Positions 1 through 64,000 of a stretch of DNA of 64,000 nt are shown here, in pieces. The DNA lies in IMG/VR virus record IMGVR_UViG_3300048620_000017, positions 6,005 to 70,004 of that record, one strand, 5' to 3'. The translations under genes were made by a program, and so were the position numbers. This DNA is from a virus. A model generated the notes under the pieces. That model was not told where the DNA came from. It worked only from the letters and a program-made list of their open reading frames with translations, and searched no databases. Every line of letters begins with the position of its first letter. Within the stretch, counting starts at the first letter, position 1.

Positions 1-314
1 GCCTTCACGAACGATACAGCGTCAGGGTCATCGCAGTTGACGAGCGGCTTGTCGGGCGCAAACCACCGACCGAGCAGATCCGGACTGGCCGTAAACATCG
101 CCCAGGCCTGCGTCATCTGTTCTTTCGTGAGCCGCGTCATCACAGTGGATTTCAGGACGGTGATTGGCGGTGGCGCCGGCGGCGCGTAGCCAGGGAACGC
201 CGTCGCCAGTTGCGCATCTGTGGCATAATCGAGGAAGAGGACTTCGCCGGCCTGCGCGACGTAATCGAGATCGACGGCCCGCATCGAAAGACCGCCATTC
301 GAATAAGCAAACAT
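1..314 (-). CDS. Putative tail fibre assembly/accessory protein (3' end outside window)
   Basis: Read by hand: MFAYSNGGLSMRAVDLDYVAQAGEVLF...; ATG overlaps the fibre stop (TGATG); absent from ORF track because it runs off the edge. Confidence 0.7.
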   Translation of the reverse strand, partial: MFAYSNGGLSMRAVDLDYVAQAGEVLFLDYATDAQLATAFPGYAPPAPPPITVLKSTVMTRLTKEQMTQAWAMFTASPDLLGRWFAPDKPLVNCDDPDAVSFVK

Positions 315-2728
315 CAGAGACTATCCTCCCATCCGCCCAGGAACACGGCGGCGCCACTGCCGTCGCTTGCAACTGCAATAGACAAAGCCTCCAGCACCAT
401 TTCCAGGCGGCTGTTTGGTGTAACTGTCGGATATCCTTGACCGTTTGAGCCCTGGATGCCGTTGTTTGTGCCGCCATACGTGGTGTTCGGGGCAACAATC
501 AGATTAGAGAGCGAGCCGGTTTTATAATAGCCAGTCGTATACAGGTAAACTTTCGATGCCGTAGAGGGCACGAAATTCGCCAGTGAAACGCTCACCATGG
601 TCGGAGAGGTCAGAGAAAAAGTGCCTTGAACGCCGCTCACTATTACTGGGGACAGCGTCGGATTGGTCCCGAGTACGATCTGAGCGGACTTGTCATACTG
701 AACCTTGAACCTGAGCTTTGAGCCAGAGTCATAATAGGTCGCGCCGACGCGCGCCTTGAAGGTATACCCGGCAGGCATGGTCGGCGCGGTCGAGCTGAGC
801 GACAGCAGCGACGCCACGGTGTTCGTCGTGGCGTTATAGATGACCCATTCGTAGTAAAAGGTCGAGGCTGCGATCGTGCCTGTGTCGAGGCCATTGGCGC
901 CCGACGTGCCAGTGGCATAGGAGACGTTGACTGCAGTGGCCCGATATGTGTTGCCAAAGGTGTCCTCGAGAACCAGTTGGTCGGCGGTGATCGTACCGGC
1001 CGTGATCGAGGTCGTGACGATTTTCAGGTTCTTGCGGGCAACATTCGTCGGCGATGCTGCAATGACTTCCTGGACGCGCCAGCCCGTCGAGGTGGTATCA
1101 TACCAGAGGTTGATCGACTGTGACGGCTGGACAATGATCGGCGAGCTGATCAGAAACCGATTTGCCGCCAGCGAGCCCGCATTGTTGCCCAGCAGAGTAA
1201 GGTTGGCCGTACCGATGTTGGTGAGGAAGAGGAAGGCATTTGTCGCGCTGGCGGAAAGGCCGGTCAGCACCGAACCAGCCGCATTTGGCGTAAGTCGCAG
1301 GACAGAAGATGTCGCAAGGTTCGCTGGAGCGTAGTCGTTGGTGTTGCCTGCGGCCAGCGCGGCCGGCGAGATGACGCCGGTCAGGGCAAACAGCCCGGAA
1401 TCGGTTACCGATGTGGCGCTCAAGCTCTTGTTGATGAGAGACTGAACGCTGGTCAGGTCGGCTGTGATGGACGTGTTGATCGAAAACTGCGAGCCGACGA
1501 GGTTGAGGCCATTGCCGGCGGTATAGGTGCCGAGACCAGCAGTCTGGGCGAACGTGATCGGATCGGTGCCGATGTTTGGATTGTCGGTGCCGTTCTGCGC
1601 CCAGGTCGTCGATGCGAACGTTGCTCCAGCAACGATGAATGTCTGGTCGCCGAGGTTGATATCAGCGGAGAGATTGTAATAGGTCGTTCGCGTCAGGACG
1701 AACGGTGCGCCGGCGCCGCCAGTCGCGGTGACCGTGTAGACGCCATTTTGGAACGTCGACGCCTGGTTCTTGACCAGGATCACGTCATTGACGGCTACTG
1801 CGGTGCCATCGACAGACAAAGCGCCGTTGGCAGTCGCCGTGAGCGTGGCGCCGACGCCAGAGGTGCCGTTCGCATAGGTGACGGTCGGAAGCGCGGCCGT
1901 TGTCGCGTATTTCGAAGCCGGCATCACGGTCGTGGCATAGATTGCTGCCTGCACATAGGCAGTCGTCGCAATCTTGTTCGAATTGTCGGCCGGTGTCTGC
2001 GTGACGGCGGTGGATGCCGTGCCGAGCGCAACAGTTGAGCCGTTCGCGAACACCAGAGGTCCAGTCCCGGTCCCATCGGGCACGGCTGTTGCAAGAGTTG
2101 CGCTCGTGCCGGCCGCGAGGAAGGCCGCCATGTTGGAGGCAAGACCGGAGATGTCTCCGATTGCCGGCTGGGCGAACGTTGGGTTGCCGGACGTGTCAAC
2201 GCCAGTCCCGAACTGGTGAGCAGGGGCCGCGGCGGACCTCACGCCACCCAAGGCCACCGTTTGTGGCACGGGAAGATCAGCCCCAACCAGTGCGCGGAAT
2301 GAGGGGGGCCCGCTTCCAAAGCCTGGGGTCGCGAGAATGAGGTTGTTGGACTGCGATCCCAGAGAGATTCCGCTGTCCGCAAAAGCCGTTCCGTTCGTGT
2401 TTGAAAAAGTGGGTATGTCGCCCACTACGGAAGTGGAAGGCCCGACGACGTTGCCGTTGCTGATCGGCCCGATGGTTTGGCCGCCGATCTGAAAATACAG
2501 GCCACTGATCGTCGTCCAGAAATCGCCGTTGACCGGCGCAGCTGGGGCTTGTCCTGGAGCAACGTTGAAACCGGCAGCGCTAGACGTCGATGGAGCGGTG
2601 CCTAGCGGACCCTGCATCGCATCGCCGCCCCGGTTGACCGGGGTGTAGCCGAGCGCATCCTGCTTTGAGGCGAAGTATGAGGTCCACTGGCCCGGCGTCG
2701 GAACGAAGCCATAGCTAAACGTCACCAT
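314..2728 (-). CDS. Long tail fibre / receptor-binding protein 2
   Basis: T/A/G/S-rich mosaic beta-structured protein downstream of baseplate; likely start MVTFSYG at 2728. Confidence 0.8.
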   Translation of the reverse strand: MVTFSYGFVPTPGQWTSYFASKQDALGYTPVNRGGDAMQGPLGTAPSTSSAAGFNVAPGQAPAAPVNGDFWTTISGLYFQIGGQTIGPISNGNVVGPSTSVVGDIPTFSNTNGTAFADSGISLGSQSNNLILATPGFGSGPPSFRALVGADLPVPQTVALGGVRSAAAPAHQFGTGVDTSGNPTFAQPAIGDISGLASNMAAFLAAGTSATLATAVPDGTGTGPLVFANGSTVALGTASTAVTQTPADNSNKIATTAYVQAAIYATTVMPASKYATTAALPTVTYANGTSGVGATLTATANGALSVDGTAVAVNDVILVKNQASTFQNGVYTVTATGGAGAPFVLTRTTYYNLSADINLGDQTFIVAGATFASTTWAQNGTDNPNIGTDPITFAQTAGLGTYTAGNGLNLVGSQFSINTSITADLTSVQSLINKSLSATSVTDSGLFALTGVISPAALAAGNTNDYAPANLATSSVLRLTPNAAGSVLTGLSASATNAFLFLTNIGTANLTLLGNNAGSLAANRFLISSPIIVQPSQSINLWYDTTSTGWRVQEVIAASPTNVARKNLKIVTTSITAGTITADQLVLEDTFGNTYRATAVNVSYATGTSGANGLDTGTIAASTFYYEWVIYNATTNTVASLLSLSSTAPTMPAGYTFKARVGATYYDSGSKLRFKVQYDKSAQIVLGTNPTLSPVIVSGVQGTFSLTSPTMVSVSLANFVPSTASKVYLYTTGYYKTGSLSNLIVAPNTTYGGTNNGIQGSNGQGYPTVTPNSRLEMVLEALSIAVASDGSGAAVFLGGWEDSL

Positions 2729-2839
2729 GAGAACCAATCCGATTTTTTTGTGAGGAGTCGCAGGTCGCGCGATCACAGGCGCTATGGCGCCAGGATTACT
2801 GCAGGGTCGAGTTCGAGCTCGTTGACGAAGGAAATCGCG

Positions 2840-3394
2840 TCAGGAATTTGCCGGCCAGGTCGTCACAGACGAAGGCGGCGACAGCACCCCGGCCGACGTT
2901 GTGATCGTTCCGGCCTTGATCGCGGTAATCACGTCCGACAGTGACGTGAACGTGCTCTGGATGAACTGGTTCACATCGTTGAAGATCGTGGTGATCTGCG
3001 TCGCCGTCAGGTTCTGCGTGGTGCCATCCGACTGCACCCAGGTAAATGTCGCGCCGGAATTGGCCTGAGCCATCGAATAGGCACCCAGAAGAAGCGTCAG
3101 GGACGCCGGATCAGTGGCGGCCTTCACATTGACCGGTGCCTGGCTTGTTCCGACGTTGACGGTAATGCCGCCGCTGGCGATCTGCTGCTGGATCTGGTTT
3201 GCACCAGCCATCAGTTCATTGGCCAGTGAAAAGCCAGGTGGTAGCGGTGGCGAAAATGCCGTGCCGTTGTACGTATCTCCAATGTTGGCTGCATTGGATG
3301 CAACGGCCAGGCTGTCAGCTACCCAATCGTCTGCCTCGATTGAAACTGAAACGACAGTGGTACGATCACTGCTCAGATGTGCAACGCGGATCAT
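2840..3394 (-). CDS. DUF4376-like tail fibre-associated protein
   Basis: C-terminal TFTWVQSDGTTQNLTATQI pattern; directly follows fibre 1. Confidence 0.7.
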   Translation of the reverse strand: MIRVAHLSSDRTTVVSVSIEADDWVADSLAVASNAANIGDTYNGTAFSPPLPPGFSLANELMAGANQIQQQIASGGITVNVGTSQAPVNVKAATDPASLTLLLGAYSMAQANSGATFTWVQSDGTTQNLTATQITTIFNDVNQFIQSTFTSLSDVITAIKAGTITTSAGVLSPPSSVTTWPANS

Positions 3395-3403
3395 TTTTTC
3401 ACC

Positions 3404-4879
3404 TCACGAGAATTCAAAGACGACAACGACACCGGCACCTCCTGCGCCTCCCTGGGCGTTAGGCGTGCCGCCGTCAGCGCCACCGCCACCGCCACCTAGA
3501 GAACCGGGACCGCCTGCGACGCCTGGGCCGCTCCCAACCTGATTTGCGCCGCCGAACCCGCCGCCGCCCCAGAAAGAAGATCCGCCACAGCCGCCATCCT
3601 CGCCTGAACCGGGGGAGCCGCCACATCCAGGCATCAACAGGGTTCCTGCGGTGCCGACGCCGACCGACTGGCCGCCCGCACCATTTGAGATGCCGCTACC
3701 GGAAGAATACCCGCCGCCGCCGCCGGTTGCGACGGCAAGAGAGCCGAATGAAGTCGTTCCCCCACTACCGCCGGGGAGGAGAGAGCCGAACGATGCGTTC
3801 GGTACGCCTCCGGCCCCGATGGTGACGACCTGCGACCCGACCGGGCCGAAGTAGAGTGCCGTTCCACCAGCACAGCCGCCGCCGCCGACGATGTTGCCCC
3901 CAGCGCCACCGCCACCAGTCGCAAAGGCGAGCATGTTATTTGCGCCAGACGTCGGAGTGTAGGTTCCACTCAGCGTGAAGACCCGCACATTGACGAGCGC
4001 TGCGCTATGGATCAGCGAGGCTACCTGCGAGAGCGGGACCTTGCGATCAACGCCGTCCGAACCGACATGTTGAGCGATGGTATCAGTGAGGGAAAGAGCG
4101 CCAGTCGGCGCCAACAGGCTTGAGATGTTGAGGGAAAGAACCTGCTGGGCCGTTGTAGCAAGGCCGGAGTTGGCTGCCACGGTGGCAACAGGATTGAGCA
4201 GCCGAAACGACGTTGTCGCTAGGTTATATTCGAGCATGCCAGTGCCGCTGGCCGGCCATTGATTGGGGGTCAGCGCGGTGCCATCCATGTTGACGATCGG
4301 ATGTGATCCCAGCGTCTGAATGTTGCCGGTCATGCTGCCGTTGTTTGGCGTTGCGACCTTCTGAATGATGTAGAGCTGGCCATCGGCATAGGCGCTCGGC
4401 GCAGGCAGGACATTCGCGGTCACGACGTTCGCCGAACCGGTATCGAGACCCACCATGATCGGGGAGGACGATGCCCCGATATTGGTCCAGTGGGCGCCAC
4501 CGGTATCCGGGTTGGATGTGTTGTTGTCGACGGTGCTGAGCCAGACGACGCCCGCAGTCGTGCCGGCCAGCAACGCGCCGAAGGGATAGCCGCCGATCGC
4601 TGTCGAGAACGCGGAATCGTATTGAACAAGTCCGCCAGCGTTCTGCCACTGCGACCATTCTGTGATCTGCCGCAGGATGCCGTTCATGTCCTGACCGAAT
4701 GGCGGCACGCCGCCCGATCCCACGGGCAGGAAGTTTAGCGGCGGAAAGCCATCGACCAGGGAAGCCGCGCCATTCACGATCCCGATCTGCGAGGCTGTCG
4801 GAACGTTGCGGATATAACTCGGGTTTGCCGAGGCTCCCCAGACAACGGGAAACTTCGTCGGCAGTGCTGAAATCTGCAT
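3404..4879 (-). CDS. Baseplate-anchored tail fibre protein 1 with Gly-rich C-terminus
   Basis: N-terminal AASLVDGFPPLNFLPVGSGGVPPFGQDMNGIL anchor typical of this myovirus group; GGGGAGG-rich C-terminal domain. Confidence 0.85.
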   Translation of the reverse strand: MQISALPTKFPVVWGASANPSYIRNVPTASQIGIVNGAASLVDGFPPLNFLPVGSGGVPPFGQDMNGILRQITEWSQWQNAGGLVQYDSAFSTAIGGYPFGALLAGTTAGVVWLSTVDNNTSNPDTGGAHWTNIGASSSPIMVGLDTGSANVVTANVLPAPSAYADGQLYIIQKVATPNNGSMTGNIQTLGSHPIVNMDGTALTPNQWPASGTGMLEYNLATTSFRLLNPVATVAANSGLATTAQQVLSLNISSLLAPTGALSLTDTIAQHVGSDGVDRKVPLSQVASLIHSAALVNVRVFTLSGTYTPTSGANNMLAFATGGGGAGGNIVGGGGCAGGTALYFGPVGSQVVTIGAGGVPNASFGSLLPGGSGGTTSFGSLAVATGGGGGYSSGSGISNGAGGQSVGVGTAGTLLMPGCGGSPGSGEDGGCGGSSFWGGGGFGGANQVGSGPGVAGGPGSLGGGGGGADGGTPNAQGGAGGAGVVVVFEFS

Positions 4880-4888
4880 GGTTTTTCC

Positions 4889-5638
4889 TTAGATGATGAC
4901 GACCGAGGCGCTGACGCCCGTTGGCTTCGGCAAGACGCCGGAATTCTGGACGATCGCGAGTTCCACCGGGGTGAGCTCGAACTCGAATGTGTATGTCATC
5001 GTCATCGTCGCGATGGCTGAGCCCGCATAGAACGATGCCTGGTTGAACCCGACGGAATTCAGCGATTCCTGAAAGCCGAACCATGTCCCGTCGTTGCCGC
5101 CTTCAGTGACGTAGGCGTTGCCCCTATTCGGGAAGAGGCCGAGCAGGATCTGATTGATTGCCGGGATCGAACCGTTGGTGATGTTCGCAGCCATCTTGGC
5201 AAAGATCAGCCGGCGATAGGCTTCGTCCGAAAGCGCGAAATTGCTCGTCAGCGTAGTGCCGGAATAGAACGAGCCCTGCCCAAATGGATCGGATCCCGGC
5301 GTCGCTTCCTCGAAACCAAACCAGTCGCCGGCGGTGACCTGCAGGACGCGGTTGACGCCGACGATGCGCCCCCAAATGTCGAGCCCGTAACCCTGCGCTG
5401 TATCGACGTTCCAGATGTAGTCGAAGAACGCATCGAAATTGGCGGTCTGGTCGAGATAGGCGAAGAGGTTTCCGATCAGCTGCGTCAGGGCTGGCGAATT
5501 CGCATACTGGCTGATGACCGTGCGCCATACATCGAATGGCGGATAGTCGCCCATCGGACTGATGCCAATGGCGAACTGCCCCAAACCATTCGGGATCCCG
5601 GCGGGTGGCCTGGGATAGGGAGGTCCTGTGTCAGCCAT
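4889..5638 (-). CDS. Baseplate wedge protein (DUF2612-like)
   Basis: ISQYANSP...TAQGYGLDIWGRIVGVNR...LSDEAYRRLI motifs; follows baseplate J. Confidence 0.85.
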   Translation of the reverse strand: MADTGPPYPRPPAGIPNGLGQFAIGISPMGDYPPFDVWRTVISQYANSPALTQLIGNLFAYLDQTANFDAFFDYIWNVDTAQGYGLDIWGRIVGVNRVLQVTAGDWFGFEEATPGSDPFGQGSFYSGTTLTSNFALSDEAYRRLIFAKMAANITNGSIPAINQILLGLFPNRGNAYVTEGGNDGTWFGFQESLNSVGFNQASFYAGSAIATMTMTYTFEFELTPVELAIVQNSGVLPKPTGVSASVVII

Positions 5639-5640
5639 GA

Positions 5641-7077
5641 TCAGCTCAGGGTCACGATGATGTCGTTCGGCGAGACCGTCGGCACCTGGTCGATATCAAC
5701 GTTGATGTCGAAGAGATTGGGGACGGCCGCCACCATGCTCTCGCTCGACACATTCGGCGTGGTCGAGACGATGTATGTTCCGGTGCCGCCAGTGCCTGTG
5801 CCCAAGGCCGTGATTGTGGTGCCGACCTTCAATGCGCCGGAGGTGTCGGAAATGACCTGACCGACGGCCAGGGTGCCCGAGGCGACGGCCGAGACAGTCA
5901 GCGTATTGCCGGCGATAGCCCCGGTGAACACAGCCGCGGGATTATTGTTCGAACCTATCTCGATCGAGATGATCTGCGCCCACGAGCCGAGGGCGGCCAC
6001 TGGTGCGTAGAACCGGCTGGCGAACAGTTTGGTACCGATCTTGGCGCGCGGCCCTCCGTCGCCCCCGGCAAACGCCGTGACGATGGCATTCTGGATCTGG
6101 GTTGCGGCATCGGCCGGAACCAGGTTCGAATTCACGATATTGACCGCGAACAGGATCGCCAGCGGATTAGGGATCTCGAAGCTCACCCGATAGGCGGGGT
6201 ATGGCGGGACATACTGCGGGCTCTGGTCGTAGACCGTGACTGTCGTGTTGCCGTTGTAGGCGCATCCCGGAGCTTTCCGGGTCCAGATCGCCTTGGCGAT
6301 GTCGTTGGCATTGCCGCCAACCACGGCGACATATAGCGAGTTCGGATAGAGCGAGACGCCGCCGATGGTCTGAACGTTGTTGCTGACGTTTTCGGTGACG
6401 AACGCATCGATGACATTGGGGACTGCGAGCACCGCGCCCAATACGGACGGAAGCGAGCCTTGCGAGTTCAGCGCGACCGAGGCGGCGCGGCGTGCCTCGA
6501 AAGCGGCGCGACCCTCGACATTGTTGCCGAGCACGCCGTCATCGGGATTGTTGATGGAATCCCACCCGGGGATCGCCCGGTAAATCTGGTTCAGGCTGCC
6601 GGCGGGGCAAGGAATTGGGCCGACCACCAAGCATTCAAACGGCAGGGTGACAGTGCCGCCGGCGCCGATGACGCCATCTTCCGTGCACAGATACTGGTTG
6701 CCATCGGCGGCCAGCGCCAGCGAGCCGGAAGGGATCGAAACGCCAGGCAATCCATTGCAAACTGCTTGCACGACGGTCGGCTGAGACGGATTTCGTTCGA
6801 GGAAGTAGATGCGCGCGATCGCATCCTGCATCCGGCCAGTCGCAAAAGCCGGATCCACCTGGTTGGTGAATTTCAAGAAGGTCGCGTTGACCTCGTCGAT
6901 CACCGCCGTTTCGCTCGTCGCGAGCTGGCCCTGCGGCGTGTCGAGCGCCGGGTTTAGGCCACCGCCGAAGGCTTCGTTGATGTCCTCCGTGACACCGGCA
7001 AGCACGTCAGCGGCAGAAGGGATCAGGAATCCCGTATCGGTCCACTGTGGCGGCGGAACGTTGGTGGTATCGACCAT
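5641..7077 (-). CDS. Baseplate J-like protein
   Basis: [30 protein letters not shown] motifs; gene position. Confidence 0.88.
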
Positions 7078-7081
7078 GTGC

Positions 7082-7432
7082 TTAGAAGCCCGCTGCGGTG
7101 GTGTTGCCCGCCGCGTCCGTCACCTGCACTTGGCCGGTGAGCTTGCGATCGGTCCATGACTGGATGAAACTCTGCGCGGAAACGACGCCGGGCACCGTCA
7201 AGGCGGCGCGATTGAAGTATGCCTTCATCAGCGATAGCGCCGGCGCCTGCCCCAGGATCTGCTGGAAATAGGGAATTCCTTGCGTCGTGTCATAGTAGAG
7301 CTCGCCCTGGAACAGACGGATGGCGCTCGCAGCGTCTTGCGCCAGCGCATAGGGCTCTTCCGCCACGGCGATATTGCCCGATGCATCATCGGTCAGGTCC
7401 CACGCGTCAGTGGTCAGCAACAGCGTCTTCAT
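7082..7432 (-). CDS. Baseplate wedge / sheath initiator (gp25/W-like)
   Basis: [18 protein letters not shown] motif between spike and J. Confidence 0.8.
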
Positions 7433-8094
7433 CAGGTTCCCGGCTCCGGAGGACCGGACGTCCCGCCGCCAGGCTGGACGCCGGTATGGACATGGTTGAG
7501 GACACTGATGTTGGTGCCGCCATATCCGGCGATGATATCTCCCGTCACTCGCAGCTCGGCTGCGGTGACAGTGATGGCACCCGCCGCGAACTCGATGACC
7601 TGGCCGTTCTTGTCGAAGATCTTGACGCCACCCTCGGTGAACTGGACGGCCTGGTCCTGGTTGGCAGGATTGACGATCGCGCCGTGATAGATGCCGTCGG
7701 ACATGTTGCCGCGCCGGAAGCTGCCCGGATTAGATTGAGCACCAGCGTTCGCCTTCAGTGCCGAAATATCCCGGTCCATGATCGACATGTGGCCGATGTC
7801 GCCGACCTTCGGGTCGTTGATGATGCCGTTGGTGCCGCCCTGGTTTCGCGACGTAGCGATGCCATAGATGACACCATGGGGCGTCTGGTTGCCCTGCCCA
7901 TCGGTCTGGTTGATCAGCGGCATGACGTCGACCGTCGGCGGCGCGCCGACGCCACCGCCATGCACTGCGACGATTTTTACAGGGATGTTCGACCGGTGAA
8001 GCGCCAGTTCCTGGCGGATCAGGAAGCGCAGCCGGTTGATCTCGCTGGTGTCGTCAGACGTGGTCTGCTGGCCGAAAAACCCTTGGTCGCTCAT
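7432..8094 (-). CDS. Baseplate central spike (Gp138/gpV-like)
   Basis: TVDVMPL, DPKVGDIG, C-terminal HVHTGVQPG metal-binding tip. Confidence 0.88.
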   Translation of the reverse strand: MSDQGFFGQQTTSDDTSEINRLRFLIRQELALHRSNIPVKIVAVHGGGVGAPPTVDVMPLINQTDGQGNQTPHGVIYGIATSRNQGGTNGIINDPKVGDIGHMSIMDRDISALKANAGAQSNPGSFRRGNMSDGIYHGAIVNPANQDQAVQFTEGGVKIFDKNGQVIEFAAGAITVTAAELRVTGDIIAGYGGTNISVLNHVHTGVQPGGGTSGPPEPGT

Positions 8095-8954
8095 GCCGGC
8101 GCCGAGGCATCAACGGCGATGCATTCGAGGAGCATGAACCACTTTCCGTGCGGCATCATGGACTCCAGCTGATACTCGAGGCGGTTGACCTTCCACGTGC
8201 CGCAAGCGGGCGTGAGATCGCTTTGGATTTGCACCTTGCCCTGGTATTTTACGGCCGGGCTGTAGAGCGCTTTGACCAGCACGAAAGCCTGCTGGAAGAA
8301 CGGATAGCCAACCATCCCCGTGTCGGGCGAGATCAGCACGGTGTCGCTATTTCGCGCCTTGCCGGGCGGCGTGATCACCATGGTGCCGCGATCGATGCCG
8401 ACGTCGAAACCGCCGTCCCGGGCGATTGCCAGCGCCTGCGTCCACGCGGTACCGGGATAGTAGGGATTGGCGAACTTGACCTTGACGCCCACATCCTCGA
8501 ACGCCAGGCCCATCTGGCCGGCGAGGCTTTTCATCATCTGGGAGGCATCGCCAGAGCCCTTGATGCTCAACGGCGGTATGGGCTTGGCCGCTTGGAACAC
8601 GCCTGGAAGCGAGCTGATCCGGAAGCAGACATCGGGCATCGCCTGAGCGTCGACATAGGCGTAGACGATGTTGCCGGTCCACACGACGTTCTGACCGGTC
8701 TCGTCATCGCCGGCGAGCACCGAAATGCCGTTCTTGTACATCTGCAGATACTGTGAACCAACTGTGGATAGCTGGTTCATCACCGAGAGCGGCAGGCCCC
8801 AAATCGAGATTTCCGCTTGCCCTGAGCCCTGGCCCGCGTTGACGATGGTGCAGGAGACCCGTAGGCCGAACACCTCTGCGGTGTTGCCGCCTCCTTCAAA
8901 CTGCCCATTGGCGAGATCAAACTGGACGGTAATTCGCTTCTGGCTGAATGCCAT
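8091..8954 (-). CDS. Baseplate hub protein
   Basis: AEISIWGL, LISPDTGMVGYP, SMMPHGKW motifs. Confidence 0.8.
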   Translation of the reverse strand: MAFSQKRITVQFDLANGQFEGGGNTAEVFGLRVSCTIVNAGQGSGQAEISIWGLPLSVMNQLSTVGSQYLQMYKNGISVLAGDDETGQNVVWTGNIVYAYVDAQAMPDVCFRISSLPGVFQAAKPIPPLSIKGSGDASQMMKSLAGQMGLAFEDVGVKVKFANPYYPGTAWTQALAIARDGGFDVGIDRGTMVITPPGKARNSDTVLISPDTGMVGYPFFQQAFVLVKALYSPAVKYQGKVQIQSDLTPACGTWKVNRLEYQLESMMPHGKWFMLLECIAVDASAPA

Positions 8955-8992
8955 ATTAAGTTACGCCCCGCTTGTGAAAGGGAGATCGGTCG

Positions 8993-9310
8993 ATGAGGCG
9001 TTATCTGGTGGTCGGAATAATCGCGGCGTCCTGCGTGCCGGTCTGCGCCAGCAACACGATGGACAATCTGATGTTGAACGCGACCAACGTTGCCAAATGC
9101 TACCGTGACGCGGCGTTCCATTTCAGGGACAAGCTGCATCAGATATCGGTCCTGGGTGATGATGCCGCGGCTTCACTGGTCGAGAATTCATGCGACCTAG
9201 AAGCATCCGGATATATGCACTTTTGCGAGGAAGCTCACCGCTCTGAAGATCAGTGCATTGGCGACTTGAAGGTGATCGCTGTCGACGCCCTCCAGCATCC
9301 CGGCAACTAG
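8993..9310 (+). CDS. Small secreted Cys-containing protein (moron)
   Basis: Opposite strand inside baseplate operon; signal-peptide-like N-terminus; four Cys in mature part. Confidence 0.65.
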   Translation: MRRYLVVGIIAASCVPVCASNTMDNLMLNATNVAKCYRDAAFHFRDKLHQISVLGDDAAASLVENSCDLEASGYMHFCEEAHRSEDQCIGDLKVIAVDALQHPGN

Positions 9311-9621
9311 CCGACGCCAGGCGGAAGCTCGCTCGCCGACAGATAGGCCAGGCTGTAGCGCGTCCCCAACCCGGTATAATACGGGTCGGTGTCGCCCTGG
9401 TTGTCGATGAAGGCTAGGTCGCCGGAAAACCCGAGATATAGAGATCTCACAATCCGGTTGAGGTTTTGGCAAATCACGCCGCCGATCACGAGCGTGTTGT
9501 CGACATAGAGGTCGATGAACAGACCGGTGGACTTCTGATAGAGGTTGATCTGCGATACCTGCCCGCCGAGCGTCACCCCGACCGCTTGGTTCGGCACGGC
9601 CTGCAAGGGGATGATCACCAT
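9307..9621 (-). CDS. Baseplate plug/adaptor-like small protein
   Basis: IPLQAVPNQ...GLFIDL...GFSGDLAFID...DPYYTGLG; start MVIIP at 9621. Confidence 0.75.
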   Translation of the reverse strand: MVIIPLQAVPNQAVGVTLGGQVSQINLYQKSTGLFIDLYVDNTLVIGGVICQNLNRIVRSLYLGFSGDLAFIDNQGDTDPYYTGLGTRYSLAYLSASELPPGVG

Positions 9622-9622
9622 G

Positions 9623-10204
9623 TCATTGCGCCCCAATCCCAAGCGATCCGGTGATACTCGACAGCATCGAAGACTGCGCTCCGGTCGCTGGGACGGTCTG
9701 AACCGTGCCGCCGTTTTGCTGCGACGCGCCGCTCGGATCCTGTGTGTTCGACATGGCGGCGCTGACAGCCTCCCGCACTTCGAGCAGCCAGATATCGACC
9801 TTCAAGAGCCCAAGCCCTTCGTTGGAGCGCCGGCTGTAGTCGTAGTGCACGATGTTGCACGAGAGATAGACCGCCTCAGGCGTGACCACGTCGTAAAGGT
9901 TGGTGTCACCGGCAACGGCAGCGACTGACGCCAGCGTTGCGGCGCGGTTTGCGGCCGATCCGCCTGTGGTGAAGCTAATCCGCGCATCATAGGGAATCTG
10001 CACCTTGTCGTAGCTTGCGAAGGCCCCCTGCTCGACAGGAAAGTCAGAGATTGACCATTGCTGGCGATATTGCACCTTGACGACATTGTCGGCGATGATC
10101 ACCGGCACCCCACCGAAGTAGATGCCCCATGGCTGCTGCAGAAACGAGCCAGACAGCAAACCGATGGCGTCTTGCGTCAGAAGTTCGAGAATGCCGGCCA
10201 TCAC
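9623..10204 (-). CDS. Dit-like baseplate/tail protein
   Basis: SDFPVEQGAFASYDKVQIP motif after tape measure. Confidence 0.8.
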   Translation of the reverse strand: MMAGILELLTQDAIGLLSGSFLQQPWGIYFGGVPVIIADNVVKVQYRQQWSISDFPVEQGAFASYDKVQIPYDARISFTTGGSAANRAATLASVAAVAGDTNLYDVVTPEAVYLSCNIVHYDYSRRSNEGLGLLKVDIWLLEVREAVSAAMSNTQDPSGASQQNGGTVQTVPATGAQSSMLSSITGSLGIGAQ

Positions 10205-12309
10205 GCCAATCCACTGTTTGCCTGGGCGGTGAAGAGACGCCGGTTGAGCGCATCGTTGATATCGGATGCGATACCATTGGCGTCCGTCGCCTGGCTGTGA
10301 ACCTCAACCTTGCCGATATGGTTCTCGACCGAGCTGGTGGATGTCGTGGCGGTGTGCGTGCTCGAGATGTTCGACAACGCCGCCGCCTTGGCGCCGGTGT
10401 TGATGCCGCGCATGCCCCGGTAGGTTTTGCCCGTGAAATTGTCCGTGCCGCTCCAGGAATTGAAGCCCTCGGCGCGCTCATACATTGATGCGCCGGTGGC
10501 GCCCTGCGCATCGGTCTTGGCACTCCGAAGCGCTCGCCCCGCGGAGCTCTCTGGGCCGTTGAGTTCCGACAGCGCGAATTGCAACTGCGTATCGAAATCG
10601 TTCCAGTTCTTGCCGCGCGCCTTGGCGAAGGCCATGAGCCTCCTCTTGCGCGGCGTCGTCCACTGCGCGATGCCGGACGCGCCGATACCGTTGACCGTCG
10701 AAGGGCCGCCGCTGGCCTCGACATTCATCCAGCGAGACACAAGCCCGCGCGCGCCGGCATCAGAAAGGCCGCCGGCTGTGAGTGTCTGATAGGCCTGCGA
10801 TTGCCGCTCCGGCGTCCACCAGCCCTTGGTGCCGTTCGATCGGCTCTGCGGCCCCCCGACCGCATCGCCGCCGGCACCGCTGCCATCACGCTTGGTGCCG
10901 CCAAAAGCATTCCGCTCACCGGCGCTGAACAGACTGCCGATGCCGCTTACGAGGTTGCTCCAGAAGCCGCCGCCGTCGCTTTTCTGATCAGAGATGGTGA
11001 CAGGGAGTGGATTGCCCCTGGAAACAGGCTTGCCGTCGACAGTGGTCTCGCCGGCCGGCCGAGCATGGTTGCGAGCCTGCGGACCGCTGCGATCCCAGTG
11101 TTTGAGCTGCGTGATCTGGTCGAGTTCGAAATCGGGTGGATTATAACCGCCTTCCCTTTTCGGGGTGTCACCCGATAGCGTCAGCATGGCAAGCCAAGGC
11201 GTTAGCCTGCCGAGAAAGCCCATCACGCCGGCACCCGCGCCAGCGCCAGCACCGGCGGCACCCGCGCCGGCCAGCATGCGCATGTTGCCGAGAACGCGGA
11301 GGAATTTTGCGCCTAGCCATAGGCCAAACAGGATCTCGGTCGCGTTCGTAATGCCGCCCAGCCCGTCGACCACTTCCTTCGCACCGGTCGCGAAATTCTG
11401 CATGCCAACGCCGACGGCGTTCCAATCGATCTTTTCGAGAAAGTCGATGAACTTCTTCACCGCATCGACGATGCCGGTCTTGATCCAGTCCTGGTTCTTC
11501 TCGATCCAGGTCGTCATCTTGTCGGCCGCCTCAACCAGGAGCGGGCCGAGCCTGTCATAGACGGCATTGGCGAGCGCGATGATGTGCTGGAGCAGTTCGT
11601 TCCAACTCGCCTGCAGCTTCTGCGCTGCCTCGATCGCCGCATTCGAAGGCGACAGGCTTTTCTCAAGCTTGCCCAGATAGTCGTCGATGCCCCGGCCCAT
11701 CTTGTACATGAGCTGCTCGGTAGCAGGGTCTATGCCAAGCGCCTGGGCGACGTTGTGGGCCGCCGATGGGTCGATGTTGTGCAACCGCTGCAATGCCGCG
11801 GCGACATCGGAGAGATAGCGATCGAGCCCATGGTTTGGATCGATCTTCATGCCGGTCCAGGCTTGAAGCTGCGAGAATTCGCGCGGCAGCGCCTCGCCGT
11901 TCTTGTTGAGGTTGTAGAGCTGCTTGTTGACGCGCTCAAGGGTCGACGCGGTCTGGTCGGCAGACCCGCCGAAGCGCTCCGCTGCGTTTTCCCAAGCGGC
12001 CAATCGCTGCGGTGACTCACCGAGGCTCGAAGCGAAGCGGCCGAGCGATGCATCGGCATTGGTGAGCTTGCGGACGAACTCGCTGAGGGCCTGCGACCCG
12101 GTGACGACAGCGAAGAGCTCAAGCACGCGCCGGGTGATCAGATTGACCGTCTCGGCGGCGTTCTTCGAGCTTTCCTCGACCTTTTTGCCGCCTTTCTGGA
12201 ACTCAACAACGGTCTTGAGCCAGGTCTCGGACGTCTTCTTCTGCTGATCGTTGAAATTCTTGGGATCGAGACCGAGCGTGACGATCAGGCTGTCAATGAC
12301 CGTTGGCAT
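10201..12309 (-). CDS. Tape measure protein with C-terminal phage tail lysozyme domain
   Basis: Helical N-terminus (VIDSLIVTLGLD); ASGIAQWT..R..L...FDTQLQFALSEL lysozyme-like motif. Confidence 0.85.
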   Translation of the reverse strand: MPTVIDSLIVTLGLDPKNFNDQQKKTSETWLKTVVEFQKGGKKVEESSKNAAETVNLITRRVLELFAVVTGSQALSEFVRKLTNADASLGRFASSLGESPQRLAAWENAAERFGGSADQTASTLERVNKQLYNLNKNGEALPREFSQLQAWTGMKIDPNHGLDRYLSDVAAALQRLHNIDPSAAHNVAQALGIDPATEQLMYKMGRGIDDYLGKLEKSLSPSNAAIEAAQKLQASWNELLQHIIALANAVYDRLGPLLVEAADKMTTWIEKNQDWIKTGIVDAVKKFIDFLEKIDWNAVGVGMQNFATGAKEVVDGLGGITNATEILFGLWLGAKFLRVLGNMRMLAGAGAAGAGAGAGAGVMGFLGRLTPWLAMLTLSGDTPKREGGYNPPDFELDQITQLKHWDRSGPQARNHARPAGETTVDGKPVSRGNPLPVTISDQKSDGGGFWSNLVSGIGSLFSAGERNAFGGTKRDGSGAGGDAVGGPQSRSNGTKGWWTPERQSQAYQTLTAGGLSDAGARGLVSRWMNVEASGGPSTVNGIGASGIAQWTTPRKRRLMAFAKARGKNWNDFDTQLQFALSELNGPESSAGRALRSAKTDAQGATGASMYERAEGFNSWSGTDNFTGKTYRGMRGINTGAKAAALSNISSTHTATTSTSSVENHIGKVEVHSQATDANGIASDINDALNRRLFTAQANSGLA

Positions 12310-12538
12310 TCTCGTCCCTCTTCCGCATCAACATCATGTTGTGGGCATCCACCATGGCCACCTCGAGGAGGTCGTGGACGTCCTCGACCGATAGCCATTC
12401 ATCCAGTTCTCTCAGCGAGGTTTTGCCCTTTGAGAGAACCTGACCGATGGCTCGGGAGACGTTCCCGTATTCGAGGAGCTGGACGCCGGCGACGGTGTCG
12501 AGGTCGATGTCGACGGGCCGCCGCTGGTAAAAAAACCC
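12293..12538 (-). CDS. -1 frameshift extension of tail chaperone (GT-like)
   Basis: -1 frame after slip reads YQRRPVD...SLRELDEWLSVEDVHDLLEVAMVDAHN up to the tape measure start. Confidence 0.8.
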   Translation of the reverse strand, partial: GFFYQRRPVDIDLDTVAGVQLLEYGNVSRAIGQVLSKGKTSLRELDEWLSVEDVHDLLEVAMVDAHNMMLMRKRDENANGH

Positions 12539-12906
12539 ACGTGAAGGTTGATCACCTCCTGCCGCAGCTGGATTAATGTAGCGATCTCTTCGATATCGCC
12601 TTCCATCAGCGCGCGCGTGATCGCCGGATTGCGGGGATCGGGCTTGATCCTGACGCATTCCATCATCTCGTCGAGCAGTGGCTCGGCATCCTCGAAGGCG
12701 ATCTTGGTGATCGCCCTGATACCGATGATGGCGATGCCCTGCATACCCATGCCGGCGAAGTCGTCGGGAAGCTCGACGCCAGAGCGCGCTACGGCGAGAA
12801 GGGCGCGCATCGCCCATTTCTCCGCGCGAGTCGCCGGCATTTCCGTGATGTGGAATGTCTTGTCCATGTCACGATCGAAGATCGTGACGTCGATCTCTTT
12901 ACGCAT
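12412..12906 (-). CDS. Tail assembly chaperone (G-like)
   Basis: Between tube and tape measure; contains slippery GTG GGT TTT TTT ACC. Confidence 0.85.
   Translation of the reverse strand: MRKEIDVTIFDRDMDKTFHITEMPATRAEKWAMRALLAVARSGVELPDDFAGMGMQGIAIIGIRAITKIAFEDAEPLLDEMMECVRIKPDPRNPAITRALMEGDIEEIATLIQLRQEVINLHVGFFTSGGPSTSTSTPSPASSSSNTGTSPEPSVRFSQRAKPR
12529..12538 (-). promoter_or_regulatory. Programmed -1 frameshift slippery site GGGTTTTTTT
   Basis: In-frame G GGT TTT / T TTT TTT, both fitting X XXY YYZ. Confidence 0.8.
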
Positions 12907-12915
12907 GACTTACCC

Positions 12916-13347
12916 TCAATGTGGGACGCTTTGAACGCTCTGCCAGCGGATCGCGAACCGGCGCGGCTGCAGGATCTTGGCCGCCGCCGGCATCGGCGGC
13001 AGGCTGACCAGAAAGCCCTTGGTGGAAATGTAGGAGCGCCCGACCGACGGCAGCGTCGTGCTGCCGTTGGCATTGTAGACGTCCTTGGCCTGGATCTGCG
13101 TCGCGGCCCATGTTTCGAAAAATGCGATGGATGGGGAATCGGCCTGCAACACGAAGGTCTGATTGACCGGGTTGAAGACGAAGCCGCCCGACAGGATGCC
13201 ATCCACGCCCATGGCCGTCTCGATCTGGTCGACATTGTCCATGTCGTAGATGTTGTCGGCGGCGAAGCCCTGCAGCTGGACCGGTGTCGGAAAGAGGTTC
13301 GGCACCGTAAGGGTAATGACCGCGTTCGCGGCGGTTAGGGTCGACAT
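12916..13347 (-). CDS. Tail tube protein
   Basis: 143 aa directly after sheath; LQGFAAD, MGVDG, LQADSPS motifs. Confidence 0.82.
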   Translation of the reverse strand: MSTLTAANAVITLTVPNLFPTPVQLQGFAADNIYDMDNVDQIETAMGVDGILSGGFVFNPVNQTFVLQADSPSIAFFETWAATQIQAKDVYNANGSTTLPSVGRSYISTKGFLVSLPPMPAAAKILQPRRFAIRWQSVQSVPH

Positions 13348-13380
13348 GATCTGGCTCCTGACGGGGGGATTGGTTGCCGC

Positions 13381-15339
13381 TTACTGGACGAGAGTCGAGG
13401 TGAGCGCGATCTTCTGCACGGACTGGCCATCCATGTACCAGAAGTTGATCGATGGGCTCTGGCGGGCCTGGCGCACCTGCGGCGTGGCATCCTTGACCTG
13501 CAGATACCAGCCCTGCAGCTGAAGCGTGTCGCTGGCCTTGAGGCCGGCCGCCGAATTGATCTGTGCGATCTGGAGCGCCGACAGCGTCACACCGGCGCGA
13601 ATGGCGCCGAAGTTGAGAGCCTGGTTGATCGGATCGGCGCAGGCTGCCTTGATCAGCTCATAGCCCTGGTTGTTGTAGGGCACCGAGTTGATGTTCTGGA
13701 GCAGCTCCATGAGCGCAAGCTGCAGCTGGTTGTTCAGCCAGATTTGGTTGATGTAGCTGTCCAGCCATTCGAACATGCCCGACACTATGCCGGGCTGGAA
13801 TTCGAGGAACTGCTGCGCCGCGGTCGCATAAGCGCCGTAGAAATTATAGCCGTTGGCGATGAGATTGCTCGCCACCGTTGCCGAGGTCACGCCGGCGAAC
13901 AGGCCATCCTGACCCCGGAAGGCAAAGGTGATGCGGCCGTTGGTCTGCTGGAAGTCGATCGACGCCGCAGCGCCACAGATGAAGGCGGCGATCTGTTCCG
14001 GCGTGGTCGCGCCGCCAGGAGGTTGATAGATCGCGCACGTGCCGTCGAGATTGCCCTGCTTGATGATGGCGCCAAAGCTCGACGTGGCATTGTTGCTTGC
14101 GGTCGGGGTGATGTCGGTATCCCAGGCGATATAGGCATAGCGCTTGTTGGTGCCATTGACCCATTCGGCAAAGTCCTGCTTCTGCAGTGATCCAGAGCCG
14201 CCATCCGGATCGAAGATCGTCATGAAGGTCGCCCAATTCTGGGTGAGCTGGGTGATGCTGGTCATGAAGCCACCGGCCGACGTTCCGGCAGCACCTTGCG
14301 AAAGGACCGCGCCAGTCGCCGAGGTGAGGTAGAGTGCGTCGGAAACCGTCCCGGTGGCAAAGGCGACGCTCGAAGCCGTGCCGGCAACACCCGAGGTGAT
14401 GACGAAGCCTCCAGAGACGGAGTCATAGGAGACGGCAAGCGGCGTTGCGGCTGCGGCGACGGTAGTGCTCGCCGCAGTCTGCGTCAGGTTGACGAAGTAC
14501 GTGCCCGTGAGGCCCGTTCCGGTGCCGAGCGCGGTAATGAGCGTGCCGGCGGTAATGCCGGAGCCAGAGAGCGTCTGACCGACGGCGAGCGTACCAGAGC
14601 CGACGGCAGAGACGGTCAGCGTGCCATAGGTCGCCGAGATGGTCGTGCTGGCCACGATCTGCGCAATCGAGACCGCGTATTCGCCGATGCCGCCCGGCGT
14701 GCCCGATATCTGATTGGCGATCTTCGTCCCGGCAGTGATACCGGTGCCGGAGATGGCCGCGCCAGCGACCAGAGTTCCCGAGGTCACGCCGGTGACATAC
14801 ATGACGTTGCCGGCAATCGAGCCCGTCACCGAGGCTGTTGCTGGAGCGATGGCACCAGTCACCGAAGCAGCGGCGGGAGGGCTTGCGTTCAGCCCGGTCT
14901 GGATCAAAGCGGCTGCAGCCGAGAAGCTGGTGGCGCTTGAGAGGTTGACCGCACCGGCGGTGCGCGCATAGCCGTCGACATTGACGGTGAGCGTGCCGCT
15001 CAATGCCTGCAGCTGGGCCAGCGAGAGTTGGTTGGCTGGACCGCCGCGCAGATAGGCGGGAACGGATGTCGAGGGATACTGCGCGAAAAGGATGGTCGCC
15101 GGCTTCTGGGTCGAGTTATTGAAGCCATTGAAATAGTTCATGGCGATCTCGGTTTCCTCGGCCGATGCGCCGAAGAAGTTCGACACCGAAACGCCGTCAT
15201 TCGGGAAGGCCAGGACCTGGCCGATCGGGACGCGGGGGTTCTGCGTCAGCACGAGACCGTTCATCACGAGCGCGTTGCCGCCAGCATTGAGAACGTTCGG
15301 AATGACGTTCACAAGTTGCGAGGCCGGGATGGTCGACAT
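13381..15339 (-). CDS. Tail sheath protein (DUF3383-like)
   Basis: [49 protein letters not shown] motifs; two inserted ~65-aa modules. Confidence 0.92.
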
Positions 15340-15372
15340 GGACCAGGTCCTTTCTGTTTCGATTGTTGGAGA

Positions 15373-16107
15373 TCAGGCCGGGAAGGTCGCTTCGACGTTC
15401 GTGACGTCGATCACTGGCTGATCGGCGAATTGTTGCGGCAGACCAGGCAGCGCCTGGTTGGCCTGGATATGGACATCGACGACATAGCGGGTCTCGTACT
15501 GCTGCTCGCCGTTGAGGAACGGGACTTGCCTGGGATCGTCGGCATAGAAGGGCGCGCCATCGAGACCAGCAGCGGAAAAGAAGGTCGTGGCGCGATCGTC
15601 GCGCATCAAGGTCGCGATCGTCTGCGCCATGTCAGATGCGTTTCCGTCTGATGCGCTATGCACGTCGAGCTGGATAACCACCTCGGTCGGCTGCATGACG
15701 GTCTCGCCGCCGCTGGCCAGCACCTCGGCGCCAACCGTCTGTGATGGCGCCACAGTGTAGGATCCGACGCCGCCGGGGGTGCCACCGGTCTGCGCGCCGA
15801 TCACCGTTCCGTCGGCCACCGAAGATCCGAAGACAGTCGCGCCGATCTCGATGATGCCGAGGTCCACATGGGTCACGGTCATCACCGTGCCGCTGATCGA
15901 AGCCTCGAAAGCGCAGTCTTGATAGGTGTCGACATTGGTGGAAAGGCGGCCGCGGCGGATCACGGTCATCGCCACGAAATCCCCGACCGGTTCAGGCACG
16001 CGGTTGTCCCGAGCCTGGATTACCTCGACGCCAGCCGGCAGGATCGAAAGCAGGAAGCCGCGCAGGACCGTCTGGATGGTCGACTGGCTCGGGACCGGTC
16101 CGCTCAT
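15373..16107 (-). CDS. Tail terminator / neck protein
   Basis: VEVIQARDNRVPEP, IQLDVH, FLNGEQQYETR; start MSGPVP at 16107. Confidence 0.8.
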   Translation of the reverse strand: MSGPVPSQSTIQTVLRGFLLSILPAGVEVIQARDNRVPEPVGDFVAMTVIRRGRLSTNVDTYQDCAFEASISGTVMTVTHVDLGIIEIGATVFGSSVADGTVIGAQTGGTPGGVGSYTVAPSQTVGAEVLASGGETVMQPTEVVIQLDVHSASDGNASDMAQTIATLMRDDRATTFFSAAGLDGAPFYADDPRQVPFLNGEQQYETRYVVDVHIQANQALPGLPQQFADQPVIDVTNVEATFPA

Positions 16108-16379
16108 TAGACGCCAGTGCCGATACCGCGCACCGTAGCGTCGGCCGCGCCGATTGGCCTGCACCAGAGCTTATCGCCAGTGGCGAGCGGGAAGGTGGTG
16201 AAGACCTGCGACAGGATGACGAAAGCTATCGAGCTAGCTGCCGGCACTGTGGCTGCGATTGCCGCCTGCACGCCGCCCTGGCTGGTGGCTTGAAGCTGGA
16301 CGCTCGTATAGGTGGCTGCGTCGCCAACCTGCGTCCATTGGCCAGTCGGGCATGGCACCGTGAAGGTTCCGTTCGCCAT
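16107..16379 (-). CDS. Small putative structural protein
   Basis: Coupled stop/start with neighbours; beta-rich composition. Confidence 0.65.
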   Translation of the reverse strand: MANGTFTVPCPTGQWTQVGDAATYTSVQLQATSQGGVQAAIAATVPAASSIAFVILSQVFTTFPLATGDKLWCRPIGAADATVRGIGTGV

Positions 16380-16381
16380 AG

Positions 16382-16771
16382 TCAGGCTCCATTCTGTAGC
16401 GTGATCGCCACCTTGTACCAGTCAGGCCATTCCTCGAGCACATGGGCGACGAGCCACGTCGTGCCTTCTGGCAATGTCCCGGACGGAAACACGAAGAGAT
16501 CGCCGCCCGTTTGCAGCGGCCGCACCACAGCCAAAGCGGCGCCATTCAGGTAGACGGCGCGCCGCACGCCCTGGATGTTGAGGCCGTCGAGCTGCTGCAG
16601 GTCGCCATAGGTCAGCGCCTGCACCTGCACCGAGATGTTGGGCACAATGCTATAGACCGGCGTTCGCTTGCCGTCGGCCGCCGTGGTGTAGCCCGCCGAC
16701 CGATTGAGGGTGGCGAGCACGAATGGATTGATCGTCGCGATCGCGCCCGAAACAATCCCGTGCAGGTTCAC
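16382..16771 (-). CDS. Head closure (stopper) protein
   Basis: MNLHGIV, VQVQAL, LDGLNIQG, EEWPDW motifs. Confidence 0.82.
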   Translation of the reverse strand: MNLHGIVSGAIATINPFVLATLNRSAGYTTAADGKRTPVYSIVPNISVQVQALTYGDLQQLDGLNIQGVRRAVYLNGAALAVVRPLQTGGDLFVFPSGTLPEGTTWLVAHVLEEWPDWYKVAITLQNGA

Positions 16772-16776
16772 TGGCT

Positions 16777-17766
16777 CTAGCCTCGGATTTCGTAGGTATA
16801 GGTCGACGTGTCCCCGGCAGCAGCCTTGACGCTAAATCCGGTGCCCGGCGTGATAGCGGATAGGAAGGGGGCGCCGGCCGGCGTGCCGCCGATCGTTTTC
16901 ATTCCGAAATCCACCACCGAATTGGCAGTCAGCGCCGGCTCAGCAACAACGACCGCAGTCGCGCCATTGGCGACGAAGGTTCCGATTTTGGGGAAGTATC
17001 CCTGCCCCATGCAGACCATGGTGATGGTGCCGGCCGCCGAATAAGTGACCAGGTACGTCGCCCATGAGTTCGCGGGAATGATTGTCGCTCCGGAGAGCGT
17101 GACACCCGCTCCTGCCGCCAGCGTGGCCGGGAAAACGGTGTTGTTGACGTAGGTATACTCCCACGAAAAGCCGACGTGCACATTTGGCTGCGCGCCGATG
17201 ATGTTGACCGCAGTGTCGGTCGTGTCGGTGAAGGCAGCAACCTGGACACCGCCGCGCGTCGTCACTGCACCAGCGATACCGGCTCCCGTGATAGTGCCTG
17301 CGCCGACCGTCGCCAGAGCCGTGGCGACTTCCGGCGTTGCATCGGCCAGTGGCACCGTGAAGACGTGGTTGAAAACAACCGCCGTTCCGTCGGCGCTGAT
17401 CGTCACGAGATATTCGGCCGCAGAATTTGCCGGAATGATCGGGCTGGAAGAGAACGTCACTCCCGTACCGCCGGAAAGCGTCTGCTGGAATGGCGTAGTA
17501 TTCTTGATCTTGCAGAGAAACGAGCCACCCGGAACCGCGCCCGCCAGCACAATATTGGCTGCGGTATCGGTGACATCGGCGAATGCGGCGGTCGGGCCGC
17601 TGCGATTGATCAAACCAGCGACGATATTGGCCGCGCTCAGAGTGGTCCCAACGGTCGCCGCTACGTTGCTCGGTTGGGGCGAGCCTGTGATCCCCAGAAG
17701 GGTCGCAGGGCTTAGAGTGATATCGCCCGTCTTCGGGCTCCAAAGCGACAGATTTCCCATGGTCAT
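16777..17766 (-). CDS. Putative virion structural protein with two tandem ~90-aa domains
   Basis: Repeat AAFxDxTDTAxNI...N.T.F..TL..G.GVT......IIPANS.A.YLVT twice. Confidence 0.75.
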   Translation of the reverse strand: MTMGNLSLWSPKTGDITLSPATLLGITGSPQPSNVAATVGTTLSAANIVAGLINRSGPTAAFADVTDTAANIVLAGAVPGGSFLCKIKNTTPFQQTLSGGTGVTFSSSPIIPANSAAEYLVTISADGTAVVFNHVFTVPLADATPEVATALATVGAGTITGAGIAGAVTTRGGVQVAAFTDTTDTAVNIIGAQPNVHVGFSWEYTYVNNTVFPATLAAGAGVTLSGATIIPANSWATYLVTYSAAGTITMVCMGQGYFPKIGTFVANGATAVVVAEPALTANSVVDFGMKTIGGTPAGAPFLSAITPGTGFSVKAAAGDTSTYTYEIRG

Positions 17767-17806
17767 AAGCCCTCTTGGGTTAGGATTTCACGATGTCGGC
17801 CGACGG

Positions 17807-18247
17807 CTATTTCTTCACGGCATAGTCGACCGACGCGAGCATGTGGCCGGTGTCGACAAGCTGCTTGTCGTTGCCTTTGCGGGCGATGGTGGCGGGTTTC
17901 AACGGCGTGCCGGAATAGGCGACGATTGCAGCTTGCAGCTGGCCTTTGATGGCCGCGCCGGTCTGGCCGAGCGTCTTGTCGGCGTCGTAGCCGTTCGCGA
18001 CGAGAAGGTTGCCTACGGCATCGGGCCATTCGGGGCTCTTCTCGACGATCATGCCTCGGAAGAACGGCCGGGGCGGAGTGTCGGCTGACCCAAACTCGTT
18101 GACCGCGGCGACGAGCGCGACGGAAGTGCCATCGGGATAGGTGGCACCCTCAAGAAAGCCGATGTCGACCGAGGCGGCCTTTGTGAGGTTCTTCGATATC
18201 TCGGCAAGCTTGGCGGCGAGCTTGTCGCCGCCCTTGAGCTGCACCAT
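17807..18247 (-). CDS. Tail completion / neck protein (HK97 gp10-like position)
   Basis: IGFLEGATYPDG, NEFG...PPRPF, TIARKG..K.LVDTG; start MVQLKG at 18247. Confidence 0.8.
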   Translation of the reverse strand: MVQLKGGDKLAAKLAEISKNLTKAASVDIGFLEGATYPDGTSVALVAAVNEFGSADTPPRPFFRGMIVEKSPEWPDAVGNLLVANGYDADKTLGQTGAAIKGQLQAAIVAYSGTPLKPATIARKGNDKQLVDTGHMLASVDYAVKK

Positions 18248-18251
18248 CGGC

Positions 18252-18443
18252 TTATGCGCCTGGTGCCTTGGCGGCGGCCGGCGCAGCCTTCTGCTGAGAG
18301 GCGTCACCAGCATTGGCACCGCTGTCGGCGTTGACTGCCGGAGCGGCGGCAGCCGCGTTGTTTTCGAGGCTGGAGATACGATCCAGGATCTCGGCCTTGA
18401 AAGCGCGAAATTCGCGCATGAACATTTGAAGTAGCTGTTCCAT
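18252..18443 (-). CDS. Small Ala-rich hypothetical protein
   Basis: MEQLLQMF... with GGAG upstream; fills gap between neck genes. Confidence 0.55.
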   Translation of the reverse strand: MEQLLQMFMREFRAFKAEILDRISSLENNAAAAAPAVNADSGANAGDASQQKAAPAAAKAPGA

Positions 18444-18454
18444 GACTATGTCCT

Positions 18455-18889
18455 CTACTGGTTTGGCCAGGGATTGAAGTTGCGGCGCGGGCCTGGGACG
18501 TAGCGCATGGTCCGGAACGGGGACGTCATCGCCCACCACATCGCGCCGAATGGCGTCGACATGAACCAAGCGCTGTTCGGCGTCGTCGGTATGCTGGCCG
18601 TTACCGAAACCGAGCCTTCTGTGGCCTGCGTGATCGGTCCGGCCAAACCGGTTGCTCCGGCGCCCGCTCCGGTCGGCCCGAACAGTTTCTCTGCAACATG
18701 CGCGACCATGAGGTTGAGCAGCTGCGTCTGCAGCGCGGCTGTGCTGACGGGGCCGCCGCCATCGTTCCGGTTGAACTGCTCCGCGATCGGCAGGATCAGG
18801 TTCGTCACCTGGTCCTCTGTCAAAGAAGGGCTGAATTGCGGGAAAGTGGCAGCCCAGGCCGTGTAGTTGAAAGTTACCTGAACACCCAT
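18455..18889 (-). CDS. Head-tail adaptor (DUF4054-like)
   Basis: FPQF, LLNLMVAH, ATEGSVSV, WFMSTPFGAMWW motifs. Confidence 0.85.
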   Translation of the reverse strand: MGVQVTFNYTAWAATFPQFSPSLTEDQVTNLILPIAEQFNRNDGGGPVSTAALQTQLLNLMVAHVAEKLFGPTGAGAGATGLAGPITQATEGSVSVTASIPTTPNSAWFMSTPFGAMWWAMTSPFRTMRYVPGPRRNFNPWPNQ

Positions 18890-19033
18890 GATGTACCTCC
18901 GGCGTCGCCGCTTCCCCGCTACATGGAACCGGGCCGATACCGGCCGCCCCGCACGGGCTCTTCCAAGGATCGAGCGAGCAACATTGTCCCCCTAGCCGGC
19001 ATTGGGAGTGGAAGCGCGGGGCGATCTATGGTG

Positions 19034-19459
19034 CTACGCGTCCTGCTTGAAAGCCTGGATGCCGCGCGGCAGATTGTTCGGGTCGATGGGCTCGAAGCCG
19101 GATTTCTGGGCCTCATGCTCCTTGATGAAGCCTTCGACCATGTCGGTTTCGGAATGCGCCCAGATCAGGTTGTTCTTGACCGCATCGAGGTCGTGGTTCT
19201 GAGCAAGCCACTTCTTGAAGAACTCGGCGTCAACGCCGGGGGTCAGCGCGAAGCTGCTGCTCTGCGCGGCAGGCGCCGGCTCGAGGCGACGATCGAAGCG
19301 GCGGCTGTAGCCCTTGACGACCTTCTCGGCGACGACCTTGGCGCGCTTTGACTTGCGAAAGCCGCCGCCGGCGGTTGGTTCGTTTACATCCTCCATCTCG
19401 TGAAGGCGAAGAACGAGGCCATGCGGGAGCTTGCAGGCGACAGTCACGGTATCGGGCAT
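19034..19459 (-). CDS. Conserved head-module phage protein
   Basis: TVACKLPHGLVL...LTPGVDAEFFKKWL motif; strong RBS. Confidence 0.75.
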   Translation of the reverse strand: MPDTVTVACKLPHGLVLRLHEMEDVNEPTAGGGFRKSKRAKVVAEKVVKGYSRRFDRRLEPAPAAQSSSFALTPGVDAEFFKKWLAQNHDLDAVKNNLIWAHSETDMVEGFIKEHEAQKSGFEPIDPNNLPRGIQAFKQDA

Positions 19460-19479
19460 CGAATGTACTCCGGTTGATC

Positions 19480-19529
19480 AAAGAAAGATGGACTGGCGGA
19501 GGGCGGCTGGGACCGCCTCTCCGCATCTA
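19480..19529 (-). terminator. Probable intrinsic terminator of the RNA cassette
   Basis: GCGGAGAGGCGG/CCGCCCTCCGC hairpin (19496-19524) followed by CATCTTTCTTT. Confidence 0.6.
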
Positions 19530-19535
19530 AGGGAG

Positions 19536-19835
19536 CTAGCAGCGCCGCCTGATATCGATGAGCGAATGACCATCGGTCTGCAGCGAAAGCGCGTAGACGG
19601 GGCCCAGGACGCTCCTTGCGGTCGCTCTGTCGCGAATAACCTTCTCGCCCTCGCGATGCAGCGCGACATGGTCGACCGCGACTGCGAAATCGGGCAGCAT
19701 GTGGCTTGGCTGGAGGTCAGTCGATGAGGCGTAGACACCATCGAATCGATAGCTTGAGGCCGTCGATGGCATGATGAAGGCGAGCGCCAAGGCTACCAGG
19801 CCAAAGCCGACGAAGATGAATGATCGAAAGCGCAT
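19536..19835 (-). CDS. Small exported/membrane protein
   Basis: MRFRSFIFVGFGLVALALAF signal-like N-terminus; last gene of the RNA cassette. Confidence 0.6.
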   Translation of the reverse strand: MRFRSFIFVGFGLVALALAFIMPSTASSYRFDGVYASSTDLQPSHMLPDFAVAVDHVALHREGEKVIRDRATARSVLGPVYALSLQTDGHSLIDIRRRC

Positions 19836-19886
19836 TTTCAGTCCTTTCGGTTGGGTTTGCCGAGATGGACCCGCTCGGCCGGGATT

Positions 19887-20240
19887 TCAGGCGAGCGCCT
19901 CGTCGACGACGCGGTACGGGCAGCGCAACAGCGCCGCGATCGCGGTCCGCCCTTTGCCCATCGCCGCCAAGCGCCGGATCTCTGCAACCGAGCTGACATT
20001 CGTCGCAGGCGAAGGCGCTGCAACATCGTCAACTAGAACATCGGCCAGAGGCGCCGGCTCTGTCTCAGCGGCCCGCTCTCGGGCATACTGGCGAGTGCCG
20101 CGCCTGATGTTGTAGCGGGCCGCCAATTGGCTGGGATAGCTCTGTGAGACGTTGAAGTCATAGGCGATCTGCGCCACTGGCACGCCGGCCACGTATTGCT
20201 TCAGCAGCGCTTGCCGCTGTTCCTCAGTCATCCGCGGCAT
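19887..20240 (-). CDS. Double helix-turn-helix protein
   Basis: N-terminal GVPVAQIAYDFNVS and C-terminal GKGRTAIAALL HTH-like segments; RBS AAGGGAG; start at 20240. Confidence 0.75.
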   Translation of the reverse strand: MPRMTEEQRQALLKQYVAGVPVAQIAYDFNVSQSYPSQLAARYNIRRGTRQYARERAAETEPAPLADVLVDDVAAPSPATNVSSVAEIRRLAAMGKGRTAIAALLRCPYRVVDEALA

Positions 20241-20265
20241 GCAAACTCCCTTGTTAAGGTCACCA

Positions 20266-20362
20266 GGCCCGCGACAGGAATCGAACCTGCATGGGATCTC
20301 GCTGCAGCGAGAGAACCGGCGGGGGACTAGCCCGCTGCGTCTACCTATTCCGCCACGCGGAC
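20266..20362 (-). ncRNA. Class II (Leu-type) tRNA-like RNA with aberrant anticodon loop and no CCA
   Basis: GTCCGCG/CGCGGGC acceptor, GCG-GAATAGGTAGA-CGC D arm, GCGGG-CTAGTCC-CCCGC arm, long variable arm, GCAGG-TTCGATT-CCTGT T arm. Confidence 0.8.
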
Positions 20363-20374
20363 CTGGTGCCTTTC

Positions 20375-20443
20375 TGGAGCGGATGCCAGGTGTCAATCCT
20401 GGCTCAGCGCCTATGGAACAGGCACCTCTCACGGAGCATCCGC
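20375..20443 (-). tRNA. Non-canonical 69-nt tRNA-Gly(UCC) with reduced D arm
   Basis: GCGGATG/CATCCGC acceptor + U73 + CCA; GTGCCT-GTTCCAT-AGGCGC anticodon arm; CCAGG-ATTGACA-CCTGG T arm. Confidence 0.78.
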
Positions 20444-20446
20444 GAA

Positions 20447-21178
20447 CAAATTATGAGGACCCGCTCAGCGATACCGAACGGGCGGCGCGCCGAGCGAGTC
20501 CCCTGGCTCCCCTTGCGGGAACCGTCGCAAGGCTGCGACTGCACGCGCCTCGCTGTCCTGGGAGGACCTCTGAAACTGTCTGGCTTGTAGCCTCCTATTG
20601 GAGAGCCATGCCCGCCGGTTTTCTGTTCGCCTCCATGCCCGGCTGCACCGGAAACAGGCATGGTCACGGCCGGGGAGTGTGCCGGCGCTCTCAGGGTCTC
20701 GAAGCCGGTCGGGGGAGGGATCAAAGCTTCGGACTGGTACACCGCCCGATCACCCTCCCCCATCTCCGGGGGTTTATATCGCAGCCAGACCGGCGTTGGA
20801 TTGCCGCGTTGTCGTCTCCCGCCCGCTATCCCAGCAGGCCTCGAACCTGGCATCTCGTTGCCCTGTCGGGCGAATAGGTTGGCGGGTGCCGGGTTAACTC
20901 CCCACCGAGCGATTTCTCGACCCGACTCTGCCTGTCCGCTCTGCGCTTCGTTACCGGACCCAGGGTCATCAGCTCTGCCGTCGCGAATGGCTTCAACGCT
21001 GGTGCGCACCCTCAAAACTGTTGCCCGGTCTCCCAACCGGGCTGGCCGCCGGGCTCTCCCATGGAAGAGCTTTTCAACAATCGGGGCGCGGCGGCTTCCC
21101 CTCCTATTATTCGGCTTGGGCGACAAGGTTTTCTGCAGACGTCATTTCAGCTGTAGTCTGCAAAGGCATTCGCCCAAT
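20447..21178 (-). ncRNA. Candidate large structured ncRNA (~730 nt) between tRNAs
   Basis: Many hairpins and junctions, G-U pairs that work only on the minus strand, T-loop-like GGTTCGAGGCC, no credible protein ORF. Confidence 0.65.
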
Positions 21179-21180
21179 TT

Positions 21181-21257
21181 TGGTTGCGGGGGTCCGATTT
21201 GAACGGACGACCTCCAGGTTATGAGCCTGGCGAGCTACCGGGCTGCTCCACCCCACG
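21181..21257 (-). tRNA. tRNA-Met(CAT), initiator (fMet) type
   Basis: CGTGGGGTGGAGCAGCCCGGTAGCTCGCCAGGCTCATAACCTGG...TTCAAAT...CCCCGCAACCA; C1:A72 mismatch; encoded CCA. Confidence 0.95.
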
Positions 21258-21266
21258 AAATCGCTT

Positions 21267-21306
21267 TGGTGCCATAATGGTTACAATCCGGCACCAATGG
21301 TGTCAA
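21267..21306 (-). promoter_or_regulatory. Sigma70-type promoter of the RNA cassette overlapped by a repressor operator
   Basis: TTGACA (21306-21301), 17 nt, TAACCA; operator TGGTGCCA-TAA-TGGTTACA at 21267-21285. Confidence 0.65.
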
Positions 21307-21312
21307 GCGGTG

Positions 21313-22407
21313 TTAGACGCCGACCATCTGCGAAATGCCCATCGGTTGGCGCACGATCGCGCCCCAGGTGCCGCTGGTCATCTTCTTCTTCCAGGACGAC
21401 AGCGCGCGGACGATCGGATGAGCGCGGAGCTTCTCGTTGAAAGCGCAATAGCCGGTCTGCTGGCCTTCGACGGCGTCAGCGATGAGCTGGACCGTATTTC
21501 CGGCCGCGATGCCCACAGGATTGACGGAGGTCAGCGCGCCATACTGCACCGCCGAAACGACCCGGAGACTCGGGAAGTTCTTCTTGAGCAGATCCTCGAC
21601 GTTGACGTTGAACGAGTTGGTCGCGGTCATTGCGAGCTGCGAACCCGGGTCCAGTGCCAGCGTCATCTTGGTGTTCTGGTCGACGAGGCCAGCGGTCTGG
21701 GTGACAAGCTGCAGCCAGAGCGACTGGATGTCGGCATAGATTTCGTTCGCCGTGGCGACGATCTGGCCGCTGTTGATCCACTTCACGCCGCCGTAGGCCT
21801 TCGGCGCCGGGGTGATCGGCGCCGACAGGTTCGGATCGTTGAGCAGACCATAGTTCTGCAGGCCCTGCACGCCCTTGAAATAGGTCGTGTTCAGGAAGCG
21901 GGCGAGCACGGTGACGCCGGCGCCGTCGACCTCGCTGACCCAATTGACGCGGCCCAGGCCAGCGCGCTCGACTTCCAGCTCGCCATATTCGGAGATGACC
22001 TGGAAGAGATAGGACTGGCGCTGCGGCCAGTTCATGTTCGCGCCGGCATGGCCGTTTTCGTTATAGTCGCCATAGCTCGACACTTCGCCGGTCTGCTCGA
22101 CAACCGGGAACATGGCCGTCTGATCGATCCATGTGCCCTTGCGGGTCTCGCCGAAGATCTCGGCGGCCTTCGTCGGGGCGAACAGGATGCGATAGACGTC
22201 CGGATCGACGAGCGTCGTCAGGAACGCCGGAATGCCGGTGTTCGCCGAGGTCGAGAGTGCCGGCTGCGCATCCATCGCGAGATAGTTGGTGCGGTACGGC
22301 TCGACGACATAGGCACGAGCGTCGGGAAGGTAGATGCCGGCCTGCTCGAACATTGGGCGATGCTGCGCCCAAGCTGAGGCGGCCTGGTTGAAGTCGTGGA
22401 ATTGCAT
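21313..22407 (-). CDS. Major capsid protein (DUF2184-like)
   Basis: FPVVEQTGEVSSYGD, YFKGVQGLQNYGLLNDPNL, GTWGAIVRQP; RBS GAGGAG. Confidence 0.93.
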   Translation of the reverse strand: MQFHDFNQAASAWAQHRPMFEQAGIYLPDARAYVVEPYRTNYLAMDAQPALSTSANTGIPAFLTTLVDPDVYRILFAPTKAAEIFGETRKGTWIDQTAMFPVVEQTGEVSSYGDYNENGHAGANMNWPQRQSYLFQVISEYGELEVERAGLGRVNWVSEVDGAGVTVLARFLNTTYFKGVQGLQNYGLLNDPNLSAPITPAPKAYGGVKWINSGQIVATANEIYADIQSLWLQLVTQTAGLVDQNTKMTLALDPGSQLAMTATNSFNVNVEDLLKKNFPSLRVVSAVQYGALTSVNPVGIAAGNTVQLIADAVEGQQTGYCAFNEKLRAHPIVRALSSWKKKMTSGTWGAIVRQPMGISQMVGV

Positions 22408-22472
22408 GGTGGTTCTCCTCACAGACCGCCGGCTTCAGGCCGGGCGAATGGTTCGAGGTTGATGGGAGGGGT

Positions 22473-23423
22473 TTAGCCCTGCGGCCAGGAACTGATCTTC
22501 ATCAGCTCGCCCGGCTGGGCGAAGGAACGCACGGTCCACTTGGTCTCGACGTTGGTGGCTGCCGTGAGAGCGGCCGAGCTGACGACGGTGTTGACGTCGA
22601 CGGCATACGTACCAGCGCCGCCGGCGGGACCGGTGAGCTGCTGCGTGATGGTGGTGGTGGCACTGATGCCGGTACCGGTGAGCGTGTCACCGATGCCGAA
22701 CACACCAGCGATGGTGCCGCCGGCGGTGAAGACGCCATAGGTGCCCGAAATCGCCGTGCCTGCGGCGACGTTCTGGCCCGGGATGCTGACCGAATACGTG
22801 CCGATGCCGCCGGGAGTGCCGGAAAGCTGAGACACGATCTTGGTGCCTGCGACGACATTGACGCCGGAAATGGTCGTGCCGGGATAGACGGTGCCAGCGC
22901 CGACTGCGGAGACATTCAGCACATTTCCGACGATCGAGCCGGTGAAGCTGCTGGTCGCCGCGGCGATCGAGCCGGCCGACGTGGTCGCGCCGTTCGGCGA
23001 GCCGGTAGCAGCTGCGCTTGCAGTGCCGTCGGCATAGTTGGCATAGACCTTCTGTCCAACCTGAGCCGGCGTGGCGCCGCCGTTCTTCATCCAGAAGTCG
23101 CCTTCATTGAAGACGGTGACCGGGAAGCCGGCAGGAACCAGCATCGAATATTCCTGCAGGTAGACCTCGATCAGGCCCTGCTGTTCGCGATGGATGAAGC
23201 CCGCGACCGGGCCACTGCCGAAGTTGTTGACCACGGCCGGCGCGTTGTCGCTGTCGAGCTGGCTATAGCTCAGCCAGGCGAAGCGGCCGACGATGGCGCC
23301 GAGAGCGCCGCAGACCAGCGCGCCAGCGGCGGCAAGGACGGTGGTGCGAGGATTGGTGGAAGCGAAGTCGCCCTCGACAGCCGGGGCTGGGTTGTAGGCG
23401 GCTTGCGTCTGAAAACCAGACAT
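22473..23423 (-). CDS. Capsid decoration/cement protein with two inserted modules
   Basis: PAVEGDFASTNP, GFIHREQQGLI, EGDFW, ETKWTV motifs; upstream of capsid. Confidence 0.8.
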   Translation of the reverse strand: MSGFQTQAAYNPAPAVEGDFASTNPRTTVLAAAGALVCGALGAIVGRFAWLSYSQLDSDNAPAVVNNFGSGPVAGFIHREQQGLIEVYLQEYSMLVPAGFPVTVFNEGDFWMKNGGATPAQVGQKVYANYADGTASAAATGSPNGATTSAGSIAAATSSFTGSIVGNVLNVSAVGAGTVYPGTTISGVNVVAGTKIVSQLSGTPGGIGTYSVSIPGQNVAAGTAISGTYGVFTAGGTIAGVFGIGDTLTGTGISATTTITQQLTGPAGGAGTYAVDVNTVVSSAALTAATNVETKWTVRSFAQPGELMKISSWPQG

Positions 23424-23440
23424 GGGCGGTTCTCCTCATG

Positions 23441-23467
23441 AAAAGAGCCGGCTCGCTGGCCGGCTCT
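23441..23467 (-). terminator. Putative intrinsic terminator
   Basis: AGAGCCGGC stem-loop followed by TTTT on the minus strand. Confidence 0.5.
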
Positions 23468-23497
23468 ATGGGGGGGTTGGAAGGGGAAAGCCGCTCG

Positions 23498-25429
23498 TTA
23501 GAGCGACTTGACGATGTGGGTCTTCGCGGCCGGGAACATCTCGTGGAACGAGTTCACCCCGGCGGCGTCCATGGCGACGCGCGGCTGCTGGACCGGGTTG
23601 GTGCCCGGCAGCGGCTGGGCCTTGAGAATGGCCGGGAAGGCGGCGGCGGGAACGCCTTCAATGTCGACGCCGAGCGAGGTGAGCGCAGTGCGATAGACAG
23701 CGTCCGCGCTATCATGGGCCATGGCGAGCTTGCCAATGTAGGGGCGTACAGCTTCTTCCGCGGTGCGGATGTCGGCTGCGAGTTTCAGCATCTCGGCGCG
23801 AACTTCGCGCTTGGTGCGATCGACTGCGGCCGAGATCGCCGAATCCATGGCCTTCTTGTCGACCTTGTCGTCGTCGTCTTTCTCGGCGTCCTCGGCGGCC
23901 TTCTTTTTGGCCTCTTCCTCGGCAGCGTCTTCGGCGGCCTTTTTCTTCTTTTCCTCCTCCTCGGAGTCCTCGGCCTTTTTCTTCTTCTTCTCGTCTTCCT
24001 CGTCGTCCTCTTCGTCCATGGCTTCCTGGACTTCGTCGAGCGCAACGAGAAGCGCCTCGAGGCCGTCGAGCTTGGCGTCGGCGGCGAGCTTGCCCTTCGC
24101 AGCCTTGCCGATCGCATCGATGATGGCGGGCCGCTTGGCCTTGAAGTTTTTGGCAGTGACGCCGACGAGAGCCGCACTGACGTCGATCTTCTGATCGGCG
24201 GCCAGCTTGGGCATGACGTGGGCAATGATCGCGCCGTGGGCGACGGACGCCATGCGCGACAGCAGAGCTGTTTTCTTCATCGTGATGATCTCCTGTTTGC
24301 TGTCGCCGACGACTACATCGGGCCCGGCGCGGCCCTCCTCAACCAAGGCGACGTGATTGGCGGAAATGTCCCGCATAACGCCGTCGTAGGATTCTCCAGC
24401 CAGCGTGCCGGGCGTCATGTCGGCCCGGTAGCGGTAGCTGCTCGAAAGTTCTTTCTGCCGATCGGATTCGATCAGCGCGATTGCGGCGCCATCCCAGATG
24501 TTCAACGGCGCCATCAGGTACGGTGCATGGAACTCCACCGCATCGCCGATCGAGCCGACGGTGATTTCGCGCGGATGATCCTTGGCGCTGACCGGGACGT
24601 GCTTGAGCAGCAGCGGCTTGCCGATGAAGGTCGAGGCGGCCTTCGCCAACTCGTCGGCATCGCGGTAGAGGTTGTAGAGCCGCTGTGGATCGAGCCCAAG
24701 CGCCTCGAAATCGGGGATTTCCCGGCCATAGTACGGGCAGACATTGGCCTTGGAGATCGGCGTCATCTCGACGCGCAGATGACCGTCCTGGTCGAAAGTG
24801 CGCACGCTGTTGCGATCCATCGCCAGCGCGTCGTTCGCCGCAACGACGTCGGGCTCTGGCTCGATGTCTTCGCCCTTCGTCCATTTCACGAAGTTGGAGC
24901 GCAGCGCGTCCCAAGCCTCGACAGCCATATCGGCAGCGATGCCGAGGCGTTCGGCGAGCATGTCGCGGAGCCCGGGATGCAACGGCTCGGGCAGCGAGCG
25001 CAGAGGCGCCCAGGCATAGCCGGAATGCTCGTCGGTAAGAACCGGTGCGAATTTCTTCTCGACGGATTGGGCGAAGGTGTGATGCACCCAACCGTTCGGC
25101 GTGCCGCGCGCATCGATGTGTTGGCGCGTGCCCGACGGAAGCGTGCCGATTTCCTCGGTGGTCTCGCGGGCCGCCGTCGTCTCGGCGTCCTCGCCCTCTT
25201 CCGACTTGCCGCCAGGCCAGCACCAATGGCCGGGCCAGTTGGTGTCGTTCGAGGCGCGGCGCAGCACCAGGACATCGCCATCGGGCGCAACCAGCATCAG
25301 CGAGGCTGCTTGCCCCGCGCTGTCCTTGCCGACGAACTCTTCGCCTACCTTTTTCGGAATGCCGAGCGTGCTCCGGCCCTCGGCCGCAGCGTACATCGCG
25401 CGGCGCTGGGCCTCAGAAGTGGCACGCAT
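23498..25429 (-). CDS. Nudix domain fused to DUF2213 prohead protease/scaffold
   Basis: Nudix box GKSEEGEDAETTAARETTEEIG; DUF2213 ISKANVCPYYGREIP, QKELSSSY, NHVALVEEGRAG; acidic/basic scaffold tail. Confidence 0.88.
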   Translation of the reverse strand: MRATSEAQRRAMYAAAEGRSTLGIPKKVGEEFVGKDSAGQAASLMLVAPDGDVLVLRRASNDTNWPGHWCWPGGKSEEGEDAETTAARETTEEIGTLPSGTRQHIDARGTPNGWVHHTFAQSVEKKFAPVLTDEHSGYAWAPLRSLPEPLHPGLRDMLAERLGIAADMAVEAWDALRSNFVKWTKGEDIEPEPDVVAANDALAMDRNSVRTFDQDGHLRVEMTPISKANVCPYYGREIPDFEALGLDPQRLYNLYRDADELAKAASTFIGKPLLLKHVPVSAKDHPREITVGSIGDAVEFHAPYLMAPLNIWDGAAIALIESDRQKELSSSYRYRADMTPGTLAGESYDGVMRDISANHVALVEEGRAGPDVVVGDSKQEIITMKKTALLSRMASVAHGAIIAHVMPKLAADQKIDVSAALVGVTAKNFKAKRPAIIDAIGKAAKGKLAADAKLDGLEALLVALDEVQEAMDEEDDEEDEKKKKKAEDSEEEEKKKKAAEDAAEEEAKKKAAEDAEKDDDDKVDKKAMDSAISAAVDRTKREVRAEMLKLAADIRTAEEAVRPYIGKLAMAHDSADAVYRTALTSLGVDIEGVPAAAFPAILKAQPLPGTNPVQQPRVAMDAAGVNSFHEMFPAAKTHIVKSL

Positions 25430-25446
25430 CGTTAGGTTTTCCATAT

Positions 25447-25507
25447 TTTGTAAGGCAACGCCTCACAATTCAGTTGACTTAACGCCTGTGAGGCGCTACC
25501 TTACAAA
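25447..25507 (+). promoter_or_regulatory. higBA promoter with long inverted repeat (probable HigA operator)
   Basis: TTTGTAAGG..CGCCTCACA / TGTGAGGCG..CCTTACAAA around TTGACT. Confidence 0.6.
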
Positions 25508-25508
25508 C

Positions 25509-25787
25509 ATGATCCGGTCATTCAAAAACAAAGCCCTGCAACGCTTCTTCGAGACCGGCAAAGCGCGCGGTCTCAGCGTTCAAGACGATAAGCGGGTTGC
25601 CCGCATCCTTCGGGCTTTGGAAGCAGCTTCGAAGCCGGAAGACATGGACCTGCCCGGCTATCGCTTCCATGGCCTGTCGGGCGATCAAAAGGGGCGCTAT
25701 TCTGTTCGGGTGAACGGAAACTGGCGCATCACTTTCGGGTGGGACGGCGAAGACGTTATCGAGGTCGAACTAGAGGACTATCACTGA
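25509..25787 (+). CDS. higB: HigB (RelE/ParE-fold) toxin
   Basis: MIRSFKNKAL...HGLSGDQKGRYSVRVNGNWRITF...EDYH. Confidence 0.95.
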   Translation: MIRSFKNKALQRFFETGKARGLSVQDDKRVARILRALEAASKPEDMDLPGYRFHGLSGDQKGRYSVRVNGNWRITFGWDGEDVIEVELEDYH

Positions 25788-26098
25788 TGAACACGGCACC
25801 CATCAAGCGCGGCCTGCCCGCGATGCATCCTGGCGAGCTTCTGCGCGAAGACGTCATTCCGGCGCTCGACAAGTCGAAGACCGAGATTGCCAAGCTGCTC
25901 GGCATTTCCCGTCGCACGCTCTACGACATCCTGGACGAGAAGCAGCCTGTCACCGTTGGCATGGCGCTGCGCATCGGCAAGCTGATCGGCAATGGCCCGG
26001 TGTTCTGGCTCAACCTTCAGCGCATGTACGACCTGGAGCAGGCAGAGAAGGCGCTGAGCGCCGAGATCGAGGCGATCCCGACGCTGCACGCGGCGTGA
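25787..26098 (+). CDS. higA: HigA antitoxin (XRE HTH)
   Basis: MHPGELLRED...MALRIGKL...FWLNLQRMYDL; TGATG coupling to toxin. Confidence 0.95.
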   Translation: MNTAPIKRGLPAMHPGELLREDVIPALDKSKTEIAKLLGISRRTLYDILDEKQPVTVGMALRIGKLIGNGPVFWLNLQRMYDLEQAEKALSAEIEAIPTLHAA

Positions 26099-26130
26099 TC
26101 TTTACTGGCCCGAGCAAATGGGGGAATTGC

Positions 26131-26787
26131 ATGGCAACCGATCGGTTTGACCGTCTTGCTTTGGTTCTTGCAGCAGGAACAGGCGGGTTCTGTTTCGGTG
26201 AGTGGCTGGCGCCGGCGATGGTGAACCAGCGAATTCAATGGGAAACACTCGCGACCGGCGTTCTGGCTATTGCTGCTGCGGCGTGGTCTGTTCGTGCGGC
26301 TATGAGGCTGGACGGTGAGCAGGAACGCCGTCACAACGCCGCTCAGCGGTTGATCACACGGGCAGATCGGGCGAGCGCTGCCCGAGCAGCTTTTCTTGCC
26401 GACGACTTCTTCGACCTCACCTACTTGGCTGAAGTCGATGATCTTCCCGCTGACGCTGGGCGCGAAGATGTGATGGCATCCAATACGAGGCTCGTTGACC
26501 GTGCCAAAGACTGGACAATGGACATCAAGGACAAGTTGAAATCGGTTCTGATCATCGAGGCCAGACCGCTGTTCGATCCGCTTACAGCGGTGCACTACGA
26601 ACAGATGGAAGGGATGTTGCAAGAGATCGAAGATCCGCTGCGCATGCTAGGAAATGCGATCCCTTTCGAAGGGGTCGAGCGGCAGCTTCAACTGCGCTCG
26701 CACGTCGTTTCGTTGATGGAAGATTTACGAACCCACCTTGAAATGTTCGCTGACGATCTAGCGGAACTTGGGGAGACCTATTTGTAG
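26131..26787 (+). CDS. Membrane-anchored hypothetical protein (moron)
   Basis: Two N-terminal hydrophobic segments plus acidic helical domain; codirectional with higBA. Confidence 0.7.
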   Translation: MATDRFDRLALVLAAGTGGFCFGEWLAPAMVNQRIQWETLATGVLAIAAAAWSVRAAMRLDGEQERRHNAAQRLITRADRASAARAAFLADDFFDLTYLAEVDDLPADAGREDVMASNTRLVDRAKDWTMDIKDKLKSVLIIEARPLFDPLTAVHYEQMEGMLQEIEDPLRMLGNAIPFEGVERQLQLRSHVVSLMEDLRTHLEMFADDLAELGETYL

Positions 26788-26788
26788 G

Positions 26789-27613
26789 TCACGAAAACCC
26801 CTTGATGACCGGCTTGCCCACGCATTTGCAGTTGATCAGTTCACCCGGCTGGATGTGCTTGCCGACGGCCGGGTCATACCAGCCCTCGGAAATGGTGTAG
26901 CGGGTGCCTTCACGCCCAGCCTTGAGATGCGTCGGGCGGGGCTCTTTGCCGCCGCCGCTGTGCATCCAGATCGCCTCTGTTACGCCGACCTCGACCAGCC
27001 GCGCCTTGTTGAAGGCCGATGTCGCCTTGTTGTTCTGGTCGAGCGCGATGAAGGCGGCGCGACGCTTGGTGACGCCGAGCCGTTCCTGCAGGTCCTTGGT
27101 GACTTGGCCGACATCGCGGCCGGTCTGGACGCCGCGCATCACGATGCCCTCGACCTGGTCGAAATACTGCGACGGGATCGATTTGATCAGCGCCACATTG
27201 GCGTGGATCGTGGCATCGACGACGTCGCGCATCGCAGCGGTCATCTTGAACTCGACCGAGATGCCGCCATCGCGCAGGATCTTGCGCAGCGCTCCGCTGG
27301 AGCGCCTTTCAACCGAGAGCGCGAAATAGTCGCCCAGCTTCACCGCCGCATCGTCGAAGCGCTTGGTCCATTGCGAGGCGAGCTTGCGGATCGAACGGCG
27401 CAGCGCATCCGCCGGCGTTTCATCCTGCGCCATGCGGGGCGTATTGGCCCGGTAGGAGGCTCGGAGCCAGTAGACCACGCTATCGCTCATGGCATCGATG
27501 AGGCGCGTCAGGCGGCCTCGGTAGGCCGCTTCAATCCCGGCGTTTGGTCGGACGGGGCGGAGAACCTTTTCGTTCCGCTTCGCCATCCGTCGGCTTTGCA
27601 GGCTGGACATCAC
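26789..27613 (-). CDS. Minor head protein (Mu gpF/SPP1 gp7-like)
   Basis: RAAFIALDQNNKA, WMHSGGGKEPRPTH, PGELINCKC. Confidence 0.9.
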   Translation of the reverse strand: MMSSLQSRRMAKRNEKVLRPVRPNAGIEAAYRGRLTRLIDAMSDSVVYWLRASYRANTPRMAQDETPADALRRSIRKLASQWTKRFDDAAVKLGDYFALSVERRSSGALRKILRDGGISVEFKMTAAMRDVVDATIHANVALIKSIPSQYFDQVEGIVMRGVQTGRDVGQVTKDLQERLGVTKRRAAFIALDQNNKATSAFNKARLVEVGVTEAIWMHSGGGKEPRPTHLKAGREGTRYTISEGWYDPAVGKHIQPGELINCKCVGKPVIKGFS

Positions 27614-27704
27614 GATCCCTCAGCGTCTCGGCGATCTCGCGATCGTCGGGCGTCTGTGCTTTGAGGAGTTCCAGAAGATGGAGCGTGATCACGCGCCAGC
27701 TTTA

Positions 27705-27950
27705 TCACGCGAGCTTGAATTTGCCACCTGCAGCGCGCGCGCCGCGAGCGATGTTATCCTCAGCTTTGCTCATCGCCTCGTCAAACGAGCCGTCCACCGT
27801 CACAGATATACTGGCTTCGGCACGACCACCGGCCGCCATGACAAACCGTTCCAGTTCGAGAACGGTTTCGATCACTTGGTCTTTGGTGAGGTTTTCGGCG
27901 GGCGCCACAAGTTCGAGCAGCCGGAGCCGGATTTCGCGTGCCTCGTTCAT
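27705..27950 (-). CDS. Hypothetical protein
   Basis: ATGA-coupled to portal stop. Confidence 0.55.
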   Translation of the reverse strand: MNEAREIRLRLLELVAPAENLTKDQVIETVLELERFVMAAGGRAEASISVTVDGSFDEAMSKAEDNIARGARAAGGKFKLA

Positions 27951-29545
27951 GCCGCGTCCTTCTCTTCCTCGGTTCCACCAAGACCTTCGATCATCTTGCC
28001 GCCCTTCGGGGCCAAGCCTTCCTCTTCTTCTTCGAGGAGGTCGGGCACGTCTTCGATGTCGATCGACGAGAAGTCGGAATCCGGATCGGCGGCGACGCGC
28101 TTGCGCGATTCCTCCGGCGAGATGACGCCCGCATCGATCAGGATCTGATCGCGCTCGGCTTTGGTCTTTTCGACGTCCGCAGCTTCCTTTTCATCGGTCT
28201 CTTCGAGCTTCTCGAACTCGAAGTCGATGCCGGGGTCAGGTTTGCCCCAGAGCGAGATCATGACGAGTCCCATGAGGCGATGAAGCGGGTGCCGGAACAG
28301 ATGTTCCTGGTACGAATGCACGTAGTCGTTGAACACCCGGATTTCGCCTTCGGACGAGGCGTTGAGGCCTGCCGGCTGCGTGCCGAGCAGTTTCACCAGC
28401 GGGATATGGCTGACCGACGCCATGTGCTCCTGCGACTGCGCCTGGAGCATGTCGAGACCAGCGAGCGAAGCTGCGACATTCTTGAAGTCTTCCGTCTCCT
28501 TGTCGATCATCATCAGGCCGCGGTTCGACCGCATCAGATTGAACAGATCGGCACGTTTGAAGATCTGATCGCCGTCGGACTGCAACGTCTCGCCGAGGTT
28601 GGTGAGCAGCACAAAAACAGTGAACGCGCTGATGATGTCGTTCACCGATTGGCGCGTCTGAAGCCAGTTGTCGACATAGGGCTTGACCATCTGCGACAGC
28701 GACAGACCGCCGAACGAATAGGTCGGCTTCAGCAGGTCGGGCACTTCGCGGCCGATGAGCGTGATCAATCGCGTGGTGTGGACGATCTTCGCCTGCACGT
28801 ACCAGCTGTCGGGCCGATACCAGTTGTCTTTCAGCGGATCGTTCGAATTGTAGGCCGTCGGATAGCACCAGACCGCCTCGACCGTGCGCATTGCCTTGAT
28901 CGGCTTCTTCGCGAACTTGGCGATGCTGAGCTCGTCCCAGCCCGTGCCAATCGGCTTCTGCAGCTCGTCTGGATTATCGGTGTCGCCGGTGTCGATGTAG
29001 ATGTGACCACGGCCGAAAAAACCATCCTGCTCAGCGGCGCGGCAAAACAGGTCGCGCACGTTGAGGCGCTTGAACTCGGCCTCCAGCTTTTTGATCTTGG
29101 CCGATTTGTCCTTGCCGTCATTCGAGGTGAAGCGGATCCACTTCCGCGTCATCTCGCTGGCGATGGTTTCCGAGATCACCCGATATTCCGGGCGCTGGGC
29201 CAATTCCGACAGATAGGCGTAGCCGAGGAAGGTGATGCCCTCGCTGAAATAGCCATTCAGCGCGAAGCTGTTGGCCCACGACTGGACACCGTTGACGGCG
29301 CTATCCATCGCCAGTCCGCTATTGCCTTCGGGCAGAACGCCCTTCGGATGCTGCGGCATCGTGAAGACGGGAACAGCTTGCGCCGGCGCGGCTTGGGCGC
29401 GCATCGCCGCCAACATGGCATCGGAGATGCGCATCGGGGCGCGCGCACCAGGAGGGGCTGCAGCCAGCGGCGGTGCCGGCATGGCGTCCGCGACTGGCTT
29501 GCGCTTGAACAAGCCGCGCGCTGCGCGAAGAGCCTTCCTGATCAT
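27947..29545 (-). CDS. Portal protein (DUF1073-like)
   Basis: ETIASEMTRKW, GGLSLSQ, SHIPLVKLLG..P.GLNASSEGE; start MIRKAL at 29545. Confidence 0.92.
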   Translation of the reverse strand: MIRKALRAARGLFKRKPVADAMPAPPLAAAPPGARAPMRISDAMLAAMRAQAAPAQAVPVFTMPQHPKGVLPEGNSGLAMDSAVNGVQSWANSFALNGYFSEGITFLGYAYLSELAQRPEYRVISETIASEMTRKWIRFTSNDGKDKSAKIKKLEAEFKRLNVRDLFCRAAEQDGFFGRGHIYIDTGDTDNPDELQKPIGTGWDELSIAKFAKKPIKAMRTVEAVWCYPTAYNSNDPLKDNWYRPDSWYVQAKIVHTTRLITLIGREVPDLLKPTYSFGGLSLSQMVKPYVDNWLQTRQSVNDIISAFTVFVLLTNLGETLQSDGDQIFKRADLFNLMRSNRGLMMIDKETEDFKNVAASLAGLDMLQAQSQEHMASVSHIPLVKLLGTQPAGLNASSEGEIRVFNDYVHSYQEHLFRHPLHRLMGLVMISLWGKPDPGIDFEFEKLEETDEKEAADVEKTKAERDQILIDAGVISPEESRKRVAADPDSDFSSIDIEDVPDLLEEEEEGLAPKGGKMIEGLGGTEEEKDAA

Positions 29546-31179
29546 CGCGGCCCCGGCTGGGCAGCGCGCCGAAGCACGTCGTCGCTGATCACCATGGCCC
29601 CCTTGATGTTGAGCAGCCTCGTAAAGGCGCCGGAAGATGCGTCGACCTGATCCATCAGCTTGCCAGCCGGGAAGAGGCATAGTTCGTCGAGGTAGAGCGT
29701 GTTCCACTCGCCTTCGACGATGTAGACGTTGCCGCCTTCGCACTGAGCCGCGAATGGCTCGGCGCGCGTGATCTTGTCGCCGGTTTCGAGTTCGGTGTGG
29801 ACTTTGTAGCCGACGAGATCGGCGACGAAATCCTGGGCCTGGGCTTTACCTGCCTGCCCCGGATCCTGCGGCAGCGAAATGTGGACCGCCTTCGTGTCGA
29901 GCTCGGCTTGCGCCTTGATGGTCTTGCGGACTGACTTGCCTTCCTCTCGGAGGGCCACGACATGACCGACATAGAGGTGGCCATCGGCGTCTCGCCCCAG
30001 CTTCACACCGGCAGTGCGCGCGCCGGTGCCGCCTTTCGTGCCGGCCAAGTCCCAATGTCGGACCCAGACGGTGCTCCTCGGCGCGGCCCTGACGAACCGG
30101 CCCTCGAACCAGGCGCGCTTGAACATGCCGCCTTCGCGGGGCGCCGGCCGCTGCTGGTACTGGCCGGCGACGGCGAACGCCGTCATGTCGTTGTAGAGCT
30201 GCTTCAGCTCATCGGGAGGGAAGCGGACCGGATCGAGGATTTCGCCGTCTTTGGTGCGAGGATCCTGGCGCCAGACTAGCTGGAGCGGATTGGCCTCGAT
30301 TTCGGCGCGGCGCTCGGCCGGCAAATTGTCGTTCTCGCCATACCAATGCTGCTTGGTGGCGTCGTAGCGTGCCAGGATCGGCTCGCCGATCGAACTGCTG
30401 ACCTTGATCGGGGTGTAGCAGCACCGTTCCGGCTCGAACTGCATCGGAAGGCAGAGGTGGACATAGCCCATCTTGCCTTCGAGGATGACGCCGGTGACGT
30501 CGGCCTCATTCAGGCGCTGCATGATGACAATGATCACGCTGCGTCGCTGGTCGTTCAGGCGGTTTTGCGCGCCTTCACGAAATTTGCGGGTGGTCTTGGC
30601 TCGCTCTGTCGGCGATTCCGCTGTCTCGGTAGAATGCGGATCGTCGATGATCAGCCGATCGCCGCGCTGCGATGTCAGCGAGCCAAAGGCCACACCTTCG
30701 CGGGTGCCAGTGTTGTCATTGGCGAATGACGTCTCGGCCCTTCGGTTGAGCCGAACCTGGGGCCAGCGCTCCTGGTACCAATCCGATAGGATCAGATCGC
30801 GGCATTTGCGCGTGTCGCGATTGACGGGGCCGTCGTTGTAAGCGGTCGACAGGTACCGCATGCCTGGCCGGCCGGCAGGCCCCCACTCCCATGCCTGCAA
30901 CAGCACCGACACGACGAGCGATTTCGACGTACCTGGCGGCACGTTGATGACAATGCGATTGCGCAGACCGAGTTCGAGGAACTTCCCCTCGAGCAGCGCC
31001 TGGAGGTGGTCGCAAACCACCTGCATGTGCCAGTTCCAGACGAGCGGCGTCTCTGGCTCAAGCTGAGACCATGCGAGCTTGACGAACTCGGCGAACGAGC
31101 CTTTCGCCTTGCGGCGATCACGCTCGATCAGCAGTTCTTTCAGCGTCGGCGGCTGAACGGCGACAGCTCTTTGCGCCAT
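29542..31179 (-). CDS. Terminase large subunit
   Basis: NVPPGTSKS Walker A, LIIDDP Walker B, WDLAGT and DQVDA nuclease motifs. Confidence 0.96.
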   Translation of the reverse strand: MAQRAVAVQPPTLKELLIERDRRKAKGSFAEFVKLAWSQLEPETPLVWNWHMQVVCDHLQALLEGKFLELGLRNRIVINVPPGTSKSLVVSVLLQAWEWGPAGRPGMRYLSTAYNDGPVNRDTRKCRDLILSDWYQERWPQVRLNRRAETSFANDNTGTREGVAFGSLTSQRGDRLIIDDPHSTETAESPTERAKTTRKFREGAQNRLNDQRRSVIIVIMQRLNEADVTGVILEGKMGYVHLCLPMQFEPERCCYTPIKVSSSIGEPILARYDATKQHWYGENDNLPAERRAEIEANPLQLVWRQDPRTKDGEILDPVRFPPDELKQLYNDMTAFAVAGQYQQRPAPREGGMFKRAWFEGRFVRAAPRSTVWVRHWDLAGTKGGTGARTAGVKLGRDADGHLYVGHVVALREEGKSVRKTIKAQAELDTKAVHISLPQDPGQAGKAQAQDFVADLVGYKVHTELETGDKITRAEPFAAQCEGGNVYIVEGEWNTLYLDELCLFPAGKLMDQVDASSGAFTRLLNIKGAMVISDDVLRRAAQPGPR

Positions 31180-31184
31180 TCACA

Positions 31185-31700
31185 TTACCTTGGGGTCGTG
31201 CCGCTCTCCACCCGCTGGGCAGCCCTGATCATGATTTCGAGTTCTTCGTCAGTGTAATTGGACGCGTCCAATTTCTGCGTGACCTCGGTCTGAAGAGCCC
31301 CGCCATTCCGCCCGGTGATCTCCCGTCGATTGGTGAAGGCGTTGCCCTGCTCTTTGGCCGCCTGCTCGAGCAGCTGGGCCGACAGTGCCATGTTGCCCTG
31401 CGTTTCCGCCTTTTCGGCCATGCGCTGCAGAGCACGAAGCCGGACGGCGCGATGGGAGATCGCTATCGCCGCGGTGTCTTCCAGGAAGGCCCGGCGCGTT
31501 TCCTCGAATATGGCCTTCCACTTTGCCGAGCAGTTTCGCCCGGCCCGTTTTGTCGGATCATACGCCTCGACTGTCTGCGGCGTGATCGACTCGCCGAATT
31601 CCCGTCTGATTGCGGCAACCACAACCGACGGACTATCGAAGCAGGCGACGGCTTGCACGATAAAGATCTTCGCCGGTTCCGTGAGTTTGGGGCTGGCCAT
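31185..31700 (-). CDS. Terminase small subunit (DUF2280-like)
   Basis: FIVQAVACFDSP...YDPTK...W..IFEETR...LEQAAKEQG. Confidence 0.88.
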   Translation of the reverse strand: MASPKLTEPAKIFIVQAVACFDSPSVVVAAIRREFGESITPQTVEAYDPTKRAGRNCSAKWKAIFEETRRAFLEDTAAIAISHRAVRLRALQRMAEKAETQGNMALSAQLLEQAAKEQGNAFTNRREITGRNGGALQTEVTQKLDASNYTDEELEIMIRAAQRVESGTTPR

Positions 31701-31718
31701 AGCTGTTTCAGACCCGCA

Positions 31719-31838
31719 TCAGATTCGCTTGGTCGACGACCGCTTGCCGGTCTTGCGCGTTTTTGCCTTTGGCGAACGCCGCTTTTTTTTGGCCGGCTTG
31801 GATGCGGCTGACCCTTCGATCGGCTTGAACTTGATCAC
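31719..31838 (-). CDS. 39-aa Lys/Arg-rich peptide
   Basis: GTG start with AGGGG upstream: MIKFKPIEGSAASKPAKKKRRSPKAKTRKTGKRSSTKRI; below ORF-track cutoff. Confidence 0.45.
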   Translation of the reverse strand: MIKFKPIEGSAASKPAKKKRRSPKAKTRKTGKRSSTKRI

Positions 31839-31858
31839 GGTACACAACCCCTTTGCGC

Positions 31859-32488
31859 CTATGCGGCGCGTAACATGCATGTGCCACAGGCTTGAGCTAT
31901 GCGAACGCTGGCGATCTCTGGTCCGGCCTTTGCCGCTTCCACCAGATCGCGAACATGCGCTGCGTCCGCGCCATATCTGCGCACTACGCCGATGAACTCC
32001 TCAACGTCGTGTCCGCGTATGGTGAAAGCGGGAAGGCCGCTCTTGCGGAACTTGGGAGCGCCGAACGCGTCCCGCTCTTGCCCGCAATGGTAAAGCTCGT
32101 GCTCGACCAGGGCGCAGAACTCACCGTCGGAACACTCGGCGCCGTAGCTGGCATCGAACGTGAGCAGGAAATCGGGGATCTGTCCGAACCAGTCGAGAAG
32201 CTGACGCTCGATCCGGCCGCGAAGCCACCTGCCCGCCGGCGGAAGGCCTCTCTCACACTGGCCGATAACGGAACGCCCTGCCCTGCCGTTCGGGACGTTG
32301 GTCCATAGTGCAGCGATGGAGGCGAAGCGGAGATGCTGGTGATCGAGATTGAGGAGCGTGGCGCTCTCGTCGATGAAGGTGGTGCGGGCCCAGGCGATGA
32401 CGTCCATCGCCGGACGGAAGATGGGCTCGCCGGAAATTTCGAGCATGTCCTCCGGCGGCCGTGGCCGAGACGGAAAGTCAGTCGACAT
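31859..32488 (-). CDS. Putative phage metallopeptidase
   Basis: HELYH (HExxH) plus HDVEEF. Confidence 0.85.
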   Translation of the reverse strand: MSTDFPSRPRPPEDMLEISGEPIFRPAMDVIAWARTTFIDESATLLNLDHQHLRFASIAALWTNVPNGRAGRSVIGQCERGLPPAGRWLRGRIERQLLDWFGQIPDFLLTFDASYGAECSDGEFCALVEHELYHCGQERDAFGAPKFRKSGLPAFTIRGHDVEEFIGVVRRYGADAAHVRDLVEAAKAGPEIASVRIAQACGTCMLRAA

Positions 32489-32490
32489 GC

Positions 32491-32736
32491 CTAAACCGGC
32501 CGATTTGACGGTGCGGGCTGAACGCCCTCAGCGACTACGATGAAACCGACAGGCTCGTAGAGCCCAATGGGCTCAAATCGGTTCTGACCTGGAGCGAGCC
32601 ACCACGCACAGCAGCGACCGCGAAATTCCCATGTGGCGCGGTAGACGCGGCCCGATTTCATCTTGAGGTCCGCGACCGTGTGGTCCGGAATGAACTGCGC
32701 CTCAGCTATGGGGCGCCAATTACGGACGGATGACAT
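32491..32736 (-). CDS. Hypothetical protein
   Basis: WRPIAEA-type start; operon position. Confidence 0.55.
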   Translation of the reverse strand: MSSVRNWRPIAEAQFIPDHTVADLKMKSGRVYRATWEFRGRCCAWWLAPGQNRFEPIGLYEPVGFIVVAEGVQPAPSNRPV

Positions 32737-32959
32737 CGATCTCGTCCTGAAGCGGCCAGAACCGCGACCACCGATAACGTGTCTCGAACTCGGCTGGATT
32801 GCGTCGCGAGCCGAAGGCGGCCCAAAGCCCGAGTTGATGGCGCATCGCACTCCAGCCGAAATAGACGGCAAAGTGCCGCGTGCGAAAACCGTACTGCCAC
32901 CAGGTGGGCGAGCGGCGACCGGTCCAAGCCGAAGAATCGAATTCGCGTTGCATCTGCAT
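32720..32959 (-). CDS. Aromatic-rich hypothetical protein
   Basis: TGATG-coupled to upstream ORF. Confidence 0.45.
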   Translation of the reverse strand: MQMQREFDSSAWTGRRSPTWWQYGFRTRHFAVYFGWSAMRHQLGLWAAFGSRRNPAEFETRYRWSRFWPLQDEIDVIRP

Positions 32960-33114
32960 CACGTGAACACGATGCCGGCGATGCAGACGGCGACGCCCAG
33001 CGCCAGGAACGCCATGACGATGACGAACGACTGATCGAAAGAGGCACGCTCCGGATTATCAGGCCAGCCGAAGTCTTTGAACGCGCCCCGAAGGTTCGGC
33101 AGTTCGTCACGCAT
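32959..33114 (-). CDS. 51-aa single-TM protein, first gene of the leftward operon
   Basis: Read by hand: MRDELPNL...FVIVMAFLALGVAVCIAGIVFT; G-rich RBS. Confidence 0.55.
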   Translation of the reverse strand: MRDELPNLRGAFKDFGWPDNPERASFDQSFVIVMAFLALGVAVCIAGIVFT

Positions 33115-33169
33115 CTGATTTCCCCCCGCGCGAAAAAGGTCGATGCCTCCCCTTTTAATGCTTGCCGCG

Positions 33170-33188
33170 TGTAACCATTTTGGTTACA
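33170..33188. promoter_or_regulatory. Perfect 19-bp operator TGTAACCA-N3-TGGTTACA
   Basis: Palindrome recurring across the prophage. Confidence 0.85.
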
Positions 33189-33390
33189 ACAATTGCAAGG
33201 AAGGACGGCGATCGTCGGCCCGATCATCAACGAACGATGACGAAAGAACCGACGAAACCGACTGATTTTTGAGGGGGTTGCCCGATGCGCACAGAAGAAT
33301 CAGGCTGCATGTTTTGTGCCTTCCCCCCTGGCATTCTGTCAAGTGACATTTGCAACCGTTTCGGCACCATCCCCTACCACGGAGAGACCA

Positions 33391-33579
33391 ATGACTGAGA
33401 AATTGGACGCGCCCAAAGTTGAGCCGCCAGCGCAAAAGCTTCGCTATTCGTTCATCTCGGCTACGACGCTCGATGAGGCTCGAAAGCGCATCCCTCTATC
33501 CCTCAGCAAACTCGGCGACTGCCGTCTGGTGTGGGTTAACGAGGGCGATCTCACGATGCTGGGCGAGGAGATGCGCTGA
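33391..33579 (+). CDS. Hypothetical protein
   Basis: Preceded by CCCTACCACGGAGA motif. Confidence 0.65.
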   Translation: MTEKLDAPKVEPPAQKLRYSFISATTLDEARKRIPLSLSKLGDCRLVWVNEGDLTMLGEEMR

Positions 33580-33917
33580 TGGCCCGCTATCTCGTCACAT
33601 GGGAGATCGACTACGAAGGCACCGGCGATCCAGAAGCCGCCGCCCGCTGGGCATGGGAAATCCTGCGCAAACCACACTCGACCGCCAACGTGTTCACGAT
33701 GGTCGACGAAAGCGGCAACGAGACCAAGATCGATCTCACCGAAATCGACCAGGCGGGCGAAGACGATGGATGCCCGAAGTGCGATCCCGGTAAAGCCGGC
33801 CTTGCCATGGCGCGTCATCTGCATGGGAAGCGCGTCAATCTCATGCAACCGTCGACGGCGCAAACAGCCGTACGCAACATCGGGGACGTGCTCCGCAACC
33901 TGCAACAGGGGGCATGA
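33579..33917 (+). CDS. Hypothetical protein
   Basis: Coupled start; MARYLVTWEIDY. Confidence 0.65.
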   Translation: MARYLVTWEIDYEGTGDPEAAARWAWEILRKPHSTANVFTMVDESGNETKIDLTEIDQAGEDDGCPKCDPGKAGLAMARHLHGKRVNLMQPSTAQTAVRNIGDVLRNLQQGA

Positions 33918-33920
33918 TCG

Positions 33921-34655
33921 ATGCCGATCGGTAGTCATCATTCTGCGGCGGCAGGCACTGATGTCTGGCTTACCCCTCCCACTATCCTTGCCGCGCTTGG
34001 CGGCGCGGAGAGTTTCGATCTCGATCCATGCGCGCCGCTCAATCGGCCTTGGGACATGGCCCGCCAGCACTATACGATCGAAGACAACGGGCTGGTCAGA
34101 CCGTGGCACGGTCGGGTGTGGCTCAATCCGCCATATTCGAATAGCTCCCTCGGCCGCTGGATGGGGCGCATGGCCGACCATGCCCATGGAATCGCCCTGA
34201 TCTTCGCGCGCACAGAAACGCAGGTGTTCCACGAGACGGTGTGGCGCGCCGCCGACGCGTTGCTGTTCCTGGAAGGCCGATTGCATTTCCACGATGCGGC
34301 CGGCGTCCGCGCCAAGGCCAACGCCGGCGCGCCGTCGGTGTTCTGCGCCTATGGCTCCGATGACGCCGATAGGCTGGCGGGCTGCGGCTTGCCCGGCGCG
34401 TTCGTGCCGTTGCGGCTCCGCTCGCTGATCTTCGGCTTTGCCTCGATCGGCTCTTGGGTCGACGAGGTGATGAAGGTCATGCAGCGCGCAGGCGACGCGG
34501 TGCGGCTCGACGATCTCTACCGCGAGATGGCTGGCAATCCGAAGTCGGGCCGCAACCCGAACTGGAAGGCAAAGGTCCGGCAGACGCTCCAGCGCGGGCC
34601 ATTCGAGCCCCTGGGCGACGGTGTATGGAAGGTCGCGGAGGGCCGGCTGATATGA
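33921..34655 (+). CDS. Phage N6-adenine DNA methyltransferase (Dam-like) with C-terminal winged-helix extension
   Basis: WLTPP, FDLDPC, WLNPPYS, ARTET motifs. Confidence 0.9.
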   Translation: MPIGSHHSAAAGTDVWLTPPTILAALGGAESFDLDPCAPLNRPWDMARQHYTIEDNGLVRPWHGRVWLNPPYSNSSLGRWMGRMADHAHGIALIFARTETQVFHETVWRAADALLFLEGRLHFHDAAGVRAKANAGAPSVFCAYGSDDADRLAGCGLPGAFVPLRLRSLIFGFASIGSWVDEVMKVMQRAGDAVRLDDLYREMAGNPKSGRNPNWKAKVRQTLQRGPFEPLGDGVWKVAEGRLI

Positions 34656-34867
34656 GCCCCGGCGAGAGAATGGCGGTTATCTCCGCATTTGTTGCGCTCA
34701 AAATGCTCCACGACAACTCGCTTACCCCGAAGGCAAAGAATGTGGCCGCGCGCGGCGCCGGCTATTGCCTCTATGCACTCGGAATAGAGGCTTACGGCGA
34801 CATCTCCGCATGCGCGCCCGAGGGGAAGACGATCGAACTCTTGGCCGATATGCGGAGGCTGGGATGA
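34652..34867 (+). CDS. Hypothetical protein
   Basis: ATGA-coupled. Confidence 0.55.
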   Translation: MSPGERMAVISAFVALKMLHDNSLTPKAKNVAARGAGYCLYALGIEAYGDISACAPEGKTIELLADMRRLG

Positions 34868-35115
34868 CCTCGCTGCCAGGCTATGACGCATGGAAAACCC
34901 AAGTTCCCCGCTGGTGGGATTGGGATGACGGCGAGGAAGACGCTCTCGCTGAGGCGCAATACCTCTTCGAACTTGAAGAAATGATCTTCCCGCCGTCGTG
35001 GGGGAATTGGGAACGACAGCCCTTCGCCGGCCCCGACGAACTCCCCGACTATGGGCAGCTTGAGCACATGGCGTGGGATCCGTGGTCCACAACCGAAAAT
35101 GAAAGCAAATCATGA
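34864..35115 (+). CDS. Small acidic Trp-rich protein
   Basis: 83 aa, about 19 D/E versus 4 K/R, 8 Trp; coupled to both neighbours. Confidence 0.6.
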   Translation: MTSLPGYDAWKTQVPRWWDWDDGEEDALAEAQYLFELEEMIFPPSWGNWERQPFAGPDELPDYGQLEHMAWDPWSTTENESKS

Positions 35116-37574
35116 ACCTTCTTACGAGCGCCATCGAATTTCGGCACTTCCATCTCTTCTGCGGCCTTGGCGGCGGAGCCAAGGGCTTCAACAAGGGGCA
35201 TGCTCGAGTCGGCACCCTCCAGGCGAAATGGCGTTGCATCGGCGGCGTTGACGTCGATTCTGCATCGATCCGCGATTTCAGCCGAGCCGCCGGCGTGCAA
35301 GGCACGGTGCTCGACATGTTCAGCCGCGAGCAATACATCGCTTTCCACGGCAAGGAGACTCCGGCCTCTTGGCGCGAAGCAACGCCGGCCGACCTTCGTC
35401 GCGCAGCGCATGGCGAGCGGCCGCATGCCGTCTTCCTCTCGGCACCGTGCAAAGGGTTCTCGGGCCTGCTGCCGGAAGCCTCCAGCGTCACCGACAAATA
35501 CCAGGCCCTCAACGGGCTCACGCTGCGCGGCGTCTGGCTCATGCTGGAGGCGTTCAAGGACGATCCGGTTGAACTGATCGTCTTCGAGAATGTGCCCCGC
35601 ATTGCCAAGCGCGGCCGGAAACTCCTCGACCAGATCGTCGCGCTGTTGCGATCCTATGGTTACGCGGTGCGCGAAACGACGCACGACTGCGGCGAGCTCG
35701 GCGGCCTCGGCCAGAGCCGCAAGCGATTCCTCCTGGTCGGCCGCCATGAGGCCAAGGTGCCCCCGTTCCTCTATGAGCCGGAGAAGCGCCGGCTGCGCGG
35801 TGTCGGCGAGATCCTGGAAAAGCTACCTCGCCCGGGCGATCTTTCCGCCGGCCCAATGCACAGGATGCCGGCGCTGCAATGGAAGACATGGGTGCGGCTG
35901 GCCTTTGTCGAAGCAGGGTCGGACTGGCGCTCGCTAAACAAACTGGCGGTCGAGAACGGCGCGCTGCGCGATTTCGGGATACTGCCCGACATCGAATGGC
36001 AAGCCGGCGTGCTCGGTGTGCGCCGATGGTCCGATCCATCGGGCGTGGTCGCTGGACGGTCGAGCCCGACCAACGGCGCCTTCGCCGTAGCCGATCCCCA
36101 CTTCGACAGTGGCGGCAATGACTTCCATCAATGCGGCGTCCGGCCATGGGACGAGGCCAGCGGCGCAGTGATCAACGTGAAATCACCGGGGCAAGGCACA
36201 TTCGCCGTGGCCGATCCTCGCGTCGATGGGCACGACAAGTCGGTGCAGCTGGGCGTTCGCAAATGGGACCAGACCGCCGCTTGCGTCAAAGGCGACGTGT
36301 CGGTCGGCACCGGCCCTTACGCCGTGTCCGACCCGCGCATGGAAGGTAAGCCGCGCTTCAACAACACCTTCCGCATCGTGCCATGGGGCGAGCGATCGCC
36401 AACCGTGGCCGGTCCTGGCGGTCCGGCCGGAGGCCTCGCTGTGGCCGACCCGCGCCCATCGCAACGCGACGACTACAAGCAGACCAAGTATCGGGTGACC
36501 AGCCTCGACGAGGCGGCTGGCGCCGTGATCGGCGCATCGACGACGGGCAATGGCGCGTTCGCTGTCGCTGACCCTGCGCTGAATTGGGGCGAGAACGCCC
36601 ACGGCAGCAAACTGGCGGTGCAGGGCTGGGAGGAGCCGGCTCGCACCGTCACCTCGAGTCGCATTCTCGCCGGTGGTGGCGCGGTCGCCGATCCCAGGCC
36701 TGGCAAGGCCACGGAAGACCTGCAGGGAAACTGGCACGTAACCCCCTACGATGAGCCTGCTCACGCTGTGGTCGGTAATCGAAAATCAGGCGCGAGTGCC
36801 GTCGCTGATCCTCGGCCCGGCTATGGCGAGGGCGCGCACCAGAACATCTTGGCGGTGACGGACTGGTCCGACGAGGCCAAGACCATCACGAGCGCGAAGC
36901 ATGTCGCCGGCGGCGCTCTCAGCGTCGCGGACCCTCGCCCGATCGACGATCTGCGCCGCGCAGCGCTCGGCGTACTCGGTTGGGAGGAAGCGAGTGGCAC
37001 GGTGCAGGGCGAGTCCCTGCCCACCAATGGCTCATTTGCAGTCGCCGATCCGCGCCCGGTCGGGCTCAATGCCAACCGAGAAAACTACAAGACCGGCGGT
37101 CACTATGGCGTCATCCCTTGGGAGGGTGTGGGTTACGCGGTCCCAGGCTATGCGAAATACGATCGCGGCAACTGGTCGGTGGCCGATCCGCGCGAGACAA
37201 CTGCCGAGCCGCTGTTCGAGCTGCCTCAGCCTGCCGACCGGCTGGTAGCGGTGATCCGCGCCCTCGACAACACCTGGCATCGCCCCTTCACGACATTGGA
37301 ATTGGCGGCCCTCCAGAGCCTCGTCGATCCGGACGACCTGGACGGCTTCAAACTCGACGGCCAGTCCGACTCGGCATGGCGGGAGCGCATTGGCAACGCC
37401 GTCCCGCCTGACGCTGCCGCAGCGATCGCCAGCGTGATGGCGACGACCTTGCTTCTGGCCATGACGGGCGAGACCTTCATGCTCAGCTCGCAACCGATAT
37501 GGGTGCGCGATGTTGCAGTGGCACTGGCGGTCGACGACCGAGGCAACATCCCGCTGGAGGATATTTCGTCGTGA
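35112..37574 (+). CDS. C5-cytosine DNA methyltransferase with expanded repeat region
   Basis: FCGLGGG (I), APC (IV), ENV (VI), QSRKR (VIII), RIGNAVPP (X). Confidence 0.93.
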   Translation: MNLLTSAIEFRHFHLFCGLGGGAKGFNKGHARVGTLQAKWRCIGGVDVDSASIRDFSRAAGVQGTVLDMFSREQYIAFHGKETPASWREATPADLRRAAHGERPHAVFLSAPCKGFSGLLPEASSVTDKYQALNGLTLRGVWLMLEAFKDDPVELIVFENVPRIAKRGRKLLDQIVALLRSYGYAVRETTHDCGELGGLGQSRKRFLLVGRHEAKVPPFLYEPEKRRLRGVGEILEKLPRPGDLSAGPMHRMPALQWKTWVRLAFVEAGSDWRSLNKLAVENGALRDFGILPDIEWQAGVLGVRRWSDPSGVVAGRSSPTNGAFAVADPHFDSGGNDFHQCGVRPWDEASGAVINVKSPGQGTFAVADPRVDGHDKSVQLGVRKWDQTAACVKGDVSVGTGPYAVSDPRMEGKPRFNNTFRIVPWGERSPTVAGPGGPAGGLAVADPRPSQRDDYKQTKYRVTSLDEAAGAVIGASTTGNGAFAVADPALNWGENAHGSKLAVQGWEEPARTVTSSRILAGGGAVADPRPGKATEDLQGNWHVTPYDEPAHAVVGNRKSGASAVADPRPGYGEGAHQNILAVTDWSDEAKTITSAKHVAGGALSVADPRPIDDLRRAALGVLGWEEASGTVQGESLPTNGSFAVADPRPVGLNANRENYKTGGHYGVIPWEGVGYAVPGYAKYDRGNWSVADPRETTAEPLFELPQPADRLVAVIRALDNTWHRPFTTLELAALQSLVDPDDLDGFKLDGQSDSAWRERIGNAVPPDAAAAIASVMATTLLLAMTGETFMLSSQPIWVRDVAVALAVDDRGNIPLEDISS
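36000..37195 (+). repeat. Ten ~40-aa repeats ending (A/S)V(A/S)DP in the MTase variable region
   Basis: AVADPH, AVADPR, AVSDPR, AVADPR, AVADPA, AVADPR, AVADPR, SVADPR, AVADPR, SVADPR. Confidence 0.9.
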
Positions 37575-37580
37575 CCCACT

Positions 37581-37599
37581 TGTAACCAAATTGGTTACT
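37581..37599. promoter_or_regulatory. Operator TGTAACCA-AAT-TGGTTACT
   Basis: One mismatch to consensus; upstream of a start-associated motif. Confidence 0.8.
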
Positions 37600-37646
37600 C
37601 TGTATATTGTTCTGGTTACGATATTTCCCTACCACGGAGATTCCAA

Positions 37647-37955
37647 ATGACCAGCCTTCTCGCCCAGACCAAGCCTGAATTCCTCCGCGACGTCGCCATG
37701 ATGAAGCGCAATCGCGGAGATCATGACGTGTCGGAATTCCTCGACGTCTGCAAAGACTTCGCCTCCGGCATCTATGCCACGATCGGCGGTGCTGAGCGCT
37801 TCATGCGCCGCAAGGTCGAAGGCAAGAGCCGGTTCAATACCTACTGGCAGCCGCGTTTTGCTTTCCTCGCCGATGTCGAGGCCGTCCTCAACGGCTCGTT
37901 CGCGCACGATTTCAGGGCAACCAGCAAGGGAGAAGCGATGCGCGTCAGGGCCTAG
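37647..37955 (+). CDS. Hypothetical protein
   Basis: Start-associated motif upstream. Confidence 0.7.
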   Translation: MTSLLAQTKPEFLRDVAMMKRNRGDHDVSEFLDVCKDFASGIYATIGGAERFMRRKVEGKSRFNTYWQPRFAFLADVEAVLNGSFAHDFRATSKGEAMRVRA

Positions 37956-38035
37956 CGCCGAGGAAAAGAACCCTTTCGATAGGGCGGCGGGAATTGACCC
38001 GTCGCCCGCCAATTCCTGCCACGGAGACCAGACCA

Positions 38036-38371
38036 ATGACCCTGAACTGCTACGATATAGACTGCACGGGCTGGGCTCTTACCCATCCGCGCGCGACCTT
38101 CGACATGCTCGGCTATGTGCCTCAATTCTTGCGCGACGACGATCCGCGCCCGGCACGAGAGCAGTTCAACGAACGCTACGAGTTCGGAGGTTGGTCCCCG
38201 AACAAAGGGTTCACCAAGGATAACCGCGACTTCATCACCTATCCGGGTGATCCGGCCCTTCCGCCGGTCGCAGAACGGAAACTCGGCGTCGAGCGCATCG
38301 TCATGTATCCCGGTGCCCTGCTGGCGATCATCCAGCCGAACGGCGACTTCGAAATTGCTCGGTTGGATTGA
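38036..38371 (+). CDS. Hypothetical protein
   Basis: Variant start-associated motif upstream. Confidence 0.7.
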   Translation: MTLNCYDIDCTGWALTHPRATFDMLGYVPQFLRDDDPRPAREQFNERYEFGGWSPNKGFTKDNRDFITYPGDPALPPVAERKLGVERIVMYPGALLAIIQPNGDFEIARLD

Positions 38372-38520
38372 TGCAAAAGCCGATCGAATACGAGTTCACG
38401 CTGCCCGACGGCAGCAAGTGCTACGAGATCGTGATCGAGCGCAAGGACGTCTTCACCTTCAAGAAGATGCACGGCGCCGTCAGCGCCAAGCCTGTCGAGC
38501 GCTCCGATGCAGCCGCATGA
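38371..38520 (+). CDS. 49-aa hypothetical protein
   Basis: Read by hand: MQKPIEYEFTLPDG...; TGATG coupling. Confidence 0.5.
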   Translation: MQKPIEYEFTLPDGSKCYEIVIERKDVFTFKKMHGAVSAKPVERSDAAA

Positions 38521-39298
38521 CACACACCGCAAACGCCTCATCAAGCTGGTCGACGAGGTCGGCCGCGCCGAGGGCCGCGCGCAATATGAGGTCTTCCGCG
38601 ACTTCCTCGACGCCGGCTACCGCGCGATCCGCGGCACCTTCCTTAAGGGCGACGCGTGGCAGCAGAACGAGGACGAATACATGAAGATCGTCAAGCACTG
38701 CCGTAAGCCGACCGAGACCATGGGCCGCTATGCTGAGATGCTGGCCGTCACGACCGAAGCTCTCGAAGCCGAATGCTCGGATTTCCTCGGCCCGACCTTC
38801 ATGGAGGTTGGCGGTTCCAAGGATCTCGGTCAGTTCTTCACGCCGAACTCGCTCTCGAAAATGATGGCGATGATGACTCTCGATCTCCCGAAGCTGATCG
38901 ACGGTTCGCCGCGCGGCTATTTCACCGGCCAGGAACCGGCTGCCGGCATGGGCGGCATGGTCTTGGCTGCAGCCGAGGTGATGCGCGAAAAGGGATACGA
39001 CCCAGCCAGGCATTGCCACTGGCTCATGGTCGACGTTGAATTCAAGGCCATGGCCGGGTGCTATATCCAGACCTCGCTTTGTGGCGTGTCAGGTTTCGTC
39101 ACTCACGGCAACACGCTCAGCCTTGCTGAATGGGCGTCATCGCCGACGCCGATGGCAGTCCTATTCCCGAAGCGTTTCGGCCAGGTCGAGATAGAGCCGC
39201 TAATGGAGGCCGACATGCCGGCCGCTGCAGAGCTTCCCGCTCCCCTACCTGCGACCAAAAAAGGCACGTCTCAAATGGCGTTCGACTTTTCTTGCTGA
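38507..39298 (+). CDS. HsdM-like N6-MTase fragment (SAM-binding half, no NPP(Y/F))
   Basis: GQFFTP, EPAAGMGGM, HGNTL, then diverges and ends. Confidence 0.8.
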   Translation: MQPHDTHRKRLIKLVDEVGRAEGRAQYEVFRDFLDAGYRAIRGTFLKGDAWQQNEDEYMKIVKHCRKPTETMGRYAEMLAVTTEALEAECSDFLGPTFMEVGGSKDLGQFFTPNSLSKMMAMMTLDLPKLIDGSPRGYFTGQEPAAGMGGMVLAAAEVMREKGYDPARHCHWLMVDVEFKAMAGCYIQTSLCGVSGFVTHGNTLSLAEWASSPTPMAVLFPKRFGQVEIEPLMEADMPAAAELPAPLPATKKGTSQMAFDFSC

Positions 39299-39304
39299 CC
39301 TAAT

Positions 39305-39323
39305 TGTAACCATTTTGGCTACA
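39305..39323. promoter_or_regulatory. Operator TGTAACCA-TTT-TGGCTACA
   Basis: One mismatch to consensus. Confidence 0.8.
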
Positions 39324-39354
39324 TTGTAGTTCGTCCCTACCACGGAGACCACCA

Positions 39355-39717
39355 ATGTTTCACCCGAGAGAAGCGCCCGAAGACGAAGCGGAGCGGCGCC
39401 GGCATCGCCCTACCATCACCCAGGCCCTCGACATGTGGGGAAGCTGGCACGCCGACTGCTCGCCGCTCGGCTGCACTGGAGACTATGCCCTCGACATGCA
39501 GCTCGCCGACGCGTTCCGCGCGCTGCTCTACCGGCCGGCGCTGAAAGACCGGCTCGAATGGATCGAGCGCGAATGCTGGAATTGCGGTCACCGCCAGCAT
39601 GACCATCGCTACTTCGCAGAAATTATCCGCTGGTGGCTCGCGATCTGGGAGGCCGAGAAGGCTCCTGTCGTAGCGAACCGGATGCACGAAAGGGCTTTGC
39701 AATGCGCTTCATGCTGA
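39355..39717 (+). CDS. Hypothetical protein
   Basis: Start-associated motif upstream. Confidence 0.65.
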   Translation: MFHPREAPEDEAERRRHRPTITQALDMWGSWHADCSPLGCTGDYALDMQLADAFRALLYRPALKDRLEWIERECWNCGHRQHDHRYFAEIIRWWLAIWEAEKAPVVANRMHERALQCASC

Positions 39718-40148
39718 TCGACGCCAGCAATCGCAAGGTGTTCGACATGATGACACCTCACCGGATCGACGAGGATTTCATCGGCAGGACCTTGCGACGC
39801 GACCATGTGGAACGAGTCGAACTGGCCGACGACCTTGACCTGTGGGTGTCACCCGAGCCGGTGAAAAGCCGATTCAGGTTCTTCGTCGATGGCCCCGAAT
39901 ATGTCGGGAGCGGCTTCCTCTCAGGGCGCACTTGGCTGGGCGACATCAAGAGCGTGCCACGCTGGCTGACCTACGAGGCCATCAACAGTTGGGTCGTCTG
40001 GCCGCGTGTCTACGACCAGCCGCAGCCCCGCCGAAAAATAGTGAGGCCGACCGGGTTTCCCCTGATCGGCCTTTCTCTCAATCCCTACCACAGAATCGCG
40101 CCGGAAAGCGCCAGAGAGAACCCATACGTAATGCAGATGTACGGGTGA
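39702..40148 (+). CDS. Hypothetical protein (DUF3846-like)
   Basis: MRFMLIDA...DLDLWV...YVGSGFLSG. Confidence 0.55.
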   Translation: MRFMLIDASNRKVFDMMTPHRIDEDFIGRTLRRDHVERVELADDLDLWVSPEPVKSRFRFFVDGPEYVGSGFLSGRTWLGDIKSVPRWLTYEAINSWVVWPRVYDQPQPRRKIVRPTGFPLIGLSLNPYHRIAPESARENPYVMQMYG

Positions 40149-40186
40149 AGGCAACGCACCAAAACGGCAACATTTCGCTTGCATGT

Positions 40187-40205
40187 TGTAACCAAATTGG
40201 TTACA
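40187..40205. promoter_or_regulatory. Perfect operator TGTAACCA-AAT-TGGTTACA
   Basis: Degenerate partner at 40154-40172. Confidence 0.85.
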
Positions 40206-40275
40206 GATTTGGACATGAGGAAATGTGAGCCATCGCCCACGCGACCTCGGATCATCCCTACCACGGAGACCCGAA

Positions 40276-40485
40276 ATGATGACCTCGACCAAGACCAGGA
40301 TCGCCTACATCGGAGAGCTTTCCGAAGCTCTGGCCGACAATCCCCAAGATGTCGCGATCAAGATGCATCTGCGCTCGGTGAGCTCCATGGACGAGGCGGA
40401 TTTTGCCGTGCTTCGAGCCGCAATGATCGCGACTCCGAAGCCTGCGGAAGGCCACCGCAGGCCGTTCCTGCAACTCGTACGCTGA
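40276..40485 (+). CDS. Hypothetical protein
   Basis: Start-associated motif upstream. Confidence 0.6.
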   Translation: MMTSTKTRIAYIGELSEALADNPQDVAIKMHLRSVSSMDEADFAVLRAAMIATPKPAEGHRRPFLQLVR

Positions 40486-40506
40486 ACGATATAGAGGAGC
40501 CCGCCC

Positions 40507-40818
40507 ATGAACGCCGACGCAACCGACGACAGATTTCTGATCACGCCGGAAGAGGCAGAGAGCCTGCTGAATGAAGGCGAGTTCGTCCACAATTTCATCG
40601 ATGGCAGATTTGTGATCCTGGGTTGCGACTACGACCGCGCCAGTGCCATCGCGGCTTTCAAGGCCGCGAAGTCCATCGAGATCGGCGGCGACGGATGCAA
40701 GGCCATGCGTCATCCGATCGTAGTGTTCGACCAGAACGGCAAGCATTCTTTCTTCGCCGCTGATATGGACAAGGTCGAGGCCTTGGAGGCATCCCGCGCT
40801 GCACAGGTGCCGGTATGA
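40507..40818 (+). CDS. Hypothetical protein
   Basis: GAGGAG RBS; protein-like composition. Confidence 0.7.
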   Translation: MNADATDDRFLITPEEAESLLNEGEFVHNFIDGRFVILGCDYDRASAIAAFKAAKSIEIGGDGCKAMRHPIVVFDQNGKHSFFAADMDKVEALEASRAAQVPV

Positions 40819-41048
40819 CCTTGCCAACCGTCAATCTCGACGCTCTCGAAGCGGCACATAAAGCCTTCCGCGACCCGGCCAATCGAGGCTGGCACTTAGA
40901 AGCCGCCATTCAATCTTATTTGGTCGCGTTGAAAGCTGAGACGCCCGTGCCCGTTGCCACCAACCGTCCCGGCGATCATGCCGCGATCTATGCCGAGGAA
41001 ACCGGCGTCGATTACGCGACCGCGCTTGTCCACTGCAACATGGATTGA
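40815..41048 (+). CDS. Hypothetical protein
   Basis: ATGA-coupled. Confidence 0.6.
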   Translation: MTLPTVNLDALEAAHKAFRDPANRGWHLEAAIQSYLVALKAETPVPVATNRPGDHAAIYAEETGVDYATALVHCNMD

Positions 41049-41053
41049 GGGGA

Positions 41054-41443
41054 ATGGCTGAGCTTCGAACCTTTTCCGTGCTGATCGCCTGGGATGACAA
41101 CGACGGCGAGCAGGGGAACTTCGGCGATATCGTGCGAGCCCGCGACTATACCCACGCGGAACGCATCGTGCGTGCCCGCATGTGTTGGTCCCATTGGGGC
41201 AACCATCGTTGGAAGGGTGACAGTCGGCGAGGGTCCCTCTCCTCCTACCGCAATGCAGACGGCAGCTATTTCGGGACAGTTCTTGATTGCCATGAGGGCG
41301 CCACTTGGAAAGCTGCCGAACTCGAAAAGGCGCTACGGGAATTACTGGCGGAGGTCGACGCCACGGCCGCTCGTACCGGCTGGGCAGACAATGGCCAACG
41401 TGAGAATGCCCGCAAGCTCATCGCCGAAATCGACAGGCTTTGA
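41054..41443 (+). CDS. Hypothetical protein
   Basis: GAGGGG RBS; last gene before terminator. Confidence 0.65.
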   Translation: MAELRTFSVLIAWDDNDGEQGNFGDIVRARDYTHAERIVRARMCWSHWGNHRWKGDSRRGSLSSYRNADGSYFGTVLDCHEGATWKAAELEKALRELLAEVDATAARTGWADNGQRENARKLIAEIDRL

Positions 41444-41496
41444 TCACGTGTGTACGCATCCGCACCGTCGGCCTCCAGCTGGCGGCGTGGTAGGGT

Positions 41497-41533
41497 GGCC
41501 GCCGCGACTGGTCCTCGCGGCGGCCGATTTTTT
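41497..41533 (+). terminator. Intrinsic terminator at the convergence of two operons
   Basis: GGCCGCCGCGA/TCGCGGCGGCC 11-bp stem followed by a T run. Confidence 0.75.
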
Positions 41534-41807
41534 ATCGGTGCTCCACCGGGATCATCCGGCCTTTGCGAAAAACGCGCTCGGCCGCGTTGCGGGCGCTGGT
41601 GATCGTTTCGCCGTCGCGCCGCAAATGACCGTTGAAATACTTGAGCAGGTTCTCGGTGACCGCCTTCTGCGCCTCGAGCTCGGTCGAGAACAGCATCGGC
41701 TTGCCCTTGGCGCAGAGCACCGGCTCGGCCTGGCCATCCTCGGCGAAGCGAAGCATCGCATAATGGCCGCCGACGACTGGCGTTGTGAAGCCTGCAAAAT
41801 GGTTCAC
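41532..41807 (-). CDS. Hypothetical protein
   Basis: Coupled to upstream ORF. Confidence 0.6.
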   Translation of the reverse strand: MNHFAGFTTPVVGGHYAMLRFAEDGQAEPVLCAKGKPMLFSTELEAQKAVTENLLKYFNGHLRRDGETITSARNAAERVFRKGRMIPVEHR

Positions 41808-42001
41808 CGGCCCTCCTCCTTGACCATGCGCGCATAGTCGGCCGCGATAGCGTTCAGCATGGTCAGTTCCTCGTGCTTCTGCGATATCTCGAAATCAGGG
41901 CGCTTGTTGCGACCGGACCCGAAAGAATTGAGCCATGTCTGCTTTGCGGCGATCATGGCCCGAACGGCTTCGAGCTTGCTGCGTGCTGTGATCGGGCTCA
42001 A
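41804..42001 (-). CDS. Hypothetical protein
   Basis: ATGA-coupled. Confidence 0.6.
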   Translation of the reverse strand: MSPITARSKLEAVRAMIAAKQTWLNSFGSGRNKRPDFEISQKHEELTMLNAIAADYARMVKEEGR

Positions 42002-42705
42002 AGCATGCTCTCCTGGCGACGAATGGAATCGGGGTGCGGCGGGACGATCTTTCGTTCGATGTCGATCGGCGGATCGGCCTCGGCGAAGGTCCGCGCGCGA
42101 AGGTGTTTGCAGACCGACTTTTCGATCTCGCGACCGGTCAGCAGACGGCCGAGCTCGAGCGACAGGTCAAAGCCGCCGGTGCGCTTGGTGTGTGCCACCC
42201 TATGTTCGGCTGCGACTGCCCGGATTTCTTCCGACCAGAGCAGCATGATCATGCGGTGATACCAGGGAATCGTCCTCGACGCGGGCGGCCGCCAATCTCG
42301 TCCAGAACGCAGGACAGGTTCAGGGTACGTCCAGACGGCAGTTGGTCCCCTTTCGCGGCCGGCCATTGCCTCCTCAAGCAGCGTTGGAACCTTGCTTTGG
42401 CGGCCGGCGCCGTGGTCGATCCAGCCCCGGTCCCTGCTCCACTTCTCATGGGCCGCAACGATGATGCCATGGCTGGCGGGCCCAAAATCCCGGAGCTGGC
42501 CGGCGAGCCTGTCGAGCTTGTCTCGCTCGCTCTTGATTTCGCAAATCCAGATGCGATCGGGCTGCACCGCCACGACATCGGCGCGGCTTCCGCCGTGCTC
42601 GACGTTCATCTCGTGGATTATCCTGGCATCGGGCCAAAGCTCGCGAAAGCGAGACACCACAGCCTCGCGGATCTCGACCTCGGCAGAGGAGCGGGTGTGC
42701 TTCAT
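41998..42705 (-). CDS. PD-(D/E)xK nuclease-like protein (MmcB/Sce7726-like)
   Basis: HEMNV...RADVVAV...ICEIKSERDKLDRLAGQL. Confidence 0.75.
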   Translation of the reverse strand: MKHTRSSAEVEIREAVVSRFRELWPDARIIHEMNVEHGGSRADVVAVQPDRIWICEIKSERDKLDRLAGQLRDFGPASHGIIVAAHEKWSRDRGWIDHGAGRQSKVPTLLEEAMAGRERGPTAVWTYPEPVLRSGRDWRPPASRTIPWYHRMIMLLWSEEIRAVAAEHRVAHTKRTGGFDLSLELGRLLTGREIEKSVCKHLRARTFAEADPPIDIERKIVPPHPDSIRRQESML

Positions 42706-43187
42706 GCCCTCACCCATTCGGGTCGGCACTCCAGGATGTGCAGTCGCTTCTTGGTCATGCCGGCGTAGCGCCATCCGGCTTGGTAGAAACAATGTCCCCA
42801 CGTCGGACGACCAGCACGCCAGGTTGGCGTGACCTCGCGCGGATCAACAAAGGTGAACAGCCGCTCGGCCGGCCACCTGGCCCAGACGATCGCCATGGCG
42901 GCAGTGAGCATCTCGCTCGCGACCTCGCCGGCCTCTCGTCGGAAAATGGCGCAGTTCACGCCCTCCTGTCCGTCGAGGCGATGCTTCTCGCGTCGCCAGG
43001 CAGCGAGGGCACCGGCGTCGGCGGTCAGTAGCAGGAGCTTTTCACCAGGTCCGACGATCAAGGCAGGCTGGCGGCCGTCGGCGTAGCGATAGCGTGAATA
43101 ATGCCGGTCGAAGATGTCGCGCGCAGTGTCGTTGCCGTCGATCACCTCGATCCAGCCTTCGCCGATCAGGAAGGGCTGCACGTTCAT
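42702..43187 (-). CDS. Mom-family GNAT DNA-modification protein
   Basis: ARDIFDRHYSR and LFTFVD...GHCFYQAGWRYAG resemble Mu Mom HYSRR and VQSFAD...GVVYQASNF (recalled from memory). Confidence 0.72.
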   Translation of the reverse strand: MNVQPFLIGEGWIEVIDGNDTARDIFDRHYSRYRYADGRQPALIVGPGEKLLLLTADAGALAAWRREKHRLDGQEGVNCAIFRREAGEVASEMLTAAMAIVWARWPAERLFTFVDPREVTPTWRAGRPTWGHCFYQAGWRYAGMTKKRLHILECRPEWVRA

Positions 43188-43191
43188 AAGG

Positions 43192-43563
43192 CTATCGCTC
43201 TTTGTCGCCTTCGAACTTGACCGAGATGCGCCAGCTTTCCGCCGCGACCTTCAGGACGGAACTGGCGACCGCATCGGCGATGTCATCATCGGCAAGCCGC
43301 TTCTTGACCGCCGCTCTGATTTCGTCACGGCGGCTTGCAAACTCGATCTGCACGGCGTTGTAGAGCTCAGTGCGGAGCGCATCACCGACGATGTATTCGA
43401 GATAAGGAACCTTGTTTCCATAACCAGTAGGCTTCCCTGTGTCGGGGTCTACAGGCTTCTCGATCGCCGCCTTGACCATCGCCTCAATCGCTTCGGGCGC
43501 AGCTTTCAAGGCCTTGAGAATTTCGGCCTGGAGGGTCGTCTTGACTATTTCCTCGACGTTCAT
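43192..43563 (-). CDS. Hypothetical protein
   Basis: GGAG RBS; helical composition. Confidence 0.65.
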   Translation of the reverse strand: MNVEEIVKTTLQAEILKALKAAPEAIEAMVKAAIEKPVDPDTGKPTGYGNKVPYLEYIVGDALRTELYNAVQIEFASRRDEIRAAVKKRLADDDIADAVASSVLKVAAESWRISVKFEGDKER

Positions 43564-43604
43564 TTCAACTCCTATTCCGCCGGCTTCGCGCCGGCTGCGT
43601 CAGA

Positions 43605-44561
43605 TCACGGTTGCTCTTTGCAGTCGGCGCGGGTCCACACTTCGAAATCGCATCTGGTGGCGCACGGGCTGTCCCAAATCGCGACCGCCAGTGCACGATC
43701 CGGGCTCCCGCCCTTCCCAAGATAGTCCTCTCGCCAGTCCAGATTTACCCAGAGACTCGGCCGATGACGTTCGAACTGCTGACGACCGATGCCGCTTGCC
43801 CAAATGCGCTCCGGTAGAACGAGACACATCTCGCTGATGCCAACGGCAAAGGCGTGATCAATGAACTCGCGGACACGCTCAAAAGGCGGATTGGTGAAGA
43901 GGGCTACGTCAATCGGCGGCGGAGCGACTTCAAAGAAGTCCTCGCCAGTGGTGATGTCGCCGGTGATGATCTCAAACCCAGCCTCCAGCAAAGCTTTCGC
44001 TATCCGGCCATCACCGGCGCATGGCTCCCAAATCACATTCGACCGCGGCTTCCATCGCGCCACGATTTCGGCGATCAGACTATCTGGCGTGGGGTAGAAA
44101 TCATTCTCACGCCGTCCCTGTTCGCGTTCCCCGGCTTTTAAGAGGTTGGTGGTGACGCGCTCGTTTTCGGCCTCGATGCGCTGGCGCCAGTCACCGACCA
44201 TCGCCTCGAACTCGCCTTCCGGTACCGCTGCCATCTTTTGCGCGCGGGCCGACATCTTTCGATCTATGCCTACATCTGAAAGTGTTGGTGGCTCCGGAAC
44301 CTGTTCCCTCTCGGCACGGGTTTTGGGGCGACCGCCGGGGTTAAGACCGACGGTCGCCTTCTGCGCCGAAATGAGCTCACCTAAACGCCGCTCCGCGCGA
44401 ATCCGGATCTCTGCTGCGTCGACCTCCAACTGATGGTTCTTGGCCTGTCTGGCATAGGCGCGCATGGCCTCCGCCTTGTCGACAAAGTCCTTCACTTCGT
44501 CGATCGACTTCGCGGTTGCCAAGGCAACGCAGGCGGCGTCATACCGGATGAGCAAGCCCAT
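43605..44561 (-). CDS. N6-adenine-type methyltransferase with N-terminal helical phage domain
   Basis: DFYPTP, WEPCAGDG, TNPPF; N-terminal DKAEAMRAYARQAK...RAERRLGEL domain. Confidence 0.85.
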   Translation of the reverse strand: MGLLIRYDAACVALATAKSIDEVKDFVDKAEAMRAYARQAKNHQLEVDAAEIRIRAERRLGELISAQKATVGLNPGGRPKTRAEREQVPEPPTLSDVGIDRKMSARAQKMAAVPEGEFEAMVGDWRQRIEAENERVTTNLLKAGEREQGRRENDFYPTPDSLIAEIVARWKPRSNVIWEPCAGDGRIAKALLEAGFEIITGDITTGEDFFEVAPPPIDVALFTNPPFERVREFIDHAFAVGISEMCLVLPERIWASGIGRQQFERHRPSLWVNLDWREDYLGKGGSPDRALAVAIWDSPCATRCDFEVWTRADCKEQP

Positions 44562-44565
44562 TGGC

Positions 44566-44922
44566 CTATGCCATTTCCGCCAGCTTGGCCCTGACTGGAT
44601 CGAGAACTTCCAGCGTCGTCCTGATCTGGTGAAGATCCGCGTCGGTCTCCTGGTGGCAATTGTCTCGGATCAGCTTGGCTGACGCGACGGCCCGCTCATA
44701 TTCGGCGGTTGCTGCAGCCTTGGTCGCCTCCAGTTCTGTTTCCTTGAGGCGCATCTGATCGACGAAGCGCTTCAGAGATTTTCCGGTGGTGGCGATCATG
44801 GTGCGGACAGATCGCTTGGGCTCGCTTGGGTCGCGCGCCAGTTCGGTGTCCACCGCCTCAGAGAACTCTTCATCGATTTCCAGCGGCTCGCTTCCGGCGG
44901 TCTGCACAGTGGGCATGTTCAT
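44566..44922 (-). CDS. Coiled-coil hypothetical protein
   Basis: Operon position and composition. Confidence 0.6.
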   Translation of the reverse strand: MNMPTVQTAGSEPLEIDEEFSEAVDTELARDPSEPKRSVRTMIATTGKSLKRFVDQMRLKETELEATKAAATAEYERAVASAKLIRDNCHQETDADLHQIRTTLEVLDPVRAKLAEMA

Positions 44923-45012
44923 GTCAGTTGATCCTCATGTGAATGCCGCGACACGACACGCGCGGGATTGCGCGGGCGCGAAGACGGCGGATGAAACGGG
45001 AAAGGCGCGTGA

Positions 45013-45321
45013 TCATTCGGCCTGATCGCCGTATTGCTCGGCAACGACGGCGCCGACGACCTCGTCGACGTGATCGTCGCTCCACCATTTGCCCTTTTTG
45101 GCGCTGATGACCTGCCCCTGGGCAGAACGAGGCGTTCCGTAGGAGAGGCATTCACCAAGGCCTGCCCTGCGGGCCTCGGGGAATGCTATGACCAAGGCTT
45201 CCATCGCCACATGACGGGCGCGCATGCCGAGCTCGCCGGAACAGACCGCAAAGGGATCTTCACCGAAGAGCCTGCAGGCAGTGACGATGGCCAAGGCTAT
45301 CTGATCGGCGGTGGGGAACAT
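45013..45321 (-). CDS. Small DNA-binding protein (DnaA C-terminal-like HTH)
   Basis: TADQIALAIVTAC...RARHVAM pattern. Confidence 0.55.
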   Translation of the reverse strand: MFPTADQIALAIVTACRLFGEDPFAVCSGELGMRARHVAMEALVIAFPEARRAGLGECLSYGTPRSAQGQVISAKKGKWWSDDHVDEVVGAVVAEQYGDQAE

Positions 45322-45746
45322 CAGATTATCCCCTCGGCAAACCGATCAGCTTCCCGATCCGCCTGACCTTTGAGCCTGGCGATCAACTCGGAATGCGACC
45401 AGATGGTCGACCGCAGGGTAGAGGCCTCTGCCGCGATCACGCTGCTGAGGGTTTCGAGACTTGCCCGGTACCAGTGCTGACCCAGATGGAAGTTCACCAG
45501 GAACCGCTCCGCAGCCAGCACGATGGTGCGCGCCACGGCCAGCCCTGGCGTCCAGACGACATGCGCGAAGTGAAGCCTTTCCCATCGGCCGGGCTGCAGC
45601 TGCGGAAGGTGCGCCTCAAGGTTCTCGGCTGTCGCGAGCCGGAACACGCCAGGATCAGCATCGAAGCCAACGGCACACACCGCGGCGTAGCCAGCGCTCT
45701 TCCTGCGATCGATGAGATTGCGCGGCATGGCGACGTTAACCGGCAT
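45321..45746 (-). CDS. Degenerate GIY-YIG/T5orf172-like protein
   Basis: FRLATAENLEAHLPQLQPG...LGQHWY pattern. Confidence 0.5.
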   Translation of the reverse strand: MPVNVAMPRNLIDRRKSAGYAAVCAVGFDADPGVFRLATAENLEAHLPQLQPGRWERLHFAHVVWTPGLAVARTIVLAAERFLVNFHLGQHWYRASLETLSSVIAAEASTLRSTIWSHSELIARLKGQADREADRFAEGII

Positions 45747-46428
45747 TTTCTTGAGCCTCACGCCGGCGGCGCTTTTCTTCGCGCTTGCGTTCCTTGCGCC
45801 GCCGCTCGATCTCCCTAATCGTGAGGCGCCGGAAACCCCGGCTGGTGCGGACCAGGCCGAACTCAAGCTCGATGCCGGCAAGGACCTGGCCGAGGATCCT
45901 GCTCTTGATGTCGTGCAGCGACTGCCGTGACATCAGATCGACGCGGTGCGGATCCCAAACGCGGGTGCAGAACTCGACGCCATAGCCGCCAGCATGAGCG
46001 AGGAACGTCCGCTTGTGGCGAAGCGCGTCAGCACCTTGGCGGCCGGCTCGTACGAACCGAAGCAGGTCCATGATGTCGACCATCCGATCGGCGGCAGACT
46101 CGTGGACGACAATGCGAACCTCGGTGGCGTCATATTGCGGTATGCCGTCCATCAGGCGGGACCGCTCGCGCGCAAAAGCTTCGTTCTCGGTTTCGCGAGC
46201 CGACGGCATCGCCGAGCCGACCCTGGATACCATGCGCCGTTCCACGTCTGGCATCTTGCGCGCCGTATCGACGGCGTCGGCGAACAGGAGCCACAGCAAA
46301 TCACGAGGTGTCGGCAGCCCACGCTTGTTGCTGGCGAAGAATATCCCCTCGGCATGCCGCATGTGCTCGATGAAGCGATCTATGCGTTTTTCGAGATCTT
46401 GGGGCGTGTCGAGAAAAAGGCGTGCCAT
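45736..46428 (-). CDS. Putative late-gene regulator (DUF6362/Q-like position)
   Basis: LFADAVDTARKMP...AADRM..IMDLL; downstream of replication genes. Confidence 0.6.
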   Translation of the reverse strand: MARLFLDTPQDLEKRIDRFIEHMRHAEGIFFASNKRGLPTPRDLLWLLFADAVDTARKMPDVERRMVSRVGSAMPSARETENEAFARERSRLMDGIPQYDATEVRIVVHESAADRMVDIMDLLRFVRAGRQGADALRHKRTFLAHAGGYGVEFCTRVWDPHRVDLMSRQSLHDIKSRILGQVLAGIELEFGLVRTSRGFRRLTIREIERRRKERKREEKRRRREAQENAG

Positions 46429-46431
46429 CAA

Positions 46432-47361
46432 TCAACCCCGATCTGCCGAAGCAGTTCCCATTCTTGATACAGATGGTGCCAAATTGGTTACATTATTGGC
46501 AAGCGAAAGGTCGGCCGGCCACCGTGTTTTCCGCAACAATCGCCTACTTTTGATGGCCGACTGAACGCCTGGCTCGCCAAACTCTCGGCGGATAGATCCC
46601 ATCCATTCGCGCCATTCAGGCCGCTCAGTCGTGATGATGAAATATCCCTTCGCGTCGATCTCGGGAGCGTCGTGGAATTCGGCCCACGCCCCATCGCGAA
46701 GAAACAGGATCATCCGCACCGGCTTATTCCGTCTCAGCATGGCGGTCCGATAGGGCTCGGCAGCGCTCAGGACCTTCTTCCGGTCAGCCTCGTCAAGTTT
46801 GCAGAACAGCCTTGCTGCGGCCTCGCGGTTGTCTGGGCGGCATTGCTCCGGCCATGCTGACCACAAGATATCGAAATCCTTCCCCCCTTCGCGCGCCAGC
46901 GCGCCATGGTGGGTTTTTGTTTTTGAATCAGTTCTTACTAATCCGTCCTGATTTGCCGTATCCGGCTCAGCCGTGTCTGGCTTTTCAGGAAGTAGCTCTG
47001 CCACTTCCGTGTTTTCAGTAAGTGGCTCATCCACTTCCGTCTTTTCAGGAAATGGCAATTGGTCTGGGACAGCATCATCATAGACGACATAGTCGTGAGA
47101 AACGATCCTGGCCTGCTCATCGCGCTTGATAGTGACCTTGATGTAACCAGCGTCTTTCAGCTCATTCAGGATCCGGTAAACCTTGTCGCGGCCAATGCCG
47201 CCAGCCTTCTGAATATCGGCTATCTGGACCTGCCAGTTGTGCGGCTTCGCTAGGAGATAGCAGAGCACCCCCCTCGCCTCGAAGGATATGCGGCTGTCTT
47301 CGGCTACAGCATTCGGAATGATGGCAAACCGATCGCTCCTGCGACGAGTGACGACGGTCAT
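46432..47361 (-). CDS. Replication initiator protein (N-terminal winged HTH)
   Basis: FAIIPN...DSRISFEARGVLCYLL...GRDKVYRILNELKDAGYI; internal iterons. Confidence 0.85.
   Translation of the reverse strand: MTVVTRRRSDRFAIIPNAVAEDSRISFEARGVLCYLLAKPHNWQVQIADIQKAGGIGRDKVYRILNELKDAGYIKVTIKRDEQARIVSHDYVVYDDAVPDQLPFPEKTEVDEPLTENTEVAELLPEKPDTAEPDTANQDGLVRTDSKTKTHHGALAREGGKDFDILWSAWPEQCRPDNREAAARLFCKLDEADRKKVLSAAEPYRTAMLRRNKPVRMILFLRDGAWAEFHDAPEIDAKGYFIITTERPEWREWMGSIRREFGEPGVQSAIKSRRLLRKTRWPADLSLANNVTNLAPSVSRMGTASADRG
46474..46492. promoter_or_regulatory. Operator TGGTGCCA-AAT-TGGTTACA inside initiator CDS
   Basis: Same half-sites as the operator at 21267. Confidence 0.7.
46911..47056. repeat. Putative replication origin: 30-bp-period iterons plus AT-rich flank
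   Basis: (C/G)TTTTCAG(G/T)AA units at 46981, 47011 and 47041; T-rich 46911-46940. Confidence 0.78.
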
Positions 47362-47816
47362 GCGGCGATCCTCGAACCCTTCCTGACATTGCAGGGTTTG
47401 CAAAGGCAGCGCAGATTGCCCAGTTCGATGGTTCCTCCCTTCGATTCCGGGAAAATATGGTCAACCTGCAGGTTGCGATGGTCTCCGCATTCCTGGCAGC
47501 GATATTGGTCCCGCTCAAGCACCTGTCTGCGCACCTTGGAAGGAATTGGCTGTTTGCCCGCCTTTTTTCGACGATCGCGCTCCGCCCAGTAGGCGTCATA
47601 CTCGCCCTTCGGAGCAAAGCGAGAATCTGGCTCGCCGGAATGTTTCATGATGAAGGCATGCGCGAGCTTTTTCACGCAGGTGGAGCAGACGCAACACTCC
47701 TCATATTCGCTTTCGACGAAACCAGGTTGGTCGCATATTTTGCAGACAAAGCGCGCGAAACCATCGCGCCCATAGAGCGCGATAGCTTCGGCGTTCAGAT
47801 AGTTCAAGCTGGTCAT
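47358..47816 (-). CDS. HNH endonuclease with N-terminal Cys cluster
   Basis: RDQYRCQECG...VDHIFPESKGG...NLRCLCKPCN. Confidence 0.9.
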   Translation of the reverse strand: MTSLNYLNAEAIALYGRDGFARFVCKICDQPGFVESEYEECCVCSTCVKKLAHAFIMKHSGEPDSRFAPKGEYDAYWAERDRRKKAGKQPIPSKVRRQVLERDQYRCQECGDHRNLQVDHIFPESKGGTIELGNLRCLCKPCNVRKGSRIAA

Positions 47817-47873
47817 GTCGCTCTCTCAACTGTGAGGAGCGGCAATCCTACGAATTACAAATGGTATTGCCGT

Positions 47874-48104
47874 TCAATGCTTTAGTTCAGTTTCAAATCC
47901 GATCGAGGCAATGACTGCTGAAAGGATTTCTCTCGTCCTGGCTGGACCGGCCGATTCTTGCAGGTATGCCGCCGCTGCTACCAGATGAATAGTAGCGGCA
48001 CGGTCAGCCGCACTTGTGCCATCGTTCATGGCTTTCATGCAAAAATCGGCCATCACGGTCTTTATTTCCCTATCCCGTGTTGATCCGTCGTCTACTTCTT
48101 TCAC
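47874..48104 (-). CDS. Hypothetical protein in an AT-richer patch
   Basis: ORF track only. Confidence 0.45.
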   Translation of the reverse strand: MKEVDDGSTRDREIKTVMADFCMKAMNDGTSAADRAATIHLVAAAAYLQESAGPARTREILSAVIASIGFETELKH

Positions 48105-48207
48105 TACTAGGCCTCCCTATAATGTTTCGTACCTGAAACATTTGCCGCGTAAGGATGAAGCCAAGTCGACATCGAATGAAATCACGACTCGGAAACCGTG
48201 GCACAAG

Positions 48208-48789
48208 TCAGCCTTGATCTCTGGCCTTATCGGAAAACTCCAACGCTTCAGCGGTCAGTTCCGGGCCAAGCAGCGAACGAAGATCGCGCAGCTCGAAAAG
48301 ATCAACACGAGCGACTTCCTTGGCGTAAATTCCCCTTACGCGGCGGCGTGTCCATGCTGGATTCCGCTCATTGAGAAGGCGGTAGACCTCTGAAATTGCG
48401 CGACCGATCGTCATGGCAGGGAGCGTCGCTATCACGTCGTCAAGTGCCGCACGGGCGATCTGGCGATCTTCGTCGAGTGGGCTTAGAGGCATGCTCTCGA
48501 TCGCCTTCAACCTACCCCAGAAACGGCGCGCACCCGCGAGATGGCCTAACGCAGCGATCGCTCTATTGATTGAAGCAGAAGGCTTGAACCATTCGCCATC
48601 AATGCGGTCCTCATCAAACAACAAGTGAAGTAGAGCTTCCGTCTGTATGTCGCCAGGGCATTGAGCTAGGAGCTCAATACCGCCATCGATTTCCGTTGCG
48701 ATGCAGGAAAGACGCTTGTTCAAATTGTCGGCAACGCCAATTTTGATCCTATCGGCATCGCCAATGGCGCGAATGAAATAAACGGTCAT
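48208..48789 (-). CDS. GIY-YIG (T5orf172-like) domain fused to a CII-like domain
   Basis: VYFIRA...IKIGVADN...RL...EALLH...GEWF; C-terminal WTRRRVR...ELRDL. Confidence 0.8.
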   Translation of the reverse strand: MTVYFIRAIGDADRIKIGVADNLNKRLSCIATEIDGGIELLAQCPGDIQTEALLHLLFDEDRIDGEWFKPSASINRAIAALGHLAGARRFWGRLKAIESMPLSPLDEDRQIARAALDDVIATLPAMTIGRAISEVYRLLNERNPAWTRRRVRGIYAKEVARVDLFELRDLRSLLGPELTAEALEFSDKARDQG

Positions 48790-48792
48790 CAT

Positions 48793-49185
48793 TCATCCCT
48801 CAGTTCGGGTGCCAGCCAAAGCGCGATAGAACGAGCGAAACGCATCAATGAACGGGCGATGGAAATCCGAATCCGGGCCCGCAAGGAGCGCGTCGGCGCG
48901 GGCGATGTATCTGTCGAGTTCCTTGAGTTCTTCTCGGCCATAGCGAAGTCCTGTGATTTCTTCGAGATCGCGGATTTCGTCCGCATTCGGGCTTATGCGT
49001 GGATCAGCGTACCAGGCGTCTCTGACGCGGTTTGCCGACCAGCCACGACGATTTAGGACTACCCTCGCGTAGCGGAGGCGCTCCTTGACGCTGCCATAGC
49101 TCTTTGGAGCAATGCGCTCCCGAAGCGCGAACTGCGCAAACTCAACACTCGACATTTTGGATTTCTCCGACAGCTTTTCGGACAT
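48793..49185 (-). CDS. CII-like regulator
   Basis: Downstream of cro; GWSANRVRDAWYAD motif. Confidence 0.65.
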   Translation of the reverse strand: MSEKLSEKSKMSSVEFAQFALRERIAPKSYGSVKERLRYARVVLNRRGWSANRVRDAWYADPRISPNADEIRDLEEITGLRYGREELKELDRYIARADALLAGPDSDFHRPFIDAFRSFYRALAGTRTEG

Positions 49186-49466
49186 TTCCGATTTTCCTTC
49201 CACTACCTCTGTGTCCGTCAGAGGCAGCAACTAAGCCGAAAGGTCGGCGGAATGGGCCGGATGATTGGATGGACTGAACAAGACGCGAAGGACGCAGCTC
49301 GACTCCTGGAAAGATTGGAGCAGCGTTCGAAACGAAGAGCCGGCCTGATACCGGCACAAGATTCCCGGGCGCCGGTTCCTGCGTCGAACCGGGAAGGCGC
49401 GGAGACGATGCCGAGCGGCGAGGCCGCCATGCTCGATGTGTCGTCTCCGCTTTCAGATCAACTTCG

Positions 49467-49703
49467 TTAGGCCGAAGCCTGTCGCTTCGCAACGACATCA
49501 GCAGCCTCCTTGCCCAACCAATCGTTTGCTGTCACCGCGCCGTCGGTCATAATGACGATGCGATCGAGAAACGGCTGGTCGGGCATACGACCAGCCTCGT
49601 AGCGAAATACGGTCTGCCGGGCGCACCCGATGCGCTCGCCGACCTCGGAAGGCGTCAGTTCGCTTCCAAGACGCCAGCTTTTCAAGGGATGACAATCTTC
49701 CAT
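49467..49703 (-). CDS. Cro-like HTH protein
   Basis: HPLKSWR...SEVGERIGCARQTVFRYEAG...TDGAVTAND; divergent from cI. Confidence 0.88.
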   Translation of the reverse strand: MEDCHPLKSWRLGSELTPSEVGERIGCARQTVFRYEAGRMPDQPFLDRIVIMTDGAVTANDWLGKEAADVVAKRQASA

Positions 49704-49713
49704 GCGCCGGATT

Positions 49714-49761
49714 TGGCACCATTCTGGTTACACGTCAAGGATTGTAACCAGTTTGGCGCAG
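49714..49761. promoter_or_regulatory. OR-like tandem operators between cro and cI
   Basis: TGGCACCA-TTC-TGGTTACA (49714-49732) and TGTAACCA-GTT-TGGCGCAG (49743-49761). Confidence 0.82.
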
Positions 49762-49796
49762 TTTCGCTGTGAATTATTTTGCGCTACCGCCGTCAT

Positions 49797-50393
49797 ATGA
49801 AGAACGGTATCAAGCTTTTCCGCGAGAAGGCTGGGCTCAGCAAAGCCGAGCTGGCGCGCCGCATTGGCACTAACCGCCAGCAATTGGGGCGCCTTGAAGA
49901 AGGCGAGCGAAAGCTGTCGAAGGAATGGGCCACGAAGATCGCCACCGTGCTCAAATGCACCCCGCAAGATCTCTTATTTCCTGAGCTTGCACGTATCGAC
50001 ACCACCCGCTTCAACAATGTGTTCGAGATCGCGAGCGGCACGGGAAGCCCCCCGGAATCGCCCGGTCTTGCCATCGAGAACGAGTTCCTGGCGCGGATGC
50101 TACCTAATGCAACCCGTCACAATCTGCGGTTCATGATGGTCGATGCCTATCAGGCAAACAGCATCGTCACCAAAGGTGATGCGCTTGTCATCGACATGGA
50201 CGACAACGAACCGAATCGACCGGGCCTTTACGCCCTCGATATCGCCGGCGTGGTGCAGTGGAGATACCTTTCGCCCACCACTGCCGGGCTCATACAGGTG
50301 CACAGCGAAAACCCGGCTGGAGCCGGCGAAACCGTCAAACCCACGGAATTGAAGGTCATTGGGCGTGCTAGGCTGAGGATATCCACACTCTGA
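49797..50393 (+). CDS. CI-like repressor (XRE HTH + degenerate S24 domain)
   Basis: IKLFREKAGLSKAELARRIG...; C-domain has GD..VID and SENP but lacks GDSM and VKR. Confidence 0.9.
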   Translation: MKNGIKLFREKAGLSKAELARRIGTNRQQLGRLEEGERKLSKEWATKIATVLKCTPQDLLFPELARIDTTRFNNVFEIASGTGSPPESPGLAIENEFLARMLPNATRHNLRFMMVDAYQANSIVTKGDALVIDMDDNEPNRPGLYALDIAGVVQWRYLSPTTAGLIQVHSENPAGAGETVKPTELKVIGRARLRISTL

Positions 50394-50414
50394 TCGCCTT
50401 TTTTTTGCGTAGGG

Positions 50415-50463
50415 TGTAACCAAATCGGCAACCCCTCTTGCAATACGCACCAAATTGGTTACA
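50415..50463. promoter_or_regulatory. OL-like tandem operators
   Basis: TGTAACCA-AAT-CGGCAACC (50415-50433) and ACGCACCA-AAT-TGGTTACA (50445-50463); a further site at 50669-50687. Confidence 0.8.
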
Positions 50464-50713
50464 GTCCTTCCTACGCAGAAGGATCGCTGACCGATGGCCC
50501 CAGTCCCCCTGGTTGTAGTCCCCCATCATCGCTCGCGGTCATGTGACGAGTATCTGCGTGTTCCCGGCCGGGCTGGTGTCACCCCCCACCCCCTCGCCCA
50601 CCGCCAGCTCGGCCGGGTTCTTCCATAAGCAGTCAACGGCACCCGCGACCGCATTGTCGTGCTCGTTTTGGTGCCAAAATGGTTTCACGTGTGACCGAAA
50701 AGGAAGCAGTTCG

Positions 50714-51781
50714 ATGACGGACCAGTATGACTGGTGGAGACAGGCAAAGAAGATTTCGGGCGGCCGTGAACTCACACGCGACCAGCTCGCCCTGCTCGGC
50801 GTCTCCGAGGATCACCCAGAGTCAGGATTTTTCAGGAACCGTCCGTTCAAGGACGCGCCGCTGATTCCCGTCGCCATCTGGCGTGATGCATCGGGCACGA
50901 TCATCTGCTTGCAGGGCGGCGAGGAAGCCGACGCGTTGCGCGTCTGGAGCTATGCCTGCCACTGGCCGATCGATGAAGATCTCTATCACTCGGTTCTGGC
51001 GGGGGGCACCTGGCCCGACGAGCCGCCTTCCGTTTCGAAGGAACACAACTTGCCGGCCAAGACCGGCGACGTCCACAAGGATCTCGCAGCTGAGCTTGCT
51101 GCCGAAAAAGAGATCGCATCGTCCTTCCTCAAGAAGCCCATCGCCACTCAGCAGCAGGCCGACCAGGCTGCCGTTTGGGCGAAGAAGGTCGCGGCGATCG
51201 CCAAGAAGGCCGATGAGCTATTCACGGTCGAGAAGCGGCCATGGCTCGATGGCGGCAACGCCGTCGACGACAAATGGCGCGACTTGCGCACGGATGCCAC
51301 CAAGCTCGCCAAAGACCTGAAAAAGGTCGGCGAGGCCTGGCTCAAAGAACTGGATCGGCTGGAGACCATCCGACAGCAGGAAGCGCGGGACAAGGCCGAT
51401 CGGATCAGACGAGAAGCCGAGGACGCACAGCGCGCGGCAGAAGCGGCTAAAGCCGCCAGTGAGACCACCGCTTCGGCCGGTGTCGCTTCGACGTTTAGCG
51501 AGGAAGCCGAGCGGGAAGCCGATCGCCTCGCCCAAAAAGCCGCCGACGCTGAGCGCGAGGCCCAGGCCCGCCCTGTCTTCTCCGGCAGGACCGGCGCCAA
51601 GGTGTCGCTGACCACCTTCTATGTCGCGAAAATCACCGACTACGACGCCCTGCTCCAGGCCGTGAAGAACGATCCCGAAGTTCGGGAAGCCGTCGAGAAG
51701 GTCGCCGGGCGCATCGCCCGCAACAAAGACGCCATCGTGCCAGCCGGCATGGAGCGGGTTCCAGACAAGAGGGCAGCATGA
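50714..51781 (+). CDS. Coiled-coil early protein (recombination module)
   Basis: Long A/E/K helical region with EKRPWLDGG..VD..WR; precedes the SSAP. Confidence 0.65.
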   Translation: MTDQYDWWRQAKKISGGRELTRDQLALLGVSEDHPESGFFRNRPFKDAPLIPVAIWRDASGTIICLQGGEEADALRVWSYACHWPIDEDLYHSVLAGGTWPDEPPSVSKEHNLPAKTGDVHKDLAAELAAEKEIASSFLKKPIATQQQADQAAVWAKKVAAIAKKADELFTVEKRPWLDGGNAVDDKWRDLRTDATKLAKDLKKVGEAWLKELDRLETIRQQEARDKADRIRREAEDAQRAAEAAKAASETTASAGVASTFSEEAEREADRLAQKAADAEREAQARPVFSGRTGAKVSLTTFYVAKITDYDALLQAVKNDPEVREAVEKVAGRIARNKDAIVPAGMERVPDKRAA

Positions 51782-52089
51782 CCGACCAAAAGATCGTCGC
51801 CGTGAAATTCGGCGAGAGCGACAAGACCTATGACTATTTCGCCGGTGCTTTCGACGTCGCCATCGGCCAGCGGGTCATGATCCCGATGCGCGGCCGCGAG
51901 GTCAGCGTCACGGTTGTGGAGGTCAAGGACCAATCCGAGGCGGCCAAGGTCACGATCCTGCGCCTCGACGTCCGGACCGACGAGCAGCGCCAGCAGAAGT
52001 ACCCGAACGGCGCGCACAAATGGTCGCCCGACGGGACGCTGCTCGACGAGCACGGCAACCGATCCGTCTTCGACGACGTGGACCAGTAG
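51778..52089 (+). CDS. Hypothetical protein
   Basis: VKFGESDKTYDYF; ATGA-coupled. Confidence 0.6.
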   Translation: MTDQKIVAVKFGESDKTYDYFAGAFDVAIGQRVMIPMRGREVSVTVVEVKDQSEAAKVTILRLDVRTDEQRQQKYPNGAHKWSPDGTLLDEHGNRSVFDDVDQ

Positions 52090-52098
52090 GAGATCACC

Positions 52099-53244
52099 AT
52101 GAACGAACGAGCAGTTCCTGCCCTGATGGTGGGCGGCGCTATCAGCGCCATCATCCCTCAGTCGATCGAGGAAACGTGGCGCCTCTCGACCATGATCGTC
52201 GAGGCCGGGCTGGCGCCGCAGGCTCTTGTCGGTCGAGAGCCGGCCGAAGATGCAGGCGACGAAGCCTGGAAGCGTTGGGGCAAGAAGGGCACGAGCGCGG
52301 TCGCCATTGTCATGATGTCGGGTGCAGAGCTTGGCCTGCCGCCTATGGTGGCGTTGCGATCATTCACCGTCATCGGCGGTAAGCCAGCGCTCTACGGCGA
52401 TGGACTGATTAATGTCGTAAGACGGTCGAACAAGGCCGCTTACTTGCGAACCGGCTTTGCTAAGGACGACATCGAGATCATGCGTCGTGCCGGCGTTCTC
52501 CCGACCGCACAAGACGAGGAGCGCAATCCCGGTGTCACTCAGCAGGCTTTGGCAAGGCTCAGCCTTGACGAGCGAACTTTCGGTTGGTGCTCTGCAAAAC
52601 GTGCCGACAATGGTGAAGAAAAGACCGTGCTGTTCTCCATTGCCGCTGCGAAGCTCGCTGGCCTGTGGGACGACCGCCCGACCCGCCGAGGCAAGATCTG
52701 GAAGAATGGGAAACAGGAGTGGGGCGACGTCCCGAACGACTCCACTTGGCACCGCTACTCTCAGCGCATGCAGGCTTGGCGAGCAGCCGGCTTCTGCCTG
52801 CGCGAACTGTTCGCCGATGTCCTCGGCGGCATCCGCGACGAGTTCGAGGCTCGCGAGATCGCCGGCGAGTTGATCGAGCACAGTGACGAACCCGTTGTCG
52901 CCAAGAAGCTCAGCCCGCCATCACCTCCCAAGCCGCCGAGCCCGGATGCGCCAATCGACACGATTCCCGACAACGGCTTCGACAAGGATCTCAACGACGT
53001 TCGCGACGGCGATGTGGTGGAAGACGGGGAGCAAGGCGAGGAAGGCGAGCCGTTCGATTTTGGCCAGTTCTTCGAATCCTTCCAGATCGCCCTGGCCGGC
53101 GCAAAGGATGAAGCCCAGGTCGAGGAAATCTGGAGCGAGTTCGACGTGGAAGCACGGTTCCAGGACGACGCAGACAGCCGCCAGCTGGCTGACCGGATTA
53201 AAGAGCGGCGGCTGGCCGCGCTCAACCCTTTGGCGAGCGGTTGA
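52099..53244 (+). CDS. recT: RecT/Redbeta-like single-strand annealing protein
   Basis: GAELGLPPMVAL...IGGKPALYGD...WHRYSQRM..WRA...LR..FADVLGG; acidic C-tail. Confidence 0.82.
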   Translation: MNERAVPALMVGGAISAIIPQSIEETWRLSTMIVEAGLAPQALVGREPAEDAGDEAWKRWGKKGTSAVAIVMMSGAELGLPPMVALRSFTVIGGKPALYGDGLINVVRRSNKAAYLRTGFAKDDIEIMRRAGVLPTAQDEERNPGVTQQALARLSLDERTFGWCSAKRADNGEEKTVLFSIAAAKLAGLWDDRPTRRGKIWKNGKQEWGDVPNDSTWHRYSQRMQAWRAAGFCLRELFADVLGGIRDEFEAREIAGELIEHSDEPVVAKKLSPPSPPKPPSPDAPIDTIPDNGFDKDLNDVRDGDVVEDGEQGEEGEPFDFGQFFESFQIALAGAKDEAQVEEIWSEFDVEARFQDDADSRQLADRIKERRLAALNPLASG

Positions 53245-53246
53245 CC

Positions 53247-53675
53247 ATGGCCGGCCGCATCGCAACCCTTCCCGACCACGGCGCGCCAGTGCTCGGGCCG
53301 CCGGTGAAATGGCGGCCGCGCCCGCTGACGATCAAGGAAAAACTGGAGATCGTCGTGCGCCAGAACGGCAAGGAACCAAGCGGCGCGCGGCTCAACCCGC
53401 TCGACGGCGTCCAGTTCGACCATGATCCAGCGCTACAGCGCCGCCGCTGGAGCGCCGAGGACCTGGACACGATCCCGCCTTCATGCGCGCTGGACTTCAT
53501 AGTCGCGCTGAACAAGCCGACCCACGGCACCAAGACGGCCAAAGTCGACGTACCCGAGATCGCCAAGCTCAAGCGCCTGGAAGGGCGCACCGGTCAGAAA
53601 AAGGTCAAGCGCAAGATCCCCGGACAGAAGTTGCAATCGAGGCCCTTCCCGAAATTGAACCGGGGGTTCCGATGA
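53247..53675 (+). CDS. HNH-like protein
   Basis: QFDHDPAL...THGTKT...AK.KR pattern. Confidence 0.6.
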   Translation: MAGRIATLPDHGAPVLGPPVKWRPRPLTIKEKLEIVVRQNGKEPSGARLNPLDGVQFDHDPALQRRRWSAEDLDTIPPSCALDFIVALNKPTHGTKTAKVDVPEIAKLKRLEGRTGQKKVKRKIPGQKLQSRPFPKLNRGFR

Positions 53676-53929
53676 CGCGGTCCAGCTACTCCGAGCATGC
53701 CGTGACCACCGGTTTCGTGTTCATCACCGACAACTGCCGACCGGGCGCGCGGAGCGTCACAAACGACGCCGAGCGCGTCGTGCAGGAGTGTCTCGGCATC
53801 TACGGCGAGCGCCGCATCATCTACCGCGACAGTGAGGGCGTGTGGGGCGAGCTGCTCCACACCGGCATCCAGTTTCGGGGCTTCGCACCATTCGACGGCG
53901 AGGTACCTGGTCAAGAGAGGGCAGCATGA
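53672..53929 (+). CDS. Hypothetical protein
   Basis: SVTNDAERVV...IYRDSEG.W. Confidence 0.65.
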   Translation: MTRSSYSEHAVTTGFVFITDNCRPGARSVTNDAERVVQECLGIYGERRIIYRDSEGVWGELLHTGIQFRGFAPFDGEVPGQERAA

Positions 53930-54261
53930 GCGACAGCTTTTTCACGACGCGCACAAGCGCTGATCTGCAATTCGATGACATCAATGTCATCACCTGCCAG
54001 ACCTATCTGGACGCCTGTGTTCGTCGCATCGCGAAGCTGGAAGGTCCGCTCGGAGCCGCGAAGCGTACCCAGCGCCTCGCCGACATCTGCGCCGGCGCCT
54101 ACGTGCTGCCGATCGAGCATTGGCAGAAGATCGAGCCTTCTAAAGCTCCCGTGGCGCCAGCCGCGACAACCATGCGCAAGCGCTTCTTCGATTTCATCGG
54201 CGGTCCGACCGGCAATTATTTGATCGGCTTCGTCACCGGCTATCTGATTGGGAGGTCCTGA
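53926..54261 (+). CDS. Hypothetical protein with C-terminal hydrophobic segment
   Basis: ATGA-coupled. Confidence 0.6.
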   Translation: MSDSFFTTRTSADLQFDDINVITCQTYLDACVRRIAKLEGPLGAAKRTQRLADICAGAYVLPIEHWQKIEPSKAPVAPAATTMRKRFFDFIGGPTGNYLIGFVTGYLIGRS

Positions 54262-54262
54262 C

Positions 54263-54721
54263 ATGGCCTTCGGCGTTAATCCGGAGACTGGCAGACCAGG
54301 GCCGGCTCCTAAGCCGGGACGGGACGACGATCGGGTCCAAGCTCGGGCGCGGGTGAATGAAGCCGTCAAGAATGGGCGCATGCCGCATCCGAATTCTCTG
54401 CCCTGCGCCGACTGCGGGCACGTTTGGTCTCCAGCCGAACGACGGCATGAATACGATCACTATCTCGGCTACTCGGCGAAGCACCAATTAGATGTCGAGC
54501 CCGTCTGTACCCAATGCCATGTGAAGCGCGACAGCGCCAAGGCGAAGCAGACCCACTGCGGCCAAGGCCACGAGTTCACGGCAGAGAACACGACGATCAA
54601 GGTGAACGGCACCCGCGAATGCAGAGCCTGCCGGAAGGTATGGGACAGCAATCAGCATCGCGGTCGTGACGCTGCCTACTGGCGTGCATACCGCGCGGAA
54701 AGGAAGGCCCGTCATGGGTGA
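54263..54721 (+). CDS. HNH-like / zinc-finger protein
   Basis: CADC..HEYDH..CTQCH and THCGQGHEFTAENT...RECRAC. Confidence 0.72.
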   Translation: MAFGVNPETGRPGPAPKPGRDDDRVQARARVNEAVKNGRMPHPNSLPCADCGHVWSPAERRHEYDHYLGYSAKHQLDVEPVCTQCHVKRDSAKAKQTHCGQGHEFTAENTTIKVNGTRECRACRKVWDSNQHRGRDAAYWRAYRAERKARHG

Positions 54722-55733
54722 GACCACGAGCATCAGTTGGTGCGACAAAACTTTCAACGGTTGGTTGGGCTGCATGAAGGTATCGCCCGCGTGCGACGGC
54801 TGCTACGCCGAGGCGCTGATGGACAAGCGCTATGGCCGCGTCCAGTGGGGCGCACCCGGCCATGGTCCTGGCACGCGCGTCCGGACTTCGGGCAGCAATT
54901 GGCAGCAGCCGATCCGCTGGAACAAGAAGGCCGCCGCCGAAGGCACCCGTCCGTTCGTTTTCTGCTCGAGCCTCGCCGACGTCTTCGACAACCAGGTTTC
55001 GCACCAGTGGCGGCGAGACCTTTTCGACCTCATCCGGTCGACGCCGAACTTGGTCTGGCTTCTCCTGACCAAGCGACCGCAGTTGATAGGTCGCTTGTAC
55101 GAGGAGGCTCAGCGCATCAATGACGGTGGCACTCGCTGGACGTCAGATCTTCCGCGAGAGCGAGCGATGTGGCCGCGCAACGCGGCGATCGGCACGACGG
55201 TTGAAGATCAGGACCGGGCCATCAATCTGTTTCGGCTCGCTGCGGCTGCACGAGACCTGAAACCGCTATTCACCTTCGCGAGCTTTGAGCCTTTGCTTGG
55301 TCCGGTCGACCCAACGCGCATCGTCGTCCACGAAGGTGGGGCGACCTTCTACAACGATCCGGAAATCGAGCACGCCAGCATTCTGTTCAATGCGCTGCTG
55401 GGAGCACCTTCGTTGAAATTGCCGCCGCTCGGCTGGGCGATCACGGGCGGCGAGACAGACCAGGGCGGTCACAAGGCGCGCCCGACGCATCCTGACTGGT
55501 TCCGCAGCCTTCGCGACCAGTGCGCCGCCGCCAGCGTCGCCTACCACCATAAGCAGAATGGCGAGTGGCTGCACGAAGATCAATCCGGCCATGTCTGGTT
55601 GCCGAGCGAGCGATCCATTCGAGGCATCCACCCATGGCCGGATGAGACTGCATCTGCGCTCATCGGCAAGAACCGCACAGGCCGGCTCCTCGACGGCGTC
55701 GAGCACAACGCCCGCCCGCAGGTGGCGGCATGA
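54714..55733 (+). CDS. Phage Gp37/Gp68 (DUF5131-like) protein
   Basis: TSISWCDKTFN..GC..SPACDGCYAE, SLADVF, LLTKRP, ITGGETD. Confidence 0.88.
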   Translation: MGETTSISWCDKTFNGWLGCMKVSPACDGCYAEALMDKRYGRVQWGAPGHGPGTRVRTSGSNWQQPIRWNKKAAAEGTRPFVFCSSLADVFDNQVSHQWRRDLFDLIRSTPNLVWLLLTKRPQLIGRLYEEAQRINDGGTRWTSDLPRERAMWPRNAAIGTTVEDQDRAINLFRLAAAARDLKPLFTFASFEPLLGPVDPTRIVVHEGGATFYNDPEIEHASILFNALLGAPSLKLPPLGWAITGGETDQGGHKARPTHPDWFRSLRDQCAAASVAYHHKQNGEWLHEDQSGHVWLPSERSIRGIHPWPDETASALIGKNRTGRLLDGVEHNARPQVAA

Positions 55734-56749
55734 CGCGCCCCGCGATCGATATCCGCATTCACGATGCCAGCATCGGCATCTGGCAGGACAATGCGCAAGA
55801 CGCCAGTTTCCGTGCCGAGGTGTACGGCGTCTTGATCCGCCAGATGCGCCACCGTGGCTGGTCGATCCACCAGGATCCTAGCATCCGACAGCACTATGGC
55901 ACTTTGAGCCCAAGCCACCGCCTTGGAGCTCGCGGCACGCTACGTTGCGCCATCGAGCTTTCGGGCCGCGTGGTGAAGGTCGAGTTTTGGTCCGTCACAG
56001 CACCGCAGGTGAACCAGAACGGCAGGCGATACGACTTTGACCGCATGGTTCGCATGCACCATCTAGACCAGCTTCGCACAGAACTGGAGTTCCGCCGCAT
56101 CATCGCTTGGCTGGAGACACTGGCGCCGGTGAAGGTTTCCCGCTCCGCCGGTCGGGATATGCCCCCGATGGAGCGCATCGCGAAGGGCTACGCCGAAAGC
56201 TGGCACCGAGACAAGGTGCTCGGACGGCCGACATGGAGCAGCGATTCACAGCGCAAGGTGAAAGACGGGACCTTTCTGGCGCATGGCCAGACGGTCTGGA
56301 TGCCCGACCGCAAAGGCCGCATCGTTCGTGGAACCGCCTACTACAATATCAACAATATGTGGTGGGTGGTGGCCGGTGGGCAGCTTTACAACGAGGGTTG
56401 CCATTCGCTGTTGACCGCGCCGCCGACCGATCTCCGGGTGAAGCGCAACCAGCGCTCCCGCCGATCGCGGCTGGAGAAGGAATTGGCCATTGCGGTCGAG
56501 CGGATGGATTTCCAACGCGCCCATCTGCTCAAGAACGTCCTGTTCGGTGGCGATCCGATCTTCATGATTTGGGCGCGTGACCACGGTGCTTTCTACCGCT
56601 CCCAATATTCCGGGTACACGACCGACCGCATGAGCGCCGGGAAATACACCCGCGAAGAGGCTGAACGCGAGTGCCGGCGCGTGCCTCATGAGCTGGAGAT
56701 GGTTTGCCCCGACGGCAAGCATGTTCGGTTCGATCGGGTGGCTGCATGA
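55730..56749 (+). CDS. Hypothetical protein
   Basis: 339-aa ORF coupled both sides; AYYNINNMWWV motif. Confidence 0.75.
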   Translation: MTRPAIDIRIHDASIGIWQDNAQDASFRAEVYGVLIRQMRHRGWSIHQDPSIRQHYGTLSPSHRLGARGTLRCAIELSGRVVKVEFWSVTAPQVNQNGRRYDFDRMVRMHHLDQLRTELEFRRIIAWLETLAPVKVSRSAGRDMPPMERIAKGYAESWHRDKVLGRPTWSSDSQRKVKDGTFLAHGQTVWMPDRKGRIVRGTAYYNINNMWWVVAGGQLYNEGCHSLLTAPPTDLRVKRNQRSRRSRLEKELAIAVERMDFQRAHLLKNVLFGGDPIFMIWARDHGAFYRSQYSGYTTDRMSAGKYTREEAERECRRVPHELEMVCPDGKHVRFDRVAA

Positions 56750-56931
56750 AGGTCCTGGACTTTGCCCGGCACTGCGCCGGCGTCTCGCTGTCGGCCCTGA
56801 AATGGTCGCACGACACTTTGTCGACCGCTCCGGTGAACGTCGACCAGAAGGAACACCCCGACACCGTCCGCAGGTTCATCGCCGAAATGCGGGAACGTCT
56901 CAACTACATCGAGGAGAAACTGAATGGCTGA
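56746..56931 (+). CDS. Hypothetical protein
   Basis: ATGA-coupled. Confidence 0.55.
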   Translation: MKVLDFARHCAGVSLSALKWSHDTLSTAPVNVDQKEHPDTVRRFIAEMRERLNYIEEKLNG

Positions 56932-57169
56932 CCACATCAACATCGCCGCACCGCGCCACCGCTACGAGATGCAGGACGCAATCGCTCGCGCCCACATGGA
57001 AGCGGAGATGAAGCTGCTCCAGATGCATCACGACAAGCTGGCGGCCGATCTCGACGCCATTTTCACGCGCATTGCTCGTGGCGACCAGGTCGAGCTGCAC
57101 TATCCCGACGGCAAGGTGATCTTGGTGACCAAGGCCAAGCCTCGCAAAGCTGGCGAAGGCGAGGACTGA
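56924..57169 (+). CDS. Hypothetical protein
   Basis: GAGGAG RBS. Confidence 0.6.
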   Translation: MADHINIAAPRHRYEMQDAIARAHMEAEMKLLQMHHDKLAADLDAIFTRIARGDQVELHYPDGKVILVTKAKPRKAGEGED

Positions 57170-57384
57170 TGCCCGTCATCTCTGTCTATGTCGACGAGCA
57201 AACCGCAGCCCGCATGAAGTCCATAGCGGCCGAGAAAGGCCGGTCGATCGAGGACCTTGCAGAGTGCGCCGTGTCCGAAGCCGCGCTCGACTATTTCAGG
57301 CACGCGCCGCTCTCCTCAGACCCTGGTCGCGCCGACGGCGGCACGACCATAATCACCAAGCATACCAACATCGCGGGGACGTGA
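57169..57384 (+). CDS. Ribbon-helix-helix-like DNA-binding protein
   Basis: ISVYVDEQTAARMKSIAAEKGRSIEDL. Confidence 0.65.
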   Translation: MPVISVYVDEQTAARMKSIAAEKGRSIEDLAECAVSEAALDYFRHAPLSSDPGRADGGTTIITKHTNIAGT

Positions 57385-57563
57385 TGAGTGCGGCCCTTCT
57401 ATTTCTCGGCCTTGCGATGCTTTCAGGTTCGGTCGCACGGGTTGTTCATATTGAGGCGACGCGCGGCGGCATGCCGCCCGAGACGTTCATCGTCCTATGC
57501 TCGACGAGCGGTTTTGGCGTCGTCCTCATGCTCATCGGCATCCTTTTGGCAGGTGCGATGTGA
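57384..57563 (+). CDS. Small two-TM membrane protein
   Basis: Two hydrophobic stretches; TGATG-coupled. Confidence 0.55.
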   Translation: MSAALLFLGLAMLSGSVARVVHIEATRGGMPPETFIVLCSTSGFGVVLMLIGILLAGAM

Positions 57564-57961
57564 TGGACGATGCAGTTGGACATGTCCAAACTCAAATTGA
57601 TCCGCGAGATGTGGCGCTGATGAAGCTGCACGACGCCTTGGCAAAGCGCAACGCGCCGAAGCCCGGCAGCTTCACAAGCCTCGACGAGGATCAGAAGCGG
57701 GAATATTTCCGCCTCTCCCGCCGGCGCAGCCGGGCCAAGGTGCGCGCCGCCCCATCGGTCCCCGCCACGGCATCCAACATCAACCAGGCGCTGGCCGACG
57801 CAGCGCTGATGATCCTCGCCACGGGCGCGCCCGGCGCCGACCAGGTGCGGACCGTCCTCGCCACCATTTTCGCGAAGCGGCCAGGTGTTCCGATCTCGGT
57901 CGAGAACAAGGCCAAGCGCGGCAAGCTGAGACCGAAACTCATCGCTAGGAGTGACCCATGA
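57563..57961 (+). CDS. Hypothetical protein
   Basis: TGATG-coupled. Confidence 0.6.
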   Translation: MDDAVGHVQTQIDPRDVALMKLHDALAKRNAPKPGSFTSLDEDQKREYFRLSRRRSRAKVRAAPSVPATASNINQALADAALMILATGAPGADQVRTVLATIFAKRPGVPISVENKAKRGKLRPKLIARSDP

Positions 57962-58482
57962 ATGATCTTCCTCAGATGGCCTTGTCCGTCCGGCAGCCAT
58001 GGGCCTTCGCGCTGGCGCATCGGTGGAAGCCGGTGGAAAATCGCTCTTGGAGAGCCGGCAATCCCGGACTGAGATTCCGCGGCGACTTCGCGATCCACGC
58101 ATCGAGCGGGATGACGCGCGACGAATACGAAGACTGCGCCGATCTCTGCCAGTCTCTCGGTTTCAGCTGCCCGCCGGCCGCCAAACTTGAACGCGGTGGC
58201 ATCGTCGGCGTCGGCACGATCGTCGACATCGTCTCCGAGTTTGACAGTCCATGGTTCTTCGGGCCGAAGGGGCTGATCATCGAGAATGCCCGGCCCGTCG
58301 ATTTCATCCAGGTCGGCGGCCAGCTCGGGTTCTTTGACTGGCGCAAGCTCCTGCCCTTCGCGAAGAACGGCAAAACCGTCATGCCGGCGAAATGGATGCT
58401 CCCGCAGGCACCCAAGCCCGCCAATGCCAAGCCGGCGAAAGTCCCACCTTCCACCATCGACGAACAAGGATCGCTGCTATGA
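57958..58482 (+). CDS. ASCH domain protein
   Basis: ALSVRQPWA...KPVENRSW...RG..AIHAS...GGIVG. Confidence 0.88.
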   Translation: MNDLPQMALSVRQPWAFALAHRWKPVENRSWRAGNPGLRFRGDFAIHASSGMTRDEYEDCADLCQSLGFSCPPAAKLERGGIVGVGTIVDIVSEFDSPWFFGPKGLIIENARPVDFIQVGGQLGFFDWRKLLPFAKNGKTVMPAKWMLPQAPKPANAKPAKVPPSTIDEQGSLL

Positions 58483-58691
58483 GTGGCATTCAAGACTTGA
58501 AACGCGGCCAGCTCCTGGACGCGATCGGCGAAGAGATCATCACCGCCGAGATGCTGGCCGAGAAAGTCGGCATCTGCACCCGCACCGTCTACCGGTATGT
58601 CCGGCAGCTCCGAGAGATGGGCCACAAGATCTTGTCGGGGCCCGGCTTCGGCTACCTGAGACTCGAGCGGGGGCCGGAGGCGCGGCCATGA
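58479..58691 (+). CDS. Winged HTH protein
   Basis: TAEMLAEKVGICTRTVYRYVRQL...GPGFGY. Confidence 0.78.
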   Translation: MSGIQDLKRGQLLDAIGEEIITAEMLAEKVGICTRTVYRYVRQLREMGHKILSGPGFGYLRLERGPEARP

Positions 58692-59293
58692 GTGAAGCAC
58701 CAAAGCTGCTGGCATTCCAAGACCGTGTGCAGCCATGGATGATGGCATGCTTCGGCGCTGAGATCAGTGCCGATACGCTGGAGCGCGGCGACAGGCTTGT
58801 CGAGGAAGTCTTCGAAACTTTGCAGGCGGCAAAGTACCCGCGCGAACGACTGGCGGCACTCGAAAGCTACGTTTGGGCGCGCCCGGTTGGCGAGTTACCG
58901 CAGGAAGTCGGCGGCGTCATGGTCACGCTGGCCGCGTTCTGCTTGGCTCACGGCATCGATATGCATGCGGCTGGCGAAACCGAGCTGGCCCGCATCTGGA
59001 CCAAGGTCGAAAAGATCAGGGCGAAGCAAGCCGCCAAGCCCGTCGGGTCGGCGCTTCCTATGACCGTCCCGCCACTAGAGCAGAGCGAACCGAAGCCGGT
59101 AGAGGGCGACCGAGCCGAAACTGTCACGGAGAACCCGAAAAGCTGGATCGCATGGAAGCGCGAGGCTGACGATCTGCGGCGCAAGCTGGACGAGGCGATC
59201 CGTGAGCGGGATCTCTGGAAAGGCCGATGCGAGGATTCCTGTGAGGCGATGGACCGCGCAATCAGCGACATGCTGGAGCGCGATCATGGTTGA
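58688..59293 (+). CDS. MazG-like nucleotide pyrophosphohydrolase
   Basis: ER..RLVEEVFE...QEVGGVMVTL acidic helix motif. Confidence 0.65.
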   Translation: MSEAPKLLAFQDRVQPWMMACFGAEISADTLERGDRLVEEVFETLQAAKYPRERLAALESYVWARPVGELPQEVGGVMVTLAAFCLAHGIDMHAAGETELARIWTKVEKIRAKQAAKPVGSALPMTVPPLEQSEPKPVEGDRAETVTENPKSWIAWKREADDLRRKLDEAIRERDLWKGRCEDSCEAMDRAISDMLERDHG

Positions 59294-59705
59294 GCGCATC
59301 ACCGACGATATGGTTGAGCGCCTGCCGCTGACCTTCAAAGACACACCAGACTATGCCGAAGTCTACGATGCTAAAGGCGAATTGGTGGCGCTGACAACAC
59401 GTCCCGAGTTCTTTGCGTCTCTGGCTACCGCCGCCCTTCAGCATCAAGCCTCTCTCCCCGTAGAGGCGGAAGGGTGGCAGACGATCGAGACTTGTCCGCG
59501 CAATGTTCCAGTTAACCTAGCCCGCAAGCGAGCCGGGCGGTGGGAGGTTGTCGCTGGCTTCTACGATGAGGGAACGGATGTCCTCGACTATCCTTGGTCT
59601 TTTCTGGATCTCGACTGCGTCGGGAACTTGAATGCTTTCCATGAGGATGACGGCCCGACTCTTTGGCAACCGCTCGCCGCAGCGCCGTCTACAGGAGGGA
59701 AGTGA
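59286..59705 (+). CDS. Hypothetical protein (WQxIETxP type)
   Basis: GWQTIETCP...PTLWQPL. Confidence 0.6.
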   Translation: MVERITDDMVERLPLTFKDTPDYAEVYDAKGELVALTTRPEFFASLATAALQHQASLPVEAEGWQTIETCPRNVPVNLARKRAGRWEVVAGFYDEGTDVLDYPWSFLDLDCVGNLNAFHEDDGPTLWQPLAAAPSTGGK

Positions 59706-60046
59706 TGAAGCTGACCGAGATCAATCTGAAGCGGCTTATCGACTACCTCACGCCGTTCGACTGGCAGCGGGACTGCGAGATCATCCCCGCATACATGCCG
59801 CCGTTCCCGAGGGCTGACACGCGTCCACGGTGCGTCATCCGCTGGCGCGGCGAAGATGGGAGCGACACCTTCCTGCGCCACAGCGCCGGCCCGATGCAGG
59901 GGCATTTCTGGGACAACTATGGCGATGACTATAACAACCCAGAACTGGCCATCATGGCGCTCTACCAGGCACCCCCGCCATCGCGCGTCGGGCGCGTCAT
60001 TGCCAACCACGGGAAGCCGTCACTCCCATCGGATTCCCGCCCATGA
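59705..60046 (+). CDS. Hypothetical protein
   Basis: GGAGGG RBS; coupled. Confidence 0.6.
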   Translation: MKLTEINLKRLIDYLTPFDWQRDCEIIPAYMPPFPRADTRPRCVIRWRGEDGSDTFLRHSAGPMQGHFWDNYGDDYNNPELAIMALYQAPPPSRVGRVIANHGKPSLPSDSRP

Positions 60047-60345
60047 GCGCGACAGACAAGCTGATCGAGACCCTTCGCGAAGATATAGCGCACGACGAAG
60101 CCCTTGGTCTGAAGACCCGTCTCCATGCGGAGGTTGGCCTTCTCCTCGACACCATCGCGCGCCTGGAGGAAGAGAATGGGCGGCTGAAGGCTGCGCTGGA
60201 ACCGTTCGAGGAATTGGCCGACGAGGGCAATGAGGATCAGCCCGACGATACCAAGGTCGTTGTCCATGCAGGCCGGTCGATAATCTACACGCTGCGACTG
60301 CTCGACCTTCGACGCGCTCGCGATACCTATCGCGCCCTAGTATGA
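60043..60345 (+). CDS. Hypothetical protein
   Basis: ATGA-coupled. Confidence 0.6.
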   Translation: MSATDKLIETLREDIAHDEALGLKTRLHAEVGLLLDTIARLEEENGRLKAALEPFEELADEGNEDQPDDTKVVVHAGRSIIYTLRLLDLRRARDTYRALV

Positions 60346-60554
60346 CGCTCGACCTTCAGCACGAGGTGGAAGCCATCTTCCGCGCCAAGTTCATGGAATT
60401 CCTGTCGTGGACAGAGGCTAACTGGAAGGTCACCGAGCGCGATCTGACGGCTGATTTTGCCGGCAAGAGCCCCGACTACATTGAAGGCTACAACGCCGCC
60501 ATCGAGGGCATGAAGGGCGCGTTTGAGTGCTGGAACGAGGAGTTCGGGCCGTAG
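60342..60554 (+). CDS. Hypothetical protein
   Basis: ATGA-coupled. Confidence 0.6.
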   Translation: MTLDLQHEVEAIFRAKFMEFLSWTEANWKVTERDLTADFAGKSPDYIEGYNAAIEGMKGAFECWNEEFGP

Positions 60555-60567
60555 GCGCCTTTTCTTC

Positions 60568-60596
60568 TTGACTATGCTGTAACCAAAATGGTTACA
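60568..60596 (+). promoter_or_regulatory. Promoter with perfect operator upstream of mucR
   Basis: TTGACT at 60568-60573; TGTAACCA-AAA-TGGTTACA at 60578-60596. Confidence 0.8.
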
Positions 60597-60652
60597 TCAA
60601 ACATCGATTTGGCGACGCGCCATCGAGCACAACCCTACCACGGAGAGAGACA

Positions 60653-61093
60653 ATGGAAGACAAGAACCTACGCTTCATCGAACTGACCGCCGGGATTGTC
60701 TCGGCCTATGTCGGCCACAATCCAGTGCCGGCCGGCCAGCTTCCCGACCTGATCGCCAGCGTCAACGCGGCGGTGCGCAAACTTGAAGGCCCGATCGTCA
60801 CGGCAGTTGTAGAACTGGTGCCGGCGGTGAACCCGAAGAAGTCGGTGTTCCCCGATCACATCATCTGCCTGGACGACGGGAAGCGTTTCAAATCGCTCAA
60901 GCGCCACCTCGCGATACTCGGCATGACGCCGGAACAGTATCGCGAGAAGTGGAGCCTCGACCCCTCCTACCCCATGGTGGCACAGAACTATTCCGAGCAG
61001 CGCTCGGCGCTGGCAAAGTCCTCGGGTCTCGGCCGTCATGCGAAGGTGGTGCCCAGCCGCGCCAGCAACGGCACGCGCCGCGCATTCCAGTAG
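60653..61093 (+). CDS. mucR: Ros/MucR family regulator
   Basis: LTAGIVSAYVGHN...PAVNPKKSV..D.IICLDDGKRFKSLKRHL...TPEQYREKW.L...YPMVA.NY. Confidence 0.93.
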   Translation: MEDKNLRFIELTAGIVSAYVGHNPVPAGQLPDLIASVNAAVRKLEGPIVTAVVELVPAVNPKKSVFPDHIICLDDGKRFKSLKRHLAILGMTPEQYREKWSLDPSYPMVAQNYSEQRSALAKSSGLGRHAKVVPSRASNGTRRAFQ

Positions 61094-61098
61094 TTGCC

Positions 61099-61380
61099 AT
61101 GGTCACGCTTCACATCATGGACGAGTGGGGCGAGAACAACCGCACCCGGCGGTTCGTCTGCGGCATCGTGGGGGCGTTGCCCGACGGTGACCAGTGGTGC
61201 GAGGACGAGGTGCGCGCGGCCGCCCATTTGGCCGCGCATCCCGAAAAATCGCATTGCGTCGGCTGTCTCGGCGAAAAGCGGCCGACGCTCGGCACACCGA
61301 TCTCTCAGCTTTCGGGCCGGCCGGGCGAGCCTGGATTCGACGAGTTCTGCCGCATTGCCAGATCATGGGGATATGATTGA
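61099..61380 (+). CDS. Hypothetical protein
   Basis: ORF with Cys pair; coupled downstream. Confidence 0.55.
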   Translation: MVTLHIMDEWGENNRTRRFVCGIVGALPDGDQWCEDEVRAAAHLAAHPEKSHCVGCLGEKRPTLGTPISQLSGRPGEPGFDEFCRIARSWGYD

Positions 61381-62078
61381 TGACTGCGCTGCGCGCCTTT
61401 GCCGTCACCGAGCATGACGAGAACACCGGCGGGGTCTACTTCGCCAGGCACGACATCGTTGCGAAAAAGGCCGGCGCTGCTGAGGTGGCCGACGGCGACA
61501 TATCGGCTGTGTCATGCCGGCGCGCGCCGTGGGCGGATGCCTATGCCGGGAAAGCCGTGCCGGTGCGCCTCATGATAGCCAACGGATGGCATTTCGAATG
61601 CACAGGCTGCGGCGCCCGGATCGACGAATATTGGCTGGAGGAGAACCACCTCCCTGTCGATGGTGTCATCGGCACGCAATGGTCGGCCGTCTATTGCTGC
61701 TCTCGCTGCCTGCGGAAAAGGCTCAGCCTCAGCAGGCGCCGGAAAGCTGAGGAGGCGCGCGCGATCGACGCCTTCAAGGCGATAGTTCGCCGCAGGCTCC
61801 CCGCCGCTGTCTTTCTCGACGGCCCCGAGCCCTGCTTCTGGCGTCATCGTGTCTATGTGACGCGCGACTTCAATGCCGGCGGCGGCTGGCATTGGGAAGA
61901 TGTCGTCGTGGCATTCAAGTTGCCCGGACTGGAGCATCCCGCAACGTTCGAGCTGAGCCGATCGTGGCGCGGTTACGGCAATCCTGCAATCGGCCCGCTC
62001 CAGGCCGTCTACAAATGCGCGGTAGCCGACAAGGCTGCGTTCGAAGCCTATGCCGCCGCGACGAAGGTGCGGCCATGA
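61377..62078 (+). CDS. Cys-cluster hypothetical protein
   Basis: CTGC and CCSRC motifs. Confidence 0.7.
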   Translation: MMTALRAFAVTEHDENTGGVYFARHDIVAKKAGAAEVADGDISAVSCRRAPWADAYAGKAVPVRLMIANGWHFECTGCGARIDEYWLEENHLPVDGVIGTQWSAVYCCSRCLRKRLSLSRRRKAEEARAIDAFKAIVRRRLPAAVFLDGPEPCFWRHRVYVTRDFNAGGGWHWEDVVVAFKLPGLEHPATFELSRSWRGYGNPAIGPLQAVYKCAVADKAAFEAYAAATKVRP

Positions 62079-62257
62079 TCGAGCGCCTGGGCGAGAAGAT
62101 CGAGCTCTGCTGCAACGAGTGCGGTGTCAGCGCCGGCCGCGTCTTCGACCGCGGCGATTTCGACATCATGATTCAGCACGCCAAGGACGAAGGCTGGCGC
62201 GTCTTCAAGGTCGGCCGGGACTGGCAGCACAACTGCGCGGATTGCAGGGACGACTGA
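62075..62257 (+). CDS. Small zinc-ribbon protein
   Basis: CNEC...GW...HNCADC. Confidence 0.65.
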   Translation: MIERLGEKIELCCNECGVSAGRVFDRGDFDIMIQHAKDEGWRVFKVGRDWQHNCADCRDD

Positions 62258-62451
62258 TGACCAGGCGCTGGCAAATGGAACGGGTCGGCAAAGGCATCAA
62301 CGACCGCTCGGCGGCGCGTCGCATCGTCATATGCTTCGACGACGAGACCTTCGAGACGATCCGACAGCGCGCCATCGGGGCCGAGACCAGCTTTGCCGAG
62401 CAAGTTCGCCTGCTGGTCGAATGGGGCCTTGAAACGGAGAACCGAACATGA
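62257..62451 (+). CDS. RHH-like small protein
   Basis: IVICFDDETFETIRQRA...SFAEQVRLLVEWGL. Confidence 0.6.
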   Translation: MTRRWQMERVGKGINDRSAARRIVICFDDETFETIRQRAIGAETSFAEQVRLLVEWGLETENRT

Positions 62452-62756
62452 GCCCTCGCAACAGCCGCGTCACCAGCACCCATGTCGAATATGGCTTCTG
62501 GCTTGTGTTTGAGGAAGCCGGCGGCGTTCGACTGACGCGGACCGAGCCTGGCTTGGATCGCGCCGAACGCTCGATGTTCATTCAAGCGACATTGCCGCGC
62601 AGCTTGTGGCGAACGCCAACGCTGCGAGCAACAATAGGCGTGAAGGCCGACCCGGCCGGCAGCTACACAGCCGAGATCGAAGCTGCGGCCGAAGCAGTCC
62701 GCAGCGCCATCGGCGTCGACATTGATCTGAAAATTATCCCGCCAACATCAGCATAG
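62448..62756 (+). CDS. Hypothetical protein
   Basis: ATGA-coupled. Confidence 0.6.
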   Translation: MSPRNSRVTSTHVEYGFWLVFEEAGGVRLTRTEPGLDRAERSMFIQATLPRSLWRTPTLRATIGVKADPAGSYTAEIEAAAEAVRSAIGVDIDLKIIPPTSA

Positions 62757-62766
62757 GAGAACACCG

Positions 62767-63099
62767 ATGGCACACCACGGCCCTAATCCGTTCGAAGGAT
62801 TCGACGACAAGCCGGAGTTTCAGAAGCGGCGCGAGTTGATGCGCGAGCTTCTGACCAGCACAGTGAATTTCAGGGGGGCTCTCGGCGAGTTCCCTCAAGG
62901 GCAACTGGCGAAGGACGACGAAGGTTCGATCCAGTTCGCCATCGGCGAGAAGGAAGGCAAGGTCGTGATTGACTTCGGGACGCCCGTCCACTGGCTCGGC
63001 ATGACGCCTCAACAGGCAGCTGATTTCGCCAGCGCTATCCTCAAACGCGCTCGCCAGGCCGCACGCAAGAACGGTGAAACCGTCGGCTTCACGATCTGA
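62767..63099 (+). CDS. Hypothetical protein
   Basis: AGGAG RBS; VVIDFGTPVHWLGM. Confidence 0.65.
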   Translation: MAHHGPNPFEGFDDKPEFQKRRELMRELLTSTVNFRGALGEFPQGQLAKDDEGSIQFAIGEKEGKVVIDFGTPVHWLGMTPQQAADFASAILKRARQAARKNGETVGFTI

Positions 63100-63106
63100 C
63101 GCGGCA

Positions 63107-63442
63107 ATGAACGATCAGCCGCCCGAGGTTCTGACGGTCGCGCATACGCCGGACTATTGGTCGGCGCGATTCCGCGACAAAGGATTGCGCATGTCCGCCA
63201 GGTCGTTGCGCGAGAAGGCCATAAAGGCGGGCCTCTGCTACCATGTCGACAAGCAGGTGCTGATCTCGCCCAGGCAGATCGACGAGTTGTTTTTGTGGAG
63301 TAAATCGTCATGCCGCTCACCGTCTATAAGCGCGGCCGCTTCTGGTGGCTCACCGGCACAGTCCCAACGCGGGACGGCGAGCAGCGCGTACATGAGAGCA
63401 CGGGCCAAACTGACGAAAGGCAAGCGAACAAAGTCCGCTTGA
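63107..63442 (+). CDS. Excisionase-like protein
   Basis: Small basic ORF overlapping the integrase 5' end in another frame. Confidence 0.6.
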   Translation: MNDQPPEVLTVAHTPDYWSARFRDKGLRMSARSLREKAIKAGLCYHVDKQVLISPRQIDELFLWSKSSCRSPSISAAASGGSPAQSQRGTASSAYMRARAKLTKGKRTKSA

Positions 63443-64000
63443 GCCGCGAGAACCGCGCGCAAGCCGAGATCGACCTCGACCCGAAAGACCTCTTCACCTT
63501 CGCCCAGGCGGTGGAGCTCTATCTCGGCGCTGGTAGAAGCGACCGCTTCATCCTGGCGCTGCTCGATCACTTCAAGGAAACGCGCATCTCCGACCTTACA
63601 GGACTGACGGTGCGCGCCGCCGCGCCAGCTATCTATCCCACTGCCACCTACACGACATGGAATCGGCAGGTTATCATTCCGACGCGAGCCGTGATCAATT
63701 TGAGCGCCGATGAGGGCAAGTGTCGCCCCGTTGTGATCAAAGGTTTCAACAGGAAAGACCGAAACATTCGTTGGTCCGAAGCGCCGCCCAAGCGCGCCGT
63801 TGACCGCAGCTATATCGACAGTTTCCGGGAGGCGAGCGACGATCCACGACTGAGCGCCTTGTTGCTCTTCCTTTTCCAAACCGGCGCGCGCGTGGGCGAC
63901 GCGATCAAGCTCGAAGACGATTCAGACGATATCGACCTCGTGAACCGCAAGGTCATCTTCCGCGACATGAAGAACGGCGAGGATGGCGCAGCCGATCTCA
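63310..64000 (+). CDS. Tyrosine integrase (3' end outside window)
   Basis: Read by hand: MPLTVYKRGRFWWLTG...HESTG...LFLFQTGARVGDA...FRDMKNG. Confidence 0.9.
   Translation, partial: MPLTVYKRGRFWWLTGTVPTRDGEQRVHESTGQTDERQANKVRLSRENRAQAEIDLDPKDLFTFAQAVELYLGAGRSDRFILALLDHFKETRISDLTGLTVRAAAPAIYPTATYTTWNRQVIIPTRAVINLSADEGKCRPVVIKGFNRKDRNIRWSEAPPKRAVDRSYIDSFREASDDPRLSALLLFLFQTGARVGDAIKLEDDSDDIDLVNRKVIFRDMKNGEDGAADL

Follow-up and report, generated by a model that had tools for sequence, protein, structure and literature searches.

What does a temperate phage carry behind its major capsid gene, and is this DNA a unit under phage control or a passive insertion? The locus in question lies in a 64,000-nt stretch of IMG/VR virus record IMGVR_UViG_3300048620_000017 (hereafter the window), in which an earlier note, made from the letters alone, had proposed a repressor-controlled RNA cassette cut at its tRNAs. 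Our analysis favors, with somewhat better than even confidence, a mobile island of tRNAs and non-coding RNAs ("RNA moron") of temperate Mesorhizobium phages, in which a CTTGAC box would be gated by the phage operator and the transcript punctuated by tRNAs.

Insertion site, gene order and distribution

The major capsid gene (phrog_264; 21313-22422) of this Mesorhizobium-type prophage ends with a TAA stop at 21315-21313. All parts of the island were found between it and the next head gene, on the minus strand as the capsid gene itself. In order, they are a TTGACA box, the phage operator, a tRNA-fMet, a spacer with several RNA modules, a D-arm-truncated tRNA-Gly (mini tRNA-Gly), a tRNA-Leu-like element, genes for a double-HTH protein and a small protein, and a hairpin at the end. 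Among 46 related phages, the gap from the capsid gene to the following gene was 7-367 nt in 37, and cargo of 1.0-3.2 kb at this position was confined to the closest clade, whose members vary in cargo content. With such short gaps in most relatives, the island has the feature by which phage morons are recognized, namely an insert between conserved genes that is missing in relatives. Judged by these comparisons, the slot after the capsid gene is a lineage-specific cargo site. No terminal inverted repeats were found at the cassette ends.

The synteny search that the earlier note had asked for recovered the same ordered set on an unrelated Mesorhizobium phage backbone (L095), comprising CTTGAC, operator, tRNA-fMet, block 1, c2/b2, mini tRNA-Gly, Leu-like element, HTH protein, and small protein. 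Shortened forms were found at about ten more loci (L096/L097, L075, L098/L099, L100-L104, and L086). The HTH protein invariably accompanies the RNA modules, and the small protein does so at three loci. Going by this gene order, the cassette is a unit moving between phage backbones. It should be noted that damaged copies also occur: in L005/L057, tRNA-fMet is truncated and the mini tRNA damaged, and L013 has a large deletion. These broken copies imply that parts of the island are dispensable, and they count against the best explanation.

Scans of IMG/VR and of genome and metagenome collections with block 1 and mini tRNA patterns returned close relatives only. Models of the mini tRNA-Gly (R1) and of module c2 (R2) revealed no broader distribution in 150-genome genus samples, nor did R2 in a family sample of that size. 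As far as these scans reach, the island is a narrowly distributed phage tRNA/ncRNA moron, of a kind already known.

A promoter-like box and the phage operator at the head of the island

TTGACA does stand just after the capsid stop, at 21306-21301, as read directly from the sequence. It is followed by an extra operator half-site (21290-21297) and by the operator itself, a 19-nt palindrome (21267-21285) belonging to the TGTAACC-N5-GGTTACA family. A motif count found 11 sites of this family in the window where 0.18 were expected, and the 21267-21285 site is the sole copy in the structural half. In three Mesorhizobium genomes, the motif was restricted to the prophage contig. The operator is a genuine phage-specific palindrome. 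Three of its sites flank a gene for a CI-like HTH_3 protein (49779-50393), which is a likely candidate for the operator binder. Early operons are headed by the same operator beside -35-like boxes; base-pairing of the cassette RNA with a conserved early-gene leader motif was no better than in shuffles.

On both backbones, the operator lies 7-21 nt before tRNA-fMet and the CTTGAC box is conserved with it, 10-16 nt upstream. Of the operator-overlapped promoter claimed earlier, the TTGACA box and the operator were both confirmed, but a promoter scan found no -10 box with a consensus match and proper spacing. The lack of an acceptable -10 and the variable spacing between the -35 box and the operator both count against the best explanation. 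According to our proposed mechanism, the CTTGAC -35 box would be under the control of the phage's global palindromic operator. The island would be silent or low in the lysogen and would be transcribed once the operator is freed, and again when transcription reads on from the capsid gene, whose expression is strong.

The cassette lies inside the late operon in the orientation of the late genes, and a terminator scan found no terminator between the capsid stop and the cassette, so that late read-through must also traverse the cassette. These features, together with the missing -10 box and the need for transcription to cross the cassette on its way to the downstream head and tail genes, would fit a passenger cargo that lacks its own promoter. 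Such a cargo would be transcribed solely within the late capsid operon. The operator would then block leaky transcription in the lysogen rather than switch a promoter, like the stoperators of mycobacteriophage L5, which act as transcriptional roadblocks. However, CTTGAC is kept beside the operator on two backbones and also at places not behind a capsid gene, the copy in L095 has a canonical terminator, and the early operons are headed by the same operator next to -35-like boxes. We therefore consider a promoterless passenger unlikely and continue with the operator-gated island.

One canonical and two unusual tRNA-shaped elements

A tRNA-fMet downstream of the operator was confirmed at 21181-21257. 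ARAGORN called it as tRNA-Met (CAU), and it folds into a cloverleaf scoring 56.1 bits against the Rfam tRNA family RF00005, whose gathering threshold is 29 bits. It has the C1xA72 mismatch of bacterial initiators, and its anticodon-stem pairs (G-C at 30:40 and 31:39, A-U at 29:41) are identical to those of the host initiator. Among the cassette copies, pair 27:43 and the T stem show compensatory changes, which point to selection on the RNA. The anticodon loop is the same as that of the host, hence without an escape signature, which counts against the best explanation. We propose that this initiator would be a working tRNA.

The mini tRNA-Gly (UCC; 20375-20443) is 69 nt long with an encoded CCA end. 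It was not called by ARAGORN in default mode and had no Rfam match, RF00005 included, at E up to 1. However, ARAGORN does call it once relaxed or mitochondrial settings are used, and model R1 recovered 17 copies. In an alignment of 13 copies, 98% of cells were paired and six pairs were altered on both sides, a level of covariation reached by none of 500 shuffles, and the mini tRNA proposed in the earlier note was thereby borne out. The anticodon is UCC or CCC in all copies, the acceptor stem is almost invariant, and the tRNA-Gly identity elements (G1-C72, C2-G71, G3-C70, U73, and anticodon C35/C36) are retained in intact copies. By covariation, the mini tRNA-Gly is a tRNA-shaped family rather than a canonical tRNA. 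A literature search on D-arm-truncated phage tRNAs found nothing specific. Altered or shortened D/T regions on Gly-type tRNAs are shared with the D-arm-reduced mitochondrial tRNAs and the staphylococcal non-proteinogenic tRNA-Gly, whereas the mini tRNA-Gly belongs to a bacterial phage, and we know of no link between it and cell-wall synthesis.

The Leu-type tRNA-like RNA also held up. This class II element (20256-20373, body 20267-20362) has a D arm like that of the host tRNA-Leu and scored 38.8 bits as a tRNA (20266-20362) in a local Rfam search, yet it was unlisted in the whole-window run at gathering scores. Its body is enclosed by an 8-bp helical extension of its own acceptor stem, CCA is absent, and the anticodon loop (CUAGUCC) has a pyrimidine at position 37. 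In four copies, body and flanking helix are both preserved: one acceptor-stem pair has undergone a compensatory change, and in the extension an A-U pair has become G-U. The anticodon loops of these copies differ (CUAGUCC, CUAAUCA, CUCACAA, and UUAGAAC).

In the proposed mechanism, RNase P and 3' processing enzymes would excise the tRNA-shaped parts, which would free the tRNAs and the intervening RNA modules and split off the downstream mRNA. By textbook rules, an extended acceptor helix makes a poor RNase P substrate, and the Leu-like acceptor helix is in this respect ill-suited to the best explanation.

The spacer is a mosaic of RNA modules

Between tRNA-fMet and the mini tRNA-Gly lies a 737-nt spacer (20444-21180) whose minus strand has the more stable fold (z -5.6, compared with -2.3 for the plus strand). 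Its long ORFs had no Pfam or PHROG matches. Rfam gave nothing beyond tRNA, either in the whole window at gathering scores or in the 4-kb region 18500-22500 at E up to 1, and blastn against 50,697 phage records returned tRNA-Met matches only. The earlier note had described about 730 nt of structured RNA here. The strand bias of the fold agrees with this, but the spacer is made up of modules gained and lost between copies. Its length is 714, 737, or 1040 nt depending on the copy, and each module is present or absent regardless of the others (5 copies have block 1, about 7 have c2, and nearly all have P1). Single modules also turn up in other prophages. From this comparison of copies, the spacer is a module mosaic, not a single structured RNA of ~730 nt.

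Module a (21043-21180), a long irregular hairpin with a linker, varies by copy. At ~78% identity it recurs in L086 and in a stretch of G480 linked to a tRNA-Met, and it is missing from L001 and L095. P1 (21012-21042), present in nearly all cassette copies, is a hairpin with an 8-bp stem and a GGGA loop followed by AACAGUUUUGA, and its loop is always of the GNRA type across copies (GGGA, GAGA, or GAAA). P1 may act in RNA processing or as a leaky terminator, and the hairpin with its U run after tRNA-fMet could mark the end of a short tRNA transcript. Such a halt of transcription right behind tRNA-fMet is a further point against the best explanation.

The block 1 core (20884-21011) is a 128-nt element conserved at >=90% identity in 5 cassettes on two backbones, with its flanks replaced. 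It is non-coding, since 1-nt indels break the frame, and its conserved G-U pairs agree with the minus strand. We rejected a very stable fold for this core (z +1.0) and also a high-copy intergenic repeat (REP/RIME-like), as no genome had more than two matches and, of 202 Mesorhizobium genomes, 6 had any. The only RNA evidence is a metatranscriptome contig that spans 20819-21061 and includes block 1; its depth is 2.3, and it could be DNA carry-over. A T-arm-like relic was seen at 20835-20850.

Module c2 (20566-20693) is a three-hairpin RNA domain of ~125 nt. Over the 31 pairs of this domain, 95% of cells in six copies were paired, compared with 30-49% in slid controls, and two-sided changes occurred at six pairs, compared with 0-1 in the controls, showing selection at the RNA level. 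Model R2 added just 2 Mesorhizobium prophage loci. Both block 1 and c2 are conserved RNA modules without a match in Rfam. The remainder of the spacer includes block 2 (20498-20567), common to L001, L013, and L098, and a 16-bp GC hairpin followed by AUAAUUUGUU (20455-20503), in a stretch (20450-20590) with a fold z of -4.95.

Two further interpretations of the spacer were considered. The prophage setting, the adjoining tRNAs, and ~740 nt of non-coding sequence with a strand-asymmetric fold resemble GOLLD (RF01998) and ROOL (RF03087), structured non-coding RNAs found by prophage tRNA genes, and might suggest one large ornate RNA of this kind between both tRNAs. However, neither covariance model matched in 18500-22500 even at E up to 1, the spacer length is variable, and the island consists of independent modules rather than one architecture. 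A single ornate RNA is therefore very improbable. Alternatively, the locus could be a decayed phage tRNA array with recombination scars, in which tRNA-fMet and perhaps the proteins alone are functional, and all other parts are neutral filler whose hairpins arose by chance in GC-rich DNA. The large replacements and deletions in the spacer, the T-arm-like relic, the unremarkable stability of the block 1 fold, and the damaged copies in relatives would agree with decay. In contrast, the mini tRNA-Gly and c2 covary, block 1 is conserved over two backbones despite its replaced flanks, and in one relative the spacer diverges at ~2.7% of sites, compared with ~15% at third codon positions in the adjacent HTH gene. 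(The substitutions in a relative, with 7 unpaired, 3 pair-keeping, and 5 pair-breaking on the single-sequence MFE fold, are uninformative as to structure.) Decay is thus quite unlikely, and we retain the mobile RNA island as the preferred interpretation.

Proteins and the end of the cassette

The double-HTH protein of the earlier note (117 aa; 19887-20240) was supported by a Pfam HTH_23 match (E 2.5e-5) and by an AlphaFold model with two domains of three helices each and a disordered linker between them. Foldseek searches of this model against the PDB gave nothing significant, and the top fold matches were bipartite DNA binders. The protein has 17 homologues, and all those with a named source are from Mesorhizobium. 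In a relative, 13 of 14 substitutions fell on third codon positions, indicating that the gene is coding.

The small protein (99 aa; 19536-19835) is present as an ORF, and its N-terminus is signal-peptide-like, as expected of the exported protein proposed earlier. It had no Pfam or PHROG match. A homologue with 45% identity occupies the same position in the L095 cassette, and another occurs in L100.

The terminator-like hairpin proposed for the end of the cassette exists at 19496-19524, but it is weak: its U run sits 11 nt downstream, and the terminator scan did not call it. The L095 cassette ends differently, with a canonical GC hairpin and a U6 run.

Comparison with known systems and implications

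Lambdoid morons are additional genes that lie between conserved late genes and bring along a promoter and terminator of their own. Similarly, our island is inserted between two conserved head genes, is missing in most relatives, and is headed by a promoter-like box, with an end terminator in L095 and a weak hairpin in the window. The cargo of the island, however, consists chiefly of RNA genes, and since the phage's own operator stands at its head, expression is predicted on induction and not in the lysogen, unlike that of lambdoid morons.

The T4 tRNA region contains eight tRNAs and the stable RNAs C and D, which are processed from common precursors. Both systems place phage tRNA genes next to small stable RNAs, whose release would follow from tRNA processing. 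Unlike T4, the phage of the island is temperate, and the island has one canonical tRNA, an operator at its head, two protein genes, and mobility between backbones. Its RNAs have no sequence or Rfam family in common with the T4 RNAs.

The reason why phages carry tRNAs is debated and has lately been tied to defences that destroy or block tRNAs. Phage tRNAs can counter tRNA-targeting defence (PMC10264068, PMC11555353), and the toxSAS toxin FaRel2 reads the acceptor stem and acts on tRNA-Gly (PMC11245113). The island tRNAs belong to targeted classes (initiator, Gly, and Leu), and the mini tRNA-Gly retains its CCA and an acceptor stem of the Gly type that hardly varies. In contrast to defence-countering phage tRNAs, the anticodon loop of the island tRNA-fMet is unchanged from that of the host. 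A link between the island and tRNA defence is offered only as a hypothesis.

The likeliest benefit of the island in lytic growth would be that translation is maintained or that a tRNA-targeting host defence is blunted. A bolder version, which we regard as speculative and rather doubtful, is a portable counter-defence kit. The extra initiator tRNA would be joined by the minimal tRNA-Gly, which would present just a Gly-type acceptor stem and CCA, as a surplus substrate or decoy for toxSAS- or GNAT-type toxins that read acceptors. The closed-acceptor Leu scaffold, with its phage-variable anticodon loop, would be a decoy for anticodon nucleases. New phage RNA classes, block 1 and c2, would be released together with these tRNA shapes, and the HTH protein would be the kit's own regulator.

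The island joins a normal initiator tRNA, two conserved non-canonical tRNA shapes, and two RNA modules without a database entry. Its recurrence in two phage backbones makes it a defined object open to deletion, expression, and assay. Should the odd tRNAs prove to be charged or to work as decoys, the notion of phage "tRNA genes" would widen; otherwise, the island would still be a clean case of RNA-gene cargo at a hot spot behind the capsid gene.

Organization and mobility of the capsid-slot cassette

Every feature of the cassette shares the minus strand with the late genes of the window and lies behind the gene for the major capsid protein (21313-22422, phrog_264, E = 5e-65; TAA stop at 21315-21313). 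Each part listed there in an earlier note was located on that strand between 21306 and 19496. Six bases past the capsid stop, a -35-like TTGACA (21306-21301) is followed by a lone operator half-site (21290-21297), a palindromic 19-nt operator site (21267-21285), and tRNA-fMet (21181-21257), which starts nine bases after the 19-nt site. Beyond a 737-nt spacer containing RNA modules come a 69-nt tRNA-Gly-like element (mini tRNA-Gly, 20375-20443), a class II, Leu-like tRNA element (body 20267-20362), genes for a 117-aa double-HTH protein (19887-20240) and a small protein (19536-19835), each with a good Shine-Dalgarno box, an end hairpin (19496-19524), and the next head gene (19034-19459, phrog_2085).

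Among the 46 related phages that have both flanking genes, the gap between the capsid gene and the next head gene was 7-367 nt in 37. The closest clade carried slot cargoes of 1.0-3.2 kb that differed between members: the full cassette in the window; tRNA-fMet, spacer, and mini tRNA in the related loci L001 and L086; in L013 (L013:7300-8065), a deletion derivative whose PadR-like genes run on the other strand; a PAS-histidine kinase and a response regulator (receiver) behind a broken tRNA-fMet in L005 (L005:7282-9118), L029, and L057; and an XRE regulator and a SulP transporter in L002 and its kin, L084, and likewise L003:7784-9913. After each of the unlike cargoes of L005, L003, and L013 comes the mini tRNA-Gly. 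This element stands directly ahead of the next head gene in all cargo-bearing members of the capsid clade regardless of cargo, and is absent from more distant relatives with short gaps.

A second complete cassette is present in L095, a different, unrelated Mesorhizobium phage backbone, where it is closed by a canonical terminator and has methyltransferase and radical-SAM genes on one side and a Gp13-like capsid module on the other. Its presence there indicates that the cassette moves as a unit. The cassette appears narrowly distributed: covariance models found no wider spread of the mini tRNA-Gly or of spacer module c2 in 150-genome samples of the genus (both) and of the family (c2).

Operator and candidate promoter box

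The cassette 19-mer belongs to the palindrome family TGTAACC-N5-GGTTACA, whose 11 sites in the window compare with 0.18 expected; none of 100 shuffles yielded as many as 11. The early/regulatory half (33-61 kb) accounts for ten of the sites, most of them directly behind -35-like boxes heading operons, and the cassette operator is the only one among the structural genes. In three Mesorhizobium genomes the motif was confined to the prophage-holding contig. Three sites flank an HTH_3 (Cro/CI-type) gene (49779-50393), whose product is the obvious, though unproven, candidate binder. A conserved leader motif, CCYTACCACGGAG, occurs on the plus strand at 33372, 37627, 39335, 40256, and 60633, stopping 7-9 nt ahead of the ATG in five early genes that all have an operator site upstream. 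The motif could be a common signal for translation or regulation.

The earlier note placed TTGACA here with a -10 overlapped by the operator. TTGACA is present, but nothing after it was acceptable as a sigma-70 -10 box in both match and spacing. An alternative in which the cassette is transcribed by read-through only, with the operator serving as a roadblock, seems unlikely to us. In cassettes on two different phage backbones, CTTGAC is kept at a distance of 10-16 nt ahead of the operator, and tRNA-fMet begins 7-21 nt after the operator's end; the conservation of CTTGAC and operator is the best evidence for what would be a real promoter-operator head.

Spacer modules

Long ORFs in the spacer gave no Pfam or PHROG signal. 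Measured against shuffles, the minus strand of the spacer folds more stably (z = -5.6) than its plus strand (z = -2.3). Its length is 737 nt in the window, 714 nt in L001, and 1040 nt in L086, and modules are present or missing from relative to relative. The ~730 nt of structured RNA in the earlier note is a mosaic of separate modules rather than a single RNA, and that note's interpretation was supported only in part. A single ornate large RNA filling the spacer is highly improbable, with both the module mosaic and the lack of an Rfam match speaking against it: no spacer module matched Rfam even at E up to 1.

Module P1 (21023-21042), found in nearly every cassette copy, is an 8-bp hairpin whose loop is always GNRA, followed by AACAGUUUUGA. 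In L086 (reverse strand), P1 is duplicated about 70-180 nt past tRNA-fMet, and L001 looks like a deletion between two P1 copies of this type. Five cassettes, from two backbones, share the block 1 core (20884-21011) at 90% identity or better, with replaced sequence on either side of it. Its 1-nt indels break the reading frame and so exclude a coding function, and its conserved G-U pairs make sense on the minus strand only; compensatory changes are few, and unusual fold stability was not seen (z = +1.0). A short way downstream of block 1, a stem with a UUCGAGG loop (20835-20850) resembles a T arm, perhaps a relic of a tRNA since lost.

Three hairpins make up module c2 (about 20566-20693). Across six copies and 31 pairs, 95% of alignment cells were paired (30-49% in slid controls), and six pairs had changed on both sides (0-1 in controls). 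Block 2 and a 16-bp hairpin lie before the mini tRNA-Gly. Single spacer modules also occur in other Mesorhizobium prophages; in one, a lone, well-kept c2 copy (L078:8352-8478, 129 bits with the c2 model R2) has an antiterminator-like gene on one side and the large terminase gene on the other.

Metatranscriptome data were assessed at contig level. One run contains all sampled words of block 1, with a 243-nt contig identical to 20819-21061 (depth 2.3); the rest of 18900-21700 yielded nothing but tRNA cross-matches in that run. The contig hints at a stable RNA, but may also stem from DNA carry-over.

tRNA and tRNA-like elements

The tRNA-fMet scores 56.1 bits (Rfam tRNA), has the C1xA72 mismatch, and shares its anticodon stem-loop with the host initiator, with no escape change in the anticodon loop. 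Compensatory changes between cassette copies in the T stem and pair 27:43 show that it is under selection.

The mini tRNA-Gly was missed by Rfam and default ARAGORN, and is reported as tRNA-Gly(UCC) by ARAGORN in relaxed or mitochondrial mode. Model R1, its covariance model, found 17 copies. In nine distinct sequences, 98% of cells pair and six pairs are altered on both sides, a covariation reached by no shuffle. Neutral decay of an old tRNA array is quite improbable, with the covariation and the conserved block 1 both speaking against it. The acceptor stem hardly varies, most copies retain U73 and the CCA end, and the anticodon is always UCC or CCC. The D region is just 12-13 nt, and the T loop is canonical UUCGA in some copies and AUUGACA in the window. 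Two copies fall outside the window's phage type and resemble remains of cassettes at sites other than the capsid slot: one, accompanied by c2 and a fragment of the HTH gene, is beside the NHEJ gene LigD (L077:7461-7800), and the other adjoins Ku (NHEJ) and a UvrD-like helicase (L079:5951-6019).

The Leu-like element has a D arm matching host tRNA-Leu genes, a canonical T arm, an anticodon loop of CUAGUCC, no CCA, and an acceptor stem extended by 8 base pairs. Four copies retain the body and extension helix, with one compensatory acceptor-stem change and, in the extension, a switch from A-U to G-U, and differ from one another in anticodon loop and variable arm. This pattern indicates selection for shape and apparently not for a decoding anticodon. 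The extension helix (20363-20370 with 20258-20266) is built of the operator half-site word (GGCACCA / TGGTGaCC), which may be coincidence or a DNA-level site.

Cassette proteins

Of the 14 substitutions that separate the HTH gene from its copy in a close relative, 13 are at the third position of a codon, which marks it as a real gene. The protein has an N-terminal HTH_23 match (Pfam, E = 2.5e-5) and an invariant C-terminal HTH motif, and AlphaFold models it as two three-helix domains with a disordered, basic linker between them. The top Foldseek matches, none significant, were bipartite DNA binders (a CRISPR-repeat-binding protein, a Tc3 transposase domain, and paired and double homeodomains). 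All of its 17 homologues that carry a source name are from Mesorhizobium, and cassette RNA modules lie upstream at every homologue locus examined. In the cassette variant of L100, a canonical tRNA-Ser(UGA) with CCA (L100:803-890) directly 3' of the HTH gene shows that the tRNA content of the island varies. The small protein has a signal-peptide-like start, and its homologues in L095 (45% identity) and L100 occupy the equivalent place.

Possible role of the cassette

We favor, with moderate confidence, an RNA-gene moron that would be gated by the operator, that late read-through would cross as well, and whose tRNA-shaped parts would serve as processing points. We regard the cassette as a variant of the phage tRNA/ncRNA moron, with three RNA elements absent from Rfam. 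Because published phage tRNAs defeat tRNA-targeting systems (PMC10264068, PMC11555353) and toxins read the tRNA-Gly acceptor stem (PMC11245113), an attractive idea is that the island may have a counter-defence role.

Follow-up and report, generated by a model that had tools for sequence, protein, structure and literature searches.

Few tRNA mimics are on record from bacteria and phages; tmRNA and YrlA are among them. In eukaryotes, a tRNA-like fold is found in mascRNA, where pairing between leader and trailer extends the acceptor stem, includes a bulged A, and is needed for maturation (PMC8457004). In E. coli, maturation by RNase P is blocked when the 5′ leader sits in a helix (PMC8925977), and a change of A73 to C73 has been reported to abolish leucylation of minimal substrates of E. 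coli tRNA-Leu (review PMC9976931). By current understanding, phages use tRNA genes to counter host defences that cut tRNAs, and the known cases are still working tRNAs.

Here we describe a tRNA-Leu-like element on the minus strand of a 64,000-nt stretch of DNA (the window), which is part of a 70.5-kb provirus record (a Mesorhizobium-type prophage). The tRNA body lies at 20362–20266, and a leader–trailer helix, referred to below as the clamp, reaches out to 20372/20256. The element looks like a tRNA-shaped RNA that has been kept, rather than a working tRNA or plain junk: the full tRNA-Leu shape is retained, a usable anticodon loop, A73, and CCA are lost, a helix that hides the ends is gained, and an unrelated phage has an element of the same design. 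The sole homolog found belongs to a 72-kb phage with direct terminal repeats (L002). The element was missed by a default-filter Rfam scan, and ARAGORN calls it “tRNA-???”. The Rfam tRNA model (RF00005, cut-off 29) nevertheless aligns with the body over its full length (1–71, 20362–20266) at 38.8 bits (E 3e-6); the L002 copy reaches 37.9 bits, so that both exceed the gathering score of canonical tRNA. In the window, the cloverleaf together with the clamp is the minimum-energy fold (−58.3 kcal/mol, z = −3.5). Its parts, in RNA order, are as follows.

20363–20372, minus strand: 5′ leader strand AAGGCACCAG (G-1 = 20363), paired with 20256–20266 in the minimum-energy fold
20356–20362, minus strand: 5′ strand of the acceptor stem, GUCCGCG (positions 1–7), with seven pairs including U2·G71 in the Rfam tRNA alignment
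20337–20355, minus strand: U8, G9, and a Leu-type D arm with a 3-bp stem and the loop GAAUAGGUAGA, which holds A14, A15, G18, and G19
20319–20336, minus strand: A26 and the anticodon arm GCGGG / CUAGUCC / CCCGC, loop at 20330–20324
20291–20318, minus strand: variable region of 28 nt ending in U48, with a 6-bp stem, a 4-nt loop, and two more pairs
20274–20290, minus strand: T arm GCAGG / UUCGAUU / CCUGU, canonical in the Rfam alignment
20266–20273, minus strand: 3′ strand of the acceptor stem, CGCGGGC, and the discriminator C73 (20266), followed by UGG and not by CCA
20256–20265, minus strand: 3′ trailer strand UGGUG-A-CCUU with a bulged A at 20260 (minimum-energy fold, duplex energy)

The initial annotation of this DNA described the D, T, and long variable arms as tRNA-Leu-like and intact, and these, like all other features it lists, are indeed present when the minus strand is read. 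The bases of the tertiary core are all present (U8, A14, A15–U48, G18G19, the T loop, and G53–C61), including the hinge elements A15–U48 and G18G19 and the D/T-loop pairs of tRNA-Leu. The 16-nt palindrome UCUCGCUGCAGCGAGA (20312–20297), to which attention had been drawn, is where it was said to be and is simply the 6-bp stem with the 4-nt loop of the variable arm (UCUCGC-UGCA-GCGAGA). Against this background, five deviations stand out: the CUAGUCC loop, C73, the absence of CCA, the 28-nt variable arm, and a leader–trailer helix of 10–11 bp on the acceptor stem. The loop C-U-A-G-U-C-C places AGU at positions 34–36 and C at position 37, just as had been read, and thus offers neither a Leu anticodon nor a purine at 37. 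The discriminator, also called C at the outset, is A73 in functional bacterial tRNA-Leu and C both in the window and in L002; the free 5′ leader and encoded 3′ CCA of a functional tRNA-Leu are replaced by paired ends and by UGG after C73. Open reading frames overlapping the element on either strand gave no family match and were rejected as coding, the family of the downstream HTH gene starting at ATG 20240.

The ancestry of the fold was traced by searching the 97-nt body against a sample of 401 alphaproteobacterial genomes. Positions 3–34 match 66 genomes at 90–100% identity, and 11 of the 12 best loci contain a gene for tRNA-Leu(CAA) or tRNA-Leu(UAA). The D arm GCG/GAAUAGGUAGA/CGC is the same as in the cellular tRNA-Leu(UAA) genes G082 and G205. 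The cellular relatives have the anticodon arm GCGGA / CUUAAAA / UCCGC, compared with GCGGG / CUAGUCC / CCCGC in the window, so that the pair closing the loop is changed on both sides (A-U to G-C). Relative to the nearest cellular arm, the loop is changed at five of its seven bases, against an identity of 96–100% over the 27 nt next to it. All ten cellular tRNA-Leu genes carry A73, followed in the eight aligned ones by CCA (seven) or CCG (one), and their variable arms measure 13–15 nt, about half the 28 nt seen here. The change is thus concentrated in a few sites (loop, closing pair, C73, CCA, and variable arm), and the core is untouched. Judged by sequence comparison, the Leu-like element is a genuine tRNA fold descended from tRNA-Leu.

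The leader AAGGCACCAG pairs with CUGGUG-A-CCUU, in which C73 is included as G-1:C73 and a single A is bulged. These 10–11 pairs stack on the 7-bp acceptor stem to give 17–18 stacked pairs. The prolongation of the acceptor helix by about 10 bp had been noticed earlier; it is borne out by the minimum-energy fold, and the leader/trailer duplex has an energy of −14.1 kcal/mol, a value matched by 4 of 20,000 shuffles. The same measure for ten cellular tRNA-Leu genes and for the phage’s own tRNA-fMet ranges from +2.0 to −4.6 kcal/mol. The clamp is not due to chance. According to the published enzymology, it would hide the RNase P site and the 3′ end, and since both ends would be hidden, the usual route to a free, CCA-ended tRNA would be blocked or would need a prior double-strand cut of the RNase III type. 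By the same kind of reasoning, C73 would prevent leucylation even of a released RNA. The proposal of a non-charging tRNA mimic fits the anatomy (C73, no CCA, clamp); the roles suggested along with it (decoy, processing signal, or cis-regulator) are candidates.

The element belongs to a cassette lying between structural genes. On the minus strand, the order is a cement/minor capsid protein, the major capsid protein, tRNA-fMet, about 730 nt of non-coding RNA modules, a mini tRNA-Gly, 12 nt, the Leu-like element, a 117-aa HTH protein, a 99-aa protein, a terminator-like hairpin, and head–tail genes. The neighbours are the following.

21181–21257, minus strand: initiator-type tRNA-Met(CAU) with encoded CCA, the first RNA of the cassette (ARAGORN; Rfam 56.1 bits)
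20375–20443, minus strand: D-arm-less tRNA-Gly-shaped RNA of 69 nt, ending in U73-CCA, present in six phages
19887–20240, minus strand: double-HTH gene of 117 aa with the Shine–Dalgarno sequence GGGAG at 20250–20246 (Pfam HTH_23 and Sigma70_r4_2, below cut-off)
19536–19835, minus strand: 99-aa ORF with a signal-peptide-like N terminus, 3′ of the HTH gene (no Pfam/PHROG match)

The terminator-like hairpin at about 19525–19490, after the 99-aa ORF, closes the cassette. The mini tRNA-Gly ends, with its CCA, 12 nt ahead of position +1 of the Leu-like element; this small RNA (loop GUUCCAC, U73-CCA) is conserved in the window and in L002, L003, L007, L015, and L031, with a compensatory change of G-C to A-U in the anticodon-like stem of L015. 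The sequence TTGACA (20395–20390) was rejected as a promoter, lying inside the T-loop-like hairpin of the mini tRNA-Gly and giving no sigma-70 match. The HTH protein has 16 homologs, mostly from Mesorhizobium, all starting at the same Met (ATG 20240); among the 401 alphaproteobacterial genomes sampled, it has no homolog and the capsid protein only three distant ones, and an HTH-profile scan of metagenomes found nothing. As the whole cassette is on the capsid strand, the Leu-like element is probably co-transcribed with its neighbours. Many relatives of the capsid gene are separated from the next structural gene by no more than about 150 nt, while others are followed by unrelated inserts of 1–3 kb, so that the site 3′ of the capsid gene is a hot spot for cargo; in eight relatives with other inserts at the same hot spot, no tRNA-like RNA was detected by Rfam.

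A pairing that concerns the HTH gene may be mentioned here. In the unprocessed transcript of the window, its Shine–Dalgarno sequence GGGAG (20246–20250) is able to base-pair with GCUCC (20376–20380), where the mini tRNA-Gly ends in U73-CC, and the clamp is then prolonged beyond an internal loop; L002 does not show this pairing. Processing is thereby predicted to be able to unmask HTH translation.

The L002 phage, with its radical-SAM neighbour and a capsid of another family (Gp13-like), shows the same order of mini tRNA-Gly, Leu-like element, and HTH gene (protein 58% identical). Its copy also has the clamp, C73, no CCA, and every stem. The simple pseudogene foreseen earlier, in which homologs would keep a normal Leu anticodon and CCA and the window copy alone would have decayed, is thus not what the homolog reveals, since its loop is non-canonical as well. 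The acceptor stem, T arm, C73, and trailer are 100% identical in the two copies, the leader is identical at 12 of 13 positions, and the D arm at 16 of 19, with the differences confined to the loop. The only difference in the clamp, A-10 to G in L002, turns A-U into G·U and keeps pairing on the RNA-sense strand only. Altogether, 57 of 58 bases of the top half and clamp are identical, and since neighbouring shared segments are roughly 93% identical (94% for the mini tRNA-Gly), this identity does not clearly exceed the local background. The cloverleaf with clamp lies less than 2 kcal/mol from the minimum-energy fold of L002.

The lower half differs more. The anticodon stems GCGGG/CCCGC (window) and ACGGG/CCCGU (L002) are related by one compensatory pair, G27-C43 versus A27-U43. 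In the Rfam alignment, the L002 loop UUUAGAACG has 9 nt, compared with 7 in CUAGUCC; alternatively, L002 has a 6-bp anticodon stem and the loop UUAGAAC, which ARAGORN reads as tRNA-Ser(AGA). The two loops look like separate changes in length of a YUUAG-type (Leu-UAG) loop, and the word “scrambled” used for the window loop in the initial annotation is fair. The L002 variable arm is a 20-nt hairpin with a UUCG loop, unrelated in sequence to the 28 nt of the window, and both fold. The recommended search for covariation thus yields one compensatory pair in the anticodon stem; with only two copies to compare, there is almost no covariation to count. A recent transfer could explain the conservation between the window and L002 without selection, and two copies do not allow selection and recent transfer to be cleanly separated.

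It is very unlikely that the element is an unusual working decoder, released by a double-strand cut, trimmed, provided with CCA, and reading rare codons with A34 (through AGU in the window and AGA in L002) or CUN codons through an off-size UAG loop. Such a role would agree with the intact tertiary core, with the regular U33 and A37 of the tRNA-Ser(AGA) call in L002, and with the rarity of the codons concerned: ACT makes up 8.6% of Thr codons in the window phage, TCT 4.9% of Ser codons in the L002 phage, and CTA 2.5–3.5% of Leu codons in both. Codon use does not track the anticodons, however, since ACT is used at 8.6% by the window phage versus 3.0% by the L002 phage, and TCT at 7.3% versus 4.9%. 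Moreover, Thr or Ser codons would be mistranslated by a tRNA with a Leu body, and the neighbouring phage tRNAs as well as nearly all cellular tRNA-Leu genes compared encode the CCA that the element lacks. Leu identity needs A73, Ser and Tyr use G73 and A73, and we know of no class II tRNA identity with C73, the very base that abolishes charging in the minimal E. coli tRNA-Leu discussed above. Taken together with C37 in the window copy, the 6-bp stem or 9-nt loop in L002, and a leader held in a helix, these points make a decoding role unlikely.

The borders of the element can be read by comparison with L003, a close relative of the window phage (93% capsid identity) that is devoid of it. L003 reads ...GCAUCCGCUCCAG-CCCU-CGGGCCGCGUCGCAGG..., where L002 reads ...GCAUCCGCUCCAG-[clamp-tRNA-clamp-AAACGUU]-CGGGCCGCGUCGCAGG...; in short, ...CUCCAG/CCCU/CGGGCCGCG stands against ...CUCCAG/clamped element/CGGGCCGCG. 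Presence and absence are thus exact at the clamp borders, and the element is a discrete module of a mobile RNA cassette. L003, L007, L015, and L031 carry the mini tRNA-Gly and L056 the HTH gene, in each case with the element missing, so that it is dispensable for both neighbours. As a separate observation, L003 (6013–6075) and L002 (2917–2985) carry a long imperfect hairpin, CGGGCCGCGUCGCAGGUGAU...AUCAUCUCUGGCG.GGC, after the mini tRNA-Gly or Leu-like position; it is absent from the window and may be another swappable RNA module or a terminator.

No further copies were obtained with exact and gapped DNA patterns in IMG/VR, in JGI metagenomes, or with blastn and tblastn in INPHARED phages and PLSDB plasmids, and GTDB representative genomes gave one chance match inside a Plastoroseomonas coding region and no real copy. 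This scarcity speaks for the possibility, unlikely in our estimate, that the element is a functionless hitch-hiker, that is, a chimeric or decayed tRNA-Leu gene whose inverted flanks arose through the insertion itself, either as terminal repeats or as a scar left by recombination. C73, the missing CCA, and the two changes in loop length (7 nt with UAG out of register; 9 nt) resemble a loss of decoding constraint, and presence or absence as a module in a patchwork region would suit a passenger. Such a relic is kept in play by there being only two copies and by a top-half identity not clearly above that of the roughly 93% identical neighbours. It fits less well that every stem is intact in both copies, including the compensatory pair of the anticodon stem, that the variable arms differ in sequence and yet both fold, that change is concentrated in the loop (five of seven bases relative to the nearest cellular arm), and that the A-U to G·U change in the clamp is strand-specific. 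Nor do the flanks behave as terminal repeats: there is no target-site duplication and no other copy of them, and the clamp pattern has 57 matches in IMG/VR, about the number expected by chance, none of which holds a tRNA.

We tentatively favour, at somewhat less than even odds, a non-decoding, non-leucylatable, locked tRNA-shaped domain that acts in cis on the cassette transcript. A domain derived from tRNA-Leu would have lost its tRNA function and survived, folded and locked, as one module of a mobile phage RNA cassette. As a stable tRNA-shaped knot or double-stranded stalk, it would keep the small RNAs on its 5′ side apart from the HTH mRNA that follows and would define or protect the ends of the flanking RNAs. 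The modelled anatomy, an embedded tRNA fold with 17–18 stacked pairs, fits a putative RNase P/RNase III processing element. Such a role would need the acceptor and T arms only and does not explain the kept anticodon arm and the enlarged variable arm. The distance to the HTH gene also speaks against action in cis: the start codon (20240) lies 15 nt past the clamp in the window and 95 nt past it in L002, and the element is dispensable for both neighbours. Its position just upstream of the HTH ribosome-binding site, noted earlier, accordingly holds in the window and not in L002, where the 95-nt spacer carries a hairpin, and the idea of a cis-regulator of the HTH gene is weakened by this spacer and by L056, which has the HTH gene without the element.

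The features that processing leaves unexplained would be accounted for by a decoy acting in trans, which we regard as doubtful: a locked class II shape, protected from exonucleases, would soak up a putative host factor directed at tRNAs, e.g., an anticodon-arm nuclease of a defence or toxin system. A decoy explains why the whole L-shape is kept (anticodon and variable arms, A15–U48, G18G19) while the features for decoding and charging are gone, and because the element cannot be charged or decoded, it would not corrupt translation. The copies diverge in the anticodon loop and the variable arm, which is what an arms race would be expected to produce. Examples of phage tRNAs acting against tRNA-cleaving defences have been documented (PMC10264068), and the cassette begins with an initiator tRNA, a known class of VapC target according to the same paper. 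On the other hand, the published cases are working tRNAs with insensitive loops, and a literature search gave no inert decoy. A decoy must also be abundant, and close relatives do well without the element. A bolder version, to which we give a rather low probability, would see in the element a purpose-built inert tRNA of rhizobial phages, whose clamped class II tRNA-Leu body, deprived of its anticodon, discriminator, and CCA, is made in bulk as bait for a host nuclease or toxin that recognises the tRNA-Leu shape. In this version, the fast-changing anticodon and variable arms would record the arms race, and the bait would travel with the D-arm-less tRNA-Gly and the initiator tRNA as a mobile anti-tRNase cassette.

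An extremely improbable reading would make the element a Y-RNA-like partner of host Ro60/Rsr, with the end-to-end helix as the protein-binding stem and the tRNA fold as the effector domain. Phages do carry Y-RNA-like RNAs with tRNA-like domains (PMC4201824), and a single other IMG/VR record, L140 (IMGVR_UViG_2898571807_000002), shares the 25 nt covering the T arm, acceptor strand, and C73, in an array that adjoins a YrlA match and a TROVE gene. The region 2556–4653 of L140 is a provirus-borne Ro60/Y-RNA locus, and the record has the following features.

38–616: integrase ORF
2556–2619: degenerate tRNA ending in CCA
2620–2775: tRNA-shaped RNA with an insertion of about 60 nt at the position of the anticodon arm; it has 25 nt in common with the window element (T arm, 3′ acceptor strand, C73)
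2874–2983: YrlA match (49.4 bits, E 1e-8, below the cut-off of 69)
3049–4653: TROVE protein of 534 aa

For the window element itself, no YrlA or Y_RNA match was obtained at E up to 10, and no TROVE gene was found in this phage or three related records (G000, G002, G003, G004), while control genomes matched. The GNCGAA motif (PMC4201824) is absent from the clamp. In the Rfam consensus of YrlA, the outer stem encloses a T-arm-like, a second closed, and a D-arm-like hairpin and hence joins opposite the closed “acceptor” hairpin, whereas the helix in the window extends the acceptor stem. Membership in YrlA (RF02553) was rejected, there being neither a match nor an adjoining rsr (TROVE) gene.

Three other classes were considered and rejected. 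Bacterial tRNA-Sec (8/5) has an 8-bp acceptor, a 5-bp T stem, a 6-bp D stem with a 4-nt loop, UCA, and G73; the window element has a 3-bp D stem with an 11-nt Leu-type loop, no UCA, and no G73, although G-1:C73 could give the 8/5 form. The tRNA-like domain of tmRNA is marked by a tag reading frame, G·U at 3–70, and CCA, and no tmRNA was called by ARAGORN or Rfam. A tRNA fragment of an att site is partial (usually 3′), lies at a prophage end beside an integrase, and forms a direct repeat; here, by contrast, a full-length cloverleaf stands between capsid and head–tail genes, and ARAGORN calls no tRNA gene in those parts of the provirus record that flank the window; an attP role was likewise rejected. 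A sequence that does look like an att-type fragment was noticed at 700–745 of L139 (IMGVR_UViG_3300049823_000237): it is the 3′ part of a class I tRNA, with no 5′ half detectable by ARAGORN, and its T arm and 3′ acceptor strand are the same as in the window element.

If functional, the element would add a new architecture to the bacterial and phage tRNA mimics and would offer a simple system for asking what a tRNA shape by itself can do, as a processing signal, stabiliser, or bait. Were the bait reading true, phage counter-defences would gain their first non-decoding tRNA decoy; as a hitch-hiking relic, the element would still show that pieces of tRNA move as discrete modules in phage RNA islands. 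The cassette with its D-arm-less tRNA-Gly and Leu-like element is a source of non-standard tRNAs.

Compared with known systems, the element is closest in sequence to alphaproteobacterial tRNA-Leu (CAA/UAA/UAG), with which it shares the class II cloverleaf, the D arm, a nearly identical anticodon stem, and a canonical T loop. It differs from bacterial tRNA-Leu in having C73 instead of A73, no CCA, CUAGUCC (with C37) instead of CUYAAAA, a variable arm twice as long, and a fully paired leader and trailer. With the phage tRNAs that escape host anticodon nucleases (PMC10264068), it shares a concentration of differences from host tRNAs in the anticodon loop; those tRNAs keep the anticodon, identity elements, and CCA, and decode, whereas the window element has lost all three. 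None of the hallmarks of YrlA, namely its place beside rsr, the match to RF02553, and a permuted topology in which the “acceptor” hairpin is closed, is seen here. Like mascRNA at the 3′ end of MALAT1, the element is a non-decoding tRNA-like fold within a longer transcript, with an extended acceptor stem and a single bulged A. That RNA serves transcript maturation (PMC8457004), while a processing role of the window element is a prediction from its anatomy. Furthermore, mascRNA is eukaryotic, is a substrate of nuclear RNase P, and takes a class I shape in which the anticodon arm is reduced; the window element comes from a bacterial phage, has a full class II shape, and bears its bulge on the trailer side. 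In the role proposed for it, the clamp would resemble the leader–trailer stalks of rRNA operons.

Follow-up and report, generated by a model that had tools for sequence, protein, structure and literature searches.

A D-arm-less tRNA-Gly-like RNA of a prophage, with counterparts beside phage mom genes, as a candidate glycyl carrier

The window, a 64,000-nt stretch of viral DNA, carries on its minus strand (20375..20443) a 69-nt tRNA-Gly-like gene that lacks the D arm, referred to here as the mini-tRNA. Judged from sequence comparison, this RNA is real, conserved and structurally constrained. We consider the best explanation, with a probability of roughly 0.55, to be that the RNA is cut out, charged and used as a glycyl carrier for a Mom-type transferase. 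In this pathway, RNase P and 3′ nucleases would excise the mini-tRNA, the host glycyl-tRNA synthetase (GlyRS) would charge it, and the charged RNA, for the most part kept out of the EF-Tu/ribosome pool, would serve a transferase of the tRNA-dependent (Mom) type. No description of a class of phage 'mini-tRNA-Gly' genes was found in the literature.

The mini-tRNA reads from 20443 to 20375 and was delimited by sequence, fold and covariance model. Its acceptor 5′ strand (20443-20437, GCGGAUG) pairs with the 3′ strand (20385-20379, CAUCCGC) in a perfect 7-bp stem, which is followed by U73 (20378) and an encoded CCA (20377-20375). The D arm is replaced by a 12-nt linker (20436-20425, CUCCGUGAGAGG). 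The anticodon stem (20424-20420 with 20412-20408) has 5 bp, including one G.U pair, and carries the 7-nt loop G-U-UCC-A-U (20419-20413), with UCC at 20417-20415; a 5-nt variable region (20407-20403, CUGAG) leads to a 5-bp T stem (20402-20398 with 20390-20386) and the T loop AUUGACA (20397-20391). The RNA is a cloverleaf minus its D arm, with neither a 4-bp D stem nor a G18 G19 loop, and because there is no D arm there is no D/T elbow. Its strand is fixed by the G.U pairs and the CCA. The perfect 7-bp acceptor, the CCA, U33/A37, UCC and AUUGACA had all been described by the initial annotation at exactly 20375-20443 and were reproduced here on the minus strand, whereas its '11-nt D region without GG' is actually 12 nt long and ends in GG. 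This 3′-terminal GG is not kept in the other copies, in which the linker is variable.

The fold of the mini-tRNA has a z score of -2.7, and the covariance model R1 scores the window copy at 97 bits. Default ARAGORN made no call for it, and the Rfam tRNA model (RF00005, gathering threshold 29 bits) did not match it even at E ≤ 10, including in a 161-nt search; the same model gives the tRNAs on either side of it 56.1 and 38.8 bits. The mitochondrial/relaxed modes of ARAGORN return a 'D-loop tRNA-Gly(tcc)' at the exact coordinates of the mini-tRNA. Over the whole window these modes make 17 and 101 calls, and since shuffled copies also give 6-20 calls, such a call is worthless alone as evidence. 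A blastn search of the mini-tRNA against the isolated phage genomes of INPHARED gave no match, and megablast of its 4-kb neighbourhood matched only the tRNA-Met.

The mini-tRNA recurs at 11 other distinct loci, in three sequence variants and with compensatory stem changes. In relatives, the covariance model recovered 14 copies (9 distinct sequences), plus L224, and the flanks of the copies diverge. Pairing holds in 96.7% of cells in the copies and falls to 30-44% once the partners are slid. Five pairs of the anticodon and T stems have changed on both sides, three of them as compensatory changes in the anticodon stem. A set of 11 distinct D-arm-less elements, the window copy among them, shows no change at pairs 1-3 (GCG/CGC) and covariation at pairs 4-7; pairs 2 and 3 were not demanded by the descriptor search behind this comparison. 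Because variant C aligned poorly by the model, the arms of the elements were parsed by script. The class as defined comprises RNAs of 68-71 nt with no D arm, a GCG/CGC start, U73, CCA and an NCC-A loop, and the parsed arms of the 11 distinct elements place the window element within this build. Three copies of this clade carry lesions: L006 has lost 1 nt of the T stem, L030 has a G7.G mismatch and reads GCA in place of CCA, and L007 combines a C.C mismatch with a loop of 6 nt. Further pattern matches (L217, L218/L229, L219/L221 and L228) lie inside coding DNA, look like chance and were set aside. A prophage attachment-site remnant was ruled out, because the element has both acceptor strands, paired with each other, sits in the middle of the late region, and is carried by the complete relative G096 with a different structural module.

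The bacterial glycine identity set consists of U73, G1-C72, C2-G71, C35 and C36 (PMC9976931). The window mini-tRNA has the full set and also G3-C70, and its acceptor end (GCGG...CCGC+U73) matches, among 30 host tRNAs, tRNA-Gly only; comparison with the published set and with the host acceptor thereby bears out the initial annotation on the presence of the GlyRS identity elements. The set is kept in all R1-defined copies, with the CCA and pair-7 lesions of L030 as exceptions, and C35-C36-A37 is invariant in the model-defined family. At the level of sequence, the mini-tRNA keeps every feature needed for maturation and glycylation. Features of ribosomal decoding, as far as alignment reveals them, are absent or not conserved in the family. 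Position 33 is U in the window copy and C, G or A in relatives, and the anticodon loop has 6 or 7 nt, the forms including GUUCCAU, GUCCCAC, GCCCCAC, the 6-nt GCCCAC, CGACCAG and UGUCCAA. In most copies of the window clade, G32 and C38 form a Watson-Crick pair. The T loop varies among copies, being non-canonical in the window copy, canonical in variant B (UUCGAUU) and canonical-looking in L334. This pattern of conservation points to charging over decoding. A decoding tRNA-Gly, which would supply GGA/GGG codons or replace a host tRNA-Gly destroyed by an anticodon nuclease, would fit the UCC or CCC triplets, the U33 and A37 of the window copy and the location among other phage tRNA genes, and phage tRNAs with altered anticodon loops have been proposed to evade tRNA-targeting defences (PMC10264068). 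We nevertheless regard this role as very unlikely in view of the missing D arm and elbow, the unusual position 33, loop lengths and 32-38 pair of the relatives, and the T loop of the window copy; D-arm-less tRNAs are otherwise known from mitochondria, where the factors are adapted (PMC9976931).

The glycyl-carrier reading draws its enzyme from the mom genes of other phages. Mom moves glycine from Gly-tRNAGly onto the N6 of adenine in double-stranded DNA (PMC13219725), and the use of Gly-tRNAGly as glycyl donor by Mu Mom, which the initial annotation had named, is confirmed (PMC13219725; bioRxiv 10.1101/2023.03.24.534169). According to the literature, recognition of the tRNA by Mom appears to depend on the 3′ end and the amino acid. 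Mu Mom works with all three host tRNA-Gly isoacceptors (PMC13219725), so that Mom activity does not call for a tRNA dedicated to it. In five further phage groups with distinct sequences, we found D-arm-less tRNA-Gly-like genes on the mom strand at or just after the 3′ end of PF25680 mom genes, no more than ~130 nt from the gene end; the groups are partly related to one another. The co-occurrence of mini-tRNA and mom across phages, which had been suggested as a check, is thus found with bona fide mom genes. Because the mini-tRNAs adjoin mom and Mom uses Gly-tRNAGly, the general idea of a phage supplying its own Gly-tRNA for DNA glycylation gains strong comparative support; this support comes from other phages, and the window phage has no PF25680 mom.

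A descriptor scan of 160 mom loci yielded Gly-type elements in 12, all on the mom strand and at most ~280 nt from mom. As the descriptor demanded G1-C72, U73, CCA and a CCA in the loop, these features are not independent observations in the mom-linked set. The elements are D-arm-less in L310, L311, L334, L341, L345 and L355; those of L330 and L332 keep the D arm and have an ACC loop, and a canonical tRNA-Gly(UCC) lies just upstream of mom in L282, L285 (L361 being the same contig) and L286. The mom genes of all 12 loci were confirmed as PF25680 (E 1e-45 to 1e-73). On the mom strand of the 160 loci, default ARAGORN called tRNA-Gly only. The non-mom controls amounted to 2.3 Mb and gave one hit, which fell in the 0.7 Mb of whole relatives; the 80 GNAT loci and the 42 capsid loci had none. 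A pattern scan had also identified variant C in four related AT-rich contigs, with an acceptor stem identical to that of the window element and 25-29 bits in the window-derived covariance model. All three of the contigs searched have a PF25680 mom (E 1e-47 to 1e-54). Variant C starts 4 nt past the Mom domain and is a GC-rich island (59%) within a genome of 35% GC. The reading of the mom-linked elements as a mere conserved C-terminal peptide extension of Mom was rejected, because the acceptor strands change compensatorily and a GC-rich island stands in an AT-rich genome. Near-identical mini-tRNAs at the ends of true mom genes suggest a dedicated glycine carrier.

In six of these loci (L222, L311, L334, L341, L355 and L330), the mom frame has no stop before the element and reads through it, so that cleavage at the 5′ end of the element would leave a stop-less mom mRNA. 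This arrangement bears on another reading, in which the element would act chiefly as a signal for cleavage by RNase P (+ 3′ nuclease), marking divisions in a long transcript, and need not be aminoacylated. Such a signal would cut the end of the mom message in mom phages and would here define the 3′ end of the 740-nt RNA/capsid transcript. The setting in the window agrees with it, as no sigma-70 promoter was called beside the mini-tRNA, which lies within a multi-RNA cassette downstream of the capsid gene. The first RNA gene after the major capsid gene is a tRNA-Met (21184..21257, minus; ARAGORN; Rfam 56.1 bits), which is initiator-like with its C1xA72 mismatch. Between it and the mini-tRNA lie ~740 nt with no coding signature (20444..21183, minus), so that the window mini-tRNA follows a non-coding stretch after the capsid gene and is not beside mom. 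The ~740-nt stretch has an MFE z score of -3.99 in the sense and -0.62 in the antisense direction and contains conserved patches; a coding potential was discarded on the lack of a GC3 signal, the lack of a Pfam hit and tblastn matches that fall in multiple frames. It is probably a structured RNA, to go by its folding energy. In L014, L002, L064 and G096, too, the 3′ part of this stretch comes before the mini-tRNA.

Variant B gives sub-threshold Rfam matches to tRNA-Sec (19.6 bits), mascRNA (16.2 bits) and the Tymo tRNA-like structure (14.3 bits), of which those to mascRNA and the viral structure weakly favour a cleavage signal. RNase P, however, needs the acceptor/T-arm stack only, and a cleavage signal leaves unexplained the maintained anticodon stem with its three compensatory pairs, the invariant C35-C36-A37 of the model-defined family, the invariant GCG/CGC+U73 across groups in which all of pairs 4-7 have changed, and the fact that only glycine-type tRNAs accompany mom. 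As the main role of the element we therefore find cleavage doubtful. It is compatible with the glycyl-carrier reading.

Downstream of the mini-tRNA, the cassette continues with a class II tRNA (20266..20362, minus; Rfam 38.8 bits; ARAGORN 'tRNA-???'), which has a long variable arm, a Leu-like D arm and the aberrant anticodon loop CUAGUCC. It lies 12 nt from the mini-tRNA and is also present in G096. A gene for a small helix-turn-helix protein follows (19887..20240, minus; Pfam HTH_23 / Sigma70_r4_2), and the order of mini-tRNA, class II tRNA and HTH gene is the same in G096. The aberrant loop of the class II tRNA would suit a decoy or sponge, in which a Gly-type mimic titrates a host factor such as a Gly-tRNAGly-acetylating GNAT toxin or a nuclease directed at the acceptor or the anticodon. 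GNAT toxins against Gly-tRNAGly exist, TacT being one that PMC13219725 cites, and a mimic would be expected to retain identity elements and lose decoding features. A decoy function leaves unexplained why the RNA is so closely linked to mom in other phages, and no cognate toxin or defence gene was identified; we rate it as the least probable of the roles considered.

A broader proposal combines several of these elements, and we advance it tentatively, as possible and clearly less probable than the glycyl-carrier reading by itself. Many mom phages would encode a ribosome-incompetent mini-tRNA-Gly for Mom in-frame within the last 25-35 codons of mom. Its release by RNase P would truncate the mom message, so that the supply of donor would be tied to the dosage of enzyme. 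The window clade, in turn, may have captured the RNA in a mobile RNA cassette for a second tRNA-dependent transferase, possibly of the short-GNAT family. How Mom works chemically has been known for only a short time, and published accounts have the phage draw on the Gly-tRNAGly of its host. Should many mom phages turn out to encode a reduced tRNA-Gly themselves, this would be a tRNA-dependent DNA modification with a dedicated carrier RNA and a phage parallel to the staphylococcal cell-wall tRNA-Gly. It would further imply a class of bacterial/viral D-arm-less tRNAs missed by standard finders and Rfam, and would offer a testable minimal substrate for structural work on GlyRS and Mom. That the RNA lies in-frame within the mom ORF hints at a new coupling between the expression of an enzyme and that of its co-substrate.

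For the window phage itself, no PF25680 mom was detected, even at E ≤ 1, in the whole 70-kb provirus or in the records of 7 relatives, nor was one found in G096 or in the genome of Mesorhizobium sp. WSM3862, the host of the related prophage copy L060. The window RNA is thus an orphan with regard to the enzyme that gives the class its meaning. The initial annotation had filled this place with a 'Mom-like GNAT' at 42702..43187 (minus), proposing that the mini-tRNA is the glycyl donor for this protein as a hypermodifier of phage DNA. The GNAT fold of the 161-aa product (P0001) stands: in the AF2 model (pLDDT 85.7), all Foldseek and VIA matches are GNATs (Z 11-12), and Mom (8bv8_A; Z 11.1, rmsd 3.4, 133 aligned residues) ties with many of them while having the highest identity (13%) among the tied best matches. 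In sequence and profile, its likeness to Mom is not significant and is confined to motifs. PF25680 gave no hit at E ≤ 1 with the ORF and none in 55 diverse family members, whereas Mu Mom, as control, scores 253 bits; NCBIfam is uninformative here, Mu Mom itself having no model there. BLASTP, PDB phmmer, three hhalign runs and hmmsearch in both directions gave nothing significant between the GNAT family and Mom (hhalign Prob 0.2%, E ~0.3; HMM cross-searches E > 1). In the non-significant hhalign alignment (Prob 0.2%), RHYS, R65, RNE, D115, R117 and YQA of the GNAT are collinear with the Mom motifs H58-Y59-S60, R111, RN-E123, D149, R151 and Y159-Q-A, and RHYS, R65, D115, R117 and Y135 fall in one register opposite the catalytic set of Mom (H58, Y59, R111, S124, D149, R151 and Y159). 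An HTH-like insertion at about residues 175-209 of Mu Mom is essential for activity (PMC13219725), and the GNAT ORF ends with the GNAT core, its AF2 model having no extra helical insertion.

The distribution of the two genes was compared as well. In each of the three relatives that encode the GNAT, the RNA is present and its acceptor end intact; lesions of both the acceptor and the CCA are confined to copy L030, which comes from the single syntenic genome without the GNAT. The GNAT gene, however, lies 22 kb away from the mini-tRNA, and a consistent co-occurrence is not seen: the RNA is present without the GNAT in G096, a complete genome with an intact RNA, and in G003; the GNAT family occurs without the RNA in 43 other phages, 30 of them at least 90% complete; and none of 80 GNAT loci has a Gly-type tRNA nearby. 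The short-GNAT family of this ORF comprises 927 clusters at 50% identity. The window ORFs were also profiled in 5 element-bearing relatives and 5 that lack the element. Phylogeny confounds this profile, the early regions being unrelated in the distant relatives, and it is informative only for the GNAT slot in G003. The GNAT at 42702..43187 is a weak candidate partner of the mini-tRNA, and a donor role for this particular protein strikes us as unlikely.

The mini-tRNA shares features with several known systems. Like ordinary phage tRNAs (PMC10264068), it belongs to a phage tRNA cluster on the late-gene strand and has an encoded CCA as in host genes; unlike them, it is missed by standard tRNA finders, lacks the D arm and shows charging-like conservation. 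D-arm-less mitochondrial tRNAs (mt-tRNA-Ser(GCU) and those of nematodes) have the same type of secondary structure, in which a short loop stands in for the D arm beside the acceptor, anticodon and T arms; the mitochondrial mode of ARAGORN draws the mini-tRNA in this form. They decode on specialised mitochondrial ribosomes, whereas the mini-tRNA is bacterial/viral and its relatives lose U33 and the 7-nt loop. mascRNA is a tRNA-like processing element at the 3′ end of MALAT1. It and the viral 3′ tRNA-like structures resemble the mini-tRNA as small tRNA-like folds at a transcript end that are recognised by tRNA-processing enzymes; they are eukaryotic or from plant viruses, show no comparable amino-acid identity constraint, and variant B scores far below the threshold of these families (16 versus 42.5 bits). 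The likeness to the Mom system is one of linkage, as other phages have mini-tRNAs built like the window element joined directly to their PF25680 genes. To our knowledge, Mom is the only DNA modifier that uses Gly-tRNAGly. Mu uses host tRNA-Gly, with no phage tRNA mentioned (PMC13219725), and the window phage differs in having no PF25680 gene and a shorter GNAT.

The non-proteogenic tRNA-Gly species NP1-3 of Staphylococcus are glycyl donors for FmhB, FemA and FemB (PMC7826273). The initial annotation had drawn this analogy, which comes with a caveat: the staphylococcal tRNAs keep a full cloverleaf with a D arm, whereas the mini-tRNA has none. They are also chromosomal, and the mini-tRNA gene is viral. 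The T-stem signature of weak EF-Tu binding in staphylococci, A49-U65, U50-A64 and A51-U63, is matched by the window copy (C49-G65, C50-G64, A51-U63) at A51-U63 only, and variant B has G51-C63 at this pair. No Fem-type enzyme was seen among 25 of 30 Pfam families listed for the 47+30 window ORFs. In both systems the divergence is concentrated in the D and T regions, and by analogy the mini-tRNA, like the staphylococcal species, may be chargeable by GlyRS yet kept away from EF-Tu and the ribosome for use by a tRNA-dependent transferase.

The window encodes, on the minus strand from 20443 to 20375, a 69-nt RNA (the mini-tRNA) whose acceptor strands, GCGGAUG and CAUCCGC, are followed by U73 and CCA. 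A 12-nt linker (CUCCGUGAGAGG) replaces the D arm, the anticodon stem UGCCU/AGGCG closes the loop GUUCCAU (U33, UCC, A37), the variable region is CUGAG, and the T stem CCAGG/CCUGG closes the loop AUUGACA. The tRNA-Gly-like features that the initial annotation described at 20375-20443 are therefore present, small points apart: the linker is 12 nt and not 11 nt long, and in the window copy it ends in the GG said to be missing, although GG is not conserved elsewhere. Folding of the single sequence gave only a moderate gain over shuffles (z=-2.7). No Rfam family matched the mini-tRNA, and the Rfam tRNA model gave no match even at E<=10 in a 161-nt search. Default ARAGORN called two tRNAs, a tRNA-Met (21257-21184) and an unusual class II tRNA (20362-20266), but not the mini-tRNA. 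Its mitochondrial and 80% modes reported a "D-loop tRNA-Gly(tcc)" at exactly 20375-20443; however, this call alone carries no weight, because the same modes made 17 and 101 calls in the window and 6-20 in shuffled copies.

The source of the window is a 70.5-kb IMG/VR provirus, and its host is probably a Mesorhizobium, since protein homologues and one related prophage (L060) come from that genus. The major capsid gene (21313-22422) is followed downstream by an RNA cassette that contains the mini-tRNA. Relatives located via the capsid protein are 86-97% identical at the mini-tRNA, an island between flanks that have diverged or carry other cargo. Five loci (L003, L004, L005, L007, L011) contain variant B, in which the acceptor stem is that of the window copy, the anticodon and T stems differ, and the T loop is canonical (UUCGAUU). 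A covariance model built on nine distinct copies recovered 14 copies and found no match in more distant relatives. Pairing holds in 96.7% of the cells of the model-defined copies, five pairs of the anticodon and T stems are changed on both sides, and the covariation score was reached by no shuffle; when partners were slid out of register, pairing fell to 30-44%. The strand is fixed by the G.U pairs and the CCA.

Among 30 host tRNAs, the acceptor end GCGG...CCGC with U73 is found only in the two tRNA-Gly species, and CCA is encoded in every host tRNA gene. The model-defined family keeps the acceptor stem, U73, CCA and the loop triplet C35-C36-A37, except in L030, where pair 7 is G.G and CCA is changed to GCA. 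Positions 33, 34 and 38 are each U or C, C at 38 gives a G32-C38 pair in most copies, and one variant has a 6-nt anticodon loop. The bacterial GlyRS determinants are U73, G1-C72, C2-G71, C35 and C36 (PMC9976931). The kept positions coincide with these determinants, in agreement with the identity set initially claimed, whereas decoding features drift. This pattern fits selection for charging rather than codon reading. Judged by its sequences, the mini-tRNA is conserved and under structural constraint, lacks a D arm, carries the full glycine identity set, and is very probably the product of a functional RNA gene. Additionally, a relative without a mini-tRNA (G046) has a 72-nt tRNA-Gly(UCC)-like gene (L214, minus, oriented 1034-1105) whose acceptor is GCGGGUG/CAUCCGC, whose T loop is canonical and whose D region spans only 16 nt; it may be an intermediate form.

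In agreement with the initial annotation, Mu Mom uses Gly-tRNAGly as the donor of the glycine that it attaches to N6 of adenine in dsDNA; each of the three E. coli tRNA-Gly isoacceptors serves it, and specificity seems to lie in the tRNA 3' end and the amino acid (PMC13219725). A pattern search requiring only the two acceptor strands found the complete relative G096 and, in four related AT-rich viral contigs, a 71-nt variant C. In variant C, the acceptor stem is identical to that of the window copy, the linker is 14 nt long, the anticodon-like arm bears the loop CGACCAG or UGUCCAA, and the T-arm loop is UGCGAAU. All three variant C contigs searched encode a bona fide mom (PF25680, E 1e-47 to 1e-54); variant C starts 4 nt past the Mom domain end and is a 59% GC island within a 35% GC genome. 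A structural-descriptor scan of 160 mom loci, fetched as two sets, revealed Gly-type elements at 12, always on the mom strand. Six are D-arm-less and 69-70 nt long (L310, L311, L334, L341, L345, L355), two are 75 nt long and have a D arm and the loop UCACCAA (L330, L332), and the others are canonical tRNA-Gly(UCC) genes 125-200 nt upstream of mom (L282, L285 with L361 on the same contig, L286). The mom genes at these loci all belong to PF25680 (E 1e-45 to 1e-73), and the mom-linked groups are partly related to one another. In controls, the descriptor returned exactly the known copies and nothing else in a 250 kb positive-control sequence, both host tRNA-Gly genes, one hit in 0.7 Mb of whole relatives, and none in 80 GNAT loci or 42 capsid loci. 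Moreover, tRNA-Gly was the only tRNA type that default ARAGORN called on the mom strand across all 160 loci. Because the descriptor demanded G1-C72, U73, CCA and CCA in the loop, these features are not independent observations in the mom sets. The first three acceptor pairs are G-C, C-G and G-C in all of 11 distinct D-arm-less elements, pairs 2 and 3 without being required by the descriptor, and variation at pairs 4-7 is fully compensatory. The D-arm-less elements also carry a YUGAG/GYGAG motif in the variable region, common to the window copy. The D-arm-less RNA class, and tRNA-Gly generally, is physically linked to mom genes; the expected co-occurrence with the Mom family thus exists in other phages, where D-arm-less Gly-type RNAs adjoin PF25680 mom.

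At L222 (1270-1983), L311, L334, L341, L355 and L330, no stop lies between the P(Y/F)PK C-terminal motif of Mom and the element, which begins at codon position 1 of the mom frame. These frames end 18-33 nt past the element's CCA, an in-frame overlap of about 25-35 codons; in L310, a stop lies 114 nt ahead of the element. Conservation of a peptide, the alternative that such an overlap raises, is ruled out because the acceptor strands covary and, in the window clade, no ORF contains the element; what is conserved is the RNA. If the RNA were cut out at its 5' end, the remaining mom message would lack a stop codon, and the arrangement may be a regulatory coupling.

No PF25680 mom was found in the provirus or in the records of seven relatives. 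The 161-aa product of ORF 42702-43187 (minus), initially called a Mom-like GNAT, falls in PHROG 24928, function unassigned there. The phage family to which it belongs is large (927 clusters at 50% identity, 373 IMG/VR matches), and 55 diverse members matched no Pfam GNAT or Mom model. Its AlphaFold model (pLDDT 85.7) has a GNAT fold and aligns with Mom 8bv8_A at Z 11.1 (rmsd 3.4 A, 133 aligned residues), but dozens of ordinary GNATs tie with Mom at Z 11-12. The protein did not match PF25680 at E<=1 (Mu Mom control, 253 bits) or Mu Mom by BLASTP, and HMM cross-searches of the two families gave E>1. Profile-profile comparison with two Mom alignments was non-significant (Prob 0.2%, E about 0.3); these alignments repeatedly pair RHYS, R65 and RNE with Mom H58-Y59-S60, R111 and RN-E123, and D115, R117 and Y135-Q-A with D149, R151 and Y159-Q-A. 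The protein also lacks the HTH-like insertion of Mom, the deletion of which kills Mom (PMC13219725). The GNAT label is accordingly confirmed by the predicted fold, while "Mom-like" is only a lead, because similarity to Mom is non-significant and the insertion is absent.

Furthermore, the distribution of this GNAT does not follow that of the mini-tRNA. Among relatives with an assessable early region, G000, G002 and G008 have the GNAT, and it is cleanly missing from the syntenic slot of G003. G096, a complete 72-kb genome with terminal repeats, shares early genes with the provirus, differs in the structural module and has an intact mini-tRNA copy (96 bits); a profile search of it for the GNAT found none, and the same search recovered the GNAT in G000 and G002. 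The proposed co-occurrence thus breaks down in both directions: G096 and G003 have the RNA without the GNAT, and the mini-tRNA model had no match in 43 phage records that encode a member of this GNAT family (30 at least 90% complete). Similarly, 80 loci around GNATs of this family showed no Gly-type tRNA-like element. The only copy with acceptor-end lesions (L030) is that of the one syntenic genome without the GNAT, a coincidence that runs the other way and means little at four assessable genomes. It is unlikely that this GNAT is the enzyme served by the mini-tRNA in this phage.

The mini-tRNA's cassette companions are an initiator-like tRNA, a ~740-nt stretch of probably structured RNA, a class II tRNA whose anticodon loop is aberrant, and an HTH gene, and the cassette recurs in G096 in another genomic setting. 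The tRNA-Met (21184-21257, minus) has a C1xA72 mismatch and closely resembles initiator tRNA; L062 has an apparent truncated, decayed copy just ahead of its mini-tRNA. The ~740-nt stretch (20444-21183, minus) has no coding signature and no Rfam match, and its predicted fold is strand-specific (z=-3.99 sense vs -0.62 antisense). Patches are conserved in L002, L014, L063, L064 and G096, including a motif like CCCGCAAGGGRAMCCAGGGGAC. It is probably a structured RNA. GOLLD and ROOL RNAs are tRNA-flanked, and by analogy this stretch may be a large structured RNA between tRNAs. The class II tRNA (20266-20362, minus; Rfam 38.8 bits) has a Leu-like D arm, a long variable arm and the anticodon loop CUAGUCC (A34-G35-U36 with C37), labelled tRNA-??? 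with a 4-base anticodon by ARAGORN; its G096 homologue (45622-45720) has a different, apparently 9-nt loop (UUUAGAACG). Between the capsid gene stop and tRNA-Met, TTGACA, 17 nt and TAACCA (21278-21306, minus; conserved in L062) overlap an inverted repeat, TTGGTGCC...GGCACCAA. This site, not called by a consensus promoter scan, may serve as promoter and operator of the cassette itself.

The slot from capsid gene to mini-tRNA is a cargo hotspot, holding a SulP/STAS sulfate permease in L005 (6130-7869), a PAS-HWE histidine kinase and response regulator in L006 (5282-7118), and only a short RNA remnant in L014 and L062. Directly upstream of the G096 cassette (40922-45175; L395 922-5175), genes for an aminotransferase, a SAM methyltransferase, a radical SAM/SPASM protein and a 447-aa unknown form a putative small biosynthetic cluster. 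Elsewhere, window 23498-25444 (minus) encodes a head maturation protease (DUF2213, PHROG 2229) fused to an N-terminal NUDIX hydrolase domain, and Mesorhizobium sp. WSM3862 (G095, contig 7, 57988-58425) has a run of five low-scoring tRNA genes packed into 440 nt, which may be another mobile-element tRNA cluster.

Based on these sequences, we favor, with a probability of about 0.5-0.55, that the mini-tRNA is glycylated and used outside translation. It would be matured by RNase P, charged by host GlyRS and poorly used by EF-Tu and the ribosome, and its glycine would pass to a Mom-type transferase. The finding touches directly on a DNA-modification pathway that was solved only recently, and published assays can test it; the Mom paper, its preprint and a full-text literature search contained no mention of tRNA genes beside mom or of D-arm-less phage tRNAs. 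In staphylococci, the idea of a dedicated non-ribosomal tRNA-Gly is already known: special tRNA-Gly species with weak EF-Tu binding are kept for Fem transferases (PMC7826273).
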